The notes under the pieces: generated by a model
The model's input: the letters and a program-made list of their open reading frames with translations, nothing else
What the model was told of the DNA's origin: nothing
Database searches by the model: none
In this document: positions 1-64,000 of the stretch, one piece after another
Position numbering within the stretch: position 1 is the stretch's first letter
How the letters are laid out: each line of letters opens with the position of its first letter
Assembly (NCBI GenBank): GCA_035487555.1
Contig: DATHMA010000158.1
Location: forward strand, 1,143-65,142
Reading direction: 5' to 3'
Source of the DNA: Bradyrhizobium sp.
GTDB lineage: Bacteria; Pseudomonadota; Alphaproteobacteria; Rhizobiales; Xanthobacteraceae
DNA: 64,000 nt
Program-made: the position numbers and the translations under genes

Positions 1-194
1 CCGCCTTCGGTCGATCCGGGCGGCGGCGTGTCGGCGTAAAATACCTGGAAGCTCAGCCCGGCAAGGCCGTTATAGAACAGCGTGAACAGGATCAGCGCGA
101 GCCAGGTGACGCCGAACAGGGCGGCGCCGAAACAGAGCGCGCGGATGATGATGTCGGTGCGGCGGCGGCGAGCGTAGATCGGATTGACGGTCAT
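1..194 (-). CDS. pstA: Phosphate ABC transporter permease PstA (5' part, runs off the window)
   Basis: ATG at 194 immediately after the pstC stop; reads MTVNPIYARRRRTDIIIRALCFGAALFGVTWLALILF (TM helix); canonical pstSCAB order. Confidence 0.85.
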   Translation of the reverse strand, partial: MTVNPIYARRRRTDIIIRALCFGAALFGVTWLALILFTLFYNGLAGLSFQVFYADTPPPGSTEG

Positions 195-195
195 G

Positions 196-1203
196 TTACT
201 TCCCCGCCTTCATTTCCAGGCGCAGCAGCATCAGCCGCGCGGCCGCCAGCACGAAGAACGTCAGCACGAACAGGAGCAGGCCGAGCAGGATCAGGCCGGA
301 CTGATGCAGCCCGTCGCTCTCGGCGAATTCTGAGGCGATCGCCGCCGAGATCGTGGTGCCCGGCGAGAAGATCGAGCCGGTGATGCGGAACGCGTTGCCG
401 ATGATGAAGGTGACCGCCATGGTCTCGCCGAGCGCGCGGCCGAGCGCCAGCATGACGCCGCCGATGACGCCGACGCGGGTGTAGGGGATCACCACGTTCT
501 TGACGACTTCCCAGGTGGTGCAGCCGACGCCATAGGCCGCTTCCTTGAGAACCGGCGGCACCGTCTTGAACACGTCGACCGAGATCGCTGTGATGAAGGG
601 CAGCACCATGATCGCGAGGATCAGCGCGGCGTTGAACAGGCTGAGATAGGACGGCGGACCCGCGAATACGACGTTGAGCACGGGGATGTGGGCGAACAGG
701 CCGATCACGATGGGCTGGACGGTGTAGGCCAGGAACGGGCCCAGCACGAAGAAGCCCCACATGCCGTAGATGATCGAGGGGATGCCGGCGAGCAGCTCGA
801 TGGCGATGCCGATCGGGCGGCGCAGCCATTGCGGGCAGAGCTCGGTCAGGAAGATCGCAACCCCAAGGCCGACCGGGATCGCAATCAGCATCGCGATAAA
901 GGACGTGACCAGCGTGCCGTAGATCGGCCCAAGCGCGCCGAGCACCGGCGGATCGGCCGAGGGCGCCCAGCGCGTCGTGGTGAGGAAGGCAAAGCCATAT
1001 TCGCGCATCGCCGGCCAGGCGCCGATGATTAGCGAGACGATGATGCCGCCGAGGATCAGCAGCACCGAAATCGCGGCCAGGCGCGTGATCCAGTAGAAGG
1101 TGACGTCGCCGAGTTTGAAGGCACTCAGCGCCTTGGCACGATCGTAAGGACCGGCGGTTTCGATCACGTTGCTCGCGTCGCTTTGAACGGCCATCTCTGC
1201 CAC
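196..1203 (-). CDS. pstC: Phosphate ABC transporter permease PstC
   Basis: LLAGIPSIIYG and ALGRALGETMAV motifs; EAA loop. Confidence 0.95.
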   Translation of the reverse strand: MAEMAVQSDASNVIETAGPYDRAKALSAFKLGDVTFYWITRLAAISVLLILGGIIVSLIIGAWPAMREYGFAFLTTTRWAPSADPPVLGALGPIYGTLVTSFIAMLIAIPVGLGVAIFLTELCPQWLRRPIGIAIELLAGIPSIIYGMWGFFVLGPFLAYTVQPIVIGLFAHIPVLNVVFAGPPSYLSLFNAALILAIMVLPFITAISVDVFKTVPPVLKEAAYGVGCTTWEVVKNVVIPYTRVGVIGGVMLALGRALGETMAVTFIIGNAFRITGSIFSPGTTISAAIASEFAESDGLHQSGLILLGLLLFVLTFFVLAAARLMLLRLEMKAGK

Positions 1204-1356
1204 GCCAATCCCCTGTGTAACTTACGCTGTCGGGTCCCATTGAGTCGGGCCCGTTGATCTTTTCCACCCCGATGTTCGAGGGGGAAACCCGGCAAGCCCG
1301 GCGGCGCCGCTTGGGATGCGCCGGCGGAGGGCCGAAAAGTCACAAACTCAAATTGA

Positions 1357-1411
1357 GAGGTTTTCTCTGGTTGAGGAAACCTCAAACCCTCCCCCGTATT
1401 GAGGGGGAGGG
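1357..1411 (-). other. Two intercistronic stem-loops downstream of pstS (mRNA stabiliser/attenuator)
   Basis: gaggttttctc-tggtt-gaggaaacctc (1357-1383) and ccctccccc-gtattga-gggggaggg (1387-1411). Confidence 0.55.
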
Positions 1412-1436
1412 AGAGGGTTGTCGCCTTGAGAGCAGC

Positions 1437-2447
1437 TTAGCTCTTGATGTCGGACGACCAGGTCTTTTCGATCAGCTTGGTGACGCTGTCGGGCATCGGG
1501 ATGTAGTCGAGCTCTTCAGCCGCCTTCGCACCCTTTTCGAAGGCGAACTTGAAGAACTTCAGTGCTTCCTGCGACGCGGCCTTGTCCGAGGCTTCCTTGT
1601 GCATGAGCACGAAGGTCGTCGCGACGATGGGCCAGGACTTGTCGCCGGGCTGGTCGGTGAGGATCAGGTAGTAGCCCGGAGCGCTGGTCCAGTCGGCGTT
1701 AGCGGCGGCCGCCTGGAACGCTTCATTGGTCGCGTCGACGGTCTTGCCAGCCTTGTTGACCAGCTTGGTGTAGGTCAGCTTGTTCTGCTTGGCATAGGCG
1801 TATTCGACATAACCGATCGAGTTCTTGGTCTGGGCGATATTGCCGGCAACGCCTTCGTTGCCCTTGGCGCCAACGCCAGCCGGCCACTCAACGGCAGTGC
1901 CCGAACCAACCTTGCTCTTCCAGTCGGCGCTGACCTTGGAGAGATAGTCGGTGAAGTTGAAGGTCGTGCCCGAACCATCGGCGCGGTGAACGATCGCGAT
2001 CGCTTCCGACGGAAGCTTCGCGTCCGGATTGAGCTTCTTGATCGCGGCGTCGTCCCACTTGGTGATCTTGCCGAGGAAGATGTCGCCGAGCGTCGCGCCG
2101 TCCAGGACGAGGTCGCCGGCCTTGACGCCGTCGATGTTCACCACCGGGACGATACCACCCATGATCATCGGCCACTGGGACAGGCCGTCCTTCTGGAGCT
2201 GCTCGGCCTTCAAGGGAGCGTCGGTGGCGCCGAAGGTCACGGTGGAGGCCTCAATCTGCTTGATGCCCGCGCCGGAACCGATCGACTGGTAGTTCACGCC
2301 GTTGCCCGTCTCCTTCTTGTAGGCGTCAGCCCACTTGGAGAGGACGGGGAAGATAAAGGTCGAGCCGGCACCCGTGATGTCGGCCGCGAAGCTCGGCGTA
2401 GCCACGGCCACCAGGCCGGCAGCCACGATTGCCTTAACGAAATTCAT
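1437..2447 (-). CDS. pstS: Phosphate-binding protein PstS
   Basis: Signal peptide [11 protein letters not shown]; [24 protein letters not shown] motifs. Confidence 0.97.
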
Positions 2448-2532
2448 GACGATCTCCATCTGGTGAGCGAAGCGCCGTATACGCCCGATCGCGCTCACGC
2501 CGGTCCCTTTAGGAGCGGTCGGTTTTGCTTTT

Positions 2533-2561
2533 ACGACGGTTGGATGACAGTCGGATGACGG
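2533..2561 (-). promoter_or_regulatory. Pho box (PhoB site), three half-sites with 11-bp period
   Basis: Minus strand CCGTCAT-ccga-CTGTCAT-ccaa-CCGTCGT upstream of pstS; matches CTGTCAT-N4 repeat consensus. Confidence 0.85.
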
Positions 2562-2587
2562 GACTAAAGTCTTGATTCGACTAAAGT

Positions 2588-3895
2588 TTAGGCGGAAACC
2601 GCTGACTTGGGCTGGGGAAAACAGGCCGTAAAGGTCGCCCCATGTTTGGGCACGCTTTCGATCAAAAGCCGGCCGCGATGGCGGTTAAGAATATGTTTCA
2701 CCAGCGATAAACCGAGCCCGGTTCCACCCTGCGACCGGCTGTCGCCGACGTCCACCCGGTAGAAGCGCTCGGTCAGCCGGGGCAGGTGTTCGGGGGCGAT
2801 ACCCGGGCCAAAATCACGCACCATGACCCGAATTTCCGGCGCGCCTTCGCCGGATGCAGCAGCGCTCAGTGAGACGATCACCTTGCCGCCGGAGGCGCCA
2901 TATTTGAGCGCGTTCTCGATCAGGTTCTCGAACAGGCGGAGCAGTTCCTCCCGGTCGCCGGCGATCGAGACCTGCTTTTCCGGCAGGTCGATCTCGACCA
3001 GGACCTGACGCTCGCGGGCGAGCGGCTCCAGCCCGTCAGCAACCTGGCGGATGATGGGGACGATATCGATCGAGGTGTCGGGGCGGACATGGGCCGACAA
3101 TTCGACCCGGGACAGCGACAACAGATCGTCGATCAGGCGCGCCATGCGGGTCGCCTGCGCATGCATGATGGAGAGGAAGCGCTCGCGCGCCTTGGCGTCT
3201 TCCTTGGCCGGCCCCTGCAACGTGTCGATGAAGCCCGACAGCGCGGCCAGCGGCGTGCGCAATTCGTGGCTTGCATTGGCGACGAAGTCGGCGCGCATTT
3301 CCTCGACCCGCCGCAGCGGCGTCTGGTCGTGGAAGGTCATCAGCATGCATTTATCGGTGCCGCCAAAGGCGCTCGGCACCGGCACCGGCGTGATGGTCAG
3401 CTCCATCCAGCGGTCGACGGGAACATGATCGAGATAGGTAGTGCGGCGCGGCTCCGAGGTGGCGATCGCCTCTCGCAGCGCCGTGATGATTTCGGGCGAG
3501 CGCAGCGCGAACTGGGCAAGCTCGTTCTTGCGCAGCGCCGGCGCGAGCTCGGCGGCGGCCGTATTGAGATGGATGACACGGCCGGCGCGATCGAGCAGCA
3601 CGGCGGGATCCGGCATGCCGGCAACCACGGCGCTGACAGCGGCCGTCTCGACCGGGTTGACGCCGCGCACGTCCTCACGCGAGGTGGTGGTGTGGTTCAG
3701 CCGCCAGGGCACCAGCGACGCCGCGGCGATGCAAATGAACGCGACGCCGGCGCGCAGCGGCGACAGCTCGTCGAAGAAAACCAGGAAGGCAAGGGCTGCG
3801 GCAGCGACCGCCAGAATAAAGGCCGAGTGCCGCAGCCGGTCCGGCCACGGCGAAAAGAACGAAGAAGACGAGGAAGAAGGAGCTTCTATTGCCAT
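2588..3895 (-). CDS. phoR: Phosphate regulon sensor histidine kinase PhoR
   Basis: 2 [20 protein letters not shown]-box, RFYRVD..SR..GGTGLGL; adjacent to pstS. Confidence 0.92.
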
Positions 3896-3917
3896 CTGGC
3901 CGGCTTCTCCGTTTCGG

Positions 3918-4973
3918 TCAGGCGCCTGTATCTCCACGCTCTCTTACATAAGCTGCTTCACGCGCCGGACCAGCCTCAAGCCCGAGCGCCGCCTGACGCA
4001 GGCGCTTCGATCGGGCGCCGAGGATAACCTCCCGAAACGTCAGCAAGATTACAGAGATGACAAAGGGCACAATATAATAGAGGAGCCGGAACAGCAGCAT
4101 ACCGGCCAAAAGGTCCTCCCGGTCCATCTGCCAGAGGCCAACCAGCATGGCCGCGTCGAACACCCCGAGCCCTCCCGGGGAGTGGCTGGCAAAGCCCAAA
4201 AGCGTGGCGGAAACGAAGATTACGGCCACCACGACAAAGCCGAGATTGGGCTCGTCCGGCACCAGCACGTACATCGCCAGCGCGCAAAAACCGAGGTCGA
4301 AGATACCGATGACGATCTGCAGCAGCGTGAGCGGGCCGCCCGGCAGTTCCACCGTCCACGGCCCGCGGCCGACATGGCGCGGCCGGGTCCAGACCCAGAC
4401 CACATAGCCGACCAGAGCCAGGATGATGGCGATGGCGACGACGCGGTTCAGCCAGACCGGCAACTGGTCGATCGAGGCGGCGGCCTCGGGGTGATAGGTG
4501 ATGCCGAGGCCGAGCACCGCGGCATTGCCGAGCCAGAAGGTGAGCCCGGCCAGAAAGCAGATCTTGGCGACGTCGATCGCATTCAGCCCATAGCCCGAAT
4601 AGATGCGGTAGCGCACGGCGCCGCCGGTGAAGACGCTGGCGCCGACATTGTGGCCGATCGAATAGGAGGTGAAGGCCGCAAGCGCATTGACGCGGTAAGG
4701 CACCTCGCTGTGGCCGATCGCGCGCATCGCGAACCAGTCGTAGAACGTCAGCGTGAAATAGCCGGCGGCGACAAACAGGGCGGCAAGCGCGATCTGCCGC
4801 GGCTCGGTGCTCTTGATCGCCTCGATCACCTCGAACGTGTCGATGTGACGCAGCATGTGATAGAGCACATAGCACGCGATGCCGATCACGGTGACGCTGA
4901 TCGCAACTCCAAGCCGGTGCAGGATTTGCTTCTGGCGCAGAACCAAGATCGCTCTGCGTATGGCTTCCAGCAT
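3918..4973 (-). CDS. Lysylphosphatidylglycerol synthase transmembrane-domain protein (UPF0104/MprF-flippase-like)
   Basis: Multi-TM; GGAVRYRIYS, SHSPGGLGVFDA, LLFRLLYYIVP motifs. Confidence 0.8.
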   Translation of the reverse strand: MLEAIRRAILVLRQKQILHRLGVAISVTVIGIACYVLYHMLRHIDTFEVIEAIKSTEPRQIALAALFVAAGYFTLTFYDWFAMRAIGHSEVPYRVNALAAFTSYSIGHNVGASVFTGGAVRYRIYSGYGLNAIDVAKICFLAGLTFWLGNAAVLGLGITYHPEAAASIDQLPVWLNRVVAIAIILALVGYVVWVWTRPRHVGRGPWTVELPGGPLTLLQIVIGIFDLGFCALAMYVLVPDEPNLGFVVVAVIFVSATLLGFASHSPGGLGVFDAAMLVGLWQMDREDLLAGMLLFRLLYYIVPFVISVILLTFREVILGARSKRLRQAALGLEAGPAREAAYVRERGDTGA

Positions 4974-5406
4974 CTGGTGACCCGTCTTACGAAAGGCGTG
5001 AGACTCTGACTGAGCACGATCTGTTCGGAAAGCCGGTGCCACTTTGCACTAACGCGGCTCGCCGGATCCGGATCATGCCCTCGTGCGGTGAATTTGAAAC
5101 TCGCTTCGGTTTCAAGAGCGTTTCATAGCGAACATCAAAACCGGAATAGCAGTTCCCGGTGCTGAGGTGGTAGCGCGTTTTGGGCCGCTATGGAATTCGT
5201 CCAGATGTGAATAAAGACGCGTCCTGTCAATATATTAGGCGGATTCGACGACGGTCGGATGCACAGTTTTGCTGCACCGACCGACCCAATGCGCGGCGAG
5301 CGGTCGCAGGCCGGGGAGTCCAACCGGAGCGTGCAGTGCGGGACGGTGAGCCGGAATGAACGGCCAGGCGCGCTCCAGGACGCCGGTCGAGGGCGAGGCG
5401 ATGATC

Positions 5407-5715
5407 CTACGCCGCCGGCCGCGCCCGCTGGCGCGACACCACCCAGGCACGCAGCAGCGAACCGATGGCGCAGCCGACCAGATAGCAGGCGAACAGGATC
5501 AGGCCGAGGTCGAGCCAATAGCCGAAGCGGCCGGGCACGATTTTCGCGGCGGCAAGCCCGACCACAATTGCGAGTAGCAGCGCGAGCCAGCGTGCGGCGA
5601 CTTTCGAGACACCCTCCCCGTGCTGAACCACGGCGATCCAGCCCATCGCGAGCCCGAGCAGGAACGAGGCGAGGAGCCAGCCCCAGTGAAACATCATGAG
5701 ATACGCCATGCTCAC
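5407..5715 (-). CDS. Small 3-TM membrane protein coupled to the OmpA-family gene
   Basis: 4-nt overlap with upstream stop; hydrophobic. Confidence 0.7.
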   Translation of the reverse strand: MSMAYLMMFHWGWLLASFLLGLAMGWIAVVQHGEGVSKVAARWLALLLAIVVGLAAAKIVPGRFGYWLDLGLILFACYLVGCAIGSLLRAWVVSRQRARPAA

Positions 5716-7106
5716 CTCACCAGAAATTCGATGCGGCGGTTCTGCGCCTTGCCTTCGTCGGTATCGTTGCCGGCGATCGGCTGCGTCGAGCCATAACCGA
5801 CCGCGGTGAAGCGGCTCGCCGGCAGGCCGGCCTTGACCAGATAATCGACGACGACCTGCGCGCGCTTCTGCGACAGCTCCTGGTTGAAGCCGTCCTCGCC
5901 GTCGCCGTCGGTGTGGCCGGCGACCTCGATATTGGCGGTCGGGCAGCGCAAAGCGATTTCAATCAGGCGGTCGAGCAGCGCGATCGAATCCGGATCGAGC
6001 GTGGTGCGCGACGGCTCGAAGCGGATTCTTCCCTTCGACAAGAGATCGGTGAAGAGCTGCTGACACACGGTCGGATCGACCGGCGCCGAGGCGGGCTTGA
6101 CCGAGATTTCCGGCTTGTACTGGAAGGATTGCGGAAAGTCCTTGCCGAGGCCGGCGCGGATTTCCGCACCGGCGCCTTCATAGAGCGCATCGCCCGAGAG
6201 TTTCACCTCGCGGTCGGACACGACCAGCGTACCGGTCGAAAGCCGCGCCAGCGCGCCGAGCGCGGGGATCACCGCGGCGGCAAAGCCGGACGGCGCGCCG
6301 AGGCTGGACTTGAGATTATCGACGAGTTTCTCGCCGAAGAATTTGTGCTCGGCGGCTTGCGCGATGGCGGCATGGACATTGTTGTCGGGCACATAGCCCG
6401 AGAGCGTCAGCGTCACCGCGACCGGATCCTTGTAGGCCTGGAAGATATAGGGTGGCGCCTTGACGTCGTTGGCCGCGACCTTGAAGCCTTCGGGGAGATC
6501 CTTCAGCGCCGCTGCGATCGCCTCGCGTCCGCCGAGATCGCGCGCCATGCCGGACAGCGACACGCTGGTGTCCGATATCGTGACCTTGCCGTCCTTCAGT
6601 TGTCCGACCTGCGCAAGCAGCAACACCGCGGCATCGTCGAAACGCCGTGGCGCGCCGCGCGCAAGTCCCATCTGGTCGACGATCTCGACGCCATTGATGG
6701 CGGCACGGCCCACGTCCAGCAATTTGGCCTTGCTCGCCGGCAGCGGCGCGCTGCCGGAGAGCGTGACGCGGACGACATCGCGTTCCGCCGACCACACGAA
6801 GGGCTTTGCCTCCGGTACCAGGCTTGTCTCGTCATTGACCAGCCGCACGCCGGGCACGGCTTCCACCGCGGCAAGCGCGTTTTTCCGGCCATCTTGCGAA
6901 AAAGCGTCCGCGGCGAGCGTCACGTCCCGGCCGTCGACCGTGATCCTGGTCTTGTCAAGGACGACATCCTTGAGCGCCGCGGCGCTTTTGGCGCCCAGGT
7001 CGGCTTCAAGCGGAACGGTATTGGTCCAGGCCGCAATGGCCCAAAAAACGACCAGGGGGATCACGCCCGGCCACCATTTGCGGCTCCAGCTGAACAAACC
7101 GTGCAT
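5712..7106 (-). CDS. BON-domain + OmpA C-terminal peptidoglycan-binding protein
   Basis: N-terminal TM, BON-like repeats, GHTD..G....N..LS..RA and NRRIEF motifs. Confidence 0.85.
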   Translation of the reverse strand: MHGLFSWSRKWWPGVIPLVVFWAIAAWTNTVPLEADLGAKSAAALKDVVLDKTRITVDGRDVTLAADAFSQDGRKNALAAVEAVPGVRLVNDETSLVPEAKPFVWSAERDVVRVTLSGSAPLPASKAKLLDVGRAAINGVEIVDQMGLARGAPRRFDDAAVLLLAQVGQLKDGKVTISDTSVSLSGMARDLGGREAIAAALKDLPEGFKVAANDVKAPPYIFQAYKDPVAVTLTLSGYVPDNNVHAAIAQAAEHKFFGEKLVDNLKSSLGAPSGFAAAVIPALGALARLSTGTLVVSDREVKLSGDALYEGAGAEIRAGLGKDFPQSFQYKPEISVKPASAPVDPTVCQQLFTDLLSKGRIRFEPSRTTLDPDSIALLDRLIEIALRCPTANIEVAGHTDGDGEDGFNQELSQKRAQVVVDYLVKAGLPASRFTAVGYGSTQPIAGNDTDEGKAQNRRIEFLVR

Positions 7107-7373
7107 TTCGTTAACCCGCGCAGGGCACCAACAGGGCCACCAACAACTCTATGATTCCAGTGCCGCTTTTGGCTTTGACGTTCCACCTGCGCGCTTGTGG
7201 CGCACCCAGGAACTTCAAATCTCGAGGGCTTGGAAACACAGAGAGAAAACAAACCCTTGCGGGGCTGTCAAACCGGAAATAACAAAGTCGCGTAGAGTAG
7301 CGGATAACCCTTTGTTCAACGGTTGTTTCGTTAATTACCTGGATAGTACCGCGATCGGCAAGCTACCCGTGCA

Positions 7374-8429
7374 ATGAAGCAGTTTCGCAACACCGTAATC
7401 CGCGCCGGACTGGAAGTGCTCTACTTCTCCGGCGCGCATATTTTGTTGCGGCCGATCTTTTCGGGCGTGGGCGCGGTTTTCATGCTGCATCATGTGCGGC
7501 CCCCCCGTGACGACGATTTCCAGCCGAACCGCCATCTGGAGGTGACGCCGCAGTTCCTGCGCACAACGCTGGCGCATCTGAAGTCTCGTGACATCGACAT
7601 CGTCACCATGGACGAGATGCACGACCGGTTGCAAAACAAGAATTTTGCGCGGCGTTTCGCCTGTTTCACCTTCGACGACGGCTATCGCGACAACCGCGAC
7701 CATGCGCTGCCGGTGATGCGTGAATTTGCCGCGCCCTTCACCGTCTATGTCGCCTCCGACTTTGCGGAAGGCACGGGCCGGCTGTGGTGGGTCGCGCTGG
7801 AGAGGACGATCGCGAAAGCCTCTTCCATCGAGGCCAAGATGGGCGCTGCGACGGCCCGCTTCGACACGAAGGCGGCGTCCGGCAAGCAGGCTGCATATGA
7901 TCGCCTGCACGACTGGCTGCGTTCGCTACCCGAGCATGACATGCAGCGCGAACTGAGCGCGCTCTGCGCGCGCCACGGCGTCGACGAAGCGGCGATCAGC
8001 CGCGATCTCTGCATGTCCTGGGACGAGTTGAAATCCTTCGCCAACGATCCCCTGGTTGCGATCGGCGGCCACACCATCACCCATTGCAACCTCGCCCATC
8101 ACAGCGAGGAGGTCGCGCGCGAGGAATTGACGGTGAGCCGCGCGCGGATCGAGGAGCAGCTGCAGCGCCCGGTGCTGCATCTGGCCTATCCCTACGGCGA
8201 CAGGATCGCCGCCGGAGCGCGCGAGTTCGCGCTCGCAGCAACCGCAGGCTACAAGACCGCGGTGACGACGCGGCCGGGCATGGTGTTCCCGGAAAACGCA
8301 GCCCATCTCACGGCGCTGCCGCGGGTGTCGCTCAACGGCAATTACCAGGACGCGCGCGTCCTTCCCGTGCTGACCTCGGGGGCGGCGACCGCGATGTGGA
8401 ACGGCTTTCGCCGCGTCGACGCGGCGTGA
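7374..8429 (+). CDS. Polysaccharide deacetylase (NodB homology)
   Basis: TFDDGY, GHTITH, AYPYG motifs. Confidence 0.88.
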   Translation: MKQFRNTVIRAGLEVLYFSGAHILLRPIFSGVGAVFMLHHVRPPRDDDFQPNRHLEVTPQFLRTTLAHLKSRDIDIVTMDEMHDRLQNKNFARRFACFTFDDGYRDNRDHALPVMREFAAPFTVYVASDFAEGTGRLWWVALERTIAKASSIEAKMGAATARFDTKAASGKQAAYDRLHDWLRSLPEHDMQRELSALCARHGVDEAAISRDLCMSWDELKSFANDPLVAIGGHTITHCNLAHHSEEVAREELTVSRARIEEQLQRPVLHLAYPYGDRIAAGAREFALAATAGYKTAVTTRPGMVFPENAAHLTALPRVSLNGNYQDARVLPVLTSGAATAMWNGFRRVDAA

Positions 8430-8440
8430 GCTTTTTAATT

Positions 8441-8514
8441 GGACATGATCTCCGCGCAAACGCTACGCGTTTGTCGCGAGGGAAAACCGCTGCACACATT
8501 TCCGGATCATGCCC
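8441..8514. repeat. RIME-like palindromic repeat (CATGATC...GATCATG family)
   Basis: ggacatgatc...ggaaaaccgctgcacacatttccggatcatgccc; same core at 9355 and 57621. Confidence 0.8.
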
Positions 8515-8515
8515 G

Positions 8516-9241
8516 TTACACGAATAAAAGCACGCCTGACACCAGCAGGATCGCCAGGATGATCTTCCGGAAGGTCTGCTCGTTGACGCTGCGGAAGGCG
8601 AAAATGCCAAGCGCGGAGCCAGCGAGCAATGCCGGGATACTCAAGGCAAGATCAACCAGCACTTTCGACGACAGATCGTGCCGGACCAGCAGCAGCCCCA
8701 ATGCGAAGATCTGCATCGCGGCGATGAAGGGCTGAACCAGCCCGCGCTGCTGGTTCTTCGGCACGCCATGCATGTCGCACCAGATGGTCGGGATCGCGCC
8801 CGGCATCGCCGTCAGGCCGCCGATCAGCCCGCCGCCGAAGCCGACCGGCGCATGCCGGCTCTGGTTCATCTGCAGATAGGTGAGGCTCGGCCGGCACAGC
8901 ATGTAGCCGGCATAGAGCGCGACGATCGCCCCGAACATTTCGCGGAAGGTCTTGGTATCGGTGTTCTGCAACAGCCAGACCGCGATCGGCACGCCGGCGA
9001 GCCCGCCCAGCATCAGGATCAGGCTCTGCTTCCACTGAATATTCTTGCGCAACGCCCAGAGATTGGTGGCCTGCACGCCGACGCTGCACGCCATCATCAG
9101 CGGCACCGCCTCCATCGGCTCCAGCACATGCAGGAGGATGGCGCCGGCCACGGCCGAAAAGGCGAAGCCGGCAAGCCCAGAGACGAATGCGCCGGAGAAA
9201 ACGGCAACGCTGAGCAATAGAAACGACAACATGTCGCCCAT
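8516..9241 (-). CDS. TauE/SafE family sulfite exporter
   Basis: SGLAGFAFS and GGLIGGLTAMPG duplicated TM motifs. Confidence 0.8.
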   Translation of the reverse strand: MGDMLSFLLLSVAVFSGAFVSGLAGFAFSAVAGAILLHVLEPMEAVPLMMACSVGVQATNLWALRKNIQWKQSLILMLGGLAGVPIAVWLLQNTDTKTFREMFGAIVALYAGYMLCRPSLTYLQMNQSRHAPVGFGGGLIGGLTAMPGAIPTIWCDMHGVPKNQQRGLVQPFIAAMQIFALGLLLVRHDLSSKVLVDLALSIPALLAGSALGIFAFRSVNEQTFRKIILAILLVSGVLLFV

Positions 9242-9302
9242 GAGCGGGCTCCCCCCCGGATGGCGGTCAAACAAATCGGTGATGAAAAGGGACGCGAGAG
9301 GC

Positions 9303-9407
9303 CCTAAAGCGCGATGAGATTAGGTTGAAGCGTCATCGCGCTTTAGGTCTTTGATTGAGCATTATCTTTTCGGAAAGCCGCTGCACACTTTTCCGGATCA
9401 TGCTCTA
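9303..9407. repeat. Composite repeat: 15-bp hairpin plus CATGATC/GATCATG-family unit
   Basis: cctaaagcgcgatga...tcatcgcgctttagg (9303-9347), then ttgagcattatc...ccggatcatgctcta (9355-9407). Confidence 0.8.
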
Positions 9408-9608
9408 GTCGGCGGACGACATGCTCGCCTGCACGTTGGATTGCTCTCGCGGCGTCACCAGGCCGCTGCCGCTCGGCAACATCAGCGTGCCGACGAGAAC
9501 ATGCAGCAGCAGGAAACCACAGGCGACCAAGGCGAGTAGCGCGATTTCGCCTGGCATCGACAGGCGAAAGCCCGCCTTGCGCTCCGAGGTCTTTTCACTG
9601 ATCGACAT
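9405..9608 (-). CDS. Small single-TM hypothetical protein
   Basis: AAGGA RBS before ATG; one hydrophobic helix; overlaps the next ORF. Confidence 0.55.
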   Translation of the reverse strand: MSISEKTSERKAGFRLSMPGEIALLALVACGFLLLHVLVGTLMLPSGSGLVTPREQSNVQASMSSAD

Positions 9609-9837
9609 GGTCGCATTCCTTCAAATTCGGTTGCAGGTTGCGGGCGGCGCGCTGGTCGCCTTGGTCGATTAGATGCCGGTATTGCCGCAGCGTGCGGCGC
9701 GCTTGAATGCGCCGCGAGTGATGAAGGACGGCAATAAAAGAAGCAAAGAACGATGTGAAAAGACTTTTGCGCTTGCCGCCGAAAGCGGCGGTGCGGGCAG
9801 GCCTGACGCCCACCGAAGGCAATGATGCGTATTTCAA
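9595..9837 (-). CDS. Small basic hypothetical protein
   Basis: TTG start after GGAG; LHHSRRIQARRTLRQYRHLI segment; coupled to 9405-9608. Confidence 0.5.
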   Translation of the reverse strand: MKYASLPSVGVRPARTAAFGGKRKSLFTSFFASFIAVLHHSRRIQARRTLRQYRHLIDQGDQRAARNLQPNLKECDHVDQ

Positions 9838-10209
9838 CGTTGCAAACTCCGCCGTTGATAATTGCTCCACCCGCGCCAGCCTACCCTGAACCCCCGCCAA
9901 CTTTTGTGCGTTGCATCACATCTCAGAAAAAAGAGATGACGTCGTCATCCGAACAGATGAAATCACCAAGCCTCGGGCGACGATCGATATGCCGCTGCCG
10001 TCGCGGCGCTGCCTGATTTAGAGGCACAGTTTGATTCGAACTGGCGTCATCAGGATCGCCCTGGCTGCGGCTGCGAATGGCTTCAAATGGCAACGCTGCG
10101 CGAGGCGTCAGCGGGAAAGCCAACAAATCAAGGCGTTGCCGCAACCACCAGCTTTCTTGACGAGGCGCTCACAGGCGCCCAGAACAGAGGCAAACAGAGG
10201 GGAGAGACG

Positions 10210-11010
10210 ATGTTCGAGGACCTGTTTTCACTTCAAGGCCGCGTGGCGCTGGTAACCGGCGGCTCGCGGGGCATCGGCAAGATGATCGCGGCCGGCTTCC
10301 TCGCCTACGGTGCGGCCAAGGTCTACATCACGGCGCGCAAGGCGGGGCCTTGCGAGGAGACGGCAAAGGAATTGACTGCCGAATTTGGCGGCGAATGCAT
10401 CGCGCTGCCGATCGATATTTCGGCAATGGCCGGCATCGAAATGCTGGCGAGCGAGATCGGCAAACGCGAATCGAGGCTCGACATTCTCGTCAACAATGCG
10501 GGCGCGGCCTGGGGCTCGGAGTTCGACGAATTTCCCGAGAGCGGCTGGGACAAGGTGATGAATCTCAATGTGAAGACGCCGTTCTTCCTGACCAAAGCGC
10601 TGGCGGCACAGTTGCGCGCAGCGGCGAGCGCCGAGCGACCGGCGAAGGTGATCAATATCGCCTCCATTGACGGCCTCTCGGTCAATCCGCTGGAGACTTA
10701 TTCCTATCAGGCGAGCAAGGCGGGCCTGATCCACCTGACGCGGCGGATGGCGGCGAGGCTGATCAAGGATCACATCGTGGTCGCTGGCATCGCGCCCGGC
10801 GCCTTCGCCTCCGAGATGAACCGCGCCGCGCGCGACCATGCCGATGCAGTGGCGACGCGCGTGCCTGCGGGCCGGATCGGCGCCGCCGAGGACATGGCCG
10901 GCACCGCGATCTACCTCGCCTCCCGCGCCGGCGATTACGTGGTCGGCACCACGCTCGCCGTCGACGGCGGCGTGGTCTATGCGAACCCGGGAGCGGAGAT
11001 CGCGGGGTGA
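10210..11010 (+). CDS. SDR family oxidoreductase
   Basis: TGGSRGIG, NNAG, YQASK motifs; GGAGAG RBS. Confidence 0.92.
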   Translation: MFEDLFSLQGRVALVTGGSRGIGKMIAAGFLAYGAAKVYITARKAGPCEETAKELTAEFGGECIALPIDISAMAGIEMLASEIGKRESRLDILVNNAGAAWGSEFDEFPESGWDKVMNLNVKTPFFLTKALAAQLRAAASAERPAKVINIASIDGLSVNPLETYSYQASKAGLIHLTRRMAARLIKDHIVVAGIAPGAFASEMNRAARDHADAVATRVPAGRIGAAEDMAGTAIYLASRAGDYVVGTTLAVDGGVVYANPGAEIAG

Positions 11011-11039
11011 GGTAGCTACGGTCGTTGCCACATCAAGGC

Positions 11040-11179
11040 TGTCGTCCCGGACAAGCGAGCGTTAGCGAGCGCCGATCCGGGACCCATAACCACAGGCCGT
11101 TGTTGTTGCAAAGAACGACGACCCACGTGCCCCAAAGATAGATTCCGCGGTATGGGTCCCGGCTTTCGCCAGGACGACA
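11040..11179. repeat. CGTC-type REP doublet between convergent genes
   Basis: tgtcgtcccgg...ccgggacccata / tatgggtcccgg...ccaggacgaca. Confidence 0.8.
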
Positions 11180-11210
11180 CCGTCGTTGGGGCGCGACCTA
11201 AATCTCGACC

Positions 11211-12656
11211 TCAAGTCTCGATCTTCACATATTCGAAATCGCCGGGCTTGTTGTCGATGCCGACTTTCGGCGCGGAGATCCAGGACGCGAACTGGCCGGG
11301 CTCGGTGACCGGCGTCATCAGCGAAGCGATAAAATCGCCGTCGGCGGTCGACGGGACCCACTCGCCCTTGCGCTTGTTCCAGGTCGCGTCATCGATCAGC
11401 AAGCCATCCGGCGTCGCATGCACGTCCTTGAACTCCCCGATCTGGCGGTGGAAGGCGACGTTCGGCAAGGTCAGCTTGTAGTCATAGCCGGCGGTCGAGA
11501 TCACCTTGTTCCAGCGCAGCAGGCCCTTGACGCAGTCCTGGGTGTAGTCGTCGCGCAGGCGCATGTTGAGCGCGGTCAGCGCCGGCTCGTCGACGCGCTT
11601 CGCCTCGCCGTTAATGAGCTTCAGCACCGGATAGGTGGCGTTCTTGAGCTGGTGATCGTCTTCGATCTGGGTCTCGTGATAGCGGCCCTTGATCCCCGCG
11701 TTGAAGGCGTTCGCCGCATTGGTCGAGACCTCCGAGCCGAACAGGTCGAGCGACAGCGAATAATGCAGGTTCAGCTTCTTCTGGATGGTCGGCAGATCGA
11801 TGACGCCGAGCGAGCGCACCCTGGCGATGTCGGTCGGATCGGTGATCCCGGCTTCCTTCATCGCATCGCACGTCCGCTGCACCACGCGGGTGATGCCGGT
11901 CTCGCCGACGAACATGTGGTGGGCTTCCTCGGTCAGCATGAAGCGGCAGGTGCGTGACAGCGGATCGAAGCCGGACTGCGCCAGCGAGTGCAGCTGCATC
12001 TTGCCGTCGCGATCGGTGAAATAGGTGAACATGAAGAAGGACAGCCAGTCCGGCGTTGCCTCGTTGAAGGCGCCGAGCATGCGCGGGCTATCCTCATCGC
12101 CCGAGCGGCGGCGCAGCAACTCGTCCGCCTCCTCGCGGCCGTCACGGCCGAAATATTTCTGCAGGAGGTAGACCATCGCCCAGAGATGGCGGCCTTCCTC
12201 GACATTGACCTGGAACAGGTTGCGCAAATCATAGAGCGAGGGCGCGGTCTTGCCGAGATGGCGCTGCTGCTCGACTGAAGCGGGCTCAGTGTCGCCCTGG
12301 ATCACGACCAGGCGGCGCAGCATGGCGCGGTATTCGCCGGGCACTTCCTGCCAGGCCGGCTTGCCATAATGCTCGCCGAAGGGAATGACGCGATCTTCTT
12401 CCTGCGGAGCAAGGAGAATGCCCCAGCGATAGTCGGGCATCTTCACATAGTCGAACTTGGCCCAGCCGCGCGGATCGACGGAGTATGCCGTGCGCAGATA
12501 GACCAGCGACTGCTGAAAGCCTTCCGGCCCCATGTCGCTCCACCAATCCATGTAGCCGGGGTGCCAGCCTTCGAGCGCTTTGAGCACCTGGCGATCCTCG
12601 GACAGATTCACGTTGTTCGGAATCTTGGTGGAGTAATCGACGTTCATGATGTTCAT
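11211..12656 (-). CDS. boxB: Benzoyl-CoA 2,3-epoxidase subunit BoxB
   Basis: QGDTEPASVEQ, EEGRHLWAM, EEAHHMFVG diiron motifs. Confidence 0.95.
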   Translation of the reverse strand: MNIMNVDYSTKIPNNVNLSEDRQVLKALEGWHPGYMDWWSDMGPEGFQQSLVYLRTAYSVDPRGWAKFDYVKMPDYRWGILLAPQEEDRVIPFGEHYGKPAWQEVPGEYRAMLRRLVVIQGDTEPASVEQQRHLGKTAPSLYDLRNLFQVNVEEGRHLWAMVYLLQKYFGRDGREEADELLRRRSGDEDSPRMLGAFNEATPDWLSFFMFTYFTDRDGKMQLHSLAQSGFDPLSRTCRFMLTEEAHHMFVGETGITRVVQRTCDAMKEAGITDPTDIARVRSLGVIDLPTIQKKLNLHYSLSLDLFGSEVSTNAANAFNAGIKGRYHETQIEDDHQLKNATYPVLKLINGEAKRVDEPALTALNMRLRDDYTQDCVKGLLRWNKVISTAGYDYKLTLPNVAFHRQIGEFKDVHATPDGLLIDDATWNKRKGEWVPSTADGDFIASLMTPVTEPGQFASWISAPKVGIDNKPGDFEYVKIET

Positions 12657-12666
12657 GGCGTGCTCC

Positions 12667-14355
12667 TCACACTCTCGTCATGTCGTATTTCGGCTTCTGG
12701 CCGCTGCCATAGCGCCGCAAGGCGCCGTCCTCGCCGACCGCGTTCGGGCGCTGGAAGATCCAGTTCTGCCACGCGGTCAGGCGCGCGAAGATTTTCGATT
12801 CCATGGTCTCGGGCCCGACGAAGCGCAGATTGGCTTCCATGCCGGTGAGGCTGTCGGGCGAGAAAGAGGCGCGCTCCTCGAAGAAGACGCGGATCTCGTC
12901 GTCCCAGTCGATATCATCGAGCGCGAAGGTGATGAGACCAAGTTCTTCCGCCTCCTCCGCATCGAGCGTCGTGCCGATGGTCGCTTCCGCGCGCTCGACA
13001 TCAGAGGGATCAGCCTGGAAGCGCGATTGCAGCCGGGTCAGGCCATGGCTCATCGGATAGGGCCCGAAATTCATCGCGGAGAGTTGCAGCGACGGCGGCG
13101 GACGGTTATCGCCCTGCCGCGAGCCGATCAGCATGTAGGAGCGGTCGGCGGCAAACACGAGCTCGGCCAAGGTGCCGACAAAGCAGGAGCCCGGCTCGAC
13201 CAGCGTCACCAGCGTGCGTGAGGTGACGTCGATGCGTTTCAAGACACGCTTGAAGAACTGCCTGACCTCGTTGACCAGCCAGTGCGCCTTGTTGCCGTCG
13301 AGGAACGCGTCGTAGCTCAGGACATTCGCGCCATCGCCATGCGACTTGAACACCAGCAGCGCGATTTCGAGCTCATTGATGCGCAGGTGCAGGATCGCAT
13401 CATCAAGCTCGCGCGCGACTTGCAGCGGCCAGAACGACGCTCCTTGCGCGATCATCCCGTCGATATCGGCAGGTGCCGCAGTTTCGGGCGCCTTGATCGA
13501 GATCGTCGCCACGCGCGCGGCGCGATCGACATCGACGCTGACGAAATCATAGCGAACGCCGTTCTCGTCGATGGCGCGGTTGAGCGGCGCAAGCGCAACG
13601 CCCTTGCCATTGCCGTTGCGCTTCGAGGCGGCGGCGAATTCCTTGGTGCGCTCGGTGATCTTGCTTTCCAGCTTGGAGTTCGGCGCGATCTCGTCGACCA
13701 AGCGCCAGGCGACGGCGCGCTTGCCCTTGATGCCTTCCTCGATGGTGCAGAAGAAGTCGGCGTGGTCGCGGCGCACCTTGCGCTTGTCGACAACGCGCGT
13801 TAGCCCGCCGGTGCCGGGCAGCACCGCCAGCAGCGGCACTTCCGGCAGCGCCACGGCGGCCGCGCCGTCGTCCGCAAGGATGATGTGATCGGTCGCGAGC
13901 GCCAGCTCATAACCGCCGCCGGCGGCGGTGCCGTTGATGACGGCGATGTAGCGCTGGCCCGAATTTTCCGCGGAGTCCTCGAGGCCGTTGCGGGTCTCAT
14001 TGGTGAATTTGCAAAAATTGACCTTGTGCGCGTGCGTCGCGCCCGCGAGCATGCGGATATTGGCGCCGGCGCAGAACACGCGGTTCTTGCCCGAGCGGAT
14101 CACGACGACCTTCACCTGCGGATACTCGAAGCGCAGCCGCTGCACGGCATCCGCCAGTTCGATATCGACGCCGAGATCATAGGAATTGAGTTTGAGCTGG
14201 TAGCCCTCGAACAGGCCGCCATCCTCGTCGACATCCATGGTCAGGGTCGCGGTATCAGCCTCGACCGCGAGCTTCCAGTGCCGGTAGCGCGACGGATCGG
14301 TCTGGAAATCGATGTATTTCGCTCCCCTGGCGAGCACGCGATCTTCACCGGCCAT
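12667..14355 (-). CDS. boxC: 2,3-epoxybenzoyl-CoA dihydrolase BoxC
   Basis: KLNSYDLGVDIELADAVQRLRF, FCAGANI crotonase fold; next to boxB. Confidence 0.95.
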   Translation of the reverse strand: MAGEDRVLARGAKYIDFQTDPSRYRHWKLAVEADTATLTMDVDEDGGLFEGYQLKLNSYDLGVDIELADAVQRLRFEYPQVKVVVIRSGKNRVFCAGANIRMLAGATHAHKVNFCKFTNETRNGLEDSAENSGQRYIAVINGTAAGGGYELALATDHIILADDGAAAVALPEVPLLAVLPGTGGLTRVVDKRKVRRDHADFFCTIEEGIKGKRAVAWRLVDEIAPNSKLESKITERTKEFAAASKRNGNGKGVALAPLNRAIDENGVRYDFVSVDVDRAARVATISIKAPETAAPADIDGMIAQGASFWPLQVARELDDAILHLRINELEIALLVFKSHGDGANVLSYDAFLDGNKAHWLVNEVRQFFKRVLKRIDVTSRTLVTLVEPGSCFVGTLAELVFAADRSYMLIGSRQGDNRPPPSLQLSAMNFGPYPMSHGLTRLQSRFQADPSDVERAEATIGTTLDAEEAEELGLITFALDDIDWDDEIRVFFEERASFSPDSLTGMEANLRFVGPETMESKIFARLTAWQNWIFQRPNAVGEDGALRRYGSGQKPKYDMTRV

Positions 14356-14390
14356 GAGCCACCCTTGCGCTTCTTATCCGTTAACTCACA

Positions 14391-14454
14391 TGCACTATAA
14401 TGCATGTTTACGAGACCGTCCAGCCAAAAACGCGCGATTATGCATTTTGTTTCA
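14391..14454. promoter_or_regulatory. BoxR/BzdR-type operators upstream of boxC
   Basis: TGCA-ctataa-TGCA (14391-14404) and TGCA-ttttgt-TTCA (14441-14454). Confidence 0.7.
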
Positions 14455-14617
14455 TGATCGGGAGAGGACAATCTTGTTATGCGTCGTCCGCTCGACCCGC
14501 GCCGTCTGGGGTGAGTGTCAGACGTAAGCCCATTGCGGCAGCGGCAACTCGCTTATGGCCACAGCGTCCAAGAGAGCGTCAAGACGAATCCGTCAGGCGG
14601 CCCGTCCCTCCGAGCCC

Positions 14618-15409
14618 TCACGCGCTGGCAAACACAGCGCCCGCCAATTCCGAAATCGCATTCAGCGTCGCCCCAGGCGCCTCACGATGCGGCGAATGTC
14701 CAGTCCCGGCAAGGATCGTCACTTCCACCGGACAATAGCATTCTTCCTGCGCGATCTCGACCTGTCGAACTGACCCATATTGGTCGTCGGCGCCCTGAAT
14801 GATTGCGATCGGTACGCGGATATAGGCGAGGAAATCCGAGATATCCCAGGCGCGGAATTTCGGATCGAGCCAGGCGCCGTTCCAGCCGTGGAAGGCGTTG
14901 TCGACATCCTTGTGCCAGCGCGCCAGTTTTTCGCGCAGGCTCGTGGTCTCGTAGGCGGTCTTGATCTCCGCGATGGATTTGACCGAGACATCCTCGACAA
15001 TGAAATGCGGCGCCATCAGCACAAGCCCGTTCAATCGATGGTCCTCGACGCCGCCGGCATAGATCGCCGCAATCGAGGCGCCATCGGAATGGCCGACCAG
15101 CAAGCCGCGCTCAAACCCGATCGCGTCGAGCAGTTTCGGCAGCACGTCGAGCGCCTCGCGCTGCATGTAATCGAGCGGACGCGGCAATGTTGCCGGCGAC
15201 GAAGCGCCATAGCCGGCGCGCGAATAGACGAACACGCCAAGGCCGGTGGCGGCTTGCAGTTGTTCCGGGAAATCGCCCCAGAGTGCCGCGGAGCCGAGGC
15301 CTTCGTGCAGGAGTACAAGCGTTGGCGCCTGGTCCGGGGACGGGCCGAGCATGCGGTATTCGAGGTTGGAGTCGTCGATCGAGAGGAAGCCGGAGGGTGC
15401 AAGGGTCAT
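14618..15409 (-). CDS. Alpha/beta hydrolase
   Basis: LLHEGLGS, GHSDG nucleophile elbow, GHSPH. Confidence 0.88.
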   Translation of the reverse strand: MTLAPSGFLSIDDSNLEYRMLGPSPDQAPTLVLLHEGLGSAALWGDFPEQLQAATGLGVFVYSRAGYGASSPATLPRPLDYMQREALDVLPKLLDAIGFERGLLVGHSDGASIAAIYAGGVEDHRLNGLVLMAPHFIVEDVSVKSIAEIKTAYETTSLREKLARWHKDVDNAFHGWNGAWLDPKFRAWDISDFLAYIRVPIAIIQGADDQYGSVRQVEIAQEECYCPVEVTILAGTGHSPHREAPGATLNAISELAGAVFASA

Positions 15410-15429
15410 CACGTTGCTGCTCTCACCTT

Positions 15430-15517
15430 CGCCATGCCCAGGCTCGTCCCGGGCATCCACGTCTTTCTTCTCGTATGCGGCAAGACGTGGATGGCCGGGT
15501 CAAGCCCGGCCATGACG
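15430..15517. repeat. CGTC-type REP doublet (gtcatggccggg family)
   Basis: gccatgccc...gggcatccacgtctt / aagacgtggatggccggg...cccggccatgacg. Confidence 0.8.
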
Positions 15518-15538
15518 ACCTGTTACGTCCGCGACAGC

Positions 15539-17077
15539 CTAGCCAGCCGCGCCATCCCGCAACTTGAACCGCTGGATCTTTCCCGTCGCGGTCTTCGGCA
15601 GCGAATCCACGGTTTCGATCCAGCGCGGATATTTCCAGACGCCGATCTTCTGCTTGACGTATTCCTTCAACACCTCGTCGAGGCCATCGGACTTTGCGTC
15701 CGCGCGCAACACGACAAACGCCTTCGGTTTCAGCAGCCCTTCCGGATCGGCTTCCGGCACGACCGCGGCCTCAAGCACGCTGGGATGCGTGATCAGCGCG
15801 CTCTCGACCTCGAAGGGCGAGACCCAGATGCCCGACACCTTGAACATGTCGTCGCTGCGGCCGCAGAAGGTGTAGCGGCCATCGGCATCCCGCACATATT
15901 TATCGCCGGTGCGCGTCCAATAGCCCTCGAAGGTCGAGCGGCTCTTCGTGCGCTGATTCCAGTAGCCCTCGCCGGCCGACGGCGCGTGCACCAGCATCTC
16001 GCCGACTTCGCCGTCGGGCACATCAGCGCCGTTCTCGTTGACGAGCCGCACCTGATAGCCCGGCACCGGCCGGCCCGAGGAGCCATATTTGATGTCGCCG
16101 GGCGCGTTGGAAAGGAAGATGTGGAGCAGCTCGGTCGAGCCGACGCCATCGAGGATGTCGGCGCCGAAGCGGGCCTTCCAGCTATTGCCGACCGACTCCG
16201 GCAGCGCCTCGCCGGCCGAGGTGCAGATGCGTAAGCACGCGCCGCAGTGCGCTTCCTTTGACGCTTCATCATTGAGCATCGCCGCGAACAGCGTCGGCAC
16301 GCCGTAGAAGATGGTCGGATTGTACTTGTTCATCAGCGCGAACATCACGGCCGGCGTCGGACGCTCGGAATTGAGGATCGTGGTCGCGCCGACCGACATC
16401 GGAAAGGTGAGTGCATTGCCGAGACCGTAAGCGAAGAACAGTTTTGCCGCGGAGAGACAGACATCGTCCTCGCGAATGCCGAGCACTTGTTTCGCATAGG
16501 TGTCGGCGGTCGCCGCGAGATTGGCGTGCAGGTGCCGTACGCCCTTGGGCATGCCGGTCGAGCCCGACGAATAGAGCCAGAAGGCTGGCTCGTCGGCATG
16601 GGTCTCGACCGTCGTGAAAGTGTCGCTCTCGCGCGCGAGCTCTTCGGACAACAGCTTGTGCCCGTGCGCATTCCTGCCGGAGACGATGACGCAATCGAGG
16701 TCCGGCATCCGCCCGACAATATCCTTCACGACAGGATACAGCCCCTCGGAGACGAACAGCACGCGCGCGCGGCAATCGGCGAGCACATAGGCATATTGCT
16801 CCGTGGTGAGCAGCGTATTCAGCGGCACCGGCACGATGCCCGCGCGCATCGCGCCCAAAAACACCACCGGGAAATCGATGGTGTCGAGCATGATCATGGC
16901 GACGCGCTCTTCACGGCGGACGCCGAGCCGGCGCAGCATGTTGGCCGCGCGGCAGGTCTCTCTTTGCAGATCGGAATAGGTGAGGTCGGAAACCGTGTCG
17001 GTATAGGCGAGCTTGTCGCCTCGCCCTTCCTCGATATTGCGGTCGAGCAGCCAAGTCACCGCGTTGTAGGAAGTCAC
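15539..17077 (-). CDS. Benzoate-CoA ligase family protein
   Basis: YSSGSTGMPKG, KLFFAYGLGN, SAGEALP, TATGKIQR; GTG start; box cluster context. Confidence 0.92.
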   Translation of the reverse strand: MTSYNAVTWLLDRNIEEGRGDKLAYTDTVSDLTYSDLQRETCRAANMLRRLGVRREERVAMIMLDTIDFPVVFLGAMRAGIVPVPLNTLLTTEQYAYVLADCRARVLFVSEGLYPVVKDIVGRMPDLDCVIVSGRNAHGHKLLSEELARESDTFTTVETHADEPAFWLYSSGSTGMPKGVRHLHANLAATADTYAKQVLGIREDDVCLSAAKLFFAYGLGNALTFPMSVGATTILNSERPTPAVMFALMNKYNPTIFYGVPTLFAAMLNDEASKEAHCGACLRICTSAGEALPESVGNSWKARFGADILDGVGSTELLHIFLSNAPGDIKYGSSGRPVPGYQVRLVNENGADVPDGEVGEMLVHAPSAGEGYWNQRTKSRSTFEGYWTRTGDKYVRDADGRYTFCGRSDDMFKVSGIWVSPFEVESALITHPSVLEAAVVPEADPEGLLKPKAFVVLRADAKSDGLDEVLKEYVKQKIGVWKYPRWIETVDSLPKTATGKIQRFKLRDGAAG

Positions 17078-17126
17078 GACGTCTCTCCCCGACTAGAATG
17101 GGTCGTTACCCACTGGAATTCTCGTT

Positions 17127-17192
17127 GGAATTATAATGCATACAAAGCCACTTCGATCGCTTGCTGTCAATCCTTCTCGGCATTATGTTGCC
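17127..17192. promoter_or_regulatory. Degenerate BoxR operators between the ligase and the regulator
   Basis: GGAA-ttataa-TGCA (17127-17140) and GGCA-ttatgt-TGCC (17179-17192). Confidence 0.55.
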
Positions 17193-17197
17193 GGAAT

Positions 17198-18103
17198 ATG
17201 ACCGATACGACCGACCCCGAATCAGGCTTTCTCGACCAGCTCGGCCAGCGCGTGCGCACCATGCGGGCGCTGCGCGGCATGTCCCGCAAGGTGCTGGCCA
17301 AGGTCTCCGGAATTTCCGAGCGCTACATTGCCCAGCTCGAAAGCGGCAAGGGCAATGTCTCGATCGTGCTGCTCCGACGCGTCTCGAACGCGATGGGCGC
17401 GCATCTCGAGGACCTGATCCCGGCAGCCGATCCCGCGCCGGACTGGCAAGTGTTTCGCGATCTCCTGCGCAAGGCGACGCCCTCGCAGATCGCGCAAGCC
17501 AAGGACGCGCTCGCCGGCCACAGCGCCACCACACATCGCGCATCGTTTGCCGGGATCGCGCTGATCGGCCTCCGCGGCGCCGGCAAATCGACGCTGGGAA
17601 AAGTGCTCGCCAAGAAGATCGGCTGGAATTTCGTCGAGTTGAACAAGGAGATCGAGGCGCAGAACGGGCTTTCGATCGCGGAGATCATCGCGCTCTACGG
17701 CCAGGAAGGTTTCCGCCGCATGGAGCAGAGCGCGCTCAATCAGCTGCTCGCGCGGAAGGAGCTGATGGTGCTCGCGACCGGCGGCGGCATCGTCTCCGAG
17801 CCACTCACCTTCGATCTCATCCTGTCGTCGTTCTACACGATCTGGCTCAAGGCCGAGCCGGAAGAGCACATGGGCCGCGTGCGCAAGCAGGGCGACCTGC
17901 GCCCGATGGCCGACGACCGCTCGGCGATGGCGGAATTGCGCAACATCCTGGTCAGCCGCGAGCCGCTTTATGCGCGGGCGTCAGCGACGGTGGATACCGC
18001 GGGGCTCTCGGTCGATGCGGCCGCGGCGCGACTGATCGATACGGTGCGGCCGGTGCTGCAGAACGAGGCGCGGTCGTTCGGGCTAAGAAGCGTGGCTGTT
18101 TGA
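17198..18103 (+). CDS. boxR: BzdR/BoxR-family regulator (XRE HTH + shikimate-kinase-like domain)
   Basis: SERYIAQLESGKGNVSI HTH; GLRGAGKSTLG P-loop. Confidence 0.9.
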   Translation: MTDTTDPESGFLDQLGQRVRTMRALRGMSRKVLAKVSGISERYIAQLESGKGNVSIVLLRRVSNAMGAHLEDLIPAADPAPDWQVFRDLLRKATPSQIAQAKDALAGHSATTHRASFAGIALIGLRGAGKSTLGKVLAKKIGWNFVELNKEIEAQNGLSIAEIIALYGQEGFRRMEQSALNQLLARKELMVLATGGGIVSEPLTFDLILSSFYTIWLKAEPEEHMGRVRKQGDLRPMADDRSAMAELRNILVSREPLYARASATVDTAGLSVDAAAARLIDTVRPVLQNEARSFGLRSVAV

Positions 18104-18106
18104 TTT

Positions 18107-18184
18107 TCTCGTAGCCCGCATCAGCGCCAGCGATATGCGGGGCGACACATCCCGGATATCGCTTCGCTCATCCGGGCTACGAGA
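18107..18184. repeat. GTAG-type REP doublet
   Basis: tctcgtagcccg...cgggctacgaga. Confidence 0.8.
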
Positions 18185-18196
18185 TCGAGCGCAGTT

Positions 18197-18424
18197 TCAC
18201 AGGTTGTATTTTGCCCAGATGGCACGAACCTGTTCATCGGTGGCGAATTCACCACGATCGGCCTGCACGAGAGATTCCTCAAGCGAGGCTTCATCGGCAG
18301 CACTCAATTGGATCACGGGCTGGTCCTTGCCTGCCAATTGCAGGAGGACGCGGGCAAGTTCGTCCTGCACCTCGGCGGGAAGGCCTCGGACAGTCTCTAC
18401 TGCTTGTTCAAGTAATTTGGTCAT
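18197..18424 (-). CDS. Small protein resembling addiction-module antitoxins
   Basis: 75 aa MTKLLEQAVETVRGLP..QD..A.......ADRGEFATDEQVRAIW; resemblance recognised from memory. Confidence 0.6.
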   Translation of the reverse strand: MTKLLEQAVETVRGLPAEVQDELARVLLQLAGKDQPVIQLSAADEASLEESLVQADRGEFATDEQVRAIWAKYNL

Positions 18425-18462
18425 GGATCAATAATAGGCTTCTTGCGACGCCACGGAAGACC

Positions 18463-19248
18463 TTAGAGCAATCTTGCTTTCACGCTTTCTGCCCCCTCCC
18501 GCAACGGCGGCAGAAACCGCTTTACCATCTCCTCCGTCGAAATCCGGTCCACATGCGCGCCGATGTTGATCGCGGCGACGATGGCGCCGTCGTAACGCCG
18601 CACCGGCACGGCGATCGATCGGAAATGCGGCTCGGCCTCGCGATCGACCAACGAATAACCTCGGTTGCGGTCTAGCGCGATCGCGGCAAGAAGCCGCTTC
18701 GGATCGGTCACCGTCTGAGCCGTCAGCGCCTCGCGGCGTATGGCGGCAAGTTTTGTCTTCAGCTCTGCATCACTGAATCGCCCGAGCATGGCGCGACCGA
18801 CGGCGGTGCAGAAGGCTGGCAAGCGATAGCCGATATCGACCCCGCCGGTGAAGATGCGCGTCGGAGTCGCGCGCGCGATGAAGACGGCGTCATCACCGTC
18901 GAGCACTGCGAGCGATGATATCTCTTGCGCTTCCGTCGATATCCGATCGAGCACGGGCTGCAACACGGAGACCAGTTGGTTCGAGCGCAGGTAGCTGCCG
19001 GCGAGCGTCAGCACATGCGGCGTCAGCGCGAACAACTTCCCGTCGCTGCTGACAAAGCCGCCATGCTGCAGCGTGAACAGGATGCGCCGCGCGGTCGCGC
19101 GCGGGAGGACGGCAGCTTTGGCGATTTCGCTCAAGCTCATCGGCGCGGGCCGCTCGCCGAACGCCTGCAATAGCCGCAAGCCCCGATCGAGGCTTTCGAC
19201 AAAGTCGGTGGCGCGGACCTCGCCGTCCTCGCGCTTCAACTTCGGCAT
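18463..19248 (-). CDS. IclR-family regulator (PcaR/PobR-like)
   Basis: FVESLDRGL, LPRATARRIL, RLPAFCTAVGRAML. Confidence 0.92.
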   Translation of the reverse strand: MPKLKREDGEVRATDFVESLDRGLRLLQAFGERPAPMSLSEIAKAAVLPRATARRILFTLQHGGFVSSDGKLFALTPHVLTLAGSYLRSNQLVSVLQPVLDRISTEAQEISSLAVLDGDDAVFIARATPTRIFTGGVDIGYRLPAFCTAVGRAMLGRFSDAELKTKLAAIRREALTAQTVTDPKRLLAAIALDRNRGYSLVDREAEPHFRSIAVPVRRYDGAIVAAINIGAHVDRISTEEMVKRFLPPLREGAESVKARLL

Positions 19249-19301
19249 AGGCTCGCCCGTCTCGACATGGATAAAGTCTCGCTTGCGGTCCGGATTGGCC
19301 G

Positions 19302-19337
19302 TGTTACCATATTGAACATATGTTCAATAGACGAACA
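19302..19337. promoter_or_regulatory. Tandem IclR-type operator boxes
   Basis: TGTTaccatattGAACA (19302-19318) and TGTTCaatagacGAACA (19321-19337); perfect 20-bp palindrome at 19310-19329. Confidence 0.7.
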
Positions 19338-19392
19338 ATCTAGCCGCGAGCGCTTTCCGTCGCAAGCCCGCTACTATCAGAGGTGACGCGCC

Positions 19393-20757
19393 ATGATGAG
19401 CCAGGACCAGAACGACCTGATCACCCGCATCGGCCCCAAGGAGCCCTGCGGCAAGCTGATGCGGATGTATTGGCAACCGGCCGCGCTGGTCGATGAGTTG
19501 CAGGGCCCGCGCGCGGTGCGGCCCGTCAAACTGCTCGGCGAAAACCTGGTGCTGTTTCGCGACGAGAGCGGCCGCTACGGCCTGATCGATCGCCATTGCG
19601 CGCATCGCGGCGCCGACCTCGCCTTCGGCCGGCTGGAGAATGGCGGGCTGCGCTGCGCCTTCCACGGCTGGCTGTTCGATGTCAGCGGCCAGTGCCTGGA
19701 TACGCCGGCTGAACCTGCGGGCTCGAAGCTGTGCCAGGGCATCAAGCAGCGCTCCTATCCCGTGGTCGAGAAGAGCGGCATCCTCTGGGCCTATCTCGGC
19801 GATGGCGAGCCTCCGGCGTTTCCCGAGATCGACTGCTTCGTCGCACCCGACAGCCATGTCTTCGCGTTCAAGGGCCACTGGGCCTGCAACTGGCTGCAAG
19901 CGCTGGAAGTCGGCGTCGATCCGTCACACGCCTCTTACCTGCATCGCTTCTTCGAGGACGAAGACACCTCGGCGTCGAACACCTATGGCCGCCAGTTCCG
20001 CGGCGCCTCGGCCTCCAGCGACATGCCGATGACCAAGATCATGCGCGAATGCGACCGGCCCATCATCAATGTCGAGCACACCGAATACGGCATGCGCCTG
20101 ATCACGCTGCGCGAGATCGATAGCGAGCGCACCCATGTACGTGTCACCAACCAGCTCTTCCCGCATGCCTTCGTCATCCCGATGAACCAGGAGATGACGA
20201 TCACGCAATTTCACGTGCCGATCGACGACGAGAACTGCTACTGGTATTCGATCTTCACCAGCTTCACGACGCCGGTCGACAAGAAGATGATGCGCGAGCA
20301 GCGGCTCGCGACTTACGAATTGCCCGACTACAAGTCGCGGCGCAACAAGACGAACGATTACGGTTTCGATCCGCACGAGCAGGAGACCGCGACCTATACC
20401 GGCATGGGCATGGACATCAACGTCCACGACCAGTGGGCGGTGGAGTCGATGGGTGCGATCCAGGATCGCACCAAGGAGCATCTCGGCCAGGCCGATAAGG
20501 CGATCGTGCAATATCGGCGGATGCTGCGCGAGCAGATCGAGAAGGTTGCAGCGGGCGAGAAGCCGATCATGTGTCTGGATGAGGCGCATGCCAGGAGCAT
20601 TCAGGGTCCGGGCACCATGGACGGCATCGGGCCGACGCAAGGCTGGGAAATGTACTGGATGGAAGTCGACGTGAAGCGCCGCCGCGGCGCGCCCTGGTCC
20701 GTGCCGGTGCCGAGCGAGATCGCGGACAAGGTGCGGCATCTGTCGGCGGCGGAGTGA
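19393..20757 (+). CDS. Rieske aromatic oxygenase alpha subunit (phthalate 4,5-dioxygenase-like)
   Basis: CAHRG...CAFHGW Rieske motif; DPSHASYLH mononuclear Fe motif. Confidence 0.9.
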   Translation: MMSQDQNDLITRIGPKEPCGKLMRMYWQPAALVDELQGPRAVRPVKLLGENLVLFRDESGRYGLIDRHCAHRGADLAFGRLENGGLRCAFHGWLFDVSGQCLDTPAEPAGSKLCQGIKQRSYPVVEKSGILWAYLGDGEPPAFPEIDCFVAPDSHVFAFKGHWACNWLQALEVGVDPSHASYLHRFFEDEDTSASNTYGRQFRGASASSDMPMTKIMRECDRPIINVEHTEYGMRLITLREIDSERTHVRVTNQLFPHAFVIPMNQEMTITQFHVPIDDENCYWYSIFTSFTTPVDKKMMREQRLATYELPDYKSRRNKTNDYGFDPHEQETATYTGMGMDINVHDQWAVESMGAIQDRTKEHLGQADKAIVQYRRMLREQIEKVAAGEKPIMCLDEAHARSIQGPGTMDGIGPTQGWEMYWMEVDVKRRRGAPWSVPVPSEIADKVRHLSAAE

Positions 20758-20768
20758 TAGGGGTCGTT

Positions 20769-20887
20769 TCGTCATTGCGAGCGAAGCGAAGCAATCCAGA
20801 TTGGGCCCACGGCGAAAGTCTGGATTGCTTCGTCGCTTCAGCGCAAAATTGCTTCGCAATTTTGTCGCGAGCTCCTCGCAATGACGA
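20769..20887. repeat. CGTC-type REP doublet (gtcattgcgag family) with internal hairpin
   Basis: tcgtcattgcgag...gcaatccaga / tctggattgc...ctcgcaatgacga. Confidence 0.85.
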
Positions 20888-20908
20888 GCGTTTAGAAGGG
20901 GTAACAGA

Positions 20909-22345
20909 GTGAGTTTCGTCGAGCGTCACGGGCTGTGGTCGGCCGAGCAAAAGGAAGCGGCGCAGCGGCTGCGCGCGATCGCCGAGGAGCGGAAGCTCGA
21001 AACCATCCGGATTGGCTTTGTCGATCAGCACGGCATCCTGCGCGGCAAGACCCTGATCGCATCCGAGGCGCTCGCTTCGCTGGAAAATGGCTGTAGCATC
21101 ACCACGACGATGCTGGCCAAGGACACTTCGCACAAAACGGTGTTTCCGGTGTTCACTGCCGGCGGCGGGTTCGGCATGAAGGAGATGGAGGGCGCCGCAG
21201 ATGCCCTGATGATCCCCGACCCCACCACCTTCCGCGTGCTGCCGTGGTCGCCGACATCGGGCTGGGTGCTGTGCGACCTCCATTTCGCCGACGGTCGTCC
21301 GGTGCCGTTCTCGACGCGGCAGCTCTATCGCTCGGTGCTGAACAAGCTCGGCGAGCGTGGCTATGATTTCGTCGCCGGCCTCGAGGTCGAATTTCATCTG
21401 TTCAAGCTCGAAGACGCGCATATGGCGCCGGAGGATGCGGGCCAGCCCGGACGTCCGCCCTCCGTCAGCCTGCTCTCGCACGGCTATCAGTATCTCGCCG
21501 AGCAGCGCTTCGACCAGATCGAGCCGGCGCTCGACATCATCCGCCGCGATGTCATGGCACTCGGCCTGCCGCTGCGCTCGGTCGAGGTCGAATTCGGCCC
21601 GAGCCAGTGCGAGTTCACCTTCGCACCGAGGAAAGGCATCGAGCCCGCCGACAACATGGTGCTGTTCCGCTCCGCGGTGAAGCAGATCGCGCGCCGCCAC
21701 GGCTATCACGCCACCTTCATGTGCCGGCCAAAGCTGCCGAACGTATTCGCCTCCGGCTGGCACCTGCACCAATCGCTGGTGTCGCGCGCCGACGGCAAGA
21801 ACGCGTTCATGGCGACCGACGGCAACGAAACCCTGAGCCCGCTTGCGCGCAACTACCTCGCCGGGCTGCTCGCGCATGCGCGCGCCTCGACCGTGTTCAC
21901 GACACCGACCATCAACGGCTACAAGCGCTATCGCTCCTATTCGCTGGCGCCGGACCGCGCGATCTGGGGCCGCGACAACCGCGGCGTCATGATCCGCGTG
22001 CTCGGCGGGACAAACGATCCGGCTACGCGGCTGGAGAACCGGATCGGCGAGCCCGCCGCCAATCCCTATCTCTACATGGCCTCGCAAATCCTCTCGGGCC
22101 TCGACGGCGTCGACCGCAAGCTCGATCCGCCGCTGTCGGCCGATACGCCCTACGAGACCAATGCCGATCCCCTGCCGAAATCGCTGCGGGAAGCCGTGTT
22201 CGCGCTCAATGACGATCCGTTCTTCCGCGGGGCGATCGGCAAGGAGTTCGTCGACTATTACGTCCATATCAAGAACGCCGAGATCGAGCGCTTCCAGGCC
22301 GAGGTGTCGGACTGGGAGCACCGCGAATATTTCGAGATGTTTTGA
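20909..22345 (+). CDS. Glutamine synthetase-like gamma-glutamyl ligase
   Basis: GLEVEF, EFGPSQCE, SGWHLHQS, WGRDNR, RLENRIGEPAANPYL; GTG start. Confidence 0.88.
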   Translation: MSFVERHGLWSAEQKEAAQRLRAIAEERKLETIRIGFVDQHGILRGKTLIASEALASLENGCSITTTMLAKDTSHKTVFPVFTAGGGFGMKEMEGAADALMIPDPTTFRVLPWSPTSGWVLCDLHFADGRPVPFSTRQLYRSVLNKLGERGYDFVAGLEVEFHLFKLEDAHMAPEDAGQPGRPPSVSLLSHGYQYLAEQRFDQIEPALDIIRRDVMALGLPLRSVEVEFGPSQCEFTFAPRKGIEPADNMVLFRSAVKQIARRHGYHATFMCRPKLPNVFASGWHLHQSLVSRADGKNAFMATDGNETLSPLARNYLAGLLAHARASTVFTTPTINGYKRYRSYSLAPDRAIWGRDNRGVMIRVLGGTNDPATRLENRIGEPAANPYLYMASQILSGLDGVDRKLDPPLSADTPYETNADPLPKSLREAVFALNDDPFFRGAIGKEFVDYYVHIKNAEIERFQAEVSDWEHREYFEMF

Positions 22346-22455
22346 TTACGTCCGTCGAGTTGAGGACGACAACGCGCCTTGAGGGCGCCTAAAATGATGT
22401 ATGCTTGGAATACTGAATTGATTGTTCCGCAGACGGGAACGTCAGGAGTTTTCCA

Positions 22456-22887
22456 ATGAAAAAGATTTTGCCTATTGCCCTCGCCGCGGCCCTTTCCGTG
22501 TGCCTACCGGCAAGCGTCCTTGCCCAGGCCCCCGCCGGCAGCAACGACACGTCCGCCGCACCTCCGCCACCGCCCCCACCTCCTCCGGCCCCACCTCCTC
22601 CAGCAGCATCGCCAGAGCCCGCCGCTTCGCCCGCTCCCGCGGCGCCCGCGGCTGCTGCAGCGCCGGAGCCGGCGCCTGCCGCATCCCCTGCGGCGGCAGA
22701 TGCCGGAGACAAGAAATCGGCCGACACGGGTGACAAGAAGACTGCGAGCACCAAGAAGAAGACGACCGGAAAGAAGATGACCCGGCAACAGGAGATCGAC
22801 CACTCGATCAACAGCGGCACGGTGCCCTCGCGCTATCGTAGCCAGGTGCCGAGGGAATATCAGCAATACATTCCGTTCGAGAAATAG
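22456..22887 (+). CDS. Secreted Pro/Ala-rich low-complexity protein
   Basis: Signal peptide, poly-Pro tract, ordered C-terminus TVPSRYRSQVPREYQQYIPF; AGGAG RBS. Confidence 0.75.
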   Translation: MKKILPIALAAALSVCLPASVLAQAPAGSNDTSAAPPPPPPPPPAPPPPAASPEPAASPAPAAPAAAAAPEPAPAASPAAADAGDKKSADTGDKKTASTKKKTTGKKMTRQQEIDHSINSGTVPSRYRSQVPREYQQYIPFEK

Positions 22888-22920
22888 CAGGCTTATCTAA
22901 CGCCGCGAGCCGCTCTATCT

Positions 22921-23020
22921 CCTCATCCTGAGGAGCCGCGCAAGCGGCGTCTCGAAGGATGAGGTCCGCATCGAGGCCTCATGGTTCGAGGCGGCGCTAT
23001 CGCGCCTCCTCACCATGAGG
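22921..23020. repeat. REP doublet (ctcatcctgagg family)
   Basis: cctcatcctgagg...tcgaaggatgagg / ctcatggttcgag...cctcaccatgagg. Confidence 0.8.
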
Positions 23021-23052
23021 GTTGGCAGGCGAGACTCGCCTTACCGAATGCC

Positions 23053-23769
23053 TCAAATCCCGAGATAGCGGTGCTGCAGGTCCGGCTCCGCCATCAATTG
23101 CTCCGACGTGCCGCTCCACACGGTGCGGCCGCGCTCGATGATGGTGTGGCGGTCGCAGATGCGGCTCAAATGCTCGACATTCTTGTCGATCACCAGGATC
23201 GATTGCCCGCGCGCTTTCAGCATCGACAGGCAATTCCAGATTTCCTCGCGGATCAGCGGCGCCAGCCCTTCGGTGGCTTCATCGAGGATCAGCAGCCTGG
23301 GATTGGTCATCAGCGCGCGGCCGATCGCAAGCATCTGCTGCTCGCCGCCGGAAAGCTGATTGCCCATGTTGGAGCCGCGCTCGGCGAGCCGCGGAAACAG
23401 CGCGTGGATTTTGTCCAGCGTCCAGGGATCTGAGGCGTTGAGACGATTGGCGGAGGCCGCGACGAGATTCTCGCGCACCGTAAGGTTCGGGAAAATCTGC
23501 CGTCCCTCCGGCACGAGGCCGATGCCAAGCTTGGCGATGCGATAGGACGGCAACTCCCGCACCTCCGCGCCGCCGAAGCGGATCGTGCCGGCGCGGGCGC
23601 GCGTCAATCCCATGATCGAACGGATGGTCGTGGTCTTGCCCATGCCGTTGCGGCCCATCAGCGAGACCATCTCGCCGGCCTTGATGGAAAGCGAGAGCCC
23701 GAACAGCACCTGGCTCAGGCCGTAACAGGTTTCGATGCCATCGATTTCGAGCAGTGCCGGCTCACCCAT
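23053..23769 (-). CDS. Branched-chain-type ABC ATPase (LivF-like)
   Basis: GRNGMGKTT, LSGGEQQM. Confidence 0.92.
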   Translation of the reverse strand: MGEPALLEIDGIETCYGLSQVLFGLSLSIKAGEMVSLMGRNGMGKTTTIRSIMGLTRARAGTIRFGGAEVRELPSYRIAKLGIGLVPEGRQIFPNLTVRENLVAASANRLNASDPWTLDKIHALFPRLAERGSNMGNQLSGGEQQMLAIGRALMTNPRLLILDEATEGLAPLIREEIWNCLSMLKARGQSILVIDKNVEHLSRICDRHTIIERGRTVWSGTSEQLMAEPDLQHRYLGI

Positions 23770-24529
23770 GATGCACCACCACATGCTGGTCGCCGAGATA
23801 GGCGCGCTTGACCTCTTCATTCTGGCGAATGTCTGACGGCGCACCTGAGGCGATGACGCGGCCATAGACCAGCACCGAGATGCGATCGGCGAGCGCGAAC
23901 ACCGCTTCCATGTCGTGCTCGACCAGCACGATGGTCACTTCCTTGCGCAACTCCTGCAGCAATCTCACCATGCGCGCGGACTCGGTGACGCCGAGACCCG
24001 CCATCGGCTCGTCGAGCAGCAGCAATTGCGGCTTGGTCGCCAGTGCAACCGCGAGTTCCAGCTCGCGCTGCTCGCCATGGCTCAGCTTCGAGACCAGCAC
24101 ATTGGCGCGGTCGGCAAGCCCGACGCGCTGCAATGCCGCCAGCGCCGCGTCGCGCAGGCCCCTCTCCTTCCGCGCATCGGCAAAGAAGCGGAAGGAGTGG
24201 CCGTCATGCGCCTGTGCTGCCAGCGCGACATTGTCGGCGGCGGTGAAATCAAGCAGCAGCGAGGTGATCTGGAACGAGCGCGCCAGCCCCAGCGCGCTGC
24301 GGCGATAGGCTGCGAGATGCGTGATGTCGCGCCCCGCCAGCGACACGCTCCCGGAATCCGGCGCGAGATGGCCTGTGAGCTGGCTGATCAGCGTGGTCTT
24401 GCCGGCGCCGTTCGGGCCGATGATGGCGTGCAGCTCGCCCTCCGCTACATCGAGCGAGACGTTGTCGGTCGCCAGGATACCGCCGAAGCGGCGCACGAGC
24501 TTTTCGACGCGGAGCAACGGATCAGCCAC
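23762..24529 (-). CDS. Branched-chain-type ABC ATPase (LivG-like)
   Basis: GPNGAGKTT, LLLLDEP, VEHDM. Confidence 0.92.
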   Translation of the reverse strand: MADPLLRVEKLVRRFGGILATDNVSLDVAEGELHAIIGPNGAGKTTLISQLTGHLAPDSGSVSLAGRDITHLAAYRRSALGLARSFQITSLLLDFTAADNVALAAQAHDGHSFRFFADARKERGLRDAALAALQRVGLADRANVLVSKLSHGEQRELELAVALATKPQLLLLDEPMAGLGVTESARMVRLLQELRKEVTIVLVEHDMEAVFALADRISVLVYGRVIASGAPSDIRQNEEVKRAYLGDQHVVVHHG

Positions 24530-25469
24530 GCGAGAACCTCCCGAGCATGCCCATGATGCCGCCACGCCCGAACAGCACGACCAGCAGGAGCAGCGGCCCC
24601 ATGATCAGCCCCGAATATTCCGTGAACTGCGAAAGCAGCTCTTCCAGCAGGAGATAAACCACCGCGCCGATCACGGGACCGAACAGCGAACCCATGCCGC
24701 CCAGGATCACCATCACCATGAGATCGCCGGAACGGGTCCAGTACATGATGGACGGGCTGATGAAGTCCGTATTGTTCGCAAGCAGCGCGCCGGCCAGTCC
24801 GCACATCATGCCGGCGATGATGAAGCACACGAGCTTGTAGCGCTTCGCCGGAAAGCCGATCGCCTGCATGCGCTGCTCGTTGGAGCGCAATCCCTGCACC
24901 ACGAGACCGAAGCGCGAATTGACGATGCGCCAGATCAGGAACAGCACGGCGAGCAGACAGGCGAGGCAGAGATAATAGAACTGCACGCGGTTGGAGAGAT
25001 TGATCAGCCCGGCGAAATCGCTGCGCTTGTAGATGGTCAGCCCGTCGTCGCCGCCATAGCGCGCCAGGCCCGAGGCGACGTAATAGGCCATCTGCGCAAA
25101 GGCGAGCGTGATCATGATGAAATAGACGCCGCGGGTGCGTAAGGAGAGCGCGCCGATGACCAGTGCAAACAACGCGGATGCCGCGAGGGCCACCGGAAAC
25201 TGCAGGAAGCCCGAGCCAAAGCCCTCCTGCGCCAGGATACCGACGGCGTAGCCGCCGATGCCAAGATAAGCGGCATGGCCAAAGCTCATCATGCCGCCAT
25301 AGCCCATGATGAGGTTGAGGCTCGCGGCGGCGAGCGCCAGGATCACGATGCGGGTGAACAGCGTCAGGATAAAGATATTGCCCGAAAGCTGCGAATAGAG
25401 TGGCAGCAAAAGAAGGCCGGCGACCAAAAGCACCGAGACCGCATTGCGGACGTTGAACAGCATCTTCAT
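24522..25469 (-). CDS. Branched-chain-type ABC permease (LivM-like)
   Basis: GYGGMMSFGHAAY, VILGGMGSLFGP. Confidence 0.92.
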   Translation of the reverse strand: MKMLFNVRNAVSVLLVAGLLLLPLYSQLSGNIFILTLFTRIVILALAAASLNLIMGYGGMMSFGHAAYLGIGGYAVGILAQEGFGSGFLQFPVALAASALFALVIGALSLRTRGVYFIMITLAFAQMAYYVASGLARYGGDDGLTIYKRSDFAGLINLSNRVQFYYLCLACLLAVLFLIWRIVNSRFGLVVQGLRSNEQRMQAIGFPAKRYKLVCFIIAGMMCGLAGALLANNTDFISPSIMYWTRSGDLMVMVILGGMGSLFGPVIGAVVYLLLEELLSQFTEYSGLIMGPLLLLVVLFGRGGIMGMLGRFSRG

Positions 25470-26383
25470 CGCTTGCTGGCCGGAAACAGCCCCTCCGGCC
25501 GCACGACCAGCACGATTGCCATCAACAGATAGATCAGCATCGAGGACAGCGCGGGCGCCGCAGTCGAGGCGGCGGCGCCGCTCAGGACCTGCCGCAGCAG
25601 GTTGGGCAGGAAGGCGCGGCCGAGCGTATCGATCAGGCCGACAAAGATCGCGGCAAGGAAGGCGCCGCGGATCGAGCCGATACCGCCGATGACGATGACG
25701 ACAAAGGCGAGGATCAGGATGTTCTCGCCCATGCCGATCTGCACGGTCAGGATCGGCGCCTGCATCAACCCGGCAAGGCCGGCGAGCGCGGCGCCGAGGC
25801 CGAACACCAGCGTGTAGAGCAGCTTGATGTTGATGCCGAGCGCGCCGATCATTTCCCGGTTCGACGCACCGGCGCGGATCAGCATGCCGACGCGGGTGCG
25901 CATCACGCCGACATAAAGCAGCAGCGCTACGGCAAGCGCGACCACGATGATCGCGAGCCGGTAGGCCGGATAATGGATGCCGGGAATAATCTGCACCGGC
26001 ACGGTGAGCCAGGGCGGCAGCGGCAACGCGAGCCCCGCCGGCCCCCATATCCATCGCACTGCTTCGTTGAAGAACAGGATCAAGCCAAAGGTCGCGAGCA
26101 CGTGGTCGAGGTGGTCGCGGCCATAGAGATGCCGGAGCACCACGAATTCCAGCGCGATGCCGAGCAACAGTGAAGCGGCGAGCGCAAGTACGATCCCCAG
26201 CACGAAACTGCCGGTCCAGGCGACGAAGGTCGCGGCGAAATAGGCGCCCATCATATAGAGCGAGCCGTGCGCGAGATTGACGAGGTCCATGATGCCGAAC
26301 ACCAGCGTCAGCCCCGCCGCCAGCAGGAACAACAGCAGCCCGAACTGCAATCCGTTCAAGATCTGTTCGATAACGAGCAGCAT
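25466..26383 (-). CDS. Branched-chain-type ABC permease (LivH-like)
   Basis: GLTLVFGIMDLVNLAHG, IGGIGSIRGA, RPEGLF. Confidence 0.92.
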   Translation of the reverse strand: MLLVIEQILNGLQFGLLLFLLAAGLTLVFGIMDLVNLAHGSLYMMGAYFAATFVAWTGSFVLGIVLALAASLLLGIALEFVVLRHLYGRDHLDHVLATFGLILFFNEAVRWIWGPAGLALPLPPWLTVPVQIIPGIHYPAYRLAIIVVALAVALLLYVGVMRTRVGMLIRAGASNREMIGALGINIKLLYTLVFGLGAALAGLAGLMQAPILTVQIGMGENILILAFVVIVIGGIGSIRGAFLAAIFVGLIDTLGRAFLPNLLRQVLSGAAASTAAPALSSMLIYLLMAIVLVVRPEGLFPASKR

Positions 26384-26405
26384 CGATCCCCGCGCCAGCA
26401 AGCAA

Positions 26406-26434
26406 AAGCGGCAGCGTTATTAGCGCTGCCGCTT
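26406..26434 (-). terminator. Intercistronic hairpin after the binding-protein gene
   Basis: aagcggcagcg-N7-cgctgccgctt with a short T-run on the minus strand. Confidence 0.6.
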
Positions 26435-26454
26435 CCAGTAAGCAAAATCCGTGC

Positions 26455-27642
26455 TCACTTCATCGGGCATTTGTCGTGGAAGCGGTCCTGATCGTCCTTG
26501 ACGATGGTGGCGACCGTCTTGAGCGAGAGCTCGCCGTCGGCGCCCTTGACCACGTCCTGCAGGTAGAAGTTCTGGATCGGGATGTGGTTGTTGCCGTATT
26601 TGAGCGAGCCGCGCAGCGACTTGAAATCGGCCTTCTCCATCGCGGCCTTCATGACATCCTTCTTCGAGGTGTCGCCGCCGGCCGCGACCACCGCGCTGTT
26701 GATCAACTGGGCGGCGTCATAGGCCTGCGCGCCGTAATAGGTCGGACGCAGCCCCGTGTATTTCTTGCGATAGTCCTCGACGAACTTCTTGTTCTGGTCG
26801 TTGGGCAGGTCATTGACCCATTCCTGTGCGCCGGGCACGCCGATCGCATTGTCCTTCTGCAGCGGCAGCGACAATTCGTCGACGGTGAAGGCGGTATAGA
26901 GCGGCATCTTCTCCTTGATGCCGGCCTGCGCATATTGATTGAGGAACTGCACGCCGGCCGCGCCCGGATAGAACACGAAGATCGATTCCGCGCCGGAATT
27001 GCGCGCCTTGGTCAACTCGGCCGAGAAGTCGAGCTGGGTCGGCCACACCGTATATTCCTCGCCCACGACCTGGCCCTTGAACGTGCTCTTCACGCCCGCC
27101 AGCATGTCCTTGCCGGCGGCATAGTTCGGGCCGATCAGGAACACCGACTTCACGCCCTTCTGGTTCATGTAGAGGCCCATCGCCGCGGGCGTCTGGTCGT
27201 TCTGCCAGGAGGTCGAGAACACATAAGGCGAGCACAGTTCGCCGGCGAGTTGCGAGGGGCCGGCATTGGCGGAGATCAGGAAAGTCTGCGAGTCGACGGC
27301 GGTCTTCAGCGACGCGAGCAGCACGTTGGACCAGATATAGCCGGCGATGAAATCGACCTTGTCGGACTGCACCAGCTTCTCGGTCTTCTGCTTGCCGACA
27401 TCCGGCTTCTGGCCGTCGTCCTCATAGATCACCTCGACCGGCTTGCCGCCCATCTTGCGGCCGAGATGGTCGAGCGCGAGCTCGAAGGAATTGCGCATGT
27501 CGTTGCCGATCACAGCGGTCGGGCCGCTGAAGGTCGAGACAAAGCCGATCTTGATGGTGTCGCCTGCGAAAGCAGAGCCTGAACAGGCAAGGCTCGAGGC
27601 CGAAAGCGCCATTGCGCCCGCGAGCCAATATGCGGTCTTCAT
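26455..27642 (-). CDS. ABC substrate-binding protein, aromatic-acid (benzoate-like) clade
   Basis: ISANAGPSQLAGELCSPY, SWQND motifs; neighbour of box genes. Confidence 0.85.
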   Translation of the reverse strand: MKTAYWLAGAMALSASSLACSGSAFAGDTIKIGFVSTFSGPTAVIGNDMRNSFELALDHLGRKMGGKPVEVIYEDDGQKPDVGKQKTEKLVQSDKVDFIAGYIWSNVLLASLKTAVDSQTFLISANAGPSQLAGELCSPYVFSTSWQNDQTPAAMGLYMNQKGVKSVFLIGPNYAAGKDMLAGVKSTFKGQVVGEEYTVWPTQLDFSAELTKARNSGAESIFVFYPGAAGVQFLNQYAQAGIKEKMPLYTAFTVDELSLPLQKDNAIGVPGAQEWVNDLPNDQNKKFVEDYRKKYTGLRPTYYGAQAYDAAQLINSAVVAAGGDTSKKDVMKAAMEKADFKSLRGSLKYGNNHIPIQNFYLQDVVKGADGELSLKTVATIVKDDQDRFHDKCPMK

Positions 27643-27878
27643 GTATTCCCCCTCCTCGTTACCTCAGATACGGCCTGCCGAACGATCGCCAGTTGTGAGC
27701 TGTTTTGTGCGCGAAATCGCCGACCGCCAGCAAGCGCCAAGCCGGTTTGAGCCATAGAACCTTCGGCTCAAAGCCGGCCGGATGCCCTGCTGAGCTGCAC
27801 CATAATTCGCAAACTTCGGGGAAGGCAAGAAATATAGTGCCGGTTCTGGGACTACGTTTGTCGCAGCCGAACCGTCGT

Positions 27879-28766
27879 TCAGGTCCGGTATTCGAGGCCG
27901 TCGAGCACGTAAGCGGCGTGGCGGAAATCGCGGATATTCGCGACCTTGCCAGCCTGCCAGTCGACCAGCATGAAATATTTCGGCCCCGCATCCGGCTCGT
28001 TCGGATCGAACACCAGGATCGCCGGGCGGCCTTCCACCAGGCCCGGCACCAGATGCCAATCCGCCACCTTGTCGTAATTGCCGAAATAGCGGGAGACTTC
28101 CGCCTTGCCGTTCAGCCGCGTCTTGTTGACGAGCTCGAGCCTGACGTCGTCGGCGATCATGGCGCGGATCGTGTCGAAGTCGCGGTCGTTGAACGAGGCG
28201 ACATAGGCGGACAGACGCGTACGATCGGCGTCTGATAGCAGCGGATGCGGCGTGTCATCGGCTTCCTCGGCGAGTTCGCGCAGCCGCGTGCGTCCGCGGT
28301 TGAGCGCCGCCTTCACCGCCGGCAGGCTGTAGGCCATGACATCGCAGACCTCCTGCAGCGAGCAGCCGAGCACGTCGGCCAGGATCACGCTGGCGCGCTG
28401 GGCCACGGGCAGGCGCATGAAGGTGCGAAGCGAGGTCGCGGCGATCTGGCGGTTCAGAATCTCGTCAGCCGGGTCGGCCATCATCTCCACCTCCTCCGCC
28501 GATCGGAGCGCTTCCTGCCGGCTGCGGCGGCGCAGGAAATCCAGCGCGGTGTTGTGGGTGATCCGGAACAGCCAGCCTTCCGGATTCTGGATCGCGCCGG
28601 CGGCGAGACGCGCCTCGACCGCCTTGATCAAGGCGTCCTGCAGCACGTCCTCGCCGTCGATCACCGAGCCCACCATGCGCGCGGCGTAGCGATGCAGCCT
28701 TGGCCGCATCGCTACCAGCAAGGGTGCGAGATCGTCGGTCTCCGCGAGATCGGGGAGCGGCGTCAT
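27879..28766 (-). CDS. ECF sigma factor with SnoaL-like C-terminal extension
   Basis: DGEDVLQD, WLFRITHN, AVKAALNRGR; C-terminal YVASFNDRD...DDVRL. Confidence 0.88.
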   Translation of the reverse strand: MTPLPDLAETDDLAPLLVAMRPRLHRYAARMVGSVIDGEDVLQDALIKAVEARLAAGAIQNPEGWLFRITHNTALDFLRRRSRQEALRSAEEVEMMADPADEILNRQIAATSLRTFMRLPVAQRASVILADVLGCSLQEVCDVMAYSLPAVKAALNRGRTRLRELAEEADDTPHPLLSDADRTRLSAYVASFNDRDFDTIRAMIADDVRLELVNKTRLNGKAEVSRYFGNYDKVADWHLVPGLVEGRPAILVFDPNEPDAGPKYFMLVDWQAGKVANIRDFRHAAYVLDGLEYRT

Positions 28767-28781
28767 GTCACCTCACAGCCC

Positions 28782-29126
28782 TCATGCAGCCTGTTCCTTC
28801 CGGGCAACCGGCGTTTCCCCATCCTGCTCGAGCATACGGTAATTGCCGACGATGGTTGCCTCGCGCACGAGCGGCGACTCGGCACAGCGCTCGCGGATGC
28901 CGCTTTGGAATGCCTGGAACGCCGCAAGTTTCGGAATGGGGCTGCTCCCGTCTTCGGAATCCGCCTCGACCATATGGATGAAGGTATCATCGTCAAGCCG
29001 TAGCGAAAGATAGCGGACGCCATCGGGCTTGGCAGCCTTTAGTTCGGAAAACACCGCCGCGATCAGCTCCGCATTGCGGTCGGCGGCCTCGGGCTTGGCT
29101 CTGTAGCGGATCAGGGTGCGCCTCAT
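28782..29126 (-). CDS. Small ABM/ferredoxin-like fold protein
   Basis: MRRTLIRYRAKPE; GGAG RBS; co-oriented with the ECF gene. Confidence 0.7.
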   Translation of the reverse strand: MRRTLIRYRAKPEAADRNAELIAAVFSELKAAKPDGVRYLSLRLDDDTFIHMVEADSEDGSSPIPKLAAFQAFQSGIRERCAESPLVREATIVGNYRMLEQDGETPVARKEQAA

Positions 29127-29162
29127 CGTCGTCTCCATGGGTTGGATTTGGGGTCTCGGCGC

Positions 29163-29192
29163 CAAGACGTTTCGGCCGAGCAAAAGGATTCG
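29163..29192 (-). promoter_or_regulatory. Putative ECF promoter for the small gene-ECF operon
   Basis: Minus strand CGAATCCTT-N14-CGTCTTG. Confidence 0.7.
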
Positions 29193-29215
29193 CCGGAAAT
29201 TAAAAATATTCGGGT

Positions 29216-29245
29216 CGAATCCTTCCCTCCCTCCGCCTCGTCTTG
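29216..29245 (+). promoter_or_regulatory. Putative ECF promoter for the MFS gene
   Basis: CGAATCCTT-N14-CGTCTTG, same blocks and spacing as the divergent copy. Confidence 0.7.
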
Positions 29246-29293
29246 CCGGGCAGGAGCGCGGTCACGCGCTATTTCCAGGCGGAGACAAGGATC

Positions 29294-30697
29294 ATGCAAG
29301 AAAACAAGGATACCACAGCAAAGAACTGGGCGCTGGGCCTCACCTCGCTCGCCTCGTTCATGATGGCGCTGGACGCCATGGTCATCACCACGGCCTTTGC
29401 CACCATCCGCTCCGAGTTCGGCGCCTCCGTCGAAACGCTGCAATGGACCGTGAATGCCTACAACCTCACCTTTGCGGTGCTGCTGCTGACGGGAGCCGCA
29501 CTCGGCGACCGGTTCGGGCGTCGGCGCATGTTTGCCGCCGGGATCGCGCTGTTTGTCGTCGCATCCGCCGCCTGCGCGCTGGCGCCCAGTGTGGGATGGC
29601 TGATCATCAGCCGCGGCGCGCAAGGTGCCGGCGCCGCGCTCGTGATGCCGCTCGCCATGGCAATTCTGAGCGGCGCCTTTGGGAGGGAAGAGCGCGCCCG
29701 TGCGCTCGGCATCTTTTCCGGCGTCACCGGATGCGCGCTGATCATCGGCCCCGCCGTTGGCGGCTTTCTCACCGCGACACTCGGCTGGCGCTTCATCTTC
29801 TGGATCAACCTGCCGATCGGGCTCATCCTGATCGCGCTCGTCACGGCGCGTTTGCGTGAAAGTTTTGGACCGCCCGCCAGGCTCGACATCATCGGCCTTG
29901 CGCTGGTTGCGGCTTCCGCATTGACCTTGGTCTGGGGCCAGATCCGCGGCAACCAGTTGGGCTGGGCAAGCGGCGAGGTGATCGGCGCACTGGCACTCGG
30001 CGTTCTCTTCGCGCTCGCCTTTGTCACCTTCGAGCGGCGCAGCGACGCACCGATGATCCCGATGCGCCTGTTCGCGTCACGCCCGTTCGCGGCCGGCGTC
30101 ACCTCGAGCTTCCTGTTTTATGCCGCGATGTACGGCACCTTGTTCCTGCTGCCGCAGTTCCTGCAGGCCGCGTTCGGTGCAGGCCCGCTCGGCGCGGGGC
30201 TGCGACTCCTGCCCTGGACCTCGACATTGTTCCTGACCGCGCCCGTCGCAGGCGCTGCGGTCCAGAAGTTCGGTGAGCGGATGCTGGTCGTGACCGGGCT
30301 GTTGATGCAGGCCGCCGGGCTTGGCTGGATCGCATTGGAAGTAATGGCGGGAACGACCTATGCCGCGATGGTCGCGCCGGCGATCCTGGCCGGCGTCGGT
30401 GTCTCAATGGCGATGCCGGCCGCGCAGAATGCCGTTCTCAGCTCCGTCGCCGTCACGGAGATGGGCAAGGCGTCGGGTGTGTTCAACATGGGCCGGTTTC
30501 TCGGCGGCATGTTCGGGGTCGCGCTGCTGGTTGCCGTGTTCTCCGCCCACGGCGCGGCGGATACGCCGGCGCATTTCGCAAACGGCTTTGCCGCGACGAT
30601 GATCGTCGCCGCCATGCTGTCGCTTTTCGCCGCACTTGCCGGCGCCTTTCTGCCGGCCCGACGACCTGTCACGCAGCTCAAGCCGCAGCAAGCCTGA
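29294..30697 (+). CDS. DHA2 (EmrB/QacA) MFS efflux transporter
   Basis: 14 TM; GDRFGRRR, WRFIFWINLPIG. Confidence 0.92.
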   Translation: MQENKDTTAKNWALGLTSLASFMMALDAMVITTAFATIRSEFGASVETLQWTVNAYNLTFAVLLLTGAALGDRFGRRRMFAAGIALFVVASAACALAPSVGWLIISRGAQGAGAALVMPLAMAILSGAFGREERARALGIFSGVTGCALIIGPAVGGFLTATLGWRFIFWINLPIGLILIALVTARLRESFGPPARLDIIGLALVAASALTLVWGQIRGNQLGWASGEVIGALALGVLFALAFVTFERRSDAPMIPMRLFASRPFAAGVTSSFLFYAAMYGTLFLLPQFLQAAFGAGPLGAGLRLLPWTSTLFLTAPVAGAAVQKFGERMLVVTGLLMQAAGLGWIALEVMAGTTYAAMVAPAILAGVGVSMAMPAAQNAVLSSVAVTEMGKASGVFNMGRFLGGMFGVALLVAVFSAHGAADTPAHFANGFAATMIVAAMLSLFAALAGAFLPARRPVTQLKPQQA

Positions 30698-30802
30698 TCC
30701 ACGATAGATATTCGTTATGGGGCGATAGGCGGCAACCGCCTATCGCCCTTCCGCGTTAATGACTACATTCGGTATCTGGTTTTGATCAGCGAGGGTAATG
30801 CC

Positions 30803-32077
30803 ATGACCACGACGCCGGCCAAACCTCATCGCGTGGTGATCGTCGGCGCCGGCTTTGGCGGCCTTGAAGCAACCTTTGGCCTCGCCGGCGCTGATGTCGA
30901 GATCACGCTGATCGATCGCCGCAACCATCATCTGTTCCAGCCGCTGCTCTACCAGGTCGCGACCGCCTCGCTCGCGACATCCGAGATCGCCTGGCCCATC
31001 CGCTATCTCCTGCGCGATCGTCACGACGTCACGACGCTGTTCGCCAATGTCTGCGGCGTCGACGCCGCGGGAAAGCGCGTGCTGCTCGATGATGGCGATA
31101 GCATCCCCTATGACACGCTGATCCTCGCCACCGGGGCGCGCCACGCCTACTTCGGCCATGACGAATGGGAGCCGTTCGCACCGGGACTGAAGACACTGGA
31201 AGATGCCACCACGCTGCGGCGGCGCATTCTCGTCGCCTTCGAGCGCGCGGAGCGGGAGACCGATCCCGACAAGCGCGATGCGCTTTTGACTTTTGTCATC
31301 ATCGGCGCAGGTCCCACCGGCGTCGAGATGGCCGGCACCATTGCCGATCTCGCCAAGGATACGCTGCCGCGCGACTTCCGCCACATCGATACGCGCAAGG
31401 CGCGCGTGGTGCTGATCGAGGCCGGCCCGCGCGTGCTCGCCGGCTTCCCCGACGATCTCTCGGCCTATGCCCAGAAGTCGCTGGAGCAACTCGGTGTCGA
31501 TGTGATGCTGGGCGAACCCGTCACCGAATGCTCGGCCGATGGCGTGGTCTATGGCGGCAAGAAGCTTGCGGCGCGCACCATTGTCTGGGCCGCCGGCGTG
31601 CGCGCCTCACGCGCGGCCGAATGGCTGGATGCGCCGGCCGACCGCGCCTATCGCCTGAAGGTCGAGCCAGATCTGACCGTGCCCGGCCATCCCGATATTT
31701 TCGCGGTCGGCGACACCGTCACCATCGCAGGCCCCGACGGCAATCCAGTGCCCGGCATCGCGCCCGCGGCCAAGCAGGAGGGGCGCTACGCCGCGGCGCT
31801 GATCAAGGCGCGGCTCAAGGGCGGCACGCTGCCGCCGTTCCACTACAAGCATGCCGGCAGCCTCGCGCAGATCGGCAAGCGGCTCGCGGTAATCGATTTC
31901 GGCAAGATCAAGCTGCGTGGCGCGATCGCCTGGTGGATCTGGGGCATCGCCCACATCTACTTCCTGATCGGCTTGCGCAACCGCATCAGTGTCGCGCTGA
32001 ATTGGCTCTGGATCCACGCCCGCGACCAGCGCGCCGCGCGGCTGATCACCCAAGGCAGCAGCAAGGTTGCGAGCTGA
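30803..32077 (+). CDS. ndh: Type II NADH dehydrogenase family FAD oxidoreductase
   Basis: VGAGFGG, FQPLLYQVAT, GAGPTGVEMAG. Confidence 0.88.
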   Translation: MTTTPAKPHRVVIVGAGFGGLEATFGLAGADVEITLIDRRNHHLFQPLLYQVATASLATSEIAWPIRYLLRDRHDVTTLFANVCGVDAAGKRVLLDDGDSIPYDTLILATGARHAYFGHDEWEPFAPGLKTLEDATTLRRRILVAFERAERETDPDKRDALLTFVIIGAGPTGVEMAGTIADLAKDTLPRDFRHIDTRKARVVLIEAGPRVLAGFPDDLSAYAQKSLEQLGVDVMLGEPVTECSADGVVYGGKKLAARTIVWAAGVRASRAAEWLDAPADRAYRLKVEPDLTVPGHPDIFAVGDTVTIAGPDGNPVPGIAPAAKQEGRYAAALIKARLKGGTLPPFHYKHAGSLAQIGKRLAVIDFGKIKLRGAIAWWIWGIAHIYFLIGLRNRISVALNWLWIHARDQRAARLITQGSSKVAS

Positions 32078-32080
32078 GAT

Positions 32081-32216
32081 TGCCTTAGATTTAAGCAGAC
32101 GATGGTGAAAAGCCCGGCGCGCGATCGCGCGTGGACAATTCAAACATTTGATGAGTAAAGGCTATTTCGAGCTGTTCGGCACCGCCGCCTTTGTACACAA
32201 TGGCACACTGCTTGCT
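32081..32216 (+). promoter_or_regulatory. Sigma54 promoter with NtrC-like and GntR-like sites upstream of atzF
   Basis: TGGCAC-actgc-TTGC (32201-32215); TTGTACACAA (32191-32200); TGC-N11-GCA (32081-32097). Confidence 0.75.
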
Positions 32217-32293
32217 ACGATTGAGCAGGATTTAGGCTGCCAGGCGATGGCGCGGACCGCGCCTAAAATCGCGTCGAGACAGGAGTTTTTAGC

Positions 32294-34081
32294 GTGACTG
32301 AAACCGTTGCCGCGATCGTCGCCGCGCATCGCGCAGGAACGCTTGATCCCGTCGAGACCGTCGCGCGCACCTTTCAGCGCATCCGCGACTACAACGATCC
32401 CGCTGTCTTCATCAGCCTGCGCGATGAGAAGAACGCGCTCTCGGAAGCCGAAAGCCTGAAGGCGAAGAATGCGGCCGAGCTGCCGCTCTATGGCGTGCCG
32501 GTCGCGGTGAAGGACAATATCGATGCGCTCGGCTTTCAAACCACCGCCGCCTGCCCGGCCTTCGCTTACACGCCGGCGCATGATTCCACCGCAGTCGCAC
32601 GACTGCGCGCGGCCGGCGCCATCATCATCGGCAAGACCAATCTCGACCAGTTCGCCACCGGCCTTGTCGGCGTGCGCTCGCCTTACGGCATTCCCAACAA
32701 TCCGATGCGCGGCGATCTCATTCCCGGTGGATCGAGCTCGGGCTCGGCGGTCGCAGTATCCGCGGGTCTCGTGCCGCTTGCGCTTGGCACGGACACTGCC
32801 GGAAGCGGCCGCGTGCCGGCAATGCTCAACAACATCGTTGGCCTCAAGCCGAGCCTCGGCATGATTTCGACCGCGGGTGTCGCGCCCGCCTGCCGCACGC
32901 TCGATTGCGTCTCGGTGTTTTCGCTGACCGTCGATGACGCCGTTACGGCGCTCGCGGCAATGGCCGGACCCGACCTCGCCGATCCCTTTTCTCGTGATCG
33001 CCCTCTAGAGGCGATCACGCCGTTTCCGCAAAAGCTGCGGCTCGGCACGCCGCGCCAGGGGCAATTGATCTTCTTTGGCGACAAGGCGGCGGAAGCCGCT
33101 TACAACGAGGCCATGAAGCGCTGGGTCGCGCTCGGCGCCGAGATCGTCGAGTTCGACATGGAGCCGTTCTACGAGACGGCGCGGCTGCTCTATGAAGGCC
33201 CGTGGGTCGCCGAGCGCTACCTCGTGATCCGCAACCTGCTCGCCTCATCGCCAGACGCCATCCATCCGGTGACGCGCGAGATCACCGCGGCGGGAGCGCG
33301 GCTGACGGCGGCCGAAACCTTCTCGGCGCTGTATCGCCTGCAAGGCTTGCGCAAGATCGCCGAGCGCAGCTTCTCCAACATGGATGCGATGGTGTTGCCG
33401 ACCGCACCCACGGCCTATTCGACCAAGCAGGTGCTGGCCAATCCGATCGAGCTGAACAGCCGGCTCGGCACCTACACCAATTTCGTCAACCTGCTCGATC
33501 TCTGCGGCCTGGCGCTGCCGGCCTCGATGCGATCAGACGATATTCCCTTCGGCATCACGCTGCTGGCGCCGGCCGGGCGCGACGCCATGCTCGCGAGCAT
33601 CGGCCGCGTCTTCCATGCCGACACCAAATTGAAAGTCGGCGCCAAGGGCCTGTCGCAGCCGCCGCTGGCACCGCTGCCCGCGAGCATCGAGGGCGAGCTT
33701 GCGATCGCCGTGGTTGGCGCGCATCTGTCGGGCATGGCATTGAACGGCGAATTGCGCACGCTCGGCGGACGCCTGCTGGAAGCCGCCGTCACCGCGCCGG
33801 ACTACAAGCTCTACGCGCTGCCGACCACGCCGCCGAAACCGGGCATGCTGCGGGTTGAGCCCGGCAAGGGATCCGCGATTTCGCTGGAGATATGGTCGCT
33901 GCCACCGGCTGCCTTCGGCGAGTTCGTCGCCGCGATTCCCGCACCGTTGTCGATCGGCAGCATCCGCCTTGCCGATGGAAGGAGCGTGAAGGGATTCATC
34001 GTCGAGGCCGCGGGCGTCGAGGGCGCGCGGGATATCTCGTCGTTCGGCGGCTGGCGCGCGTATATGGCGGAGAAGGTCTAA
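32294..34081 (+). CDS. atzF: Allophanate hydrolase
   Basis: GKTNLDQFATGLVGVRSPYG, GTYTNFVNLLD, C-terminal VVGAHLSG and GGWRAY. Confidence 0.95.
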   Translation: MTETVAAIVAAHRAGTLDPVETVARTFQRIRDYNDPAVFISLRDEKNALSEAESLKAKNAAELPLYGVPVAVKDNIDALGFQTTAACPAFAYTPAHDSTAVARLRAAGAIIIGKTNLDQFATGLVGVRSPYGIPNNPMRGDLIPGGSSSGSAVAVSAGLVPLALGTDTAGSGRVPAMLNNIVGLKPSLGMISTAGVAPACRTLDCVSVFSLTVDDAVTALAAMAGPDLADPFSRDRPLEAITPFPQKLRLGTPRQGQLIFFGDKAAEAAYNEAMKRWVALGAEIVEFDMEPFYETARLLYEGPWVAERYLVIRNLLASSPDAIHPVTREITAAGARLTAAETFSALYRLQGLRKIAERSFSNMDAMVLPTAPTAYSTKQVLANPIELNSRLGTYTNFVNLLDLCGLALPASMRSDDIPFGITLLAPAGRDAMLASIGRVFHADTKLKVGAKGLSQPPLAPLPASIEGELAIAVVGAHLSGMALNGELRTLGGRLLEAAVTAPDYKLYALPTTPPKPGMLRVEPGKGSAISLEIWSLPPAAFGEFVAAIPAPLSIGSIRLADGRSVKGFIVEAAGVEGARDISSFGGWRAYMAEKV

Positions 34082-34087
34082 CTGCGT

Positions 34088-34186
34088 CGTCATTCCGGGG
34101 CGCGCGTTAGCGCGAGCCCGGAATCCATCACCACGAGCGGGGTTATGGATTCCGGGCCTGGCCCTTCGGACCATCCCGGAATGACG
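34088..34186. repeat. CGTC-type REP doublet (gtcattccgg family), empty form of the 60885 cassette
   Basis: cgtcattccggggcg...cccggaatccat / atggattccggg...cccggaatgacg. Confidence 0.88.
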
Positions 34187-34212
34187 ATATTGAGGGAGTG
34201 GCGCGCTAACGC

Positions 34213-34941
34213 CTACACCGACACCGAATACATCTCGTACTCGTCGCGCACCAACTCGATATGATCGCGCATCGCGACCTCAGCGCCCGCCTTGTCGCCG
34301 CGCATGATCGCGACGACGACGCGGTCGTGCTCGGCGTGCGACTTGGCGAGACGGCCGAGATTGCGGAACTGGGCGCGGCGGAACGGCTGCACCCGCACGC
34401 GCGTGGCCAAGGTCATCTCGGCGATATAGGCGTTCTGCGAGCCGGCATAGATGCTGTTGTGGAAACGCTCATTGACCTCGTGAAAGCGGTCGGGATTGCC
34501 GGCATGGCTGAGCACGCGAAGCTCCTCGTGCACGGCCTCGAGCTGATGGCGATCGATCGGCGTCATGCGCTCCGCGGCGAGCCCGGCGCAGATCGCCTCC
34601 AGTTCCGCCATCGCCTCGAACATGCCGGTCAGCCGCTCGATGGTCGGCCGCGCCACCACCGCGCCGCGATGCGGCCGTGCGTCGACGAGACCCGAAGCCA
34701 CCAGCTGGCGCAGCGCCTCGCGCACCGGTGTGCGCGACACCGAAAAGCGGCGCGCGATGTCGGTCTCGTCCAGCGGCGCGCCCGGCGGCAATGCCCCGCG
34801 CACGATCTCGTCCGCCAATTGCAGCCGCAACTCCTCGGCGCGGGTGATCTTCACCACCGACGGCGCGGCGCGGTCGATACGACGAACCGTCGCCTCGGCC
34901 GGGCGCGGCGCGCCATTGGATGGAAGATCGTCGAGGCTCAT
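34213..34941 (-). CDS. GntR/FCD regulator
   Basis: [13 protein letters not shown]; NERFH; AEHDRVV. Confidence 0.92.
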
Positions 34942-35336
34942 GCAGTGCTCACCTTTGGCTCGTCGATGATGCTGACATGGGCGGCGACGATTCGCCATCC
35001 TTCCGGAAAGCGCACCCATGTCTGCATCTGCCGCCCCACCCTGCCAGGCGCGCTGTCGCGATAGAACAGGGTCGAGGCGACCGCGGAGTCGCGGCCATAA
35101 GTGGTGATCACGGTGCGCGCAGTCTTGCGCATCAGCCCAACCGGCGAGCGCGCCGAGCGGAAGGACGCGATCTCGCTATAGCCGTAGAGGTTCTCGCCGA
35201 TGCCATAACGCAGCGTGCGCGAATCCTTGCGGAACAATTCGTCGAGCACGGCGACATCGTTCGACACCAGCGCCTTCTCATAGCGTTCGAATTGGGCGGT
35301 GACTTCCGCGAGCACGTCGGGCAGGTCGATGTCCAT
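34938..35336 (-). CDS. AtzH/HpxZ-like protein (DUF3225)
   Basis: [26 protein letters not shown]. Confidence 0.88.
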
Positions 35337-35337
35337 C

Positions 35338-36747
35338 TCAAAATCCACTTAAAAGTTTCTTGGGCAACGGCGCCGCAACCGCGCCCATCCGTTCCAGCGC
35401 ATAGGCGACGCGAAGCGCGATATCCTCTCGCCAGGGCGGCGCGATCAGCTGCACGCCGATCGGCATCGGATCAAGCGGCACCGGCACGGCGACGACCGGC
35501 AGGCCGATGAAAGAGATCGGCTGGGTGTGGATGCCGATATTGGCGCGCACCGGAAGCTCGACGCCGTCGAGCGTGAAATTCACCTGTCCGAGCTTGGGCG
35601 CGACGCAGGGCGTCGCCGGCGCGATCAACAAGTCAACCGACTTGAAGATGTCCATCAGCTGCGCGCGATACCAGCGGCGGAATTTTTGCGCGCGGTCGAC
35701 CAGAGGCGCCGGCACCATCGCGCCCGCGATCAGCCGATCACGCACGGCGGGATCGAAATCATTCGGCCGCTTGCGCAGGCGATCGAGATGCAGCGAGGCG
35801 CCTTCGGTCGTGGTGATGACATAAGCCGCGGCGCGGGCGCGCGCGGCTTCGGGGACTTCCACCACCTTGGTGACGCCGAGCGCCTTGGCGACATGCGCGA
35901 CCGCTTCGACCGCTTCAGGGAACAGGTTCTTCTGAAACCAGCCACCTGCCAGCGCGATCCGCAGGCCCCCGATGTTCTGGGCGAGCAGTCCGGCCGCAGG
36001 CTCGGCCGCACGCGTAGTGCAGGCGGCGTCATCGGCATCGGGACCTTGCATCGCATCATAGGCCAGCGCGAGGTCGCGGACGTTGCGCGCGAACGGGCCG
36101 AGATGATCGAGGCTCGCGACAAACGGGAACGAGCGCGCCCGCGATAGCCGGCCATAGGTCGGCTTCAGCCCAAAGATGCCGCAGAACGAGGACGGCACGC
36201 GAATAGATCCGTTCGTGTCCGAGCCCAGCGCAATCGGCACCAACGCGCCGCCGACGGCGCCGCCCGAGCCGCCGGAAGAGCCGCCGGTCATCCGCGAGGG
36301 ATCATGCGGATTGCACGAGGGGCCGTCATGCACGTTCTCGCCGGTGAAGTCGTAGGCGTATTCGCCCATGTTGAGAGCGCCGACCAGAACAGCGCCGGCC
36401 GCTTCCATCCGTTCGATCAGCGTCGCATCGCGCGTGGCCTTTGGCAGGTCGCGGTTGATCTTCGAGCCGGCGCGGGTGGAAAGCCCCTTGACGTCGAACA
36501 GGTTCTTCACCGCAAACGGCACGCCCGCGAGCGGGCCGACATTTTTCCCCGCGGCAATGGCAGCATCGACCTCACGCGCCCTGGCGCGGGCGCGCACGGC
36601 GGTGACGTCGGTGAAGGAATTGAGGATTCCGTCATAACGCTCGATGCGCGCGAGCGCAGCTTCCGTCGCCTCCAGCGCGGAGAGCTTGTGGGAGGTTACG
36701 GCCTTGGCGATTTCGGACGCCGATGGTGTCGCGGAGGCGGCGGTCAT
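35338..36747 (-). CDS. AtzE-family amidase
   Basis: [39 protein letters not shown]. Confidence 0.9.
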
Positions 36748-36765
36748 GACGGTATTCTTGCGGGA

Positions 36766-36948
36766 TCAGGCGGCGAAGACACTGGCCGGCTCGGTTTCGT
36801 CGGGTAGCGGGAATTCGTCGACCAGCCGTGCCATCCGCAGCGACACTTCCAGATTGGCGCGCACCGCGCCCCTCCATGCGTCTTCCATCGGCAGGCCCAG
36901 GGCCTTGCCGACAGAGGCGATGTAATCGTCGATCAGATCCGCGGACAT
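36766..36948 (-). CDS. AtzG-like small subunit (DUF4089)
   Basis: 60 aa ending FPLPDETEPASVF, directly upstream of the AtzE-like gene. Confidence 0.85.
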   Translation of the reverse strand: MSADLIDDYIASVGKALGLPMEDAWRGAVRANLEVSLRMARLVDEFPLPDETEPASVFAA

Positions 36949-36967
36949 ATCTCTCTCATCAGGGTTT

Positions 36968-38686
36968 TTAGTGCACCGGCAACGGCGGATGCGGGATCGC
37001 CGTCAACAGCTCCTTTGTATACGCGTCCTGCGGATTGCCCAAGACCTGTTCGGCGGTACCCTGCTCAACGATCCGTCCCGTGCGCATCACAATGACACGA
37101 TCGCACAGCAGGCGCACTACGTTCAGATCATGGGAGACGAACAGATAGCTCATGCCCATGGAGGCCTTGAGGTCCTGCAGCAGGTTCAGCACGACCGCTT
37201 GCACCGAAACATCGAGCGCCGCGGTCGGCTCGTCCAGGATCACCAGCTTCGGATGTAGCGCGATCGCCCGCGCAATGCCGACGCGGGCCTTCTGGCCGCC
37301 AGATAGTTGATGTGGAAAACGGTCGAGCAGGTTGAGCGGCAGCCCGACCAGCGTGGCCAACTCCTCGCAGCGGGCACGCAGCGCGTCACGTCCCCTGATA
37401 TCGCCGAGCTGCATGATCGGATCGGCAATGGCGCGCACCGCGGTGAAACGCGGGTTGAGGCTGTCGGTCGGATCCTGGAACACCATCTGGATGCGGCTGC
37501 GCAACGGCAGCCGCGCAAAGGCGTTCGGCATGACGTTGCCGATTTCCTCGCCATCGAAGGCGATGCGGCCCGAGGTCTGGTCGAGCAGGCGCATCACCAT
37601 CATCGAGGTGGTCGACTTGCCGCAACCGGATTCGCCGACCAGGCCGACGCTCTCGCCGTGACCGACCGTGAAGCTGATGCCGTCGACGGCGCGGAACATG
37701 TCCTGCTCCACCGGCGGCTTGCGCCCGAACAACCTGCCAAGCGAAGCGGTAGCGCCCTGGCGGGGGTATTCCTTGACGAGCTTATCGATCAGAAGGAGCG
37801 GCTTCTTGTCGGCGGCGGCGGCCGCGGCCGGCGCAGGCGTGGCCGGCAGCTTGGCCGCTTCGTCCTCCGGCAGTAAATCGCGCAGCGACACACCGAGCCG
37901 CGGCGTCGCCCGCATCAGTTTCTTCGTGTAGGCATGCTCAGGCTTGGCGAAGATATCCGCCGACTTCGCGGTCTCGACCACCCGCCCCTTTTCCATCACC
38001 ACCACGCGGTCGCAATAGGCGGCCGCCAGCCCAAGGTCATGCGTGATCAGAATGGTCGACATGCCGCGCTGCCGCGTCAGCTCGACGATCAGGTCCATCA
38101 CCGCCTTCTGCGTGGTGACGTCGAGGCCGGTGGTCGGCTCGTCCGCGATCAAAAGCTGCGGATTGCAGGCGAGCGCGAGCGCGATCACGACGCGCTGGCA
38201 CATGCCGCCGGACATCTCGAAGGGATAGGCATGATAGCGCTCGCGCGGGCGCGCGATCTTGACCTGCTCGAGCGCCTCGATCGCTTTCTCGCCCCGATCC
38301 ATCACCTCCGTCTGCTGCACATGCTGGCGCAGCACGTCCTCGATCTGGTCACCCACTTTACGGATCGGATTGAGCGCCGCGCGCGGGTTCTGAAAGATCA
38401 TCGAGATTTCGCGGCCTCGCAGGTCGCGCATCTGGTCTTCGCTGGCGGCCTTCACATCGATGCCGGAGAACATCACCGAGCCTTCGGCGATTTTTCCCGC
38501 ACGATCGAGTATGCGCATTACGGCATAGGACGTCACCGACTTGCCCGAACCGGACTCGCCGACAATGCCGAGCGTCTCGCCCTTGGCGACGCTGATATTG
38601 ACATGCTGCACGGCTTTGACGATGCCGCGCCTCGTCGAGAACTCGACGGTGAGGTCGTTGACGTCGAGCAGCGGCTGCGCGGTCAT
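36968..38686 (-). CDS. Peptide/nickel-type ABC ATPase (fused double domain)
   Basis: Two GESG.GKS Walker A motifs. Confidence 0.92.
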   Translation of the reverse strand: MTAQPLLDVNDLTVEFSTRRGIVKAVQHVNISVAKGETLGIVGESGSGKSVTSYAVMRILDRAGKIAEGSVMFSGIDVKAASEDQMRDLRGREISMIFQNPRAALNPIRKVGDQIEDVLRQHVQQTEVMDRGEKAIEALEQVKIARPRERYHAYPFEMSGGMCQRVVIALALACNPQLLIADEPTTGLDVTTQKAVMDLIVELTRQRGMSTILITHDLGLAAAYCDRVVVMEKGRVVETAKSADIFAKPEHAYTKKLMRATPRLGVSLRDLLPEDEAAKLPATPAPAAAAAADKKPLLLIDKLVKEYPRQGATASLGRLFGRKPPVEQDMFRAVDGISFTVGHGESVGLVGESGCGKSTTSMMVMRLLDQTSGRIAFDGEEIGNVMPNAFARLPLRSRIQMVFQDPTDSLNPRFTAVRAIADPIMQLGDIRGRDALRARCEELATLVGLPLNLLDRFPHQLSGGQKARVGIARAIALHPKLVILDEPTAALDVSVQAVVLNLLQDLKASMGMSYLFVSHDLNVVRLLCDRVIVMRTGRIVEQGTAEQVLGNPQDAYTKELLTAIPHPPLPVH

Positions 38687-38688
38687 GC

Positions 38689-39591
38689 TCACGTCCTCCG
38701 CTGCGGATCGACGATGTCGCGCAGGCCGTCGCCGAGCAGGTTGAAGCAGAACACGGCGATCATCAGCGCGAGACCCGGAAACAACGCGATCCACCATTCG
38801 CCGGACACCATGAAGCCCGCGCCTTCCGCGACCATGATGCCCCATTCCGCGGTCGGCGGCCGAACGCCGAGACCAATGAAGGAAAGGCCGGCGGCATTGA
38901 GGATGGCGTAGCCCATGGTCAGCGACATCTGCACGATCATGATCGGCATGATGTTGGGGAGGATATGGACCAGGAGAATCCGGAACTCGCCGTTGCCCGA
39001 CAGCCGCGCCGCCTGCACGAAGCCGGCGTTACGGCGGACGTTCGCCTCCGCACGGGCGACGCGGACATAGAGCGGAAAATTCACGACCGCGGTGGCGAGG
39101 ATGATGTTCTGCACCGTATTGCCCAGCGCCGCGACGATGCCCATCGCCAGCACGAACAGCGGAAAGGCCATGATGGTGTCGGCGATGCGGCCGACGATGC
39201 GGTCGGTCCAGCCGCCGAAATAGCCGGCGGCGATACCGGCAAGCCCGCCCATCAGGAACACCAGCACCACGGAAGCGATCGCGATGAAAGTATCCAGCCT
39301 TGTCGCCACGATAACGCGGCTGAAGATGTCGCGGCCCAATTGATCGGTGCCGAACCAGTGCGCGGCCGACGGCGGCTTCAATGCGGATACGGTGTCGGAG
39401 GCGAGTGGATCGTAGGGCACCACATAGGGCCCGAACAGCGCAGCGAAGAGAATGACGACCAGCAGCGCAAAGGCGAAAGCGGTGACGCGATTTTCCCCGA
39501 GCACATAGCGGGTGTGCTCGATCATGGCGGCGAGCCCCGTCGAGGGGCGCGCGGATGCGGCGGGTTCTGCCGTGGGCGCGACGCTACTCAT
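38689..39591 (-). CDS. Peptide-type ABC permease (DppC-like)
   Basis: HWFGTDQLGRD, LSFIGLG, EWG. Confidence 0.92.
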   Translation of the reverse strand: MSSVAPTAEPAASARPSTGLAAMIEHTRYVLGENRVTAFAFALLVVILFAALFGPYVVPYDPLASDTVSALKPPSAAHWFGTDQLGRDIFSRVIVATRLDTFIAIASVVLVFLMGGLAGIAAGYFGGWTDRIVGRIADTIMAFPLFVLAMGIVAALGNTVQNIILATAVVNFPLYVRVARAEANVRRNAGFVQAARLSGNGEFRILLVHILPNIMPIMIVQMSLTMGYAILNAAGLSFIGLGVRPPTAEWGIMVAEGAGFMVSGEWWIALFPGLALMIAVFCFNLLGDGLRDIVDPQRRT

Positions 39592-39604
39592 CCTTCCAGC
39601 CTCA

Positions 39605-40618
39605 CTATCCTTCCAATCTGACTCTTGGATCAATGACGCCATAGAGAATGTCGATCATCAAGTTGAGCAGCACATACATCACCGCCATGGTCAGCACGAA
39701 ACCCTGCACCGGCGCGAAGTCCGAGGAGATCAGCGCTTCCACCGCATAGGAGCCGATGCCGGGCCAGGCAAAGACCTTCTCCACCAGCACATTGGCGCCC
39801 AGCAGAAACGAGAACACCATCGACAGCGTGGTGATGACCGGCAGCATGGCGTTACGGAAGGCGTAGGTGACGATCACGGTCGACGGCTTCAGGCCGCTGG
39901 CGCGCGCCGTGCGCACGAAGTCGGAGGCGAGCACCGAGAGCATCGAGGCGCGGGTCATGCGCGCGATCGGCGCCATCGAAAAGATCGCCAGCGTCGCCGC
40001 CGGCAGGATGAGCTGGCTCAGCGCCGAGCGGAACGCCTCGAAGTCGCGCGCGATCAGCGTATCGATCAGATAGAAGCCCGTGACCGTCGGCGGCGTGCTG
40101 TAGAATACATCGAGCCGGCCGAGCGGCGCCGGCGACCAGCCGAGCAGGTAATAGAAGACGTAGACCAGCACCAGGCCGGTGAAGAACACCGGCAGCGAGA
40201 CCCCGGCCGTGGTGGTGATGCGACAGAGATGGTCGATCCAGGACCCCGGCCTGGTCGCAGCGAGTACGCCGAGCGGCAGCGCGATCGCGACGGAAATGAT
40301 CAGACCGAGCAGCGTCAGCTCGGCAGAGGCCGGCAGGCGATTGCGGATTTCGGTCGCGACCGGCTGGCCCGTCGTCAGCGAATTGCCGAGATCGCCATGG
40401 GCGAGATCGCTCGTGTAGTGGAAGAACTGCTCGATCAGCGGCTTGTCGAAACCGAGCTTCTTCCTGATCTGCTCGACCGCTTCCTTGGTCGCGGCGGGGC
40501 CGGCGAAATAGGCGGCGGGATCACCGGGCAGCGCGCGGGTCAACAGGAAGGTCACGATGACAACCCCGATCAGGCTCGGGATCGCAAACATCAACCGCTT
40601 CCCGATCATGGTCAGCAT
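39605..40618 (-). CDS. Peptide-type ABC permease (DppB-like)
   Basis: LPGDPA, VEKVFAWPGIG, IDPRVR. Confidence 0.92.
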   Translation of the reverse strand: MLTMIGKRLMFAIPSLIGVVIVTFLLTRALPGDPAAYFAGPAATKEAVEQIRKKLGFDKPLIEQFFHYTSDLAHGDLGNSLTTGQPVATEIRNRLPASAELTLLGLIISVAIALPLGVLAATRPGSWIDHLCRITTTAGVSLPVFFTGLVLVYVFYYLLGWSPAPLGRLDVFYSTPPTVTGFYLIDTLIARDFEAFRSALSQLILPAATLAIFSMAPIARMTRASMLSVLASDFVRTARASGLKPSTVIVTYAFRNAMLPVITTLSMVFSFLLGANVLVEKVFAWPGIGSYAVEALISSDFAPVQGFVLTMAVMYVLLNLMIDILYGVIDPRVRLEG

Positions 40619-40624
40619 GGCGGC

Positions 40625-42244
40625 TCATCCCTTGACCAGCGAGCGATAATCCAGCCGGCGGTGGAACCAGTATTGATAGCCCGAGACGTTCTTCTGCATC
40701 GCGACGTTGACGAAGGGCTGATACAGCGGAATTCGGGGCACGTCGGTGAAGGCGAGATCGATGAAGCCTTTGACGTCGGTGTCGTAGGCCACCTTGTCGC
40801 CGCTGGCAGCTGCGGCGCGCGCGCCGTCGATGAGCTTGTCCATCTCCGGCGACTTGTAGCTCATGGTGTTGAAGATCGAATTCTGGCCGTGATAGGCCCA
40901 GAAGAAGAAGTATTCGGGATAATCGAGCCAGCCCGAGAACACGTTGGTGAAGAGCGGCATCTCCTTCTTGGTGAATTCGGTGCGCCAGTTGGCGCCCGGC
41001 ACCTTGTTGATGGTGGTCTTGATGCCGATCTGGGCGAGGCTCTCCTGCACCAGCACGCAGAGCGGCTCGTTGACCTGCGCGAAGTTCAGGTCGAATGACA
41101 GCGTGGTGTCGAAGCCGTTCGGAGCAGCCTCCGCCATCAGCACCTTCGCCTTGTCCATGTCGGTATTGTATTTGTGCGGCTGTGGCCAGACGACCTCGGT
41201 TGGCTTGTCGGCGGGCGCGCCGAACAGGGGGTTGGCGAGCCCGAACATCACGGCGTCCATGATCTTCTGGTAAGGCAGCGCGTAGGCGACCGCCTGGCGC
41301 ACCTTGGGATTATCGAACGGCGGCTTGGTGACGTTCATCCCGATATATTGAATGCCGTTGGAATACGGGATCGAGACGACGTTGAGCTTGCTCTCCGTCT
41401 TCATCTCCTGGAAATCCTTGTTCGGGAGCTCGTAGGAGATGTCGGCATCGCCGCGCTCCAGCAGCGCACGGCGGTTGCCGGCCTGCGGCACCATGCGCCA
41501 GATCACGCGGCGGACTTTCGGCACGGGACCGCCGACCCAATCGTCGTTGCGCTCCATGATCACTTCGGTGCCCGCGGTCCACTTCGTCACCTTGTAGGCG
41601 CCGGAGCCCGCAGTCTGCTGCTTGGCATATTCCATACCCCAGGGATCTTTCTCGCTGGCGTTCTTCTTCAACAGCTCCGAGTTGAACACGCTGGGCACGA
41701 TGACCGCGAGGTCGGGGATGGTGAGCTTGTCCTTTTTCAAAAAGTCGATGCGCACGGTGTTGTCGTCGACAACGACGAACTGCTCCGTCTTGGTGAGCGA
41801 GCCCGCGGCCATCTGGAAGGTCGGGAAGCCGCCGACGGAGACGGCGCGGTCGAGCGACCACTTGACGTCCTTTGCCGTCACCGGCGCGCCGTCGTGGAAT
41901 TTGGCGTTCTTCTTCAGCTTGAAGGTCACCGACATGTCGCTGAGGTTCATGTCCTCGGCGAGTTCGCCCTTGATCTTGTCGCGGTCGTAATAGGGCACGC
42001 CGCCGGGACCGGCCTTCATCTCGTGGCTGATCAGCCGGTCGTAGCAATTCCAGCAAACCTCATAGCCGGGCACGTTGGTGCCGACACCGTGGATGTCGAG
42101 ATTATTCGGGCCGCCTTCGGAAACGATGAGCAGCGTCTCGGACCGCGCATCGGCCTTGGCCGGTGACCAGATCGCGGGTGCGGTGGGAGCGAGAGCCCCG
42201 GCCGCCAATCCAGAGACGGATTTCAGAAAGTCGCGGCGCTTCAT
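40625..42244 (-). CDS. Peptide-type ABC substrate-binding protein (Tat signal)
   Basis: MKRRDFLK; FHDGAPVTAKDVKWS; PFDNPKVRQAV. Confidence 0.92.
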   Translation of the reverse strand: MKRRDFLKSVSGLAAGALAPTAPAIWSPAKADARSETLLIVSEGGPNNLDIHGVGTNVPGYEVCWNCYDRLISHEMKAGPGGVPYYDRDKIKGELAEDMNLSDMSVTFKLKKNAKFHDGAPVTAKDVKWSLDRAVSVGGFPTFQMAAGSLTKTEQFVVVDDNTVRIDFLKKDKLTIPDLAVIVPSVFNSELLKKNASEKDPWGMEYAKQQTAGSGAYKVTKWTAGTEVIMERNDDWVGGPVPKVRRVIWRMVPQAGNRRALLERGDADISYELPNKDFQEMKTESKLNVVSIPYSNGIQYIGMNVTKPPFDNPKVRQAVAYALPYQKIMDAVMFGLANPLFGAPADKPTEVVWPQPHKYNTDMDKAKVLMAEAAPNGFDTTLSFDLNFAQVNEPLCVLVQESLAQIGIKTTINKVPGANWRTEFTKKEMPLFTNVFSGWLDYPEYFFFWAYHGQNSIFNTMSYKSPEMDKLIDGARAAAASGDKVAYDTDVKGFIDLAFTDVPRIPLYQPFVNVAMQKNVSGYQYWFHRRLDYRSLVKG

Positions 42245-42289
42245 CAAGGGCTCCAACGCAACGTGGAAGGTGCTGTTGGAGCAATATTC

Positions 42290-42430
42290 GCAAGGTTCGT
42301 GCCAAGCCTTACACAAGCCTTAACGGCGGCCTAACCTCATGATTGGCCTCCCGGAATCCGCGTGTTTCGCCACCTGTCGGACGCCGGTCGCATTGCATAC
42401 AAAGCGACAGCATTGCCCATTATGGAGGCA
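42290..42430 (-). promoter_or_regulatory. Sigma54 promoter with GntR-like and NtrC-like sites for the ABC-atzGEH operon
   Basis: Minus strand TTGGCACG-aacc-TTGC (42305-42290); TTGCATACAA (42393-42402); TGC-N11-GCA (42414-42430). Confidence 0.78.
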
Positions 42431-42452
42431 GGCGGCGGCGATGCCTTTCGTT

Positions 42453-43397
42453 TCAATCCGGCCAGATCAGCCCCTGAAGCTGGACGAGGTCGCAGGCCTT
42501 CTCCTGCCAATCCTCGATGCAGATGTGCCGGATCGGATCGCTGGCATGGTGCAGCAGCATCAACGCCATCAGCCGGCGCTTCAGCGCAAAATTCACGTCC
42601 GCGTGTGAATAGCCAAAGCCCCCGAACAGGCTGCGCACCCGGCCCGGCCGGCCTGCGGCCATGAATGCGCTGGGGCCAAGCAGATCATATTCGCGCCAGC
42701 CCGTTTTGACGTCGCCAAAATCGAAAAGCCCTGCGACGCGCCATTGGCCGCGATTTTCAGCGAGCAGGAAATTTTCCGGAATGTATTCGCCGGTCAGGAT
42801 CACGGGCGGCGGATCGAGCGGAACGGCCGCGTCACGCAGGAGGTCGTCCAGCCCGTCCAGGAATTTTGGCTTGAGGCCGAGCCGCTCGTGCCGCGTATGG
42901 CAGCCGGCGATCTGCCGGCGGAGAAACACATCCCAGCGCGGCTCGATCTCGAGCAATGCACCCGGTGGAACGCGCTGCACCTCGGCGATAACAGCGCCGA
43001 TCTCTCGCAGCACACGCTCCTTCTGCTCTTCCGGCAGAGAAGGCCAGACGTCCGAGCCCACGATGCCGGAAAGGCGTGTGATGACGAGATAGGGCCAGCC
43101 GTCGCGTTCGCCTTCAGCCACGATTTCCGGGATCGGCAGGCTGAGCCGGCCGTGGAGTTGCATCAGCGCGCCGCGCTCCGAGACAAACTGGCTGCGCAGC
43201 ATCGGCGGAAAAATCTTCAGGATCAGCCGGGAATCGAGCGCCACCACGAGATTAGTGCCGGTCGCGAAGATGTGCGGCGCGGCGCTGCCGAGACCGTGGC
43301 GGAGCGCGATGTCGCGCGCCACCGCCAGACATCGCGCGTTATCGGCGCGCCAGACGCGGAAGGCGTCGAAATTCGTCAGCGGCGGCAGGTTGGGCAT
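42453..43397 (-). CDS. Aminoglycoside phosphotransferase/choline kinase-like protein
   Basis: ILKIFP, WPYLVITRL, LTGEYIPENFL, LFDFGD. Confidence 0.8.
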   Translation of the reverse strand: MPNLPPLTNFDAFRVWRADNARCLAVARDIALRHGLGSAAPHIFATGTNLVVALDSRLILKIFPPMLRSQFVSERGALMQLHGRLSLPIPEIVAEGERDGWPYLVITRLSGIVGSDVWPSLPEEQKERVLREIGAVIAEVQRVPPGALLEIEPRWDVFLRRQIAGCHTRHERLGLKPKFLDGLDDLLRDAAVPLDPPPVILTGEYIPENFLLAENRGQWRVAGLFDFGDVKTGWREYDLLGPSAFMAAGRPGRVRSLFGGFGYSHADVNFALKRRLMALMLLHHASDPIRHICIEDWQEKACDLVQLQGLIWPD

Positions 43398-43407
43398 CGC
43401 GACAACG

Positions 43408-44802
43408 CTACCGGCAAAAATCTTCATTGTTGACGTGCAGGCAGCGCGGCGCCTCCGCCATTTTCTGCCGGCCGCAGCCATCGGCCGCATCGATTTTCTT
43501 CAGCGCGCGCAGCGCGGCCATGGTTGGGCGGTACCAGAGGTAACGCTCGTCCGTCAGAAGCGACGCATGCCGCAATCCAGTCACCGTCGGCGCATCGAAG
43601 CTGCCGCTGCCCTCGCTTGGCATGCAGGCCAGGCGGATCAATTGCTCCTGGATGTGGGTCACCAGCTCGCGGCCTTCATAAGTGGGGCCCGCACTGTCGA
43701 GCACGATTGCTTCGCGGAGGCGCGAGGCGGCGGCGCGCGCTTGTTCCGCCTCCGGCGTGCCGGGAAACAGGGAAGCGACCAGCTCATAGGCCTCCGGCGT
43801 CTTCAGGCTCTTGGCGCGGGCGAGCACCAGCGCCGCCGATGACGCCGCGGCAGCCGGAGTCTCCTTCGGCTCCGCAGCACGCAGTTTTGCAACTGCGTCC
43901 CTTGCTTCCGCAGCCTCGGGACTATCGGGAAAGCGTTCGAGCAGGAGATCGAACAGCGCGGCGTTACTGGTCTCTTTCGCGGCCGCAAGAAGTTGCGCGG
44001 CGGGAGAAGGCGGCGGCGCCGGCGGCACGAAATAGAAGTCGAGCTCGAGCGAGGTGGATTCCCATGGAATCTGCAAGTCGCCGGTGGCGAACCGCACCTG
44101 CCGGCGCACGGTCTTGAAGATGTCCTCCAGCTTCTCGCCCGGCAAGGCGATGGCCTCAGCCAGCGCCCGCGCGTAGGGGCTGTGGCCATCATCACCGTCG
44201 AACGCCGTCTTGCCCGAGCCGGTGGCGGAGGCAATGAACACGCCGAGAACCGCACCCATCGGCACGAGGCCGGTGACACCGCGCGGTGCCACGCTTTCCG
44301 GGAACGGATTGTCCCGGCAGGCATCGAGGATGAGGATGTTGAGTCCGTTGCCGGCCGAGGCGAGGCGATCGGCTATCCGCTTGACGCTCAGCGACTGCGG
44401 CGCAATGTCCGAGCGACGCCTGATGTCGGCACTGACGGGCAGGAGATAATTCACCCCGTCACTTTCGAGCCCATGGCCGGCATAATAGAGCAGCGCGACC
44501 GTGTCCTTACCGCGCTCCCTGACCTTGCGCGCGAATTGCTCGACGTCGTCTGACATCTCCTTGAGACCGCGATCCTGTTTTTCCGTCACCTCAAAGCCAA
44601 GCTGCCCGAGCTTTTCGGCCATCAATTGCGCGTCCTGCCCGGGATTGGCGAGACGTCCGAGGTTTGCGTAATTGGCGTTGCCGATCACGAGTGCGAGCCG
44701 CGGCGCTGTAGGCGGCACGCTCTTGCGTTCGGCCGCGGCCAGCCATGGCGCGAGCACCAGCGCGACAACGAGCACGGCAAATTTCGGGAAGGCCTTCCAC
44801 AT
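43408..44802 (-). CDS. Secreted caspase-family (peptidase C14) protein
   Basis: Signal peptide; LALVIGNANY, YYAGHG, ILDACRDNP. Confidence 0.9.
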   Translation of the reverse strand: MWKAFPKFAVLVVALVLAPWLAAAERKSVPPTAPRLALVIGNANYANLGRLANPGQDAQLMAEKLGQLGFEVTEKQDRGLKEMSDDVEQFARKVRERGKDTVALLYYAGHGLESDGVNYLLPVSADIRRRSDIAPQSLSVKRIADRLASAGNGLNILILDACRDNPFPESVAPRGVTGLVPMGAVLGVFIASATGSGKTAFDGDDGHSPYARALAEAIALPGEKLEDIFKTVRRQVRFATGDLQIPWESTSLELDFYFVPPAPPPSPAAQLLAAAKETSNAALFDLLLERFPDSPEAAEARDAVAKLRAAEPKETPAAAASSAALVLARAKSLKTPEAYELVASLFPGTPEAEQARAAASRLREAIVLDSAGPTYEGRELVTHIQEQLIRLACMPSEGSGSFDAPTVTGLRHASLLTDERYLWYRPTMAALRALKKIDAADGCGRQKMAEAPRCLHVNNEDFCR

Positions 44803-44916
44803 CCGCGCACTATAGCGTGGCGGCGACGTGACAGCCACCAAGGCATGTGTCATCAAATTGACGGTCCATCGGCGCTATGATTGAATTTAAAATCGGCATC
44901 GGCTCATAATTGTGCG

Positions 44917-45522
44917 ATGCGGCTGAACCGGCGCACCGTGACATCAAACACAACGCATCGCTTGCTTCGTAGTGCGGCCGTGGCTGCGGGCCTGCTCTGG
45001 CAGCCCGTCGCGACGCGCACGGAAGTGCTGAGCGGCCACGAATTCCAGAGCCTGCTCGCCAGCGGGCCGGAAGGCACCACCATCCTGTTCGAGGGCGGCG
45101 CCGATCGGCTGTTCTACTCGCCGACCCTCAAGAACAAACTGCGGCAGATGCCGGAGTTGGGTGCGGATTTCCTGAAGCAGAAGATCGCCCCGAACACGCT
45201 GGCCGAAGGCGTCTTCGTCAGCGCATCGACCGAAGGTGGCAAGTGGCACACCATCAGCGGCATCGCGGGAATTGCTGCGGACACCGACAGCGGGCATGGC
45301 ATCCTGACCTTGCTGCAAACCTTTCCAGAGGACACCAGCATCAAGGCCTTCGAGAAGCGCGACCGGCTTTATTCGGTCGTCATCGTCGAGGACTCCGCCA
45401 ACGGCGTTCTGTGCCGCCGGTCACGGTGGGTGAAGCTTTTTGCGTCCAAGGATGCGCCGAGGATGACGACTGTGCCGTGCGAGTTTGTGGTGGGCAACGC
45501 GGTGACACCCGCGGCGCAGTAA
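44917..45522 (+). CDS. Hypothetical, probably exported protein
   Basis: Long ORF with signal-like N-terminus; start uncertain. Confidence 0.6.
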   Translation: MRLNRRTVTSNTTHRLLRSAAVAAGLLWQPVATRTEVLSGHEFQSLLASGPEGTTILFEGGADRLFYSPTLKNKLRQMPELGADFLKQKIAPNTLAEGVFVSASTEGGKWHTISGIAGIAADTDSGHGILTLLQTFPEDTSIKAFEKRDRLYSVVIVEDSANGVLCRRSRWVKLFASKDAPRMTTVPCEFVVGNAVTPAAQ

Positions 45523-45579
45523 GGGAAGGAACGCAACGGCTGCTTGGGCCGGTGTACTTGGGGAATTGGGGAGGATCAA

Positions 45580-46011
45580 ATGACATCACTTGCTCGCGCG
45601 GCGCTTCTTGCCGCGCTCGTGCTTGGTGCCGCGCGGCTCGCGGTCGGCGAAGCCGCGGCCGGTGCCGCGGTGGCGGCGGCCGCGCAAAGCGCCGATGCCG
45701 GCATCTCCGCCTGCAGCAACAACACCGGCAAGGCGCTCTACGGCTGCGTCGCCGATGCGCTGGACCGGCTGAGCGGCGAAATATCCGACGTCAAGGTACC
45801 GGCCGCGCAGACCGCTTTACGCACGGCTGCATCGAGATTGCGCGCTGCGGTCAACAAGACCCAGGCGCTCTCCGCGATCGCCCAATGCCGCGCGGCGATA
45901 TCAAGCGCAATCAGCCTGGCGAGGACGATCGGCCGAGGCGGCAGTTCCGGCCTCGATGCGATCGCTGGAGTCCTCAGTCACGCGGCTGCACTGATCCAGT
46001 CGAAGGGCTAG
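45580..46011 (+). CDS. Secreted Ala-rich helical hypothetical protein
   Basis: GGAGG RBS, signal peptide, C-N8-C pair. Confidence 0.7.
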   Translation: MTSLARAALLAALVLGAARLAVGEAAAGAAVAAAAQSADAGISACSNNTGKALYGCVADALDRLSGEISDVKVPAAQTALRTAASRLRAAVNKTQALSAIAQCRAAISSAISLARTIGRGGSSGLDAIAGVLSHAAALIQSKG

Positions 46012-46022
46012 TACATTGCGGT

Positions 46023-47348
46023 CTAGCGGTCCGGGCTCGCGCGCTCGAACTGGTGGAGCAGCTTGTTGCCGCGCTCGACCGCGGAGTCCATCGCGGCTTG
46101 CGCGGTCTTCTTGCCGGAGAACGCCTGCTCCAGCTCGTCGTCGATCGCATCGCGGATCAACGTGAACGAGCCGAGTCGGAGCCCGCGCGAATTTTCCGTC
46201 GGCGGCTTCAGCGTGATCTGCTCGATCGAGATCGAGGTGCCCGGATTGCGATCGTAAAAGCCCTGCGCGCGGGTCAGGTCGAAGGCGGCGCGGGTGATCG
46301 GAAGATAGCCTGTGTTCTGGTGCCAGGCGGCCTGCGCTTCCGGCTTCGACAGGAAGGAAAAGAATTTCGCCACGCCCTTGTATTCGTCCCTTGGCCGGTC
46401 GCGCAGCACCCACAGCGTCGCGCCGCCGATGATGGTGTTTTGCGGCGCGCCCGCAACATCGGGCCAGTACGGCATCATGCCGTAGCCGACGTCGAACTTC
46501 GAATTGGCCTTGATGTCGGCCCGCGTCGCCGAAGAACCGATGAAGATGCCGCATTCGCCCTTCTGAAACCGCGGCTCGGCACTTTGCGCCCGGCCGCTGT
46601 AATCGAAGATCCTGGTGGCCTGCCATTCCGCGAGCTGCGCGATATGGCGCACGACGATCGGATTGTTGAAGACCAGCGCCGCATCAAGCCCGCCAAAACC
46701 GTTGGCCTTGGTTGCGAGCGGCAGATTGTGAAACGCGGAAAAATTCTCGATATTGATCCAGGACGGCCAGGATGTCGTGAAGCCGCACGCTGCCCCATAG
46801 TCGCGCAATTTCTTCGCCGCGGCGCCCAACTCCGGCCAGGTCTTGGGCGGCGCCTCCGGATCGAGCCCGGCGTCGCGGAACATGGTCTTGTTGTAATAAA
46901 GGATCGGTGTCGAGGAATTGAACGGGAACGACAACAAATTGCCGCTGACATCGGCATAATAACCGGTGACGGCCGGCAAATACGCGCTCGGCGTGAAAGG
47001 CTCCTGCTCGTCGCGCATCAGCTCGAACACCGGATAGATCGCGCCCTTGGCCGCCATCATGGTCGCGGTGCCGATCTCGTTGACCTGCACGATCGCGGGC
47101 TGGCTGCGCGAACGAAACGCGAAGATCGCGGCCGTCACGGTTTCGGTGTAACTGCCCTTATAGCTGGGCACGACCTTGTAGTCGGACTGCGAGGCGTTGA
47201 AATCTGCGGCGAGCTTCTCGACCTGGCGGCCGAGTTCGCCTGACATGGCGTGCCACCACATAATCTCGGTGGCCGCCAACGCCGGCGACGAAAAGCCGAT
47301 GGCGACCGTTACAGCCGCGAGTTGCATTAACCTGATGATGGGCTGCAC
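46023..47348 (-). CDS. ugpB: sn-glycerol-3-phosphate-binding protein
   Basis: WWHAMSG, FPFNSSTPILYYNK, NTIIGGATLWV, WHQNTGYLPIT. Confidence 0.88.
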   Translation of the reverse strand: MQPIIRLMQLAAVTVAIGFSSPALAATEIMWWHAMSGELGRQVEKLAADFNASQSDYKVVPSYKGSYTETVTAAIFAFRSRSQPAIVQVNEIGTATMMAAKGAIYPVFELMRDEQEPFTPSAYLPAVTGYYADVSGNLLSFPFNSSTPILYYNKTMFRDAGLDPEAPPKTWPELGAAAKKLRDYGAACGFTTSWPSWINIENFSAFHNLPLATKANGFGGLDAALVFNNPIVVRHIAQLAEWQATRIFDYSGRAQSAEPRFQKGECGIFIGSSATRADIKANSKFDVGYGMMPYWPDVAGAPQNTIIGGATLWVLRDRPRDEYKGVAKFFSFLSKPEAQAAWHQNTGYLPITRAAFDLTRAQGFYDRNPGTSISIEQITLKPPTENSRGLRLGSFTLIRDAIDDELEQAFSGKKTAQAAMDSAVERGNKLLHQFERASPDR

Positions 47349-47547
47349 GGCAAATCACTCTCAAATTGGTTGCGGACGAATCTGGACCGTTAATATTTCG
47401 GCGCCCTTCACGAAAAGCTTCGAGTCCATTCCGGAAAAGACCGGTCCCGCGCGCCATTGACGATCATCCCGGCGTCGGCACAATAGCGACATCTCGCATT
47501 GCCTGCAAAAAAGCATTGAACCTTTTCCGCCCGCCCCAGACTCCATC

Positions 47548-48555
47548 ATGAAGGGGAAGAAGTTGCCTGTGTCCCGCGCCAGCCTTCCGCGGACCTTGAC
47601 CCTTGTTGTCGCGCTGCTGTTGACGGTGGCCGCAACGGGGGCTTTCGCGCGTGAATTTCGCGCCGCCGATACCCAGAACGAAGATTATCCGACGGTCCAG
47701 GCGCTGCGCTATATGGGCCATCTGATCGAGGAGCGTTCGGGCGGCCGGCTGCAGATTCGCGTCTTCCATTCGCGCCAGCTTGGCGAGGAAAAGGAGACGA
47801 TCGAGCAGACCCGCGTCGGCGCCATCGATCTCAACCGGACCAATGTGGCCCTGATCGGCACTTTCGTGCCGTCGATGAATGTACTGGCGATGCCGTTTTT
47901 GTTCCGTTCCATCGAGCATCAGCAGAAAGTCCTGGATGGACCGATCGGTGCCGAAATCCTGGGCAGCTTCGAACCTTACGGCTTCGTGGGATTGACCTTC
48001 TACGATTCCGGCGCGCGGTCGATCTATAATAATGTGCGCCCGGTACGCACGCTTGCCGATATGAAAGGCCTGCGTATCCGCGTGCAGCAATCCGAGCTGA
48101 TGTCCAACATGATCAGGGCCCTGGGCGCCGAGCCGATCGAATTGCCCTATGGCCAGGTCCTGACCGGTCTTGCCACCAGGCTGGTCGATGGCGCCGAGAA
48201 CAACTGGCCGTCCTTCGTCACCACCGATCACTACAAATATGCCCATTTCTATACGCTCACCGAGCACACCATGAGCCCCGAGGTGCTGGTGATGTCGCTG
48301 AAGGCCTGGCAGAGCCTGTCGCCGGACGACCAGAAGATCTTTCGCGAGGCCGCGCTGAGGTCGGGCCAGTTCATGCGCGAAAAATGGCGCGACCTCGAAG
48401 ATCAGTCGCGCAAGCAGGCGGAAACCGCCGGGGTCACCGTTGTCCGGGATTTCGACCGCAAGCCGTTCGAGGACGCCATGGCTCCGCTCTACGACAAGGC
48501 GATGCGCGATCCCGCCGCCGCCGCCCTGATCGAACGCATTCGCAAGGTGGAGTGA
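47548..48555 (+). CDS. TRAP transporter substrate-binding protein (DctP family)
   Basis: QLGEEKETIEQ, DMKGLRIRV, VDGAENN. Confidence 0.9.
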   Translation: MKGKKLPVSRASLPRTLTLVVALLLTVAATGAFAREFRAADTQNEDYPTVQALRYMGHLIEERSGGRLQIRVFHSRQLGEEKETIEQTRVGAIDLNRTNVALIGTFVPSMNVLAMPFLFRSIEHQQKVLDGPIGAEILGSFEPYGFVGLTFYDSGARSIYNNVRPVRTLADMKGLRIRVQQSELMSNMIRALGAEPIELPYGQVLTGLATRLVDGAENNWPSFVTTDHYKYAHFYTLTEHTMSPEVLVMSLKAWQSLSPDDQKIFREAALRSGQFMREKWRDLEDQSRKQAETAGVTVVRDFDRKPFEDAMAPLYDKAMRDPAAAALIERIRKVE

Positions 48556-48563
48556 GGATCGCG

Positions 48564-50648
48564 TTGTCAACGCCTCGCACCAGCAACGCGAACGGACGGC
48601 CGGTGAGCTTCGCCGCAGGCGCACGCACGCGCATTGTCGGTCTCTTGCGCGCCGTACCGATCCGCTGGCGCATCCTCTCCATCGCCGCGCTGAACTCGGC
48701 CGTGGTGATCGTGCTCGCCGTATTAATCTGGAACGGCTCCAAGGTGCTGGGCTCGGCCTGGGAAGACGTGCGGCAGGTGCGCGAGTCCGACAAGATCCTG
48801 GCGGTGCTCGAAAGCCAGACCGGGCGCCTGCAGAACCTGATCCACCGCTATATCAACCAGCCGAGCGCCGATCTTTTCGCCGAAATCCTGCTGCTCCGCG
48901 AGGCCGTGCTCGGCACGCTGCACACCCGCGCTTCCACCGACCCGATGCTGTCGGGCTCGGTCGATGAGCTCGAGCGGGTCACCGACCGTTTTCTTAACGG
49001 CTTTGGCGAACTGCGCACGGTGCAGGCGACCATCAACAAGACCTATGACGAGCAGGTGCTCGGGCCCGCCAAGGACATGGCCGGGCTCTACTCCATCATC
49101 GAAGGTGCCACCGGCCATCGCGACGCCCTGATCTGGCCCGCGCTCGGCAAGTCCCGCGAGGCCTTCACCGCGATGCTGGTCGCCACCAACGCCTATTACC
49201 TGTCGTTGGCGACCGCTTCCGCCGAGGAAGCGCGCCGCAACACCGACACCATCGAGAAGACCATCCCCGTGATGAGCGATCTTGCCGATAACGACCTGCA
49301 GCGCATGGCACTGGTGCGGCTGAAGGAGCGGACGGATGCGCTGCGCAAGGGCATGGACAAATTGTCGGAGGAGCTGACCAGCCGCACCGAGTTGCTCCGC
49401 AACACCATCGACGCGACCCAGGCCGAGGCGATGGGCGCGATCGACGAACTCTCCGACAAGATGCGCGAGCGTGAGCAGAAGGCGCAGGGGACCTTCGACC
49501 GGACGCTGGCGGATATCTCGCGCCGGGTGCTGTCGATCGCCGTGATCTTCCTCGGCATCATCCTGTCGGCTGGTGTGTTGATCGCGCTCTCGATCCGCCT
49601 GCCGCTGCAGCAGATCATGACCGCGATGCGTGCGATCACCCTCGGCGATTACGACCGCGAGGTGCAGGGCACCACCGCCCGCGACGAGGTCGGCGCCATG
49701 GCGCGCGCCGTCGAGGTGTTCCGCGAAAACGCCATCGCCAAGCGGCGGACCGAGGACGAGTTGCGCTCCTCCAAGGAGAAGGCGGAAAGCGCCCTGCTCG
49801 AGCTCAATGCCGCGCAGCAGAACCTGATCGATGCCGAGCGGCTGGCGGCACTCGGCGGCCTCGTTGCCGGCGTCGCCCATGAGGTCAACAATCCGATCGG
49901 CATCAGCCTCACGGTCGCCTCCAGCTTTGCCCGGCGCACCGAGATGTTCGAGGCCGAGCTGAAATCCGGCGGCGGCCTGCGCCGCTCCCAACTGGAAGAA
50001 TTCGTGCGGACTTCGCGCGATGCCGCGCAGCAATTGGTGGCGAACCTGCACCGCGCCGGCGAGCTGATCCAGTCCTTCAAACAGGTCGCGGTCGACCGCT
50101 CGCATGCCGAACGCCGGCAGTTCTCGCTGGGCGAGGCCACCGACCAGATCATCGCGAGCCTGCGGCCAGTGATGAAACGCGCCCCGATCGAGCTCACCGT
50201 CGACGTGCCGGAGGGCCTGCTGATCGACGGCTATCCGGGCTCCTACGGCCAGATCCTGACCAACCTTTTCCTCAATGCGGTTAACCACGCCTTCGCCGAT
50301 GGCCGGTCCGGCACGATATCGATCGCGGCGCGGGCGCGCGGCCAGGAGGACATCGAGATCAGCTTTGCCGATGACGGCGCCGGCATGACGCCGGACGTGC
50401 AGCGCCAGGCTTTTGACCCGTTCTTTACGACGCGCCGCAACGAAGGGGGTACCGGACTGGGGCTGCATATCGTCTATAATCTGGTAACCCAACAGCTCGG
50501 CGGGCGCATGATGCTGGAGTCAAGGCTGGGACAAGGCACCACTTTTCGCATTATCATGCCCCGGGTCGCCAAGGGCGAGCCCGCGACCTCTGAGAGCTTA
50601 CCGGACGGAACTGCGCAATGGCCGAACAGGACGATGTCCTCCACCTGA
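48564..50648 (+). CDS. HAMP-domain sensor histidine kinase
   Basis: 2 TM, periplasmic helical domain, HAMP, AHEVNNP, FDPFFTT, GTGLGL; start approximate. Confidence 0.9.
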   Translation: MSTPRTSNANGRPVSFAAGARTRIVGLLRAVPIRWRILSIAALNSAVVIVLAVLIWNGSKVLGSAWEDVRQVRESDKILAVLESQTGRLQNLIHRYINQPSADLFAEILLLREAVLGTLHTRASTDPMLSGSVDELERVTDRFLNGFGELRTVQATINKTYDEQVLGPAKDMAGLYSIIEGATGHRDALIWPALGKSREAFTAMLVATNAYYLSLATASAEEARRNTDTIEKTIPVMSDLADNDLQRMALVRLKERTDALRKGMDKLSEELTSRTELLRNTIDATQAEAMGAIDELSDKMREREQKAQGTFDRTLADISRRVLSIAVIFLGIILSAGVLIALSIRLPLQQIMTAMRAITLGDYDREVQGTTARDEVGAMARAVEVFRENAIAKRRTEDELRSSKEKAESALLELNAAQQNLIDAERLAALGGLVAGVAHEVNNPIGISLTVASSFARRTEMFEAELKSGGGLRRSQLEEFVRTSRDAAQQLVANLHRAGELIQSFKQVAVDRSHAERRQFSLGEATDQIIASLRPVMKRAPIELTVDVPEGLLIDGYPGSYGQILTNLFLNAVNHAFADGRSGTISIAARARGQEDIEISFADDGAGMTPDVQRQAFDPFFTTRRNEGGTGLGLHIVYNLVTQQLGGRMMLESRLGQGTTFRIIMPRVAKGEPATSESLPDGTAQWPNRTMSST

Positions 50649-52366
50649 TCGACGACACCGAGACGGTCGCCGACGACCAGTCTGGCCGCAAGTGGAAGAT
50701 CGCCGTCATCGACGACGACCAGGCCGTGCATGAGGGCACCCGCTTTGCGCTGTCCGATTACGTCCTGAACGGCCAGGGGCTCGAAATCCTCTCCGCCTAT
50801 TCGGCCACCGAAGGCCGCGAGCTGATGCGCTCGCACAAGGACATCGCCGCCGTCCTGCTCGACGTCATCATGGAGACCGACGTCGCAGGCCTCGAGCTCG
50901 TCGAGTTCATCCGCAACGAAATCCACAACGAGACCGTGCGCATCATCCTGCGCACCGGCCAGCCCGGCCAGGCGCCGGAGCGGCGCGTCATCGTCCAGTA
51001 CGACATCAACGACTACAAGGCGAAGACCGAGCTCACCGCCGACAAGCTGTTCACCTCGCTGACGGCAGCACTGCGCAGCTATCAGCAGCTCGAGCGCATG
51101 GTGCAGACAAGGCGCGGGCTCGAGATCATCATCGATGCCGCCTCCACGCTGTACGACTTCAAGTCGATGCAGCGGCTGGCCGAAGGCGTGCTGACGCAGC
51201 TCGCTTCGTTGCTCAATGTCGATTGCGCCGGCATCCTGGTGCTGCGCGACGACGGTAACAAGACCCGCGAGGATTTCTCGGTGCTGGCGGGCTCCGGCTG
51301 CTACAGCCGCTTCATCGGCGCCGCAAGCTCCAAGTCGCTCGACCCGGATTTGCGCACGATGGTGGAAGCCGCCTTCAAGCGCCGCAAGCATGAATTCGCC
51401 GACCACCGCACCGTACTCTATGTGCGCACCGGCAGCGGCCGCGAGGTCGTCGTGCTGCTGCAGGCCGAGCGGCAATTGTCCGAAACCGACCGCTCGCTGG
51501 TCGAGATCTTCGGCAGCCGCCTGTCGATCGCCTTCGACAATGTCATCCTCTATCAGCAGCTGCACGAGGCCAACACCCAGCTCGAGGACCGCGTCGCCCA
51601 GCGCACCCGCGCGCTGATGCAGGCCAACCGCCGCCTGTCCGCGCAGTGGCTGCGGCTGCAGCGCGCCAACGGCTTCAAGAACGAAATCCTGGGCACGGTT
51701 GCCCACGACCTGAAGAATCCACTCGGCGTGATCCTCGGCCGTACCGAGATGCTGACCGAGCTGATTTCGACGGGCACGTCGAAGGAAAGCATCACCGCCC
51801 AGATCGACCACATCCGTGATGCGACCAAACGCCTCACGTCGATGGTCGACCATCTGATCTCGGACGCGATGGCGGATGCCTTCGACATCACCATCCGCCG
51901 CGAGCCGGTCGATATCGCCGCTCTCGTCAGCGACGTCGCCGAGGCCAACCAGCCGCTCGCCGTCAACAAGCAGCAGACCATCACGGTCTCGGCGCCGCCG
52001 AACATCGTGACCATGTGCGATACCGACCGCATCCGCGAGGCGATCGACAATCTCGTGTCCAACGCCATCAAATATTCCCCGATCGGCGGCAAGATCGCGG
52101 TGAGTGTCACCCATGAGGACGAAACCACGGTGATCCGGGTCACCGACGAGGGCGCGGGCCTGTCGCCGGAAGATCTGGGGCGGCTGTTCGGCCGCTTCCA
52201 GCGCCTGTCCGCCAAGCCGACCGCGGGCGAAAGCTCCACCGGCCTCGGGCTCTCCATCGTCAAGCGCATCATCGATATGCACGGCGGCGAGGTGACCGCC
52301 GAGAGTGCAGGCCCTAACAAGGGATCGACCTTCACCATTGTCCTGCCCGCCACCGAGCTGTCATGA
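50618..52366 (+). CDS. Hybrid REC-DUF3369-like-histidine kinase
   Basis: IDDD, LLDVIME, RIILRTGQPG, AHDLKNPL, STGLGL. Confidence 0.9.
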   Translation: MAEQDDVLHLIDDTETVADDQSGRKWKIAVIDDDQAVHEGTRFALSDYVLNGQGLEILSAYSATEGRELMRSHKDIAAVLLDVIMETDVAGLELVEFIRNEIHNETVRIILRTGQPGQAPERRVIVQYDINDYKAKTELTADKLFTSLTAALRSYQQLERMVQTRRGLEIIIDAASTLYDFKSMQRLAEGVLTQLASLLNVDCAGILVLRDDGNKTREDFSVLAGSGCYSRFIGAASSKSLDPDLRTMVEAAFKRRKHEFADHRTVLYVRTGSGREVVVLLQAERQLSETDRSLVEIFGSRLSIAFDNVILYQQLHEANTQLEDRVAQRTRALMQANRRLSAQWLRLQRANGFKNEILGTVAHDLKNPLGVILGRTEMLTELISTGTSKESITAQIDHIRDATKRLTSMVDHLISDAMADAFDITIRREPVDIAALVSDVAEANQPLAVNKQQTITVSAPPNIVTMCDTDRIREAIDNLVSNAIKYSPIGGKIAVSVTHEDETTVIRVTDEGAGLSPEDLGRLFGRFQRLSAKPTAGESSTGLGLSIVKRIIDMHGGEVTAESAGPNKGSTFTIVLPATELS

Positions 52367-53109
52367 GCCAGAGCCAACACATCATCATCGTCGATGACGA
52401 GGCGCCGGCCCGCGAGATGGTCGGCGACTATCTCAAGATGCACGGCTTTGCCGTGACGTTGTGCGACGGCGGCAAGAGCCTGCGCAGCGCGATCGCGACG
52501 GGCTCCGAGCCCGATCTCGTGGTGCTCGACCTCAACATGCCCGAGGAAGACGGCCTCTCCATCATCCGCGACCTCAAGAGCCGCACTAACGTCCCCGTCA
52601 TCATGCTGACGGCGACGGCGAGCCCGATCGACCGCGTGGTTGGCCTCGAGCTCGGCGCCGACGACTACATCGCCAAGCCCTGCGAGCTCAGAGAATTGAT
52701 GGCGCGCATCCGCTCGGTCCTGCGCCGGGCCGGGCCGGCCAAGGCGGCGCCTGCTGCGACCGAGACCGCCTCCGCCAAGGCCGAGAAGGACCATCTGGTC
52801 CGCTTCGGCACCAAATGGCTGGATCTGGAAGCCCAGGCGCTGCGTGACGACGAGGGCAACGAGCATCCGCTGACGGCGTCGGAATTCGGGCTGCTCAAGG
52901 TGTTCGCCGCCAATCCCAAGCGGGTGCTGTCGCGCGAGCGGCTGCTGGAGCTGGCCAATGCCCGCGATAGCGAGGCCTTCGATCGCGCCGTGGACCTTCG
53001 CATCATGCGCATCCGCCGCAAGATCGAGCCGGACCCGACCAAACCGGCCGTGATCCGTACCATCCGCGGCGGTGGCTATTTGTTCTCCCCGACGGGAGAC
53101 AAGGCGTAG
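52363..53109 (+). CDS. OmpR-family response regulator
   Basis: VDDE, LDLNMP, GADDYIAKP, RTIRGGGY. Confidence 0.95.
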   Translation: MSQSQHIIIVDDEAPAREMVGDYLKMHGFAVTLCDGGKSLRSAIATGSEPDLVVLDLNMPEEDGLSIIRDLKSRTNVPVIMLTATASPIDRVVGLELGADDYIAKPCELRELMARIRSVLRRAGPAKAAPAATETASAKAEKDHLVRFGTKWLDLEAQALRDDEGNEHPLTASEFGLLKVFAANPKRVLSRERLLELANARDSEAFDRAVDLRIMRIRRKIEPDPTKPAVIRTIRGGGYLFSPTGDKA

Positions 53110-53255
53110 GGCCTTTTTCGCCCGCAATACGGCGCCTGGGGCCCTTTTATTGCGGCAACGCACCGCGCCCGGCCGCCCCGGAAAGGCGGAACTTTTGCCG
53201 ATCTGAAATTGTGGCATTTTCCACGCATTGAAAATATTCACAATTTCGCCCTGAG

Positions 53256-53336
53256 TGTTTCGTCGGCACGGCCCCGACGAAACAATTCTCCCGTCCAAGA
53301 AACCATTTTCTGCTTTTGGAGCAGACATCCCGAAAC
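53256..53336 (+). promoter_or_regulatory. GAAAC repeat array and 11-bp inverted repeat upstream of the ECF gene
   Basis: tgtttcgtcgg-N7-ccgacgaaaca (53256-53284); GAAAC at 53279, 53299, 53332. Confidence 0.6.
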
Positions 53337-53400
53337 GCAGGCTCATTAACAATTTCGGGTAACGAAGCCGCCGCACCAAGCGGCGACCTGGGAGCCTGTC

Positions 53401-54012
53401 ATGCAGAACGTCGTCGCCATCAACGCCGCAGCCCGCCAGAGCATCATCGCTGCTCAGGCGACCTCCGACGAAATGCTTCTGGAGAGCATTGCCGACGGCA
53501 ACCGGACAGCGATGCACATTCTCTATTCCCGTCACAACGTACGGGTCTATCGCTTCATCCTTCGCATCGTTCGCGACACCACCATGGCCGAAGATCTCGT
53601 CAGCCAGGTCTTCCTGGACGTCTGGCGCACCGCGAGCCAGTTCGAAGGCCGCTCCCAGGTTTCGACCTGGCTGCTGTCGATCGCCCGCTTCAAGTCGCTG
53701 ACCTCGCTGCGCCAGCGCAAGTTCGAGGACATCGACCAGGAAGACGTCCGCGAGATCGCCGACGGTGCCGACACGCCGGAAGCGTCGCTCGACCGCTCGA
53801 CGACCAGCCAGATCCTGCGCGCTTGCGTGGCCAAGCTGTCGCCGGCGCACCGGGAGATCATCAACCTCGTCTACTATCACGAGAAGTCGGTCGAGGAAGT
53901 CGGCCAGATCATCGGCATTCCCCAGAGCACGGTGAAGACCCGCATGTTCTATGCCCGCAAGCAGCTCGCCGACCTGCTCCGGAACGCCGGCGTCGACAGC
54001 CTCGCTGCGTAA
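53401..54012 (+). CDS. ecfQ: ECF sigma factor, EcfQ/CarQ-like, no adjacent anti-sigma
   Basis: AEDLVSQVF, STWLLSIAR, TVKTRMFYAR; symbol rests on recalled Bradyrhizobium ecfQ context and upstream GAAAC boxes. Confidence 0.75.
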   Translation: MQNVVAINAAARQSIIAAQATSDEMLLESIADGNRTAMHILYSRHNVRVYRFILRIVRDTTMAEDLVSQVFLDVWRTASQFEGRSQVSTWLLSIARFKSLTSLRQRKFEDIDQEDVREIADGADTPEASLDRSTTSQILRACVAKLSPAHREIINLVYYHEKSVEEVGQIIGIPQSTVKTRMFYARKQLADLLRNAGVDSLAA

Positions 54013-54319
54013 GGGATTTTCGGGCCGGCGCCCCACCCCGCCGGCTCGTGAAACAAATGAAACAGACGACGAAATCACGCTGAAAAAATCGCCTGTTACA
54101 CCAATACCCATCGATTTTCTCTTCGACCTCCCAAGACTCTCAAGACCCGGAAAGGATGCCCCCCTTTCCGGGTCGCTCTATTTTTAGTCCATTCAATCCA
54201 TACAATTTGGACAATTCGGCTCCATTCTTCGTGATTGGCGGCCGTGACGTGAGCCGCCGATACCATCGCCGTGTCGCCCGTGCTAAACCTCGCGCCGGGA
54301 CGACGATGGATGGTGTGCG

Positions 54320-55717
54320 ATGTTCGATGGTCTTGATGCGGTCACGCTGGCACGCGCCCAATTTGCCTTCACGATGTCGTTTCACATCGTCTTCCCCGCG
54401 TTCTCCATCGGCCTTGCCTCCTATCTTGCCGTGCTCGAGGCGCGCTGGCTGATCACGGGGCGCGAGGTCTTCCTCAATCTCTTCAATTACTGGCTCAAGA
54501 TCTTTGCGATCGGTTTCGGCATGGGCGTGGTGTCGGGCATCGTGATGTCCTACCAGTTCGGCACCAACTGGTCGGTTTATGCCGACAAGACCGGTCCCGT
54601 CATCGGCCCCCTGATGGCCTATGAGGTGCTGACCGCGTTCTTTCTCGAAGCCGGCTTCCTCGGCGTGATGCTGTTTGGACTGAACCGGGTCGGCCCCAGG
54701 CTGCATTTCTTCGCAACGCTGATGGTCGCGATCGGCACGCTGATCTCGGCGTTCTGGATCCTCTCGGCCAATTCCTGGATGCAGACGCCGACCGGCTACG
54801 CCGTGAATGCAGACGGCCAGTTCGTCGCGGCCGATTGGCTCAAGGTGATCTTCAATCCGTCCTTTCCCTATCGCCTCGTGCACATGGTGCTCGCGGCGTA
54901 TCTCACGACCGCGCTGGTAGTCGGTGCGGTCGGCGCGTTTCACCTTTTTCGTGATCAACATCTGGCCGGTCCGCGCGTGATGTTCTCGATGGCGATGTGG
55001 ATGGCGACGCTTGTTGCGCCGATCCAGATTCTGGCCGGCGATCAGCACGGGCTGAACACGCTGGAGCACCAGCCGGTGAAGATCATGGGCATGGAGGGCC
55101 ATTACCAGAGCCATCCTGATGGAGCGCCGCTGATCCTGTTCGGCCTGCCCGACCAGCAGGCGGGCGAGGTCAAATACGCCCTCGAAATTCCCAAGATGGG
55201 CTCCCTGATCCTGAAACACTCGCCGTATGCGCCGATGGCCGGTCTCGATACGGTGCCGCGTGAAAACTGGCCGCCGGTGCCGATTACGTTCTGGTCGTTC
55301 CGGGTCATGGTCGGCATGGGCTTCCTGATGTTCGGCCTCGGCCTGTTCAGCGCCTGGTGCCGCTGGCGCGGCACGCTGTTCCAGTCGCGGTTGCTGCATG
55401 TCTTCGCGATGCTGATGGGACCCGCCGGCTTCATCGCCGTGCTGGCGGGCTGGATCACCACCGAGACCGGACGGCAACCCTTCACCGTGTATGGGCTGCT
55501 TCGCACCGCTGAATCCGCCTCGCCCTTGGCTGCGCCCGCTGTCGGCTCCTCACTGCTCGCCTTTGTCATCGTCTATTTCGTCGTGTATGCGGCCGGCTTG
55601 ACCTATCTGCTCCGGCTGATGGCGCAGCCGCCACAACCAGGCGAAGCCGGACCGCCGAGCGATATGCCCGCGCGCGCCGCCGGCATCACGCCCGCCGTCG
55701 AAGGAATCGCGCGATGA
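54320..55717 (+). CDS. cydA: Cytochrome bd ubiquinol oxidase subunit I (short Q-loop, CioA-like)
   Basis: FHIVFP, YQFGTNW, AFFLEAGF, ANSWMQTP, GWITTETGRQP. Confidence 0.95.
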   Translation: MFDGLDAVTLARAQFAFTMSFHIVFPAFSIGLASYLAVLEARWLITGREVFLNLFNYWLKIFAIGFGMGVVSGIVMSYQFGTNWSVYADKTGPVIGPLMAYEVLTAFFLEAGFLGVMLFGLNRVGPRLHFFATLMVAIGTLISAFWILSANSWMQTPTGYAVNADGQFVAADWLKVIFNPSFPYRLVHMVLAAYLTTALVVGAVGAFHLFRDQHLAGPRVMFSMAMWMATLVAPIQILAGDQHGLNTLEHQPVKIMGMEGHYQSHPDGAPLILFGLPDQQAGEVKYALEIPKMGSLILKHSPYAPMAGLDTVPRENWPPVPITFWSFRVMVGMGFLMFGLGLFSAWCRWRGTLFQSRLLHVFAMLMGPAGFIAVLAGWITTETGRQPFTVYGLLRTAESASPLAAPAVGSSLLAFVIVYFVVYAAGLTYLLRLMAQPPQPGEAGPPSDMPARAAGITPAVEGIAR

Positions 55718-56724
55718 GTGGAACCATCGACATCGCCACCATCTGGGCCTTCATCATCGCCTTTGCCGTGTTCGTCTATGTGGTGATGGACGGCTTCGAC
55801 CTCGGCCTCGGCATCCTCTTTCCGCTGTTTCCGGCCAAGGCCGATCGCGACATCATCATGAACACGGTGGCGCCGGTCTGGGACGGCAACGAGACCTGGC
55901 TGGTGCTCGGCGGCGGCGGCATGATGGCGGCGTTTCCGCTGGCCTACTCCGTGCTGATGCCCGCGCTCTATACGCCGATCATTGCGATGCTGGTCGGCTT
56001 GGTCTTCCGCGGCGTCGCTTTCGAATTCCGCTGGCGCACGCAAGGCGAACGCAACCGCTGGGACCTCGCTTTTTCCGGCGGCTCGTGGGTGGCGGCACTG
56101 GCGCAGGGCATTGCGCTCGGCGCCATCCTGCAGGGCATCCATGTCGAGGGACGCCATTATGCCGGCGGCTGGTGGGACTGGCTGACGCCGTTCTCGATCC
56201 TGACCGGCGTGTCGCTCGTGGTCGGCTACGCCCTGCTCGGCGCGACCTGGCTGGTACTGAAGACCGAAGGAGGATTGCGCGACCGCGCCTATCACCTCTG
56301 CTGGTATCTGTTGTTTGCCATGCTCGCCGCGATCGGGTTGGTCAGCATCGCAACGCCCTTCCTGCACATCCAATATGCCCAGCGCTGGTTCACCTGGCCG
56401 AATGTGGTGCTGACCGCGCCCGTGCCGATCGCGGTCGCCGCCGTCGCCTTGGCGTTGCTCCGGGCGCTTGCCAACAAGCAGGACTCGCAGCCGTTCTATC
56501 TCGTGCTCGCGCTGTTCGCGCTGTCCTATGCCGGGCTCGGCATCAGCATGTATCCCTATATCGTGCCGCAGAGCATCACGATCTGGCAGGCGGCCGCGCC
56601 CGAGAACAGCCAGCTCTTCATGCTGGTCGGCGTCGCCATCCTGATCCCGCTGATCCTCGGCTACACCGCCTGGGCCTATTGGGTGTTTCGCGGCAAGGTC
56701 CGCGCCGGCCACGGCTATCACTGA
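55714..56724 (+). CDS. cydB: Cytochrome bd oxidase subunit II
   Basis: DGFDLGLG, PVWDGNETWL. Confidence 0.95.
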   Translation: MSGTIDIATIWAFIIAFAVFVYVVMDGFDLGLGILFPLFPAKADRDIIMNTVAPVWDGNETWLVLGGGGMMAAFPLAYSVLMPALYTPIIAMLVGLVFRGVAFEFRWRTQGERNRWDLAFSGGSWVAALAQGIALGAILQGIHVEGRHYAGGWWDWLTPFSILTGVSLVVGYALLGATWLVLKTEGGLRDRAYHLCWYLLFAMLAAIGLVSIATPFLHIQYAQRWFTWPNVVLTAPVPIAVAAVALALLRALANKQDSQPFYLVLALFALSYAGLGISMYPYIVPQSITIWQAAAPENSQLFMLVGVAILIPLILGYTAWAYWVFRGKVRAGHGYH

Positions 56725-56849
56725 TGCCTCCGCAACCGCAGCGGCCGCTCGCCCGGCGCCTCCTGTGGTTCGCGGGGCTGTGGCTTGCCGGAGTTGCCAG
56801 CGTCGGCCTGATCTCGCTGGTCCTGCACCTCTGGATCGCGCCGAAATAA
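56724..56849 (+). CDS. Small single-TM protein after cydB (DUF2474-like)
   Basis: TGATG overlap; MPPQPQRPLARRLLWFAGLWLAGVASVGLISLVLHLWIAPK. Confidence 0.75.
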   Translation: MPPQPQRPLARRLLWFAGLWLAGVASVGLISLVLHLWIAPK

Positions 56850-57016
56850 GGCGCCACGCTCTTCCCGGATGACTGCTAAGTGACGGGAATCGAAGAGATT
56901 CCAGCGCCGCTGCCATGAACTTGCCATCAAGCTGGCCCTCCATTTTGGCGGTTCCAGTGATTTGCCAAACAGTGATACAAACGCCCCCGCGCCTGCCCTT
57001 TGAGGAGACTTTTGCA

Positions 57017-57610
57017 ATGACGAAGCTGCGCAACCTGGCCTGGATGTCGATGGCCGCGATCGGCCTGTTGTTCTCGACCTCGCATAGCTACGCGCAGTCG
57101 AATGACCCCGGCGATCAGCCCGGCCTGATCGCCGACGACACCTATCAGCTCGATCCGGAATGGCAGAAGCAGATGGTGCTCTACCGGACCACCGAGCCGC
57201 CCGGCACCATCATCGTCTCGACCGCGGAGCGTCATCTCTATCTGGTCCAGCCCGGCGGCCGCGCGCTGCGCTACGGCATCGGCGTCGGCCGCGACGGCTT
57301 CCAGTGGCAGGGCATGGTCGTCATCACCAACAAGAAGGAATGGCCGGACTGGACCCCGCCACCGGAAATGATCGCCCGCCAGCCTTATCTGCCGCGCTTC
57401 ATGGCCGGCGGCCCCGGCAACCCGCTGGGAGCGCGCGCCATGTATCTCGGCACCACCGTCTACCGCATTCACGGCACCAATCGTCCTGACACGATCGGCA
57501 CCAAGGTCTCCTCGGGCTGCTTCCGCCTGGTCAACAACGACGTCGCCGATCTCTATGATCGCGTGCCTGTCGGCACCAAGGTGATCATCAAGCAGAAGCC
57601 CGAACTGTAA
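57017..57610 (+). CDS. L,D-transpeptidase (ErfK/YkuD)
   Basis: NPLGARAMYL, YRIHGTN, SSGCFRL. Confidence 0.93.
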   Translation: MTKLRNLAWMSMAAIGLLFSTSHSYAQSNDPGDQPGLIADDTYQLDPEWQKQMVLYRTTEPPGTIIVSTAERHLYLVQPGGRALRYGIGVGRDGFQWQGMVVITNKKEWPDWTPPPEMIARQPYLPRFMAGGPGNPLGARAMYLGTTVYRIHGTNRPDTIGTKVSSGCFRLVNNDVADLYDRVPVGTKVIIKQKPEL

Positions 57611-57620
57611 GCCTTTTCGA

Positions 57621-57673
57621 TTGAGCATGATCTTTTCGGAAAACCGCTGCACACTTTTCCGGATCATGCTCTA
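57621..57673. repeat. RIME-like CATGATC/GATCATG repeat
   Basis: ttgagcatgatcttttcggaaaaccgctgcacacttttccggatcatgctctag; near-identical to 9355-9407. Confidence 0.85.
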
Positions 57674-57711
57674 GCTCCCGCCCTGTTTTTTGCTCCTAAC
57701 AAGAGAGACAC

Positions 57712-58752
57712 ATGTTTCGTACATTCCGAGGCGGCCTGGCGATCGGGCTCGCGGTCGCGGTTTTGGTTGCGGTCTGCGCCATCGTCTATGAGTTCTACGA
57801 CACCCGCACGCTGAAGCGCACGGTCCGCCGTGGCGAAGTCTTCTGCGGCGTCAACAAGGGCCTGCCCGGCTTCTCGGCTCCCGACGAGAAGGGCAACTGG
57901 ACCGGCTTCGACGTCGATTTCTGCCGTGCGGTAGCCGCGGCCATCTTCGACGACCCGAACAAGGCGAAGTTCATACCGCTCGACGCCAACGAGCGCTTCA
58001 AGGAGCTGCAGAACCGCACCGTCGACATCCTCTCCCGCAACTCGACCTGGGACATGTCGCGCGAGCAGAATTACGACCTCTATTTCCCGGCGGTCGCCTA
58101 TTACGACGGCCAGGGCTTCATGCTGCCCCGCTCGCGTAACATCGATTCCGCGCTCAGCCTCGACGGCAGCAAGGTCTGCGTGCAGGCGTCGACGACGACC
58201 GCGCTCAACCTTGCCGACTATTTCAAGGCCAACAACATGAAGTATGAGGAGGTGAAGCTTCCTCAGCTTGCCGATGTCGTCAAAGCCTATGAGAACGGCA
58301 AGTGCGACACCTTCACAGCCGACATCTCTCAGCTCTACGCGCTGCGGCTGAACCTGACGCAACCGAGCGACCACGTCATCCTGCCCGACGTCATCTCCAA
58401 GGAGCCGCTTGCCCCCGTGGTGCGCCAGCGCGACGACGACTGGATGATGATCGTCAAATGGACGCTGTACGCGATGATCAACGCCGAGGAGCTCGGCGTG
58501 AACTCCAAGAACATCGACGAAGCGCTGAAGTCGAAGAAGCCCGACGTGATGCGCCTGGTCGGCAATGAAGGCACCTATGGCGAGGACCTCGGCCTCTCCA
58601 AGGACTGGGCCGTGCGCATCATCAAGCATGTCGGCAATTACGGCGAAGTGTATGAGCGCAATGTCGGCGAAGCCTCCAAGCTGAAGATCCCGCGCGGGTT
58701 GAACCAGCTCTGGAACAACGGCGGGATTCAATACGCGCCGCCGATAAGGTGA
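57712..58752 (+). CDS. General L-amino acid-binding protein (AapJ/BztA-like), orphan
   Basis: GFDVDFCRAVAAA, YYDGQGF, ISKEPLAP, GNYGEVYERN, YAPPIR. Confidence 0.88.
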   Translation: MFRTFRGGLAIGLAVAVLVAVCAIVYEFYDTRTLKRTVRRGEVFCGVNKGLPGFSAPDEKGNWTGFDVDFCRAVAAAIFDDPNKAKFIPLDANERFKELQNRTVDILSRNSTWDMSREQNYDLYFPAVAYYDGQGFMLPRSRNIDSALSLDGSKVCVQASTTTALNLADYFKANNMKYEEVKLPQLADVVKAYENGKCDTFTADISQLYALRLNLTQPSDHVILPDVISKEPLAPVVRQRDDDWMMIVKWTLYAMINAEELGVNSKNIDEALKSKKPDVMRLVGNEGTYGEDLGLSKDWAVRIIKHVGNYGEVYERNVGEASKLKIPRGLNQLWNNGGIQYAPPIR

Positions 58753-58768
58753 TGTGAGCCTCGGGGCC

Positions 58769-58857
58769 GTAGGGTGGGCAAAGGCGCGCAAGCGCCGTGC
58801 CCACCACGGCTTGCGACGCCGCACGTCGGTGGGCACGCTACGCTTTGCCCACCCTAC
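58769..58857. repeat. GTAG-type REP doublet
   Basis: gtagggtgggcaaag...gtgcccacc / ggtgggcac...ctttgcccaccctac. Confidence 0.88.
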
Positions 58858-58930
58858 AACCCGTGGCCGCACCTTCGCATTCTCGCGGCACAAAATGCCC
58901 GAGTCTTGAAAGCCATCACCCCTCAAAAAT

Positions 58931-59320
58931 CAGAGGGCGCAGGGAAGGCCGGATGCTGGTTGCACCCGCGGCCCCGTGCGCAAGAGATAAGCACACGGGT
59001 TAGGCACCACAGGTTCAACCGGAGCGACCCGGCCTTCCCTGCGCGATCGGTGTTAACGGCTGCTTCGCGCTCTCCCTGGTGTGCCGGGCTTGTTAGCCAC
59101 CATCATCAGCGGGGTCATCGACCCGCAGACTTGATCTCAGCGTCGGGAGATCAGGACCACACGACTTCGCCGTCCGCTTTCGCCGCGTTCGTCAACTGCG
59201 CCGAAAGCGTCCATCGCATCCCGCACAACGTTCGTGACGACGCGTACGCCCCTCTGTGTGGGCGGGACGCGCGAAGAAGGACCACTGATTTGCCCGACGG
59301 GGCAAGCGAATATTTTTGCG
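58931..59320 (-). ncRNA. Large structured non-coding element (candidate ncRNA or dispersed repeat)
   Basis: No credible ORF; perfect 16-bp stem, several nested hairpins, G-U pairs work only on the minus strand. Confidence 0.6.
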
Positions 59321-59412
59321 CGGATGGGGTGATGCGGCGAAGCGGATTGAGATCGTTTGAGAATTAGTTTTTTGCGCGCAACGGAATTCAAGCCGCAATT
59401 CAACGCGCAGTG

Positions 59413-59493
59413 CGTAGGATGGGTTGAACGAAGTGAAACCCATCTTGCATGCCGAGAGAACGATGGGTTTCGCTGTGCTCAACCCATCCTACG
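59413..59493. repeat. GTAG-type REP doublet
   Basis: cgtaggatgggttga...gaaacccatc / gatgggtttc...tcaacccatcctacg. Confidence 0.88.
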
Positions 59494-59499
59494 ATTCGT

Positions 59500-60786
59500 T
59501 CACGACACCGTCACCATGCCGCTCCAGAACTGGTACTCGCCGCCGGTTTCGATCTCGGTATTGCCGGCAAACGTGAGCTTGCCGTCGGCGCCCACATGGA
59601 AGGTCGCGATGTTGGCGGGAATGGTCTTGAAGCCGGCCCCGTCGCGAACGAGCTTCGGCTCGTTGTCGGTCACCGCCAGCATGCGTGCGCCCGGATCGAG
59701 CGCGAAGGTACGCGGATAGATGCCGCGCACATCCTCGTTCTGGATCAGCGAGGGCTCACCGCTCGACGGGTCGATCGCAAACACCGCGATGTTGTTCTCC
59801 CCGCCGGGAAATACCTCCTTGCCGTCGACCTTTACGGTGTCGAAGGCGCGGTTAGCGAGATAGAGGAAGCGGCCGCTCGGCTGGAAATGCAGCGTGCAGG
59901 CGGCCTGGCGCGAGCGAATGTTGTTCGGGTCGGCGAGCGTATCCTTGACGAAGATCGGCTGCGGCTCGAGCCCGCCGCTTGTAAGCCGGTACACATCGAG
60001 CTTGTTCTCGCGCTCGCGCGACACATAGACCAGCGGCAAGGTAGGGTGAAAATCAAGATGACGCGGACCAAAACCGTAGCCACCGTTCGGCGCCACCGAC
60101 ACGCGATTTTCGAGCTGGCCGTCCTTGAACGCGAAGAGTTTTAGCGAGCCGGGGTCCTCCGGCTTGTCCTTAGTTTTGTCGTTGCCACGGCACACCAGGA
60201 TCGCGGCGTCGTTCGCCGGCGTCACGCGAATCTGATGCGCGAAGATTCCGCAATCGAGCGAGGCCGTCTGCACCACTTCTTCGCCGACGGTGCCGTCGGC
60301 ATTGATCCGATGCACCGAGACGCTGGAGGGGTTGTTATAGGCGACCAGCGCGAAGCGGCCGCTGTGATCGACATTCACATGGATCGGGCGCGAGCGCAGC
60401 GAAGCCGATGACCCGTGCATTTGCAGCTCGCCGCTGCTCTTGTCGATGCGAAGCGCGCTCAGATAATGCTTGTCGCCCTTGACCCCGAGCGATGAGGAGC
60501 CGCCATCGCTCGATCCGACATACAGAAACGGCGCCGACGGATGCGGCCAGGCATACTGCACCTTTTGCGGCAGCATCGCCGTGCCGCTGGGTGTGAGCGA
60601 CGCCTTCTCGGGATCGACGCGGTAGAGTTTCAGCGCGGGGCCGAGGCTGGCGTAGAAGAAGGTTTGACCGGTCGTCGCCTGGCTCATGGCCTCATCCTTT
60701 TCTTGTTTGCTTTTTTGACCCAAGGCGACCCGCGGCACAGCAAGCGCACCGGCAGCGATCGCGCAAAATTCGCGACGTCCAAGCAT
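59500..60786 (-). CDS. Lactonase-family beta-propeller (6-phosphogluconolactonase-like), Tat-exported
   Basis: GRREFC Tat motif; AHQI, GPRHLDFHP, YLANR, PRTFALDP. Confidence 0.85.
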   Translation of the reverse strand: MLGRREFCAIAAGALAVPRVALGQKSKQEKDEAMSQATTGQTFFYASLGPALKLYRVDPEKASLTPSGTAMLPQKVQYAWPHPSAPFLYVGSSDGGSSSLGVKGDKHYLSALRIDKSSGELQMHGSSASLRSRPIHVNVDHSGRFALVAYNNPSSVSVHRINADGTVGEEVVQTASLDCGIFAHQIRVTPANDAAILVCRGNDKTKDKPEDPGSLKLFAFKDGQLENRVSVAPNGGYGFGPRHLDFHPTLPLVYVSRERENKLDVYRLTSGGLEPQPIFVKDTLADPNNIRSRQAACTLHFQPSGRFLYLANRAFDTVKVDGKEVFPGGENNIAVFAIDPSSGEPSLIQNEDVRGIYPRTFALDPGARMLAVTDNEPKLVRDGAGFKTIPANIATFHVGADGKLTFAGNTEIETGGEYQFWSGMVTVS

Positions 60787-60884
60787 GGTGTGTTCTCCCG
60801 ATTGCCGCGCCGTTGTCCGGCGTCGGCGTTTTGGTGAGACATGTTACCACATTTCATAGACGTGCTACGATGGCTCTATCCTTT

Positions 60885-61282
60885 GTCATTCCGGGGCGAC
60901 GCGAAGCGTCGAGCCCGGAATCCATAACCACCGGCGGCAGTGATGGCCTATTTACGTCTATCTGCTTGCGAGCAAGAAACACGGCACACTCTATCTTGGC
61001 GTGACCAATGATCTCGAGCGGCGCGTATACGAGCATCGAACGAAGGCGACAAAAGGTTTCACTGCCCGATATGGCGTCGATAAACTGGTCTGGTTTGAAG
61101 TTTATGACGATGCCCTCACCGCCATTGTACGGGAGAAAGAGCTGAAGAAATGGCGGCGGGATTGGAAGATTCGGCTGATTGAAGAGCAGAACCCGGACTG
61201 GGGCGATCTCTATCCTGGGATATCCAGCTAAGGCTGTGGTTATGGATTCCGGGCTCGACGCTTCGCGTCGCCCCGGAATGAC
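60885..61282. mobile_element. REP-bounded GIY-YIG cassette with perfect 47-bp terminal inverted repeats
   Basis: 60885-60931 is the exact reverse complement of 61236-61282; encloses only the nuclease gene; mobility is inferred. Confidence 0.7.
60943..61231 (+). pseudogene. Small GIY-YIG nuclease (UPF0213/YhbQ-like), +1 frameshift after codon 3
   Basis: ATG GCC TAT T TAC GTC TAT; removing one T gives MAYYVYLLASKKHGTLYLGVTNDLERRVYEH...AIVREKELKKWRRDWKIRLIEEQNPDW. Confidence 0.85.
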
Positions 61283-61300
61283 GAGTGGAGATAGTAGGGC

Positions 61301-62440
61301 TCAATAGCTCCGCATCCGCGCTAGCTGATCGGCGTGGTAATTCGCGTCGCCGAACAGCTCTTCGCACACCCGCGCGCGCTTCATGAAGAAGCCGATGTCG
61401 AACTGGTCGGTCATGCCCATGCCGCCATGCATCTGCACGCCTTCCTGCACCGCGCGGGTGGCTGTGGTGCCGGCGCGGGCCTTGGCGACGGCGACGGCGT
61501 TCGCCGCTTTGTCGAAATTGCCATCCAGCATTTGCAGCGCTTTCAGCACGGCGGCGCGGGTGATCTCGATGTCGATATAGAGCTGCGCCGCGCGATGCTG
61601 CAGCGCCTGGAATTCGCCGATGGCCTTGCCGAACTGCTTGCGTTCTTTCAGGTAGTTCACGGTGCGGGAAAACACCTCTTCGCTCAAACCCACCATTTCG
61701 GAGGCGACCGCGCCGCGGCCGATATTGAGTACGCCTTCGAGCAGGCCAAAGCCGGCATCGACCTCGCCGAGCACGTGATCGGCATCGACCTCGACATTGG
61801 CGAAATCGATGCGCGCGGCGTTATGCGCGTCGACCAGGATGGTGCGCTCGGTGGCGATGCCTTTGCTCTTTGGATCGACCAGAAACAGCGTCACACCCTC
61901 GCGCTCACCGGCCGAGCCAGCGGTCCGTGCCGCGACGATCAGGAGATCGGCGACATGGCCGTCGACCACGAGCGCCTTGGCGCCGCTGAGCTTGAAGCCG
62001 TTGCCGGAGCGCACAGCCTTGAGCTCGGTCTGCAGCGGGCGATGTTTGGCGCCCTCATCGACCGCGAGCGAGGCCAGCAGCGAGCCGGCCGAAATCTTCG
62101 GCAGATATTCCGACTTCTGCGCGTTACTTCCGCCGCGCGACAAGGCCGACGCCGCCACCACCGCGGTCGACAGGAACGGCGACGGCATCAAGGTGCGGCC
62201 GATCTCCTCCATCACCACGCCGGCTTCGACACAGCCGAGCCCACTGCCGCCGTGCTCTTCGCCGACCAGGAGGCCAGCAAATCCCATGTCGGCAAACTCC
62301 TTCCAGAGCTCGCGGGAGAAGCCGGTGGCGTCCCTTGCGTCGCGCAGATGCCGAAGATGTGACACCGGCGCCTTGTCGCTGATAAGGCCGCGCGCGCTGT
62401 CGCGCAGCATTGATTGTTCTTCTGTGAGGACGAGGGCCAT
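61301..62440 (-). CDS. Acyl-CoA dehydrogenase (beta-type subunit)
   Basis: ERKQFGKAIGEFQALQHR, VQMHGGMG. Confidence 0.9.
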   Translation of the reverse strand: MALVLTEEQSMLRDSARGLISDKAPVSHLRHLRDARDATGFSRELWKEFADMGFAGLLVGEEHGGSGLGCVEAGVVMEEIGRTLMPSPFLSTAVVAASALSRGGSNAQKSEYLPKISAGSLLASLAVDEGAKHRPLQTELKAVRSGNGFKLSGAKALVVDGHVADLLIVAARTAGSAGEREGVTLFLVDPKSKGIATERTILVDAHNAARIDFANVEVDADHVLGEVDAGFGLLEGVLNIGRGAVASEMVGLSEEVFSRTVNYLKERKQFGKAIGEFQALQHRAAQLYIDIEITRAAVLKALQMLDGNFDKAANAVAVAKARAGTTATRAVQEGVQMHGGMGMTDQFDIGFFMKRARVCEELFGDANYHADQLARMRSY

Positions 62441-62474
62441 GATGTGCTTCCGCTTGTCGAATATCTATTGAGAT

Positions 62475-62575
62475 CGTCATTCCGGGATGGCCCGAAAGGC
62501 CAGGCCCGGAATCCATAACCACGGAGTGGGGTTATGGATTCCGGGCTCGCGACTGCGTCGCGCCCCGGAATGACG
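62475..62575. repeat. CGTC-type REP doublet (gtcattccgg family)
   Basis: cgtcattccggga...cccggaatccataacc / ggttatggattccggg...ccccggaatgacg. Confidence 0.88.
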
Positions 62576-62593
62576 GGTGGTGGTGCACCGCGA

Positions 62594-63778
<1,185 letters not shown>

Positions 63779-63929
63779 CAGACGTTTCCACTATAAAGAT
63801 CGTTACGCCGACCTTAGCCCGCGTGCGCAGGATTTCAATATGCCTCTGCACTGGCGGCGGGTGTCGCGCGCTCGCGCGATCGGCTATATCGGAGGCGCGG
63901 CAAGCATTGAAAAACAAGAGGAAACGAAG

Positions 63930-64000
63930 ATGAGGTTGAAGCTGCTTTCGCCAGGCGAAATGAACGCCGACCAGAAACAGACCTATGACGAGGCGATCGC
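63930..64000 (+). CDS. 5' end of a gene, possibly carboxymuconolactone decarboxylase family
   Basis: GAGG RBS, MRLKLLSPGEMNADQKQTYDEAI; truncated by the window edge. Confidence 0.5.
   Translation, partial: MRLKLLSPGEMNADQKQTYDEAI

What the first reader, a model, noticed from the sequence alone, without database searches (positions are those of the whole stretch)
60885..61282. GIY-YIG nuclease gene framed by perfect REP inverted repeats: a REPtron-like element without a tyrosine transposase
Seen: a 398-bp unit made of a 47-bp arm (gtcattccggggcgacgcgaagcgtcgagcccggaatccataaccac), a ~95-codon stand-alone GIY-YIG gene and the exact reverse complement of the arm. Each arm is itself a hairpin. 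The same arm family occurs as gene-less doublets at 34088-34186 and 62475-62575. Known: GTAG-type REPs are mobilised by RAYT HUH transposases encoded between REPs; I know of no established mobiliser for CGTC-type REPs. Inference: this small nuclease may be the cognate enzyme that nicks and disperses gtcattccgg REPs, making cassette plus doublets an autonomous/non-autonomous pair. Perfect arm identity suggests recent activity or homogenisation.
Basis: partly seen in the sequence, partly recalled or inferred. Interest (0 to 1): 0.88.

Follow-up and report, generated by a model that had tools for sequence, protein, structure and literature searches.

The report
Broken Ssn nuclease gene inside REP doublet
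A small DNA-cutting enzyme gene, here broken by one extra base, sits between two inverted copies of the hairpin repeat that this enzyme family recognises; the pairing was described in 2025 (Ssn nucleases), so this is a new example of a known system.

Summary
Two 47-nt arms (60885-60931, 61236-61282) are exact reverse complements. They frame a 95-codon GIY-YIG frame, and each arm folds as a hairpin. The gene is broken by one extra T after codon 3, and independent soil metagenome contigs carry the same T.

The unit is an Ssn-type cassette. Chenal et al. 2025 (PMC11893778) showed that 94-aa single-domain GIY-YIG proteins (SsnA) are flanked by CGTC-tagged hairpin repeats (NTS/SRM). SsnA binds these repeats as single-stranded DNA and cuts just upstream of them.

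- Relatives of the window protein in NTS-rich genomes are framed by canonical NTS pairs.
- The residues Y6, Y17 and E64 are conserved.
- Most of 76 close homologues keep the repeat-gene-repeat layout in about 40 genomic contexts.
- More distant paralogues carry other repeat families, matched to protein clade.
- At this site the closest syntenic relatives hold a different repeat doublet and no cassette.

The "disperser" idea remains untested, and it is weakened by genomes that hold many repeats but no such gene.

This scan has noted the same pairing many times on other DNA. Novelty is low: a new member of a known kind.

The parts
60885..60931 (+). Left arm. It reads TGTC tag, then ATTCCGGG outer stem, a nested 6-bp inner stem with a GAA loop, CCCGGAAT, the CCA tail, and CATAACCAC (the left half of the central stem of the doublet family).
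60943..60951 (+). Orphaned start ATG-GCC-TAT. It is in frame +1 relative to the GIY-YIG frame because of one extra T in the run 60951-60953.
   Evidence: The same sequence is present in four metagenome or RNA-library assemblies.
60944..61231 (+). Frame of an ssnA-family single-domain GIY-YIG nuclease: 95 codons, stop at 61229-61231. It has no in-frame ATG, GTG or TTG before the GTG at 61001, so it is a likely pseudogene.
61236..61282 (-). Right arm, the exact reverse complement of the left arm. Its tag on the minus strand is CGTC.
34088..34186 (.). Gene-less head-to-head doublet of the same REP family with a 22-nt spacer. As ssDNA it folds into a four-arm cloverleaf.
62475..62575 (.). Gene-less head-to-head doublet of the same REP family with a 23-nt spacer, lying between the two acyl-CoA dehydrogenase genes.

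Best explanation
The 398-bp unit is an Ssn-type cassette. It is a gene of the SsnA family (single-domain, about 95-aa GIY-YIG, site-specific single-stranded-DNA nucleases) lying in the central loop of a head-to-head doublet of its cognate CGTC-tagged hairpin repeat. The repeat is a Bradyrhizobium-lineage variant of the NTS/SRM repeats and carries a nested inner hairpin.

Shown for tested homologues in print: the protein binds the folded repeat on one strand of ssDNA only. Binding depends on the stem and on the C just after it. Cleavage depends on the GTC just before the stem and occurs a few nt upstream.

Inferred here: the intact relatives of this gene do the same on the ATTCCGGG...CCCGGAAT repeat. 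Because the two arms are inverted, the predicted cuts on the two strands fall just outside the two ends of the unit. That is exactly where similarity between cassettes from different contexts begins and ends.

This copy: it is inactivated by a 1-nt insertion at codon 4, and its left arm has been converted to the sequence of its right arm. It reached the lactonase-ACAD spacer in this lineage only.
For: Protein identity:
- PF01541 match.
- Model with pLDDT 93.7; best structural matches are UPF0213 1zg2 and the Slx1 nuclease domain.
- Y17 and E64 are invariant and Y6 is nearly invariant. These are the residues whose mutation abolishes SsnA cleavage (PMC11893778).
- Homologues with 47-57% identity (E 1e-28 to 1e-31) in NTS-rich genomes are framed by inverted canonical NTS. 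L220 has a 30/30 inverted repeat equal to the NTS consensus.

Conserved layout:
- 50 of 76 close homologues have a strict REP core in both flanks and 67 of 76 have at least one. The chance expectation for both sides is 7e-5.
- Spacing is fixed.
- The boundaries of similarity lie at the GTCAT...ATGAC ends.
- 12 of 29 alphaproteobacterial loci, each from a different genome, have an inverted repeat of 20 nt or more, against 0 of 387 random placements.

Specificity:
- The repeat stem type changes 18 times on the protein tree. The minimum possible is 16 and shuffles give 33-36.
- Single genomes hold several paralogues, each with its own repeat type.

Selection: median dN/dS is 0.10.

Site history: syntenic contigs L192 and L183 (89-91% nt) hold another CGTC repeat doublet at this spot, and L190 holds a remnant.
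Against: - The published degenerate SRM search motif does not match the window's arms, because their loop is an 18-nt nested hairpin.
- CDD cd10448 assignment and direct comparison with the N. meningitidis protein could not be done here.
- No enzymatic test exists for this repeat type.
- The window copy is broken, so nothing can be said about its own activity.
Confidence: 0.88

Rival explanations
1. RAYT-like mobiliser. The nuclease cuts at the outer edges of REP doublets and thereby drives their excision and spread. Under this reading the cassette is the autonomous form and the gene-less doublets are the non-autonomous form.
For: - There is usually one gene copy per clade per genome against tens to hundreds of doublets.
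- The doublets have the same ends and inner CATAACCAC/GTGGTTATG stem as the cassette.
- Cassettes occur in about 40 contexts, with similarity ending at the repeat ends.
- The lactonase-ACAD spacer shows turnover of repeat elements.
- The median REP count is 37 in genomes with the clade-A gene and 2 in genomes without it.
- The published discussion raises the same idea.
Against: - GIY-YIG enzymes hydrolyse DNA and are not known to join strands (established knowledge of the family).
- No target-site duplication was found here.
- No recent duplicate copies were found.
- 11 of 150 genomes have 50 or more REPs without a clade-A gene, and 8 have the gene with fewer than 10 REPs.
- Within-genus contrasts are 10 to 4, which is not significant.
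- About 32 of 80 close homologues sit at one conserved site after groEL.
Confidence: 0.3
2. Host-serving ssDNA nuclease. The repeats are genomic address tags, and the enzyme trims incoming or exposed ssDNA at them, as shown for transformation in Neisseria. The repeats around its own gene are a relic of its origin or serve self-regulation.
For: - SsnA knockout raises transformation 5-fold for NTS-bearing DNA only (PMC11893778).
- Strong purifying selection on the protein.
- The gene is typically single-copy per clade and is largely syntenic after groEL.
Against: - Natural transformation is not an established trait of this lineage (my knowledge, not tested).
- The gene is often lost or frameshifted while the repeats persist.
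- This reading does not explain why each paralogue keeps its own repeat pair at fixed spacing.
Confidence: 0.35
3. Selfish homing-type gene. The nuclease cuts empty doublets, and the cassette is copied into them by repair that uses the arms as homology. Under this reading the repeats spread by other means.
For: - The gene occupies exactly the loop of a doublet.
- REP families exist without the gene.
- The cassette lies in both orientations at the groEL site.
Against: - Only one of 24 doublets in this genome is filled.
- No genome in the sample shows many near-identical copies.
- The published cut site is outside the repeat, not in the doublet centre.
Confidence: 0.1
4. Chance or insertion bias. 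REPs merely tend to land beside a small repair-nuclease gene that has no link to them.
For: REPs crowd intergenic spacers in this operon.
Against: - Fixed spacing and orientation hold across contexts and across repeat families.
- 0 of 387 control placements reached an inverted repeat of 16 nt or more.
Confidence: 0.02

Closest known systems
Ssn nucleases with NTS/SRM hairpin repeats (SsnA of Neisseria meningitidis; Chenal et al. 2025, Nat Commun 16:2388, PMC11893778)
   Same: - A single-domain GIY-YIG protein of about 95 aa.
- Conserved Y6, Y17 and E64.
- The gene is framed by inverted, oriented hairpin repeats that begin (C/T)GTCAT and end ...AATCC.
- The same repeat is dispersed through the genome.
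- Homologues of the window protein are flanked by canonical NTS.
   Different: - The repeat has an 18-nt nested hairpin where NTS has a 3-5 nt loop, so the published SRM search motif misses it.
- Most copies form doublets with an extra 9-bp central stem.
- This gene copy is frameshifted.
- No activity data exist for this clade.
CGTC-tagged REP superfamily (Di Nocera, De Gregorio and Rocco 2013, PMC3733652), which includes Neisseria dRS3 and Bradyrhizobium CGTC-1
   Same: - A CGTC or TGTC tag.
- A stem opening with AT.
- A CCA tail.
- Extragenic location.
- Mostly head-to-head dimers.
- That paper already recorded odd loops in Bradyrhizobium.
   Different: That paper found no dedicated enzyme. 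The Ssn paper supplies a cognate nuclease but does not cite the CGTC classification.
REP/REPIN with RAYT (TnpA-REP) genes, 'REPtrons'
   Same: - An enzyme gene of about one copy per genome lies between inverted copies of the hairpin repeat that populates the genome as doublets.
- The action is at the ssDNA hairpin level.
   Different: - The enzyme is a GIY-YIG hydrolase, not a Y1 HUH transposase.
- The repeats are CGTC-tagged, not GTAG-tagged.
- No Y1_Tnp gene was found in this 64%-complete genome.
Slx1 structure-specific endonuclease and bacterial UPF0213 proteins (PDB 6seh, 1zg2)
   Same: The fold of the catalytic domain: rmsd 2.4 A over 72 columns to Slx1, and E 4e-5 to 1zg2.
   Different: There is no RING domain and no Slx4 partner. 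The target is a sequence-tagged ssDNA hairpin rather than branched duplex DNA.

Membership tests
Ssn nuclease family (cd10448) | Single-domain GIY-YIG protein of about 94 aa | tested here: met
   PF01541 covers residues 3-76 of the 95-codon frame. The model of the orthologue has one compact domain.
Ssn nuclease family (cd10448) | Catalytic residues Y6, Y17 and E64 | tested here: met
   Y17 and E64 are invariant and Y6 is nearly invariant in alignment A1. All three are present in the window frame. The window ORF itself is cut off from its start codon.
Ssn nuclease family (cd10448) | Homology (E below 1e-10) to ssnA genes flanked by NTS | tested here: met
   E values are 1e-28 to 1e-31 to genes framed by canonical NTS in G450, G409 and G435. 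This is a proxy, because the N. meningitidis protein itself was not on hand.
Ssn nuclease family (cd10448) | Assignment to CDD model cd10448 | not testable with these tools
   No CDD library is available. NCBIfam gave no family above its cut-off.
Ssn nuclease family (cd10448) | Site-specific cleavage of ssDNA only, next to its repeat | not testable with these tools
   This needs a nuclease assay.
SRM / NTS repeats | Match to the published degenerate search motif HGTCWYN(0-2)YYVSBRHN(0-5)WNVSBRGN(0-2)RNCYNB | tested here: not met
   0 matches in the window and 50 in the genome, the latter from other repeat families. The arms share the tag, the start of the stem and the tail with the motif, but they carry an 18-nt nested hairpin in the loop.
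SRM / NTS repeats | Oriented hairpin repeats on both sides of the gene, in inverted orientation | tested here: met
CGTC-tagged REPs | CGTC or TGTC tag, stem opening with AT, short CCA tail | tested here: met
   Left arm TGTC-ATTCC...GGAAT-CCA and right arm CGTC. Genome-wide, 52 of 66 copies read C and 65 of 66 read G at the two positions before TCATT, which together form the CGTC tag.
CGTC-tagged REPs | High copy number, extragenic location, mostly head-to-head dimers | tested here: met
   66 copies and 24 convergent doublets in a 64%-complete genome.
REPtron (REP with RAYT) | Encodes a Y1 HUH tyrosine transposase | tested here: not met
   The only domain is GIY-YIG. No PF01797 match in the genome.
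Insertion sequence with MITE derivatives | Target-site duplication and several near-identical copies | tested here: not met
   There is no direct repeat at the ends. The genome has one gene copy and no other exact arm.

The most novel reading that the evidence does not exclude
Ssn nucleases are the long-sought enzymes that excise and spread the whole CGTC-tagged REP superfamily. Each protein clade would serve its own repeat family. The cassette would be the autonomous form and the doublets the non-autonomous form, as with RAYT and REPIN, but built on a hydrolytic GIY-YIG enzyme that cuts ssDNA just outside both ends of a doublet.
Probability: 0.3. Interest if true: 0.7.

Novelty: new member of a known kind. 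Interest (0 to 1): 0.3.

Why it matters
The pairing of a tiny nuclease with a dispersed hairpin repeat is real, but it has been in print since 2025, so this window mainly adds an example from a soil Bradyrhizobium-like genome.

- Several paralogues in one genome each keep their own repeat family.
- The gene sits in the loop of a REPIN-like doublet.
- Repeat elements turn over at one spacer.
- Repeat families often outlive the gene.

These facts bear on the still open question of how CGTC-tagged repeats spread.

Tried and rejected
- Rfam scan of the window: no family.
- Promoter scan around the cassette: none found.
- NCBIfam: nothing above cut-off.
- Homodimer prediction: no verdict, so it is not used.
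- Exact 26-nt left-flank search of metagenome contigs: no match.
- Joints that skip about 300 nt between the arms in laid contigs: their sides are under 30 nt and they carry other letters between, so they are other doublets elsewhere and not excision products.
- RNA-library contigs cover the inside of the cassette. The tool cannot tell RNA from carried-over DNA or give the strand, so transcription is not claimed.
- Long-spacer doublets (64-117 nt) were tested as gene remnants. They share only the inner ends with the cassette.
- A clean empty site could not be defined. The middle of the spacer is not alignable between the window and L192.
- A 'CTATC' motif outside the arms: 6 of 66 copies against 3% background, which is too weak to call.
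- The supplementary tables of the Ssn paper are not held, so I could not check whether Bradyrhizobium is listed there.

Full report
**What is there**

The two arms, 60885-60931 and 61236-61282, are 47 nt long and exact reverse complements, with 304 nt between them. Nothing comparable occurs in shuffled sequence. Each arm folds on its own as single-stranded DNA, at -15.8 and -15.3 kcal/mol with z about -5.5. The fold has an 8-bp outer stem ATTCCGGG/CCCGGAAT, a small internal loop, and a 6-bp inner stem closed by GAA.

Between the arms, the frame 60944-61231 matches the GIY-YIG domain (PF01541, E 7e-16). The gene is broken. The ATG at 60943 lies in another frame and TGA sits at 60941. Every one of 80 homologues reads ATG-GCn-TAY-TAC-GTC where the window reads ATGGCCTAT-T-TACGTC, so the window has one extra T in the run 60951-60953.

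Contigs from two DNA runs of different studies cover this spot without any difference (X1 60902-61265, X3 60903-60982). So do contigs from two RNA-library runs. The frameshift therefore exists in the population and is not a slip of this assembly.

**The repeat family**

The window lies in a 4.59-Mb, 64%-complete soil MAG of a genus with 7-10 Mb genomes. The record titles of the best homologues point to Bradyrhizobium.

- The genome holds 66 oriented copies of TCATTCCGGG...CCCGGAATC and 24 convergent pairs.
- The pairs read cgTCATTCCGGG-stem-CCCGGAATC CATAACCAC N4-6 GTGGTTATG GATTCCGGG-stem-CCCGGAATGAcg.
- The 47-nt arm is thus one repeat plus its half of the doublet's central stem, and the gene sits where a doublet normally has a 4-6 nt loop.
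- Among all convergent pairs in the genome, this is the only one with an ORF-sized spacer.
- Six doublets carry 64-117 nt of unrelated insert instead, including a 115-nt module present three times.
- The inner stems differ between copies (50 distinct of 66). Even so, 86% keep a perfect stem of 5 bp or more, against 17% of chimeric controls. The loops are mostly C-GAA-G.
- The two bases before TCATT are C in 52 of 66 copies and G in 65 of 66, which gives the CGTC tag. The tail is CCA.

These are the marks of the CGTC-tagged REPs of Di Nocera et al. 2013. That paper also noted unusual loops in Bradyrhizobium and stated that these repeats "apparently lack a dedicated transposase" (PMC3733652).

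**Is the gene-repeat pairing more than chance?**

Eighty homologous loci were fetched from Bradyrhizobium, Rhodopseudomonas, Tardiphaga, Afipia, Nitrobacter and related MAGs.

- 50 of the 76 loci with both flanks available carry a strict repeat core within 200 bp on both sides, and 67 of 76 carry one on at least one side.
- The repeat density further out in the same loci is 0.088 per kb, which predicts 7e-5 for both sides.
- Spacing is fixed: the repeat, then CATAACCAC, about 10 nt, then ATG; and the stop codon, about 5 nt, then GTGGTTATGGATTCCGGG.
- In an alignment of 16 cassettes from different surroundings, similarity starts at (c/t)GTCATTCCGGGG and ends at CCCCGGAATGACg. The flanks are unrelated.
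- Across 29 further alphaproteobacterial loci, each from a different genome, 12 have a near-perfect inverted repeat of 20 nt or more around the gene. None of 387 random placements in the same loci does, and the largest control value is 14.

**Specificity**

More distant paralogues (52-64% identity) are framed by other GTC-tagged hairpins, for example:
- GTCATGGCCGGGCTTGTCCCGGCCATCCA
- GTCATTGCCGGGCTTGACCCGGCAATCCA
- GTCATCGCCCGCGAAGGCGGGCGATCCA

Their left and right copies are often identical. On a tree of 154 proteins, the 8-nt stem type changes 18 times. The minimum possible is 16, and shuffled labels need 33-36 changes. Kin share labels, so this count alone does not prove co-evolution. However, single genomes (G002, G068, G076, G087, G120) hold two or three paralogues, each with its own repeat type. 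This shows that the neighbouring repeat is not simply the commonest one in the genome. The protein is under strong purifying selection, with median dN/dS 0.10 over 1335 pairs.

**It is already described**

Early literature searches for GIY-YIG together with REP terms found nothing. A search for GIY-YIG with CGTC found Chenal et al. [quoted passage not shown] The paper reports the following.

- The Neisseria NTS repeat is CGTCATTCCCGCGMAVGCGGGAATCYRG, an oriented form of dRS3. Di Nocera files dRS3 under CGTC-1.
- The 94-aa single-domain GIY-YIG gene ssnA (CDD cd10448) is flanked by such repeats in 71% of homologues, and on both sides in 42%.
- SsnA binds the repeat only as ssDNA, on one strand only, and cuts a few nt upstream.
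- The mutations Y6A, Y17A and E64A stop cleavage.
- The GTC before the stem governs cutting, and the C after the stem governs binding.
- Extensions placed in the loop are tolerated.
- Knocking out ssnA raises transformation by NTS-bearing DNA five-fold.
- The discussion notes that NTS-ssnA-NTS looks like an insertion sequence and compares it with IS200/IS605, REP and BIME.
- The paper does not use the terms CGTC REP, RAYT or REPIN.

**Membership tests run here**

- In an alignment of 31 relatives, Y17 and E64 are invariant and Y6 is nearly invariant.
- The model of the orthologue is confident (pLDDT 93.7). It is closest to UPF0213 protein 1zg2 and then to the Slx1 nuclease domain, with rmsd 2.4 A.
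- In genomes of other classes with 140-270 NTS copies, homologues of the window protein (47-57% identity, E 1e-28 to 1e-31) are framed by canonical NTS in inverted pairs. One alphaproteobacterial homologue has a 30/30 inverted repeat equal to the NTS consensus.
- The published degenerate SRM motif does not match the window's arms. Their loop is an 18-nt nested hairpin rather than 0-5 nt. The first nine bases (CGTCATTCC) and the end (GGAATCC) are the same as in NTS.
- CDD assignment and enzyme activity could not be tested.

**History of this copy**

- The genome holds one copy only.
- About 32 of the 80 close homologues share one site, just after groES-groEL. In four of them the cassette is inverted relative to that site.
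- In this genome, the site after groEL is empty.
- The other homologues lie in about 40 different surroundings.
- In 15 same-genus genomes the ACAD orthologue is present, and similarity stops at its stop codon. The neighbouring spacer there holds other CGTC repeat families and no cassette. One of these genomes, G166, is unpublished, and the statement does not depend on it.
- Two metagenome contigs, L192 and L183, keep the lactonase-ACAD order, with lactonase 89-90% and ACAD 91% (L192) or 83% (L183) nt identity to the window. Their spacer holds a doublet of another family (GTCATCACCCGCGAAGGCGGGTGATCCAGTA ... GATGAC). A third contig, L190, holds only a remnant.
- The cassette is therefore specific to this lineage at this site, and the spacer has seen turnover of repeat elements. 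The middle of the spacer cannot be aligned, and there is no target duplication, so the mode of arrival is open.
- The window's two arms both carry the stem CGACGC/GCGTCG. The nearest relatives carry it only in the right arm (L011 exactly, L021 with one change), and their left arms differ. The perfect symmetry here is therefore a conversion of one arm by the other, not an ancestral state.

**Does the nuclease spread the repeats?**

Across 150 genomes of the GTDB family, the repeat count rises with the presence of a clade-A gene. The median is 37 against 2, and Fisher p is about 1e-5 without correction for kinship. Within genera the contrast is 10 to 4, which is not significant. Eleven genomes have 50 or more repeats and no clade-A gene. 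Two of them, G036 and G038, are assemblies of one or two contigs, and two others, G089 and G112, hold frameshifted remnants like the window's. Eight genomes have the gene with fewer than 10 strict repeats.

The repeats therefore persist well without the gene. This fits slow decay after loss, service by another enzyme, or no dependence at all.

One point favours a role at element ends. With the published geometry, a cut a few nt 5' of the tag on the strand that carries the tag, the two cuts on a head-to-head doublet or cassette fall just outside its two ends. That is where the similarity boundaries lie. This is an inference.

As ssDNA the doublets fold into a four-arm cloverleaf (-40 and -47 kcal/mol, z -7.8 and -11.3). 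The cassette folds into a 48-bp stem with the gene in the loop, z -13.

**Verdict**

The unit is a frameshifted member of the published Ssn/SRM system, sitting in a CGTC-type REP doublet. This scan's earlier notes show the same pairing in many other genomes.

Noticed in passing
window 59414-59493: A GTAG-type REP doublet (GTAGGATGGGTTGAACGAAGTGAAACCCATC ... GATGGGTTTCGCTGTGCTCAACCCATCCTAC) lies just after the lactonase stop codon. GTAG-tagged and CGTC-tagged repeats therefore coexist in this operon. No Y1/RAYT gene was found in the 64%-complete genome.
   Followed up: partly
G000 contigs C186:16361-16552, C79:8219-8403, C146:~13477-13585: Three doublets carry the same palindromic insert of about 115 nt in their central loop, in either orientation. 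Other doublets carry unique inserts of 50-55 nt. None of these inserts is a remnant of the nuclease gene.
   Followed up: partly
L004:3280-5081 and about 30 other loci: In many Bradyrhizobium genomes the cassette sits at one conserved site directly after groES-groEL. In L023, L043, L046 and L049 it is inverted relative to those flanks, as expected from recombination between its arms.
   Followed up: partly
L006, L017, L031, L032: In some loci at the groEL site the gene lies between two complete doublets, with the nearest repeats facing outward, instead of inside one doublet.
   Followed up: no
G000, 24 nt upstream of each of the 66 repeats: The outer flank is pyrimidine-rich and G-poor at positions -14 to -5, often ctctctcc. 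This is the region where the published enzyme would cut.
   Followed up: no
G000 whole genome: There are 50 matches to the published SRM motif, from other CGTC repeat families. Yet only one ssn-like gene, broken and of another repeat type, was found in this incomplete genome.
   Followed up: no
L061:3332-3463: A second, partial GIY-YIG fragment (70% identity, 44 codons) lies just downstream of the intact cassette.
   Followed up: no
window 59500-63778: The two acyl-CoA dehydrogenase genes and the lactonase gene all lie on the minus strand, with a repeat element in each spacer. The nuclease frame is antisense to them.
   Followed up: no
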